A stretch of 14,480 nt of DNA from Candidatus Sericytochromatia bacterium (lineage in GTDB: Bacteria > Cyanobacteriota > Sericytochromatia > S15B-MN24 > UBA4093), in the NCBI GenBank assembly GCA_036676495.1, contig JAKFCT010000074.1, positions 1 to 14,480 on the forward strand, in the 5' to 3' direction. Every line of letters starts with the position of its first letter. The first letter of the stretch is position 1. Below are positions 1 through 14,480 of the stretch, piece by piece. A program made the translations under genes and the position numbers. The notes beneath the pieces are model-generated. The model had not been told where the DNA came from and searched no databases. It saw only the letters and a list, made by a program, of their open reading frames with translations.

Positions 1-156
1 GAGGAGTGGAAGCAAGAGGCCCTCGGCCACGAGGAGTTCTTCTTCGGCCTGCTCGACAAGCTCCCCCGGGAGTTCACCTTCGAGCGTGAACTGCTGATCT
101 CCAGGCTCTGGCGCTCGCCCGACCACTGGCACCTCGCCCCGGAAATCTCGGAGTAA
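1..156 (+). CDS. pckG: C-terminal fragment of phosphoenolpyruvate carboxykinase (GTP-dependent), truncated by the window edge
   Basis: Frame 1 reads EEWKQEALGHEEFFFGLLDKLPREFTFERELLISRLWRSPDHWHLAPEISE* (TAA 154-156). This resembles the C-terminal W-x-x-E...F...D-x-LP-x-E...L tail of GTP-PEPCKs. Typical codon usage, followed by a strong hairpin. Only 51 aa are visible. Confidence 0.7.
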   Translation, partial: EEWKQEALGHEEFFFGLLDKLPREFTFERELLISRLWRSPDHWHLAPEISE

Positions 157-168
157 TCCCTCCATCGA

Positions 169-205
169 GAAGGGGCCGCCTCCACTTGCGTGAGGCGGCC
201 CCTTC
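169..205 (+). terminator. Stem-loop after the PEPCK stop, probable intrinsic terminator
   Basis: Perfect 14-bp inverted repeat GAAGGGGCCGCCTC (169-182) / GAGGCGGCCCCTTC (192-205) with a 9-nt loop, followed by a weak U-containing tail (GCTCTT). Confidence 0.75.
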
Positions 206-315
206 GCTCTTGCGACTTGCCGTCGTCGCGTGGCGCGCGCTCGCAACTCGCCCGCAAGCCCCACGCCCTCCAGGGGTATAACTCATCTCGGTAGACGACC
301 TGCCGGGAGGAATCT

Positions 316-1911
316 ATGCCCAAGATCGACGGATTGCTGCAGCGCCTGTTGCCCCCTCGCCGGCCCCAGGAACAGGCTCCTGGAGGCTCGACGGCGACTC
401 CGGCGCCCCTCGGGGCCAAAACGCTGACGCCCACCTCCCAGGCCGACGAGCTCCAGCTCTCCAAGTCCCTCCCGCAATTTGCCCCGAACCTCACCTCCGA
501 AGAAAAAGTCCTCATGGGCAAGGGTCTCCTTCCCGGGGTTTACGCCGAACTCAAGGCCCTCATGGAAGAGGACGGCGTCGAGGCTGCCAAGAAAGCCTAC
601 CGGAAAGGCAAGGACGGTCCCTTCGACCCCTCCTTCGGCGATCCCACCCACATGCTCTGGCTCGCCAAGAAGCTCGACGGCAACGCGGAATGGCAACGCC
701 TCGCCAAGGACGTGCAGCCCGGCGATATTCTCATCGAAACCTACAACAAGCCGGAAGACATGATCACCCAGATGACCGGCGGCCCGTTCGTCCACGCGCG
801 CCTCTGCGTGTCGGTCAATCCCCCTGAGTTCATCGAGGCGGTCGGCATCACCGGCAACTCCCAGGACGCGACAAACAACACCGTCCGCTGGAGCCCCCTC
901 CCCTTCTCGGAACGCATGAGCGTCCGTCTCATCCGCCCGACCGAAAACGTGCCCGAGCCTCAGAAGGGCCGGGCCATCGAGGAAGCCATCGCGTACGCCA
1001 AGGATCAACTCGGCAAGCCTTACGACTACACCTACACCAACGTCAACGAGGGCGACGGTCTCACCGATGCCTTCTACTGCAGCGAGCTGGCCTACCTGGC
1101 CTACGCCAGCCCGGAAGGCGCGAACTTCAGCATCCCCATCTCCAAGTCCGCCGAGCGCGACCAGCTGATCGTCGCGGCCAACGACCTGGTGACCGCGCTC
1201 AACCCCCGTGACAAGGAAGCGCTGCTGGACCAGTCCCTCAAGCTCTTCACGCGCAACCCCAAGCCCACGGGCACCGAGATGGTCGCCTTCCTGGTCGACA
1301 ACGTCATGACCAAGTGCGAGGCCACCGAGAAGCTCACCGCCACGCCGGAGGATCGCGAGCGCCTCAAGAAGACCATCCAGTCCCTCATGGAAGGCAAGGC
1401 CTTCCCCAGCCTCCACCAGGCGATCGCCGAGTTCAACGCCGACGAGGCCAACGGCAAGCACGACGGCTTCCTCGGCTGGGGCCAGGAGCAGAAGAACCGG
1501 CTGGACATCGGCGTCGGCCTCGGCAAGGACATCGCTCACCTGATCGGCACCAGCGGCCTCAACTTCCAGGAGAGCATCAAGGCCGGCTGGGACGTGGCGA
1601 ATGCCCTCCTGCCCCACTCGGAGGTGCTCATGTCCTTCCTGTACGGCCCCGACGACGGCCGCACGCAGATGGCCGGCAAGGTGCTCGATTCACTCGATTG
1701 GTTGAAGAAGAACGTTCCGGACCTTCCCGTGATCGGAGATCTCGGCATCGGCAACCTGCCGGAGCGCGCGAAGCCCACCCTCAAGACGGATTTCGTCAGC
1801 CCCACGGACCTGGCCTGGGCCGACCTGCCTCACTCCGACTACAACGTGAAAAGCGACTTCCCGATCGATCAGGAAGGCTACGAGAAGTACGCCGCCAAGG
1901 CCGCCAGCTAA
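316..1911 (+). CDS. Permuted papain-like NlpC/P60 (YiiX/YebB-like) cysteine hydrolase, 531 aa
   Basis: SD GGGAGGA just upstream of the ATG. Motifs occur in permuted order: VQPGDILI, His160 (FVHARL), GKPYDY, FYCSELAY (Cys255), and a late FVSPTDL. Confidence 0.85.
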   Translation: MPKIDGLLQRLLPPRRPQEQAPGGSTATPAPLGAKTLTPTSQADELQLSKSLPQFAPNLTSEEKVLMGKGLLPGVYAELKALMEEDGVEAAKKAYRKGKDGPFDPSFGDPTHMLWLAKKLDGNAEWQRLAKDVQPGDILIETYNKPEDMITQMTGGPFVHARLCVSVNPPEFIEAVGITGNSQDATNNTVRWSPLPFSERMSVRLIRPTENVPEPQKGRAIEEAIAYAKDQLGKPYDYTYTNVNEGDGLTDAFYCSELAYLAYASPEGANFSIPISKSAERDQLIVAANDLVTALNPRDKEALLDQSLKLFTRNPKPTGTEMVAFLVDNVMTKCEATEKLTATPEDRERLKKTIQSLMEGKAFPSLHQAIAEFNADEANGKHDGFLGWGQEQKNRLDIGVGLGKDIAHLIGTSGLNFQESIKAGWDVANALLPHSEVLMSFLYGPDDGRTQMAGKVLDSLDWLKKNVPDLPVIGDLGIGNLPERAKPTLKTDFVSPTDLAWADLPHSDYNVKSDFPIDQEGYEKYAAKAAS

Positions 1912-1914
1912 ACC

Positions 1915-1940
1915 GACGCCCCGGGTTTCCCCGGGACGTC
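1915..1940. terminator. Hairpin between convergent genes, possible bidirectional terminator
   Basis: GACGCCCCGGG-TTTC-CCCGGGACGTC (one mismatch), lying between the stops at 1911 (+) and 1944 (-). Confidence 0.6.
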
Positions 1941-1943
1941 GCT

Positions 1944-3116
1944 TCATGCGGTCTCGAGGGGCTTGAGGACGATCTTGCGGCAGTTCTCCTCGTGCGCATC
2001 GAAGATCGCGTAACCCCGGGGGGCCTCGGACAACGGCATGCGGTGGGTGATGATCTGGTCGGGCTGAAAGACTCCTGACTGGATGAGCTCCAGCAACTCC
2101 GGCACGTAGCGCTGGACATGGGTCTGTCCCATCTTGAAGGTCAGCCCCTTGTCGAAGGCATCCCCCAAGAGGAAGCCATGCACGAAGCCGGCGTAGACTC
2201 CGGGGATGCTCACCGTCCCTCCGCGCCGCACGGCGGCGATGCACTGGCGAATGGCGGCCCCGGTGCTGCCTTCCAGCTTCATCTTCACCATGGCGGACTC
2301 CAGGCGGCTCCCCTTGGCCTCGAAGCCCACCGCATCAATGGCCACGTCGACCCCGCGCCTATCGGTCTGCTCCACGATCCAGCCGGCGGCATCCCGGTCG
2401 TGGAAGTTGATCGGGATGACCCCGAAGCGCTTCTCGGCAAAGCTGAGGCGGTAATCCGCCTCGTCAATCATATAAATCGTGTCTGCGCCCAGGTGTCGGG
2501 CGCTCATGGCGGCCATGAGGCCGACCGGTCCGGCCCCATAGATCGCCACCGAGGCTCCCGGCAGGATTCCTGCTTGAACGGCGGCCTGGTAACCGGTGGG
2601 AAGGATGTCGGTCAGGAAGAGGACCTGCTCGTCGGTGAGGGGTTCGGGGACGGCGAAGGGATTGGCGTTGCCCTTGAGGACCCTGACGTACTCCGCCTGG
2701 CCTCCGGAGACCCCGCCGTAGAGGTGGGTGTAGCCGTAGAGGGCCGCCGGAGAGCGGAGGGACTTCTTGTTGAGGGCGGCTCCGGTGTCGGGGTTGGTGG
2801 TCTCGCAGCATGACCAGAGGTCATGCGTGCAGAAGTAGCAATGGCCGCAGCCGATGGCAAAGGGCACGATGACGCGATCACCCGGCTTGAAGCGGGTCAC
2901 GGCGGGCCCCACCTCCTCGACGATGCCCATGAACTCGTGGCCCAGGATATCTCCGGGCTTCATGCCGGGGACATTGCCGTGGTACATGTGCAGGTCCGAG
3001 CCGCAGATGGCCGTGGACGTGACCCGGAGGATCAGGTCGTCTTCCGCCTGAATCGAGGGATCCGGCACGGTCTCGACCCGGAAGTCGCGAGGCCCGTGGT
3101 AAACGACTGCCTTCAC
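1944..3116 (-). CDS. ybdR: Zinc-dependent alcohol dehydrogenase (MDR superfamily, YbdR / formaldehyde dehydrogenase-like), 390 aa
   Basis: GTG start with SD AGGAGG. Catalytic Zn motifs ICGSDLH and GHEFMG, structural Zn motif CGHCYFC...C, Rossmann GAGPVG. The segment GAALNKK...[24 protein letters not shown] closely resembles E. coli YbdR as recalled. Confidence 0.92.
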
Positions 3117-3277
3117 GGATCCCTCCTATTCTCGCGTCAACGGCGACTCGCTCATGCGCGTGCCTGCCGGCCGCGTGAGCCATGAGGGTGATAGCACGTG
3201 CATGCCTCCGAGCCGGATTATCCGGCACCCGGGGAAGGCGTGCAACGCCTGGCCTCCCGCTTGCCACCATGTCGACG

Positions 3278-3303
3278 GTTAAGCGCCCGGACATCGCGGG
3301 AAC
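3278..3303 (+). promoter_or_regulatory. Possible alternative-sigma (SigB/SigF-like) promoter GTTAAG-N14-GGGAAC
   Basis: Resembles the SigB-type consensus GTTTAA-N12-14-GGGWAW and ends 28 nt upstream of the ATG at 3332. Confidence 0.35.
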
Positions 3304-3331
3304 AAGAGAGGAAGCCCCCGAGGAGGTGCAC

Positions 3332-4570
3332 ATGACGCGTTCGATTTCTACGGCTTCCCCGGTTTCCCGTTCCACCCCCCTGCCGGCGACGAGCCCGGTC
3401 GAGCCCCCGAAGGCTCCCGTTTCGTCCGCGGCGGTGTCGCGGGGCGATCGCCTGAACCTGGGTGGCTCGCGCGATCCCCTCCTCGAAGCCGATCTCCGGC
3501 TCAAGGTCGTCGAAGGGCCCCGCTTGCTCGCCAACGGTCAGGTCGGCTTCAGCCGGACCTTCCTCGAGCGGCTCCTCAAGCACTCCCTCTCCAAGGGCGA
3601 GACCCTCTCCAATGCCCAGGTTTCCTTCGACCCGACGCGTGGGGCGTACTCCGTACGCGCATCCGCGAAGGTGAAGGGCCTGAACGTTCCCTTCACCGTG
3701 GAGCTCAAGCCCGAGGTCATCGGCCAAGGCGTCGGCTTCAAGCTCGACAACCTGCGCATCCCCCTGGGCGAGTCCGGCCGCTTCGGGATCCAGCACCAGT
3801 GGCTCACGGGCAAGGTCTGCGAGGAGCTGGCCAAGGAACTCGCCTGGAGCCTCGGAGCCAAGGCCCATCCGGATCAGGGCGTCGTGACCCTGGACCCGAA
3901 CGCCATCCTTCACCACGTCAACGCCTTGCCGCAAGGCCTCGGGATCGACCTCGCGCGGACCGCGCTGCGCACGACGGTCTCGGCCACGGGGGATCTGACC
4001 CTGGGCATGAGCGCCGCGGGGCTGGCTCCGGCCGCCGACACCTCGGAACACTCCGATCTCGCGGTGGAAGCGGATGCCGCGGGCTTGCAAGCGCTGCTCA
4101 AGAGCGTGCTCGCTCCCGATTACGAGGTCGGCAAGGTGACGCTGAAGGACGGCGGCCTGACGATCGACGGACAAGCGGAGTTCAAGGACGGCAGCGACGT
4201 CATCAATGCCGGCAAGGTGCTCGTCGCCTTGATCGGCCTGGCGGCCGGAGACGCCCGTGCCGCCGGCAGGCCGCTGGAAGCCACCCGCTTGATGATCCCG
4301 CTGGATCTGGACCTCACGATCACGGGCACCGAGCTGCGGGTGAAGCCCAGCATCGGAAAGGCGTTGGGAGAGCTCGCCAAGACCTTCGAAGCGGCGGGCC
4401 TGTCGCCGGTTCAGGAGGGCGGAAGCCTGCGGGTGGATCTCTCCGCCATCCTGAAGGATCGGGGGCGGTTCGAGACCATGCAGTTCCGGAAGGACGGCAT
4501 GCAGGTTCGGATGAAGCTCGACCTCGACGCGTTCATCGCCAACCCGGCCATCAACGGGGCAGGGGGTTAG
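3332..4570 (+). CDS. Hypothetical protein, 412 aa, with a low-complexity N-terminus and two possible TULIP/DUF2993-like domains
   Basis: SD AGGAGGT upstream of ATG 3332, preferred over the ORF-track start at 3182. Typical high-GC3 codon usage. Two segments show a helix followed by long amphipathic beta-strands. Confidence 0.75.
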   Translation: MTRSISTASPVSRSTPLPATSPVEPPKAPVSSAAVSRGDRLNLGGSRDPLLEADLRLKVVEGPRLLANGQVGFSRTFLERLLKHSLSKGETLSNAQVSFDPTRGAYSVRASAKVKGLNVPFTVELKPEVIGQGVGFKLDNLRIPLGESGRFGIQHQWLTGKVCEELAKELAWSLGAKAHPDQGVVTLDPNAILHHVNALPQGLGIDLARTALRTTVSATGDLTLGMSAAGLAPAADTSEHSDLAVEADAAGLQALLKSVLAPDYEVGKVTLKDGGLTIDGQAEFKDGSDVINAGKVLVALIGLAAGDARAAGRPLEATRLMIPLDLDLTITGTELRVKPSIGKALGELAKTFEAAGLSPVQEGGSLRVDLSAILKDRGRFETMQFRKDGMQVRMKLDLDAFIANPAINGAGG

Positions 4571-4575
4571 CGTCC

Positions 4576-4597
4576 GCGCAGGCAGAGACGCCTGCGC
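4576..4597. terminator. Hairpin between convergent genes
   Basis: GCGCAGGC-AGAGAC-GCCTGCGC, an 8-bp stem between the stops at 4570 (+) and 4610 (-). Confidence 0.5.
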
Positions 4598-4609
4598 CAC
4601 GGATTCTAT

Positions 4610-4987
4610 CTAGGGAAGCAGGTAGCCGATGATGCGGGCGGACGGGCTGGCGTTGGCCGGCACGTCGTAAAGGGTGGCGACCCCGCGGCGGCCCATGCCG
4701 ACCGGCAAGTAGTTGACGACCTGATCGAGCGGGGGTGGGCCGCCGGGAGCGTCGATCCGCACGATCACGCGTTCAGCGGCGGCCGTCCCGCGGTTGCGCA
4801 GCTCGAAGCGAACGATCATGTGATCCCCTTTGCGCTCCACGCCGGTAATCGCGGCGCTGAGAAGCTCCACCGTGGGCTGGCCGGGCCGCTCAAGGACGAT
4901 CAGTCCCACGAGCAGGCCGATGATGACGCTCAGCCCCAGCCCGAAGGCCGTCATCTCGATGCGGCGCTGCCACTTGGCATCCTTCAT
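4610..4987 (-). CDS. TIGR02588-family protein (N-terminal TM helix plus small beta domain), 125 aa
   Basis: The real start is ATG 4987, which overlaps the upstream stop (ATGA). Sequence MKDAKWQRRIEMTAFGLGLSVIIGLLVGLIV...VRFELRNRGTAAAERVIV...VNYLP...RRG...ARIIGYLLP. This is the usual partner of TIGR02587. Confidence 0.8.
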   Translation of the reverse strand: MKDAKWQRRIEMTAFGLGLSVIIGLLVGLIVLERPGQPTVELLSAAITGVERKGDHMIVRFELRNRGTAAAERVIVRIDAPGGPPPLDQVVNYLPVGMGRRGVATLYDVPANASPSARIIGYLLP

Positions 4988-5823
4988 ACGACCAGCCTCC
5001 CGGCGGCCCCGCCGATGGTGCAGGGCAGGCCCAGCACCAGCATCATCCCGAGGACCTGATGGACGGAGATGCCTTCGACGAGGTAGCCCATGAACCAGAG
5101 CAGGACGAAGGCGACCAGCAGCGCGAGGCCGTAGCTCATGAGGGTCTCGCCCCAGGGGGACTGCAGGATGCCTTTTGCGGCCAGGCGGTTGGATTGTCCG
5201 GAGAGATCCGCCATGAAGATCAGGGCGTAGGAGACGAGGAGCGAGAGGATCGCGAAGGCCAGGCCGTGCAGCCATGAGCCCTGGATGGCGATCGCCAGGA
5301 CCTCCTCGTTCGGGGCCACGCTCAGGCCCAGGAAGACGCCTCCGACCACCGTCATGCCGAAGTCGGCCAGGTCCGCCTGGAGGCCCTTGAGGCGGGACGG
5401 ACGCTCGCCTTTGCCGCCAAGAAGCGAGCGCGCCAGCGAGAAGCCGATCGCCGTGGGCACGGCCAGGATCATGACCTGCTTGATCAGGGAGAGCAGGGGG
5501 GTCTCCGGGACGATTACTCCCATGACCCAGAGCATGAGGGCCGCGACCAGGGAGCTGAGGCCCAGGGAAGTCGCAGAGTCCTCGAGGTAGTCGCGAAGGG
5601 TATCGGCCTCGCGGAAGCCCGAGAAGAGGTTGAGCCCGACGCAGAGCCCGTAGCCGAGCAGGAAGAAGAGGAGGATCTTCCAGGTCGGGGTGGAATGCGC
5701 CAGCCACCAGACCTCCATGGTGTAGAGGACGGGGATGGCGAAGACCAGGGCGCCGCAGGCTCCCCGCACGAGGCAAGCCAGCTCGTCCTGCTGGGCGGGG
5801 GCGGGGGCGGAGTTCTCGGGCAT
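4984..5823 (-). CDS. TIGR02587 / DUF2391-family integral membrane protein, about 279 aa
   Basis: Motifs RGACGALVFAIPVLYTMEVWW, SVAPNEEV and LGLPCTIGGAAGRL, plus multiple TM segments. ATG 5823 has SD GGAGG 5 nt upstream (the ORF-track GTG at 5829 lies within the SD). Confidence 0.88.
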   Translation of the reverse strand: MPENSAPAPAQQDELACLVRGACGALVFAIPVLYTMEVWWLAHSTPTWKILLFFLLGYGLCVGLNLFSGFREADTLRDYLEDSATSLGLSSLVAALMLWVMGVIVPETPLLSLIKQVMILAVPTAIGFSLARSLLGGKGERPSRLKGLQADLADFGMTVVGGVFLGLSVAPNEEVLAIAIQGSWLHGLAFAILSLLVSYALIFMADLSGQSNRLAAKGILQSPWGETLMSYGLALLVAFVLLWFMGYLVEGISVHQVLGMMLVLGLPCTIGGAAGRLVV

Positions 5824-5829
5824 GCGCAC

Positions 5830-5863
5830 CTCCGTCCCCCATGCTGCATGACGGGGGACGGAG
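5830..5863 (-). promoter_or_regulatory. 11-bp GC-rich stem-loop overlapping the SD of the TIGR02587 gene
   Basis: Perfect inverted repeat CTCCGTCCCCC (5830-5840) / GGGGGACGGAG (5853-5863). On the minus-strand mRNA the 3' arm contains GGAG of the SD. Confidence 0.6.
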
Positions 5864-5911
5864 AGGCTTCGGGCGCAAAGGCGAGCTTCGTCGTCGAAGG
5901 TGACGAGGGCG

Positions 5912-7909
5912 TCAGTCCACCTTGACCGGGCTCAACAGGCCCATCAGCTGGTTCAACTGGGCCTGGGTTCCCATCACCAGGATCTCGTCATGCCCGCGCA
6001 GCACCTTGTCGGCCTTGGGGTTCGGGATGGTCTTGCCATCCTGGCGAACGGCCAGCACGCCCACGCCGGTGCGCCCGCGCACGTCCGCTTCGCGGAGGCT
6101 GTGCCCGTCGAGGGGCGAGCCCAGGGGCACCTCCAGCCAGAGCAGTTCCGCTTCTCCCAGGGCCTCGAGGAGGTCGGGAGTGGTGTCGGGGTTGAAGTCG
6201 TCCTGGAACTGGCGGTAGCCTTCCTTGCGGATCTGGTGGGAGTAGCGCTGGATCTCGCGGCTGGTGTAGCCCAGCTTGGCGAGGGTGTAGCGGATGACTT
6301 CGATGCTGGCCTCGAACTCCGGCTGGACGACTTCCTCGGCCCCCAGCTGATAGAGGCCGGCCACGTCCTGGCTGCGCTGGGCCCGGGCGATGACGTCGAG
6401 CTTGGGGTTGATCTGCTTGGCGTTGGCCATGGCCATCTGGCAGGCGAGGGGGTCGGGCAGGGCCACCACCATGACGCGGGCCAGCTCGAGGCGCGCGTGG
6501 CGCAACACCTCGATGTTGGAGGAGTCGCCGTAGAGGCAGGGCACGCCGCGGGCGCGCAGCTCCTGGATGCGGACGTGATCGATGTCGATGACGAGCACGG
6601 GGAGGCCGCTGCGGACCAGGACCTTGCCGAGGTTGCTGCCGACCCGGCCGAAGCCGCAGATCACGATGTGATCGACCAGGCCCGTCAACTCGGCCGTCGC
6701 GACGGATTCGCTGCGCCTGCGCGCGGAGGCCTGATGGATGAAGGGGAGGCGTTGCAGCAGCCGATACAGCGGGGTCGCGCCCTGCATCATCAGCGGGGTG
6801 ACGAGAATGGAGAGGAGAGCGCTCGCGAGGATGATCGAGAAGAAATCATCGGTGAAGAGGCCGTCCTGACGCCCCATCTTGGCGAGCACGAAGGAGAATT
6901 CCCCGATCTGGGCGAGGCCCATGCCGACGGCGAGGGAGGTGCGCCCCGAGTAGCCGAAGAGGCGGGTGATGCCCGCGATCAGGACCGCCTTGCCGAGGAC
7001 GATGGCGAGCGTCAGGCCGCCGACGGCCGGCAGGTGGGTGATCAAGAAGGCGGGGTTGATCAGCATGCCGACCGAGACGAAGAAGAGGGTGGCGAAGAGG
7101 TCCCGCAGGGGGATGACGTCGGCGAGGATCTGGTGGCTGTGGTCGGACTCCGAGACCACCATGCCCGCGAGGAAGGCGCCCAGGGCCAGGGAGAGGCCGA
7201 AGGAATAGGTGATGGCGGCCGTGCCGAAGCAGAGGGCGACCGAGGAGAGCAGGAAGAGCTCGCGGCTGCGGGTGGCGGCGATGCGGGCCATGATCTTGGG
7301 GATGAGGCGGGTGCCGACCACGCCGAGCAGCGCGAGGATCAGGGCGGCCTTGCCGAGGGCGAAGAGCATGGGCAAGCCGAAGATCTTGGCGGGGTCGCTG
7401 AGGTTGGGGAGGATGACCATCATGGGCACGACGCTCAGGTCCTGGACGATCAGGAGGCCGAGGGCGATGCGGCCGTGCATGGAGTCGAGCTCGCCGCGCT
7501 CCATGAGGACCTTGAGGACGATGACGGTGCTGGAGATGGCGATGATGCAGCCGAGCAGGATGCCGGCGCCGAGGGAGAGGCCGAAGAGGGTGGAGACGCC
7601 TCCGGCGAGGGCGATCGCCAGCAGGATCTGGAGAGCGCCGCCGATGACGGCCACCTTGTAGACGGGCTTGAGCTCGGCCAGGGAGAATTCGACGCCGAGG
7701 GCGAACATCAGGAGCGCCACGCCGATCTCGGCGAACATCTCGATGGTGTGGACGTCCGAGACGAAGCCGAGCGCGTAGGGCCCGACCAGCAGGCCGCCGA
7801 TCAGGTAGCCGATGATGATGGGTTGCTTGAGACGATAGAAGATGGCCCCGCAGGTGATGGCGGCCAGCAAGACGGCAGCCAGATCCTGGAGGAGGCGAAA
7901 GGCATCCAA
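5912..7909 (-). CDS. CPA2-family (KefB/KefC/YbaL-like) cation:proton antiporter with TrkA_N (RCK_N) and TrkA_C (RCK_C) domains, 665 aa
   Basis: TTG start with SD GGAGGA. Motifs AEIGVALLMFALGVEFS, AISSTVIV, LIVQDL, SLALGAFLAG, LFFVSVGM and AQIGEFSF. RCK_N motif HIVICGFGRVG...YGD; C-terminal RCK_C GSPLDGHSL...VLAVRQ...PNP. Confidence 0.95.
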   Translation of the reverse strand: MDAFRLLQDLAAVLLAAITCGAIFYRLKQPIIIGYLIGGLLVGPYALGFVSDVHTIEMFAEIGVALLMFALGVEFSLAELKPVYKVAVIGGALQILLAIALAGGVSTLFGLSLGAGILLGCIIAISSTVIVLKVLMERGELDSMHGRIALGLLIVQDLSVVPMMVILPNLSDPAKIFGLPMLFALGKAALILALLGVVGTRLIPKIMARIAATRSRELFLLSSVALCFGTAAITYSFGLSLALGAFLAGMVVSESDHSHQILADVIPLRDLFATLFFVSVGMLINPAFLITHLPAVGGLTLAIVLGKAVLIAGITRLFGYSGRTSLAVGMGLAQIGEFSFVLAKMGRQDGLFTDDFFSIILASALLSILVTPLMMQGATPLYRLLQRLPFIHQASARRRSESVATAELTGLVDHIVICGFGRVGSNLGKVLVRSGLPVLVIDIDHVRIQELRARGVPCLYGDSSNIEVLRHARLELARVMVVALPDPLACQMAMANAKQINPKLDVIARAQRSQDVAGLYQLGAEEVVQPEFEASIEVIRYTLAKLGYTSREIQRYSHQIRKEGYRQFQDDFNPDTTPDLLEALGEAELLWLEVPLGSPLDGHSLREADVRGRTGVGVLAVRQDGKTIPNPKADKVLRGHDEILVMGTQAQLNQLMGLLSPVKVD

Positions 7910-7976
7910 GGTAGTCCTCCTTTCTCACCCGTGAGGGGGAGAGTGGCGAGTCGCGAAGGTTCGCCTCGTCGAGGCG

Positions 7977-8426
7977 TTAGGCGCGGGCCGGAGGAGCTCG
8001 GAGGTGGAAGGGGGTGGGGGGAGGAAGGGCGATCTGGCGCACCCGCTTGACGGGGATGCGGGGGTTGGCGCGGATGCCGGCGTAGAGGTGGGACGTCTCC
8101 CGGAGGCGCAGCTTAGGTTCGTAGGTGCGATCGCTGCTCTGCGGGGCCAAGGGGTCCAGCGCGGAGAGCATGGGTTGGACGTTGCGCGCCCCGAAGCGCG
8201 CGCCCCGTCGGGAGCCCAGGGCCCGAGACTTCAAGGCGTCGTCCGATTGCGCCAGCGCCGTCGTGGCATGCGACTGGAAGGAGTCCTGCTGCCAGAAGGG
8301 GTTCATGGCCGGGACCTTCATGGGGATCAGGGAGAGGAGACAGGTGACGGCCAGGGCCAGGAAGACTCCCGCCCAGCGGGCGCGAGCGACATGCAGCGAA
8401 TGGGGGGAACTGGCCGTGAGCGTCAG
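7977..8426 (-). CDS. Putative leader/arrest peptide (about 149 aa) with an N-terminal signal-like hydrophobic segment and a C-terminal RAPP motif
   Basis: The frame of ORF 7977..8321 stays open upstream and adds (L/M)TLTASSPHSLHVARARWAGVFLALAVTCLLSLIP. An in-frame CTG at 8426 has GGAGA 7 nt upstream. The ORF ends LPPPTPFHLRAPPARA*, 67 nt before the antiporter start. The start site is uncertain. Confidence 0.6.
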   Translation of the reverse strand: MTLTASSPHSLHVARARWAGVFLALAVTCLLSLIPMKVPAMNPFWQQDSFQSHATTALAQSDDALKSRALGSRRGARFGARNVQPMLSALDPLAPQSSDRTYEPKLRLRETSHLYAGIRANPRIPVKRVRQIALPPPTPFHLRAPPARA

Positions 8427-8551
8427 GGGGTGGTCTCCATCTAGAGGATGTGCGCTTCGAACGGAGTCCTTATTCGGGCAGCCGGCGCCTTCGCGGCATG
8501 CCGGGAGCCGCCATGACGGCCCGACGGGGAGGTTTCGCGTGGCGCCCTTCC

Positions 8552-8557
8552 ATTATA
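8552..8557 (-). promoter_or_regulatory. Consensus sigma70 -10 element (TATAAT), likely driving the leader ORF and antiporter operon
   Basis: Perfect TATAAT on the minus strand in a roughly 70% GC context, 16 nt downstream of the 8574 stop. No convincing -35. Confidence 0.55.
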
Positions 8558-8573
8558 CCGCAAGGCGGCGCGT

Positions 8574-9485
8574 TCAGGGGCGCGTGACGGCGACGCCGAG
8601 GACGCCGCAGGCCAGGGCCGTGAGGGGAGGGTAGGTGCCTCCGAGGGTGGCGCCGGCGATCGCCGCGACGAGAAAGGCCAGGCATCCGAGCAGAAAGGGC
8701 CAGCGCGGGAGATCCCAGCCCGCCGGCGGGGCGGCGAGGGCCGGCTCGGGCGATGCTTCGGGCGGGGCGGCCTCGGAGATGGAGGGCTCCGCGGCTTCGG
8801 AAGCGAGGAGCGGTTCCTCGAACACCAGCACGCTCTCCGGGGAGGGATCCGGCAGGGGCGGGTCCAGGGTCGGCGTGGGGAGCGCGGCGGCCGCGGACAC
8901 CGACGGTGCGGACAGCGAGGGTGCGGGCTCCAAGGGCGCGGCCGACGACGTCGTCGGCTCCGAGGGCGCGAGCTCCGAGGGCGCGAGCTCCGAGGGCTCC
9001 GGAGGAGCGACCTCCGCGGGTACCGAGTCGGAGCGGTCCCGCATGGCGGGGGTGGCCGAGACCAGGGTGCGTTCCGGCAGCTTGGCATCCCGTCGGGAGT
9101 CCCGGAGGTCGCCCGAGGCGTAGGAGGCCGGTGCGGCCGCCTCCAAGGGGCGAGAGGCAGGGCGAGGGGTGGGCCGCGGGGGCGGCACGGCCTCGATCAT
9201 GGTCGTGACGTCGTCCCAGGCGACTCCCGGGAGCGGGGTTCCGAAGAAGACCCGGGTGCGATAGGCCAGGACCTGGAGCTGCTTGAGGATCGCGGGCAGG
9301 TCGGATCGGTCGTCGCTCTCCAGGCAGGCGTAAAGGCGTTCCTGGACGCTGTCGGCCTGGAGGCGGAAGTCCTCGAGACGGCGGCGGTCGACGCCGGACG
9401 CGGCCCGAGCATCCAGGGAGGTGCGGACGTTGTCGAAGAAACGATCGAGCTTGGGGCGCAGCCCCGCGAACGACCAAGCGTGCAT
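8574..9485 (-). CDS. Hypothetical protein, about 303 aa: N-terminal helical domain, Pro/Ala/Ser/Glu linker, C-terminal hydrophobic segments
   Basis: SD AAGGAGG before ATG-ATG (9488/9485). C-terminus WPFLLGCLAFLVAAIAGATLGGTYPPLTALACGVLGVAV is TM-like. Confidence 0.75.
   Translation of the reverse strand: MHAWSFAGLRPKLDRFFDNVRTSLDARAASGVDRRRLEDFRLQADSVQERLYACLESDDRSDLPAILKQLQVLAYRTRVFFGTPLPGVAWDDVTTMIEAVPPPRPTPRPASRPLEAAAPASYASGDLRDSRRDAKLPERTLVSATPAMRDRSDSVPAEVAPPEPSELAPSELAPSEPTTSSAAPLEPAPSLSAPSVSAAAALPTPTLDPPLPDPSPESVLVFEEPLLASEAAEPSISEAAPPEASPEPALAAPPAGWDLPRWPFLLGCLAFLVAAIAGATLGGTYPPLTALACGVLGVAVTRP
8957..8997. repeat. 15-bp in-frame tandem repeat, about 2.7 copies
   Basis: GCTCCGAGGGCGCGA x2 plus GCTCCGAGGGC, encoding PSELAPSELAPSE in the linker of the 8574..9485 protein. 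Confidence 0.85.
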
Positions 9486-9510
9486 CATCCCCTCCTTCAC
9501 CGGGACCCAT

Positions 9511-9537
9511 GTTTACCCTACCCGCAAGCAAGGGTAA
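9511..9537 (+). promoter_or_regulatory. SigB/SigF-like promoter GTTTAC-N15-GGGTAA overlapping the inverted repeat TTACCCT-N11-AGGGTAA
   Basis: Seen directly in the divergent intergenic region. Resembles the GTTT...GGGTA consensus of SigB/SigF-type sigma factors. Confidence 0.45.
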
Positions 9538-9631
9538 TTTCATTGCCCCGGCATGACGCTCCGGACAAATCCGCGTTAAGCGCCGGGGATCCCGACTGGA
9601 CCTGGCAAGCGTAAGCGATTAAGATGAAGGG

Positions 9632-10312
9632 ATGAAGACGCGCATGTTACTTGGGCTCATGGCCCTTTCGGTCTTGGTTGCCCAGCCGGTCGACGCGGTG
9701 GAGGCTTGGACCTCGTATGAGGTTCGGGTGCCGTTTGACGATACGGCATCGCACTGGCCCCACTGGGTGCGGATCGCCAACGATTTTCGCTACGGCGCGG
9801 ATTACCCCGGCATCGGCCAGGCGCTCTTGCGCGTGGGGCCGATCTGGGAGCCGCACCCGGCCCTGTCGCTGGCCACGCACTTCACCTCGAGCGTGGAGCA
9901 GGGCGATCCCGGGCGGTTCACCCAGGAGTTCCGGGCGGAGCTCGAGCCGACGCTGCGGTGGCGCTGGGGGAACGTCCAGGGAAACGATCGGGTTCGCATC
10001 GAGCGACGGATGTTCCCGGAATCGGCGCGCTGGAGGTTGCGCAACCGGCTGCAGTTCAGCTATCAGCCGGCGGACTGGTCATGGGTGCCGTTCGTCTCGG
10101 AGGAAGCCTTCTGGGAAGACGGAGTTTACAACCAGAACCGCTTCAGCGTGGGGGCCTCGCTTCCGAGCGGGCCGCATGCGCGGCTCACGCTGGGCTACTT
10201 GCTCCGCACGAAGGGCAGCGGACCGAGTTGGGAGCAGACGCATGCGCTGACGTTCGGGTTCACCTTCAGCCCGGTCATCGACCCGCTATTCGACGACGGT
10301 CCCAGCCGCTAG
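9632..10312 (+). CDS. DUF2490-family outer-membrane beta-barrel protein, 226 aa
   Basis: Signal peptide MKTRMLLGLMALSVLVAQPVDA and amphipathic strands. Characteristic RVRIERR...RWRLRNRLQ...PFVSEEAF...NQNRFSVG...LGYL pattern. Confidence 0.85.
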   Translation: MKTRMLLGLMALSVLVAQPVDAVEAWTSYEVRVPFDDTASHWPHWVRIANDFRYGADYPGIGQALLRVGPIWEPHPALSLATHFTSSVEQGDPGRFTQEFRAELEPTLRWRWGNVQGNDRVRIERRMFPESARWRLRNRLQFSYQPADWSWVPFVSEEAFWEDGVYNQNRFSVGASLPSGPHARLTLGYLLRTKGSGPSWEQTHALTFGFTFSPVIDPLFDDGPSR

Positions 10313-10452
10313 CGTCGGCGCGCCCCATTCTTTGCTGCTTGGCCAATTCCGCCTAACGCTCCGCGCCGCATCCTGCTAGGCTAGGGGGGCCGGCACCTTG
10401 GTTGCCGGGTGATCCCTTCGGCGGGTGGGCTGGAGATGGGCTGGAGGTGGGC

Positions 10453-11757
10453 ATGGAGCCGTCGCCGCAGCAGATCAGCTACTACTACCTGTCTCCCGAG
10501 CATGCCCCGACTCCGCCGACGGTGGAGGAGGCGGGTCTCGCGCGGGTGGCACTGGCGCTCAACGAGGGATCCACGGCGCGCGAGGTGGTCCAGCTGATCT
10601 TCGAGACGGTGGGCGAGCGGGTGCCATGCGACCGGATCGGCGTGGCGCTCTTAGAGCCGGATGGCTGGCTGGTCAGCAAGGTGGTGGTCTCCCATTACCC
10701 GATCATCCTGGGGGAAGGGGCGCGGGGGCGGCTCGCGGGCAGCAGCCTGGAGCCGATCATGCGGCGGCGGCAGATCCGGGTGATCAACGACCTGGAGGCC
10801 TACTCCCGCGATCACCCGCGCTCGCTCACGTCCACGCGGCTCGTCGCGGAGGGGATGCGCTCGAGCCTGACGCTGCCGCTGGTCTCCAAGCATCAGGCCA
10901 TCGGGGTGATGTTCTTCACCAGCACCCAGCGGGGGGCGTACGGCAGTGAGCATGTCGGGTTCCTGAGGTCGCTGGCGTCAGGGGTGGCGATCGCCCTGGA
11001 GCGCACCCAGCTGACCGAGGATCTGAGCCGCGCCTTGACCGAGCTCAAGACTCTGGACCAGCTCAAGACCAACTTCCTGAGCAACCTCAGCCACGAGCTG
11101 AGAACCCCCCTCAGCATCGTCCTCGGCTACCTCCAGACCCTCGACGACGAGGTCGCCGGAGCCCTCAGCCCCCCGCAGCATGCCATGCTCGCGGAGGCCA
11201 TCGGAGCCGCCGACCACCTCAACGCCCTCCTCAACGACCTCTTCGACTTCACTGAGCTCAGTTCGGGCATCCTTCACCTCACCTGCTTCGAGCTCGACCT
11301 GGTCCCCCTGCTGCGCGAAATCGCCGAGGAGTGCCGGCCCGTCATCGAGCAGAGCGGCCTGAAGCTCGCGCTCGAGCTTCCCGACGAGGTCCTGCGGGTC
11401 GCCGTCGACCCGCCGCGCCTCGCCAAGGCCATCCGGGTCCTGCTCAGCAATGCCCGCAAGTTCACGCCCCCACACGGCCGGGTGACGGTGCGCGCCCGCC
11501 GGGGCCGCGCAGGCATCTGGCTGGAGGTCGAGGACACGGGAAAGGGCATCCCCATTGCCTACCAGCGCCGGATCTTCGAGAAGTTCTTCCAGGTCGACGC
11601 CGGTCCCGGCCGCCAGTACGGCGGAGCGGGGCTCGGGCTCGCCCTGACCCGCGCCATCGTCGAGGCCCACGGGGGGCATGTCACCGTGCGCAGCATGCCG
11701 GGCCGCGGCTCCACCTTCCGCATCACCCTGCCCGCCAAACCCGAAACCCCGGCCTAG
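10453..11757 (+). CDS. Cytoplasmic GAF-domain sensor histidine kinase (GAF-HisKA-HATPase_c), about 434 aa
   Basis: SD GGAGGT before ATG 10453. GAF signature EGMRSSLTLPL...IGVM. H-box FLSNLSHELRTPL, N-box LLSNARKFT, G1 EVEDTGKGI, F-box IFEKFFQ, G2 GAGLGLAL. No TM segments. Confidence 0.93.
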   Translation: MEPSPQQISYYYLSPEHAPTPPTVEEAGLARVALALNEGSTAREVVQLIFETVGERVPCDRIGVALLEPDGWLVSKVVVSHYPIILGEGARGRLAGSSLEPIMRRRQIRVINDLEAYSRDHPRSLTSTRLVAEGMRSSLTLPLVSKHQAIGVMFFTSTQRGAYGSEHVGFLRSLASGVAIALERTQLTEDLSRALTELKTLDQLKTNFLSNLSHELRTPLSIVLGYLQTLDDEVAGALSPPQHAMLAEAIGAADHLNALLNDLFDFTELSSGILHLTCFELDLVPLLREIAEECRPVIEQSGLKLALELPDEVLRVAVDPPRLAKAIRVLLSNARKFTPPHGRVTVRARRGRAGIWLEVEDTGKGIPIAYQRRIFEKFFQVDAGPGRQYGGAGLGLALTRAIVEAHGGHVTVRSMPGRGSTFRITLPAKPETPA

Positions 11758-11760
11758 CAC

Positions 11761-11789
11761 GACGCTCCCCCCGGATCGGGAGGAGCGTC
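11761..11789. terminator. Hairpin between convergent genes, possible bidirectional terminator
   Basis: GACGCTCC (11761-11768) / GGAGCGTC (11782-11789) with an inner CCCG-GAT-CGGG stem. Confidence 0.65.
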
Positions 11790-11812
11790 GGACCGAATGA
11801 TTCGAGCGGGCG

Positions 11813-13714
11813 CTAGCGCGGCTCGAGCATCCGCGCGGGGCCGGAAACCACGGCGTAGGCGTCCCGCATCTCCCGGTCCAGGGCTTCGAGCAACTCGCTG
11901 AAGAAGCCCCCATGCTCGATCATGTCCTTGGTGAAGGGGTTCATGATGGTGCTGCGCAGGACCGTGAGCGGCCGGCCTTCCTCGAGCATGCTCCAGACCA
12001 TCGGGTCCAGGCGGGTATGCAGGCCCCGAGCGTACTTCTTGACGTCGAACGCCGTCTTGGAGAGCAGGAACTCGTAGCTGAAGACCCGGCGGTTGGGATG
12101 GATGGCGAAGCGCTTGTAAAGCTCCTCGTTGAAGCGATTGAGCTCTTCGTGGGAGGTGACGGTCGGCGGCAGGGCGATGAAGGTCACCAGGTTGAGGTCG
12201 GGCTCGTTGAGGGGGATCAGGCGCATCCCCTCGGCGGAGCGGTGGCTCGCCAGCGCGTCTTTCAGCATCCGCGCGCAGGAGATGGTGTTGCTGATGAGCG
12301 CTCCGTAGCCCGTCGTGTCGAGCGGCAGGACCCGGTGGTTGATCCAGACGGCCGCAGCGGCCGCTCCGGGCTTCGAGCCCTCCACAATGTACTTGCCGAT
12401 GGTGGCGTGGGGTTCGTCCTCCTCGTGGAAGACGTAGGGGGCCTCGATGGTGAGGAACTCGCGGATGCGCTGGTCCCGGAAGACGATCGCGCCCGCGGGG
12501 TACGGCGAGTAGCCGAGCTTGTGAGGGTCGATCGTGATGGAGTCGGTTTCGGGAAGGGCCTCGAAGCTGGCGGCAGCAGCCCGATCGTAGGGCCCCTTGA
12601 CCCATTGTCCCTGGGGATCGCGGAAGCGGGAGGTCGCATACCCGCCATAGGCGCCGTCGACGTGGCAGTAGAAATCCATGCCGAGGCGCGCGGCGTCGCG
12701 CTTGACCTCGAGCAGGCGATGCACTTCGTCCACCGTGCCGGTTTCGGTCGAGCCCAGCACGGCCACCAGGCCGAGGACGGGGACCTGGCTGGCGGCGAGG
12801 TCCTCGAGGACGCCGCGGAAGGCCTCCGGGTCGATCCGGTAGTGCTCGTCGAGGGGCAGCTCGATGATCTGCTCGCGTCCGCCTCCCAGGAGATCGACGG
12901 TCTTGACCCAGGAGTAGTGCTTGGTGGCAGGCACCAGGAGCACGGGTTCGGGAAGTGGGGCGCCGAGGGCGGATTCGAAGGCGCGATAGAAGCCGAGCAT
13001 GCCCTTGGAGGCAACGGAGGAGGCGTCGAGCCGGCGAAGGATGCGGGAGTCGGGCATCCGGAGCAAGGTCTCGCGAAGCTGCAGGGCGGCCTCCAGGGGA
13101 ACGTTCATCAGCTCCCAGGGAGTCATGGCCTGAAGGGTGGTGGAAGAACCGTCGGCCCGCTTGATGGGAAGGTCGGGCAGGTCGAGCTCACGGGCCACCA
13201 TGGCGGCGGCGGGGGCGAAGAACTTGATGCCGCGCACGGCCCAGAGGGCTTCGAGGTTGGCGACCGAGCCGCCCGAGGTGAGGTGTCCCCAGGCCTGAGG
13301 GCCGTAGCCGACCAAGCGCGCGAGCTGCTTGCCGACCTCGAGTTCGAGCTCGGTGGTGACCGGGGCGGCCTCTTCGCTGATGTTGTTCGGGTTGTAGAGC
13401 ATCGCCGCGAAGTAGCCGACCAGGCTGGAGATGAGGACGTCGCTGGTCATGTGGGCGATGTAGCGGGGGCTGAAGAGGGGCGCTCCCTGCTTGAGGCGGC
13501 TGAGGAGGTAGTAGAGTTCCTGGCGCAAGCGCATCACGGAGGCGTCGTAGGCCTCGCTACGCTTGTCGGATTCGCGGATGAAGGGGCCATCCTCGGGATG
13601 GAAGTTGCGCCGCCAGAAGACGTGATCGCGCAGGGCCTCGAGGATGAAGTCCTCGACGATCTGGGCGTTCTCGCCCGCAGGTCCCAGGAAAAGGGCTCGA
13701 AATGGTAGGGCCAT
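11813..13714 (-). CDS. Group II PLP-dependent amino-acid decarboxylase, tyrosine decarboxylase (TdcA/TyrDC)-like, about 633 aa
   Basis: Motifs ALFLGPAGEN...HVFWRRNFHPED, RYIAHMTSD, YNPNN, WGHLTSGGSVANLEALW, VPATKHYSWVK, HVDGAYGGY, and the PLP-lysine motif DSITIDPHKLGYSPYPAG. ATG 13714 is preferred over the ORF-track start at 13792. Confidence 0.9.
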   Translation of the reverse strand: MALPFRALFLGPAGENAQIVEDFILEALRDHVFWRRNFHPEDGPFIRESDKRSEAYDASVMRLRQELYYLLSRLKQGAPLFSPRYIAHMTSDVLISSLVGYFAAMLYNPNNISEEAAPVTTELELEVGKQLARLVGYGPQAWGHLTSGGSVANLEALWAVRGIKFFAPAAAMVARELDLPDLPIKRADGSSTTLQAMTPWELMNVPLEAALQLRETLLRMPDSRILRRLDASSVASKGMLGFYRAFESALGAPLPEPVLLVPATKHYSWVKTVDLLGGGREQIIELPLDEHYRIDPEAFRGVLEDLAASQVPVLGLVAVLGSTETGTVDEVHRLLEVKRDAARLGMDFYCHVDGAYGGYATSRFRDPQGQWVKGPYDRAAAASFEALPETDSITIDPHKLGYSPYPAGAIVFRDQRIREFLTIEAPYVFHEEDEPHATIGKYIVEGSKPGAAAAAVWINHRVLPLDTTGYGALISNTISCARMLKDALASHRSAEGMRLIPLNEPDLNLVTFIALPPTVTSHEELNRFNEELYKRFAIHPNRRVFSYEFLLSKTAFDVKKYARGLHTRLDPMVWSMLEEGRPLTVLRSTIMNPFTKDMIEHGGFFSELLEALDREMRDAYAVVSGPARMLEPR

Positions 13715-13820
13715 GGCACACCTGATATTCGAAAGCGGGGAAACTTCCCCAGGGTGACAGATTCGGGCGCGCGCGAGATCCGTAGAAACCACGGAGGCCG
13801 CATGCGAAGCCGCGGGGAGC

Positions 13821-13845
13821 AGAAAGCCCCCGCGGAGACGGGGGC
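13821..13845 (-). terminator. Intrinsic terminator-like hairpin downstream of the zinc-ribbon genes
   Basis: GCCCCCG / CGGGGGC 7-bp stem (13826-13845), followed on the minus strand by TTTCT. Confidence 0.6.
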
Positions 13846-13857
13846 CCGAAACGGGAG

Positions 13858-13882
13858 GGAGCCCCTGAGGTTCAGGGGCTCC
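13858..13882 (-). terminator. Second strong hairpin immediately after the 13890 stop
   Basis: GGAGCCCCTGA-GGT-TCAGGGGCTCC, an 11-bp perfect stem with no U-tract. It could be an mRNA-stabilising stem. Confidence 0.5.
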
Positions 13883-13889
13883 GGACGGG

Positions 13890-14165
13890 TTAGACGGGCT
13901 TGTTGGCCACGAAGCAGCTACGGCAGAGCACGGGCTTGCCGGGCGTCGGCTCGAAGGGAACCGTGGTCTTGGTCCCGCAGGTCGTGCAGACGGCCTCGAA
14001 GGAGGGGCGCTCGGAGCTGGATCCCGACGGAGCGGAGGAGCCCGGTGCGGGGCTCGGGCGGAAGGCAGGACGCCCTCCCCGACCGGAGGGACGCCGCTTC
14101 TTGAACTTCTTGGCGTACTCCAGATTGCGCTTGGCCTTTTCAGCCTTGGTGTTGTTCTTGCCCAT
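13890..14165 (-). CDS. Small basic protein with a C-terminal CxxC-x17-CxxC zinc ribbon, 91 aa
   Basis: SD AGGAGGT lies inside the last codons of the upstream gene. Domain FEAVCTTCGTKTTVPFEPTPGKPVLCRSCF; Lys/Arg-rich N-terminus. Confidence 0.85.
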   Translation of the reverse strand: MGKNNTKAEKAKRNLEYAKKFKKRRPSGRGGRPAFRPSPAPGSSAPSGSSSERPSFEAVCTTCGTKTTVPFEPTPGKPVLCRSCFVANKPV

Positions 14166-14167
14166 GG

Positions 14168-14467
14168 TTACCTCCTAAAGCAGTCGCGGCAGTACACGGG
14201 CTTGAGCCCGTTCGGCCGGAAGGGAACCTGGGTTTGAACACCGCACTGCGCACACGTCGCGTCGAACATCTGGCGCGGCTCGGCGGAGGTCCGGGAGGGA
14301 CCCATTCCCCGACCAGCCGGGCGACCCTGCTTCGCGGCGGCGCGGCAGGACCGGCAGCGGCGAGGAGCGGAGAAGCCCTTCTCGGCGAAGAACTCCTGGT
14401 CGGCGACCGTGAAGGGAAACTCGGTGCCGCAGTCCGCGCAGATGATCGTTTGCTCGGAAAAAGACAT
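14168..14467 (-). CDS. Two-domain zinc-ribbon protein (N-terminal zf-trcl-like CxxC...CxxC plus CxxC-x17-CxxC), 99 aa
   Basis: ICADCGTEFPFTVADQEFFAEKGFSAPRRCRSCR and MFDATCAQCGVQTQVPFRPNGLKPVYCRDCF. Purine-rich AAGGAAGG upstream of the ATG. Confidence 0.92.
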   Translation of the reverse strand: MSFSEQTIICADCGTEFPFTVADQEFFAEKGFSAPRRCRSCRAAAKQGRPAGRGMGPSRTSAEPRQMFDATCAQCGVQTQVPFRPNGLKPVYCRDCFRR

Positions 14468-14480
14468 GAACCTTCCTTTT

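Follow-up and report, generated by a model that had tools for sequence, protein, structure and literature searches.

Fujiwara et al. 2025 (PMC12992588) described uORFs that end in RAPP or RGPP, carry localisation signals and precede many non-Sec genes. According to that study, arrest was shown for seven Streptomyces examples, RAPP alone is insufficient for arrest, and such uORFs are absent from many Cyanobacteriota. Mutagenesis of ApdA and ApdP found the second residue of the motif to be fully permissive as G and partly permissive as D or S. The Fig. 4B source data include “cation:proton antiporter” among 30 RAPP-enriched downstream classes (75 RAPP versus 81 AAPP uORFs, 3.6-fold, adjusted p 1.7e-12), and the uORF list holds rows for cation:proton, Kef, K+/H+, NhaD and Mrp subunit A genes, which are unclustered and untested; the word “antiporter” occurs 0 times in the main text. 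The authors ask whether force-dependent release is relevant beyond protein localisation and what the source of the force is (PMC12992588).

For uDF_RQH_Enterobacterales, a stem masking the Shine-Dalgarno (SD) sequence was shown to be opened by the stalled ribosome (PMC10987492). Stalling on CutF melts a stem-loop over the cutO ribosome-binding site, and CruR works through Rho-dependent termination (PMC9426467; bioRxiv 2025.02.05.636593). VemP of Vibrio alginolyticus reports Na+ supply indirectly, through SecDF activity (PMC7793623).

The window (the whole stretch of DNA that was analysed, 14,480 nucleotides) contains a candidate leader of this kind ahead of a cation/proton antiporter gene. The first-pass annotation took such a pairing to be possibly undescribed; the cation:proton antiporter class in the source data of PMC12992588 shows that RAPP leaders have been listed with antiporters before and that the pairing is not new. 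No match to the window leader family was found by short motif among the rows listed in the uORF list of that study, and no study of arrest peptides controlling antiporters was found in the literature searched, subscription papers being mostly outside that search. Judged from sequence, the new detail is the re-use of one leader family before three antiporter families and a spare secF. As the idea itself has been catalogued before, the leader offers a concrete model system but no new kind of regulator.

Leader frame, start codon and conserved ends

The minus strand carries a frame that stays open from beyond 8426 as far as a TAA at 7979-7977. Read from a CTG at 8426, it encodes a candidate RAPP arrest peptide of 149 aa (7977-8426, minus strand) with the internal reading ...RARWAGVFLALAVTCLLSLIP... 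and the C-terminal end LPPPTPFHLRAPPARA directly before the stop; it matches no Pfam or NCBIfam family. The layout is the one given in the first-pass annotation, namely, a basic-then-hydrophobic N terminus, a variable, low-information linker and a Pro-rich end with RAPP, and the N-terminal segment was indeed missed by the ORF track, which starts at the ATG at 8321 and so loses the hydrophobic part. The putative arrest motif RAPP was also placed correctly (7989-8000, minus strand, three codons before the stop), and its R, P and P are invariant.

The CTG at 8426 is the likely start. An SD sequence, GGAG (8435-8438, minus strand), lies 8 nt ahead of it, and GGAG-N8/9-CTG is kept in all five genus loci (the window, G001, G002, L064 and L065). 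An in-frame TAG just upstream shuts the frame in L064 and L065, where no ATG is present, and the ATG at 8440 is out of frame with the leader. A contig of run X1, possibly the source of this DNA, covers the stretch with 0 differences, and in run X3 a different strain has a contig with 0 gaps across this part (8357-8700). These contigs and the genus loci rule out the ATG at 8440 as a true start obscured by an assembly slip. In addition, position 1 of the leader is invariant in alignment A6.

The conserved N-terminal hydrophobic helix (residues 17-39; 8310-8378, minus strand) carries the motif ALAVT-x-LLS-x-x-P-x-K-x-P and has a KD hydrophobicity of 2.59 over 15 residues in the window leader. AlphaFold places a helix at residues 10-33 with high local confidence; the model is weak overall (mean pLDDT 60.7, pTM 0.26), with this single confident helix, no fold and no confident structure for the linker. 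The helix is predicted to be a signal or signal-anchor segment, and it may act as an anchor. A lipoprotein reading through the Cys at residue 29 was ruled out, as this Cys is not kept beyond the genus. The basic, Pro-rich C-terminal block (residues 114-146; 7989-8087, minus strand) ends in RAPP, is of approximately exit-tunnel length and is almost without change among 16 close homologues.

Profile searches with the leader returned 29, 22 and 21 proteins in overlapping sets, and the relatives are labelled Candidatus Sericytochromatia; the family in this class appears to be unnamed. Alignment A5, assembled from profile matches and loci, has 32 rows, from which two duplicates were dropped to leave 30 distinct members. 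R-[A/D/S/G]-P-P stands at the end of all 30, the second residue being A in 21, D in six, S in two and G in one, and the tail after the motif is exactly three residues in 24. V27, L30, P35, R143, P145 and P146 are invariant, and S32 and P39 occur in at least 90% of the 32 rows. Across the 30 members, helix hydrophobicity ranges from 2.15 to 2.87, the helix lies 88 to 123 residues from RxPP, and the last 35 residues carry a net charge of 0 to +7; the ends are conserved and the linker is free. Protein-level conservation reaches down to approximately 20 to 30% identity with the ends invariant. Linker net charge spans -8 to +6 in the 30 members, so that no conserved charge pattern that could serve as a voltage sensor was found, which argues against a built-in electrophoretic sensor. 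CxxC, which the first-pass annotation had already found lacking in the window leader, occurs in 0 of the 30, and none of them shares an invariant His, Cys, Asp or Glu. A further hydrophobic stretch close to the stall was rejected as a family feature, being present at 1.5 or above in only nine of the 30 and absent from the window leader.

By language-model features, the nearest named ESM Atlas cluster is SecM (0.93, 144 of 256 features), which is a lead only. Several weak matches (L053, L101, L102, L075 and L120) were checked and are not leaders.

RAPP is rare in this genome. Within 1,977 long frames (828,153 residues), a crude gene set, it occurs twice against 21.2 expected, an approximately tenfold depletion, and the control AAPP occurs 35 times against 35.8 expected in the same frames. 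Avoidance of RAPP has been reported for bacteria generally (PMC12992588). In the five genus loci, the Arg of the leader RAPP is preserved although four different codons specify it. GCT makes up 5% of Ala codons, yet it is used at RAPP in all five, and CCT makes up 7% of Pro codons, yet it is used at RAPP in four of five. When the genome was screened for small hydrophobic ORFs with RxPP at the end, two were obtained, each of them ahead of one of the six Na_H_Exchanger genes of this genome. No leader was found within 900 nt upstream of secDF or of the other four antiporter genes of this genome; a RAPP-ending frame before the antiporter on C14 has no hydrophobic segment.

Downstream genes, 5' region and predicted RNA pairing

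The gene behind the leader encodes a CPA2-type, YbaL/KefC-like cation/proton antiporter of 665 aa with a TTG start (5912-7909, minus strand; Pfam Na_H_Exchanger, TrkA_N and TrkA_C). Its TTG at 7909 lies 67 nt from the leader stop, so that both the distance and the Kef-type assignment of the first-pass annotation hold, and its SD sequence, GGAGG, is at 7916-7920 (minus strand; alignment A4). The best NCBIfam matches all score below cut-off (YbaL, 374 of 700; KefC, 292 of 752; KefB, 282 of 804; CPA2 subfamily, 231 of 238). The architecture is Kef-like with an extra TrkA_C domain in Pfam, and the closest solved structure is KefC (E 4e-61); from KefC/YbaL-type relatives we infer selectivity for K+. 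The accessory genes behind it are a TIGR02587/DUF2391 membrane protein gene (4984-5829, minus strand) and a small partner ORF of 126 aa that overlaps its stop (4610-4987, minus strand; no family match). The first-pass annotation had labelled these two genes the TIGR02587/88 pair and proposed them as a possible regulated target. The TIGR02587 label scores above the NCBIfam cut-off, but the 126-aa frame has no NCBIfam match at 1e-5, and the pair follows the antiporter in only two of the five genus loci (the window and L065), which makes it accessory to the conserved unit and speaks against it as a core target.

Conservation of the leader upstream of orthologous antiporters, whose lack the same annotation had named as refuting, was borne out. 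Working upward from CPA2 homologues, with the leader itself not used, a RAPP-ending ORF with the helix motif was found at eight of 15 homologues above 50% identity (window included); seven of the 15 close homologues in the order have no leader. Because whole-length profiles contain RxPP, an N-terminal-only profile was also run on the 47 class genomes, built from residues 1-52 of the five genus leaders, with the C terminus excluded. It gave five non-self matches at E<0.001, all of them RxPP leaders ahead of K+/H+-type antiporters, and the link between leader and antiporter is therefore not circular.

Clear members occur at 13 loci in eight of the 47 class genomes, and in the phylum sample (201 genomes, 47 of the class) no relatives were found outside the class at E<0.001. 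Two metagenome loci bring the loci with context to 15, and 13 of these have a cation/proton antiporter (CPA2, NhaP2 or NhaD) within the first three downstream genes. CPA2 is the first downstream gene in eight loci, in one of them behind a possible 34-codon remnant, and the second in G006:C417. At a further locus in this genome (G000:C28), an RDPP paralogue precedes an NhaP2-type K+/H+ antiporter, scoring above cut-off, as the first gene, and in G003:C41 and G006:C397 an SLH-domain protein is followed by NhaD. Because paralogues precede NhaP2 and NhaD, the tie between leader and antiporter is stronger than the first-pass annotation knew. One G018 unit consists of a leader, a small membrane ORF, a second secF and two CPA2 genes, and the secD-secF of that genome lies on another contig. 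This second-secF unit resembles vemP-secDF2 and fits the VemP precedent. Two loci depart from this pattern: an RSPP leader just upstream of the G018 unit is followed by genes for a membrane protein and a universal stress protein, and an RGPP leader is followed by a response regulator gene, beyond which lies an Nramp gene. The 15 loci are kin and amount to approximately four independent gene associations, not 13. Four genomes carry leaderless CPA2 paralogues beside leader-bearing ones; in the CPA2 tree the fork that holds the two kinds is poorly resolved and carries a long-branch warning, and no order of gain or loss is claimed.

A -10-like box, TATAAT, lies upstream of the leader as the first-pass annotation had reported (8557-8552, minus strand), and its context, TGCGGTATAATG, is kept ahead of the leader in all five genus loci. 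The box has no recognisable -35 element and would be a putative promoter; a sigma-70 consensus scan returned 0 full promoters because the -35 match is missing. TATAAT occurs 202 times in the genome (both strands), and TGCGGTATAAT occurs twice. No terminator-like sites were found in 7500-9200. An Rfam scan of 7700-8800 gave three weak matches only, far under gathering scores, and hence no known riboswitch, and no repeat family was found within the genome for the 5' untranslated stretch. Directly after the leader stop is a small hairpin, GCCTC-N3-GAGGC (7963-7975, minus strand), whose five pairs do not vary in five loci; this invariance is neutral as to structure, neither for nor against it.

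The two Pro codons of RAPP contain an anti-Shine-Dalgarno sequence, CCTCC (7990-7994, minus strand), predicted to pair with 7916-7920. An RNAalifold consensus of the five genus loci has the Leu-Arg codons paired to the start region, and the antiporter GGAGG paired to the Pro-Pro codons. The five-pair helix is intact in all five loci, a single synonymous CCT-to-CCC change being matched by GGAGG-to-GGGGG (U-A to C-G). This covariation is not significant, being reached by 103 of 500 and 36 of 500 shuffles with five related sequences and one to two double changes. With a 32-nt footprint alone blocked, opening the antiporter SD sequence in the window took 7.2 instead of 7.6 kcal/mol, hardly a change because other C-rich stretches can substitute; in L066 the cost dropped from 9.2 to 4.4 kcal/mol, and in L067, L064 and L065 it fell little. 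Removal of the RAPP codons and all upstream sequence, a test biased upward by the shortening of the fragment, lowered the cost of opening the ribosome-binding site by 2.4 to 7.2 kcal/mol in the five genus loci and by 11.9 kcal/mol in the RDPP paralogue. The gain was only -1.4 to 3.0 kcal/mol in the other eight loci (spacers of 111 to 193 nt), and the SD switch is therefore not family-wide. For the five genus loci, the predicted folds suggest a SecM-like control of the SD sequence in which the stalled state is the “on” state.

Proposed mechanism and alternative explanations

We lean, a little beyond even, towards reading the leader as a regulatory arrest peptide of the SecM/ApdP type that switches on antiporter translation. 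It would be translated from its weak, conserved CTG start, and the ribosome would stall at RAPP, its P and A sites occupied by the two Pro codons, as shown for ApdA, ApdP and CruR; by analogy with these, stalling in this register is very probable. The helix, approximately 108 residues ahead of the stall, would then be outside the ribosome and engage the Sec/YidC machinery, and export would pull the chain and end the stall, as established for SecM and VemP. Ribosome-free RAPP codons would pair with the antiporter SD sequence and start region, a fold predicted in the genus only, and a stalled ribosome covering these codons would free the SD sequence, with a longer stall giving more antiporter. 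Control of the downstream gene by the leader is quite likely, and a switch between RAPP codons and SD sequence is, on the predicted folds, reasonably likely in this genus.

The input to this switch may be a weakened ion-motive drive on export, e.g., when alkaline pH or salt stress lowers SecDF activity, and the answer would be synthesis of a K+(Na+)/H+ antiporter, on the model of VemP reporting Na+ supply through SecDF. Proton-driven SecDF would weaken at alkaline pH, when antiporters are needed. This is the weakest step of the scheme, drawn by analogy, and we hold the chances for and against it to be balanced; like the first-pass annotation, we infer a coupling to proton-motive force or ion status.

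Several features favour arrest and release. The second residues of RxPP are limited to A, D, S and G, the residues that were fully or partly permissive in the ApdA/ApdP mutagenesis, and the combination of conserved ends with a free linker matches monitoring substrates. With the helix 88 to 123 residues ahead of the motif, the geometry allows pulling-force release. Counting against the scheme, four of the six antiporter genes and the secDF of this genome, as well as seven of 15 CPA2 homologues, show no leader, and two of the 15 loci have no recognised antiporter within three genes.

Other explanations bear mainly on what the leader responds to. It could be a direct sensor of a cation or of pH, as CruR and CutF are of copper, with the Thr/Ser/Pro/Lys motif at the helix end or the tunnel block responding to K+, Na+ or H+ and the stall being altered without a general export defect. 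CruR and CutF are indeed exported leaders able to sense an ion, and the helix motif is both conserved far beyond generic signal-peptide need and common to the leaders of three antiporter families. We nevertheless regard direct sensing as unlikely: CxxC and invariant His, Cys, Asp or Glu are absent from all 30 members, the linker is neither conserved nor confidently structured in prediction, and the same leader stands before K+-type and Na+-type antiporters, a secF unit and a response regulator. Somewhat less probable again is a leader that senses nothing, whose membrane-docked, stalled ribosome would hold the mRNA at the translocon with the downstream site open for steady, membrane-localised synthesis; the antiporter link would then reflect membrane proteins plus shared ancestry. 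The lack of conserved sensing residues is in keeping with such a role, as are the mostly envelope-related downstream genes (antiporters, SLH-domain protein, SecF and small membrane proteins) and the fact that, among the 30 published classes, cation:proton antiporter is the least enriched (3.6-fold). However, both such leaders in this genome, among thousands of genes, precede antiporters, three unrelated antiporter families have been picked, and leaderless CPA2 paralogues stand beside leader-bearing ones in four genomes. The existence of those paralogues means that the leader is not needed for making antiporter protein.

The remaining two alternatives deny regulatory arrest. Antiporter operons often carry small ancillary genes, e.g., those for KefF and KefG, and the leader, with its conserved membrane helix bearing polar residues, could serve the antiporter as a small accessory membrane subunit or as a regulator, its RxPP end being non-stalling or irrelevant. 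This is improbable, as RxPP is invariant, uses arrest-permissive residues only and lies three codons from the stop in 24 of 30 members, the genome avoids RAPP, members of the family also stand before unrelated proteins, and the CTG start is weak. A chance ORF is a natural concern at approximately 69% GC, where Arg, Ala and Pro codons are common, and RAPP-like words do occur in non-coding frames of control loci. The conservation data refute it and leave it a negligible probability: the protein is conserved down to approximately 20 to 30% identity with invariant ends, the Arg codon varies synonymously, and the SD sequence and start are conserved. The most likely reading is a regulatory arrest peptide that promotes antiporter translation.

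If that reading is extended, arrest peptides may form an unrecognised layer of pH and salt homeostasis in which the nascent chain gauges proton-motive force and the output is ion transport, not protein export; we put this forward tentatively and with some doubt. One Sericytochromatia family would then have been re-used before CPA2, CPA1 (NhaP2) and NhaD antiporters and a spare secF. Unrelated RAPP leaders of other phyla, before Kef, K+/H+, NhaD and Mrp genes, would read the ion-motive state too, through nascent-chain force or a conserved helix motif, and would answer with antiporter translation. The family makes the question of Fujiwara et al. testable, as natural RAPP, RDPP, RSPP and RGPP variants stand before three antiporter families, and across the 67-nt spacer the arrest codons themselves may act as the anti-Shine-Dalgarno. 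A response to pH, salt or membrane potential would add a translational feedback loop to bacterial ion homeostasis. The family also extends RAPP leaders to the phylum Cyanobacteriota, in which the census had found few.

Comparison with described arrest peptides

VemP has an arrest motif different from RAPP. SecM and VemP both control export-machinery genes, whereas the window leader precedes an ion transporter. The proposed logic, by which the stall would free the SD sequence, is that of SecM of E. coli, which ends in RAGP (PMC10987492); the leader has no match to the SecM family (PF06558) in Pfam at E 0.1 and ends in RAPP, not in FxxxxWIxxxxGIRAGP. ApdA, ApdP and uDF_RQH, which lie upstream of secDF, share with it a signal or transmembrane segment, a variable linker and RAPP near the stop, as described in PMC10987492 and PMC12992588. 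The target differs, being an antiporter in the window, and a sec gene (secF) follows in one of the 15 family loci. No export-machinery gene (secA, secDF or yidC) stands downstream of the window leader, and a single relative, before the second secF of G018, has one.

CruR and CutF (DUF2946), exported leaders with a Pro-rich or RAPP end that control a non-Sec downstream gene, resemble the putatively exported window leader. The window family differs in having CxxC in none of its 30 members, no DUF2946 match and no copper genes downstream; the genes found there are antiporters, the SLH protein, secF and the response regulator, with no copper-homeostasis genes. The first-pass annotation had placed the leader before neither the secDF nor the copper-related class of genes, which is correct for this locus but not for the family, given the member ahead of a second secF. 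On these comparisons of sequence and gene order, the leader is outside SecM, DUF2946 and the strict Sec-monitoring class.

The closest described group is the RAPP/RGPP uORF class, with which it shares a small uORF, a predicted N-terminal localisation signal, a C-terminal RAPP and an antiporter downstream (PMC12992588); it differs in that its family sits in a non-photosynthetic class of Cyanobacteriota. That class is recognised by an ORF of <300 aa with the motif near the C terminus, an N-terminal signal or transmembrane segment, and a close, co-oriented gene with conserved pairing. The window leader has 149 aa with RAPP three codons from the stop, a hydrophobic segment (KD 2.59; predicted helix at residues 10-33) and an antiporter gene 67 nt away, a pairing found at 13 of 15 loci. 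By these computable features it belongs with the RAPP uORFs and is probably a translational switch.

Antiporters and other probable targets of the leader family

The RxPP-ending leader family is represented a second time in the genome of the window by a paralogue ending in RDPP, which together with its downstream gene, an NhaP2-type K+/H+ antiporter, occupies G000:C28:190730-192712 (extracted locus L044, from 1444-1860 on). An additional RSPP lies 8 residues before the terminal RDPP, an ending found in a subgroup of the family (6 of 30 aligned members). Just 6 nt separate TATAAT from the ATG of this paralogue, and its mRNA is probably leaderless. The predicted SD release, i.e., the drop in the predicted cost of opening the downstream SD, was 11.9 kcal/mol, the highest among all loci.

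At two further loci (L059:458-3821 and L060:439-3871), the leader is followed by an SLH-domain outer-membrane-like protein and then by an NhaD antiporter. The only family member with no antiporter nearby is the RGPP leader of L061:318-6096 (G006:C162), which precedes a response regulator of the OmpR type; an Nramp transporter gene lies farther along, as does a universal-stress-like ORF. A 178-aa ORF with no NCBIfam match is sited between leader and CPA2 gene at L006:701-1234, and by eye its C-terminal part resembles a TrkA_C domain; the equivalent position of G003:C43 holds a possible 34-codon remnant with the same SD hairpin.

SecDF and cation/proton antiporters

Two leaders stand in tandem in L063 (G018:C124:7500-16436). 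The first, ending in RSPP, is followed by genes for a membrane protein and a universal stress protein; behind the second, ending in RAPP, come a small membrane ORF, a second secF with no accompanying secD, and two CPA2 genes. SecDF is linked to a cation/proton antiporter for a second time at G000:C14:53332-59195 (-), where a CPA2 antiporter resembling YbaL and an ATPase resembling Mrp/ApbC (labelled by eye) follow secD-secF in the same orientation, with no leader.

The window leader and its surroundings

Upstream of the leader region, a PLP-dependent, tyrosine-decarboxylase-like enzyme (window 11813-13792, -) shares 89 to 93% identity with four other genus loci. Amino-acid decarboxylases consume protons, and a pH-homeostasis neighbourhood around the leader is therefore possible. 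Genes at 3182-4570 (+; 462 aa) and 8574-9500 (-; 308 aa) have no Pfam match and are conserved locus neighbours across the genus. The window also encodes a YaeF/YiiX C92 amidase-domain protein of 531 aa (316-1911, +) and two neighbouring small proteins whose domains, zf_Tbcl and zf_Tbcl_2, are treble-clef zinc fingers (13890-14467, -).

The 5' untranslated stretch of the leader (window 8441-8551, -) is longer than at the other genus loci and contains a predicted GC-rich stem (fold energy, -44 kcal/mol), with no match in Rfam or to a repeat family in the genome. Within the conserved leader block, the GIRA of LYAGIRANP (window 8087-8064, -), 26 residues before RAPP, recalls, perhaps by coincidence, the GIRAGP end of SecM.
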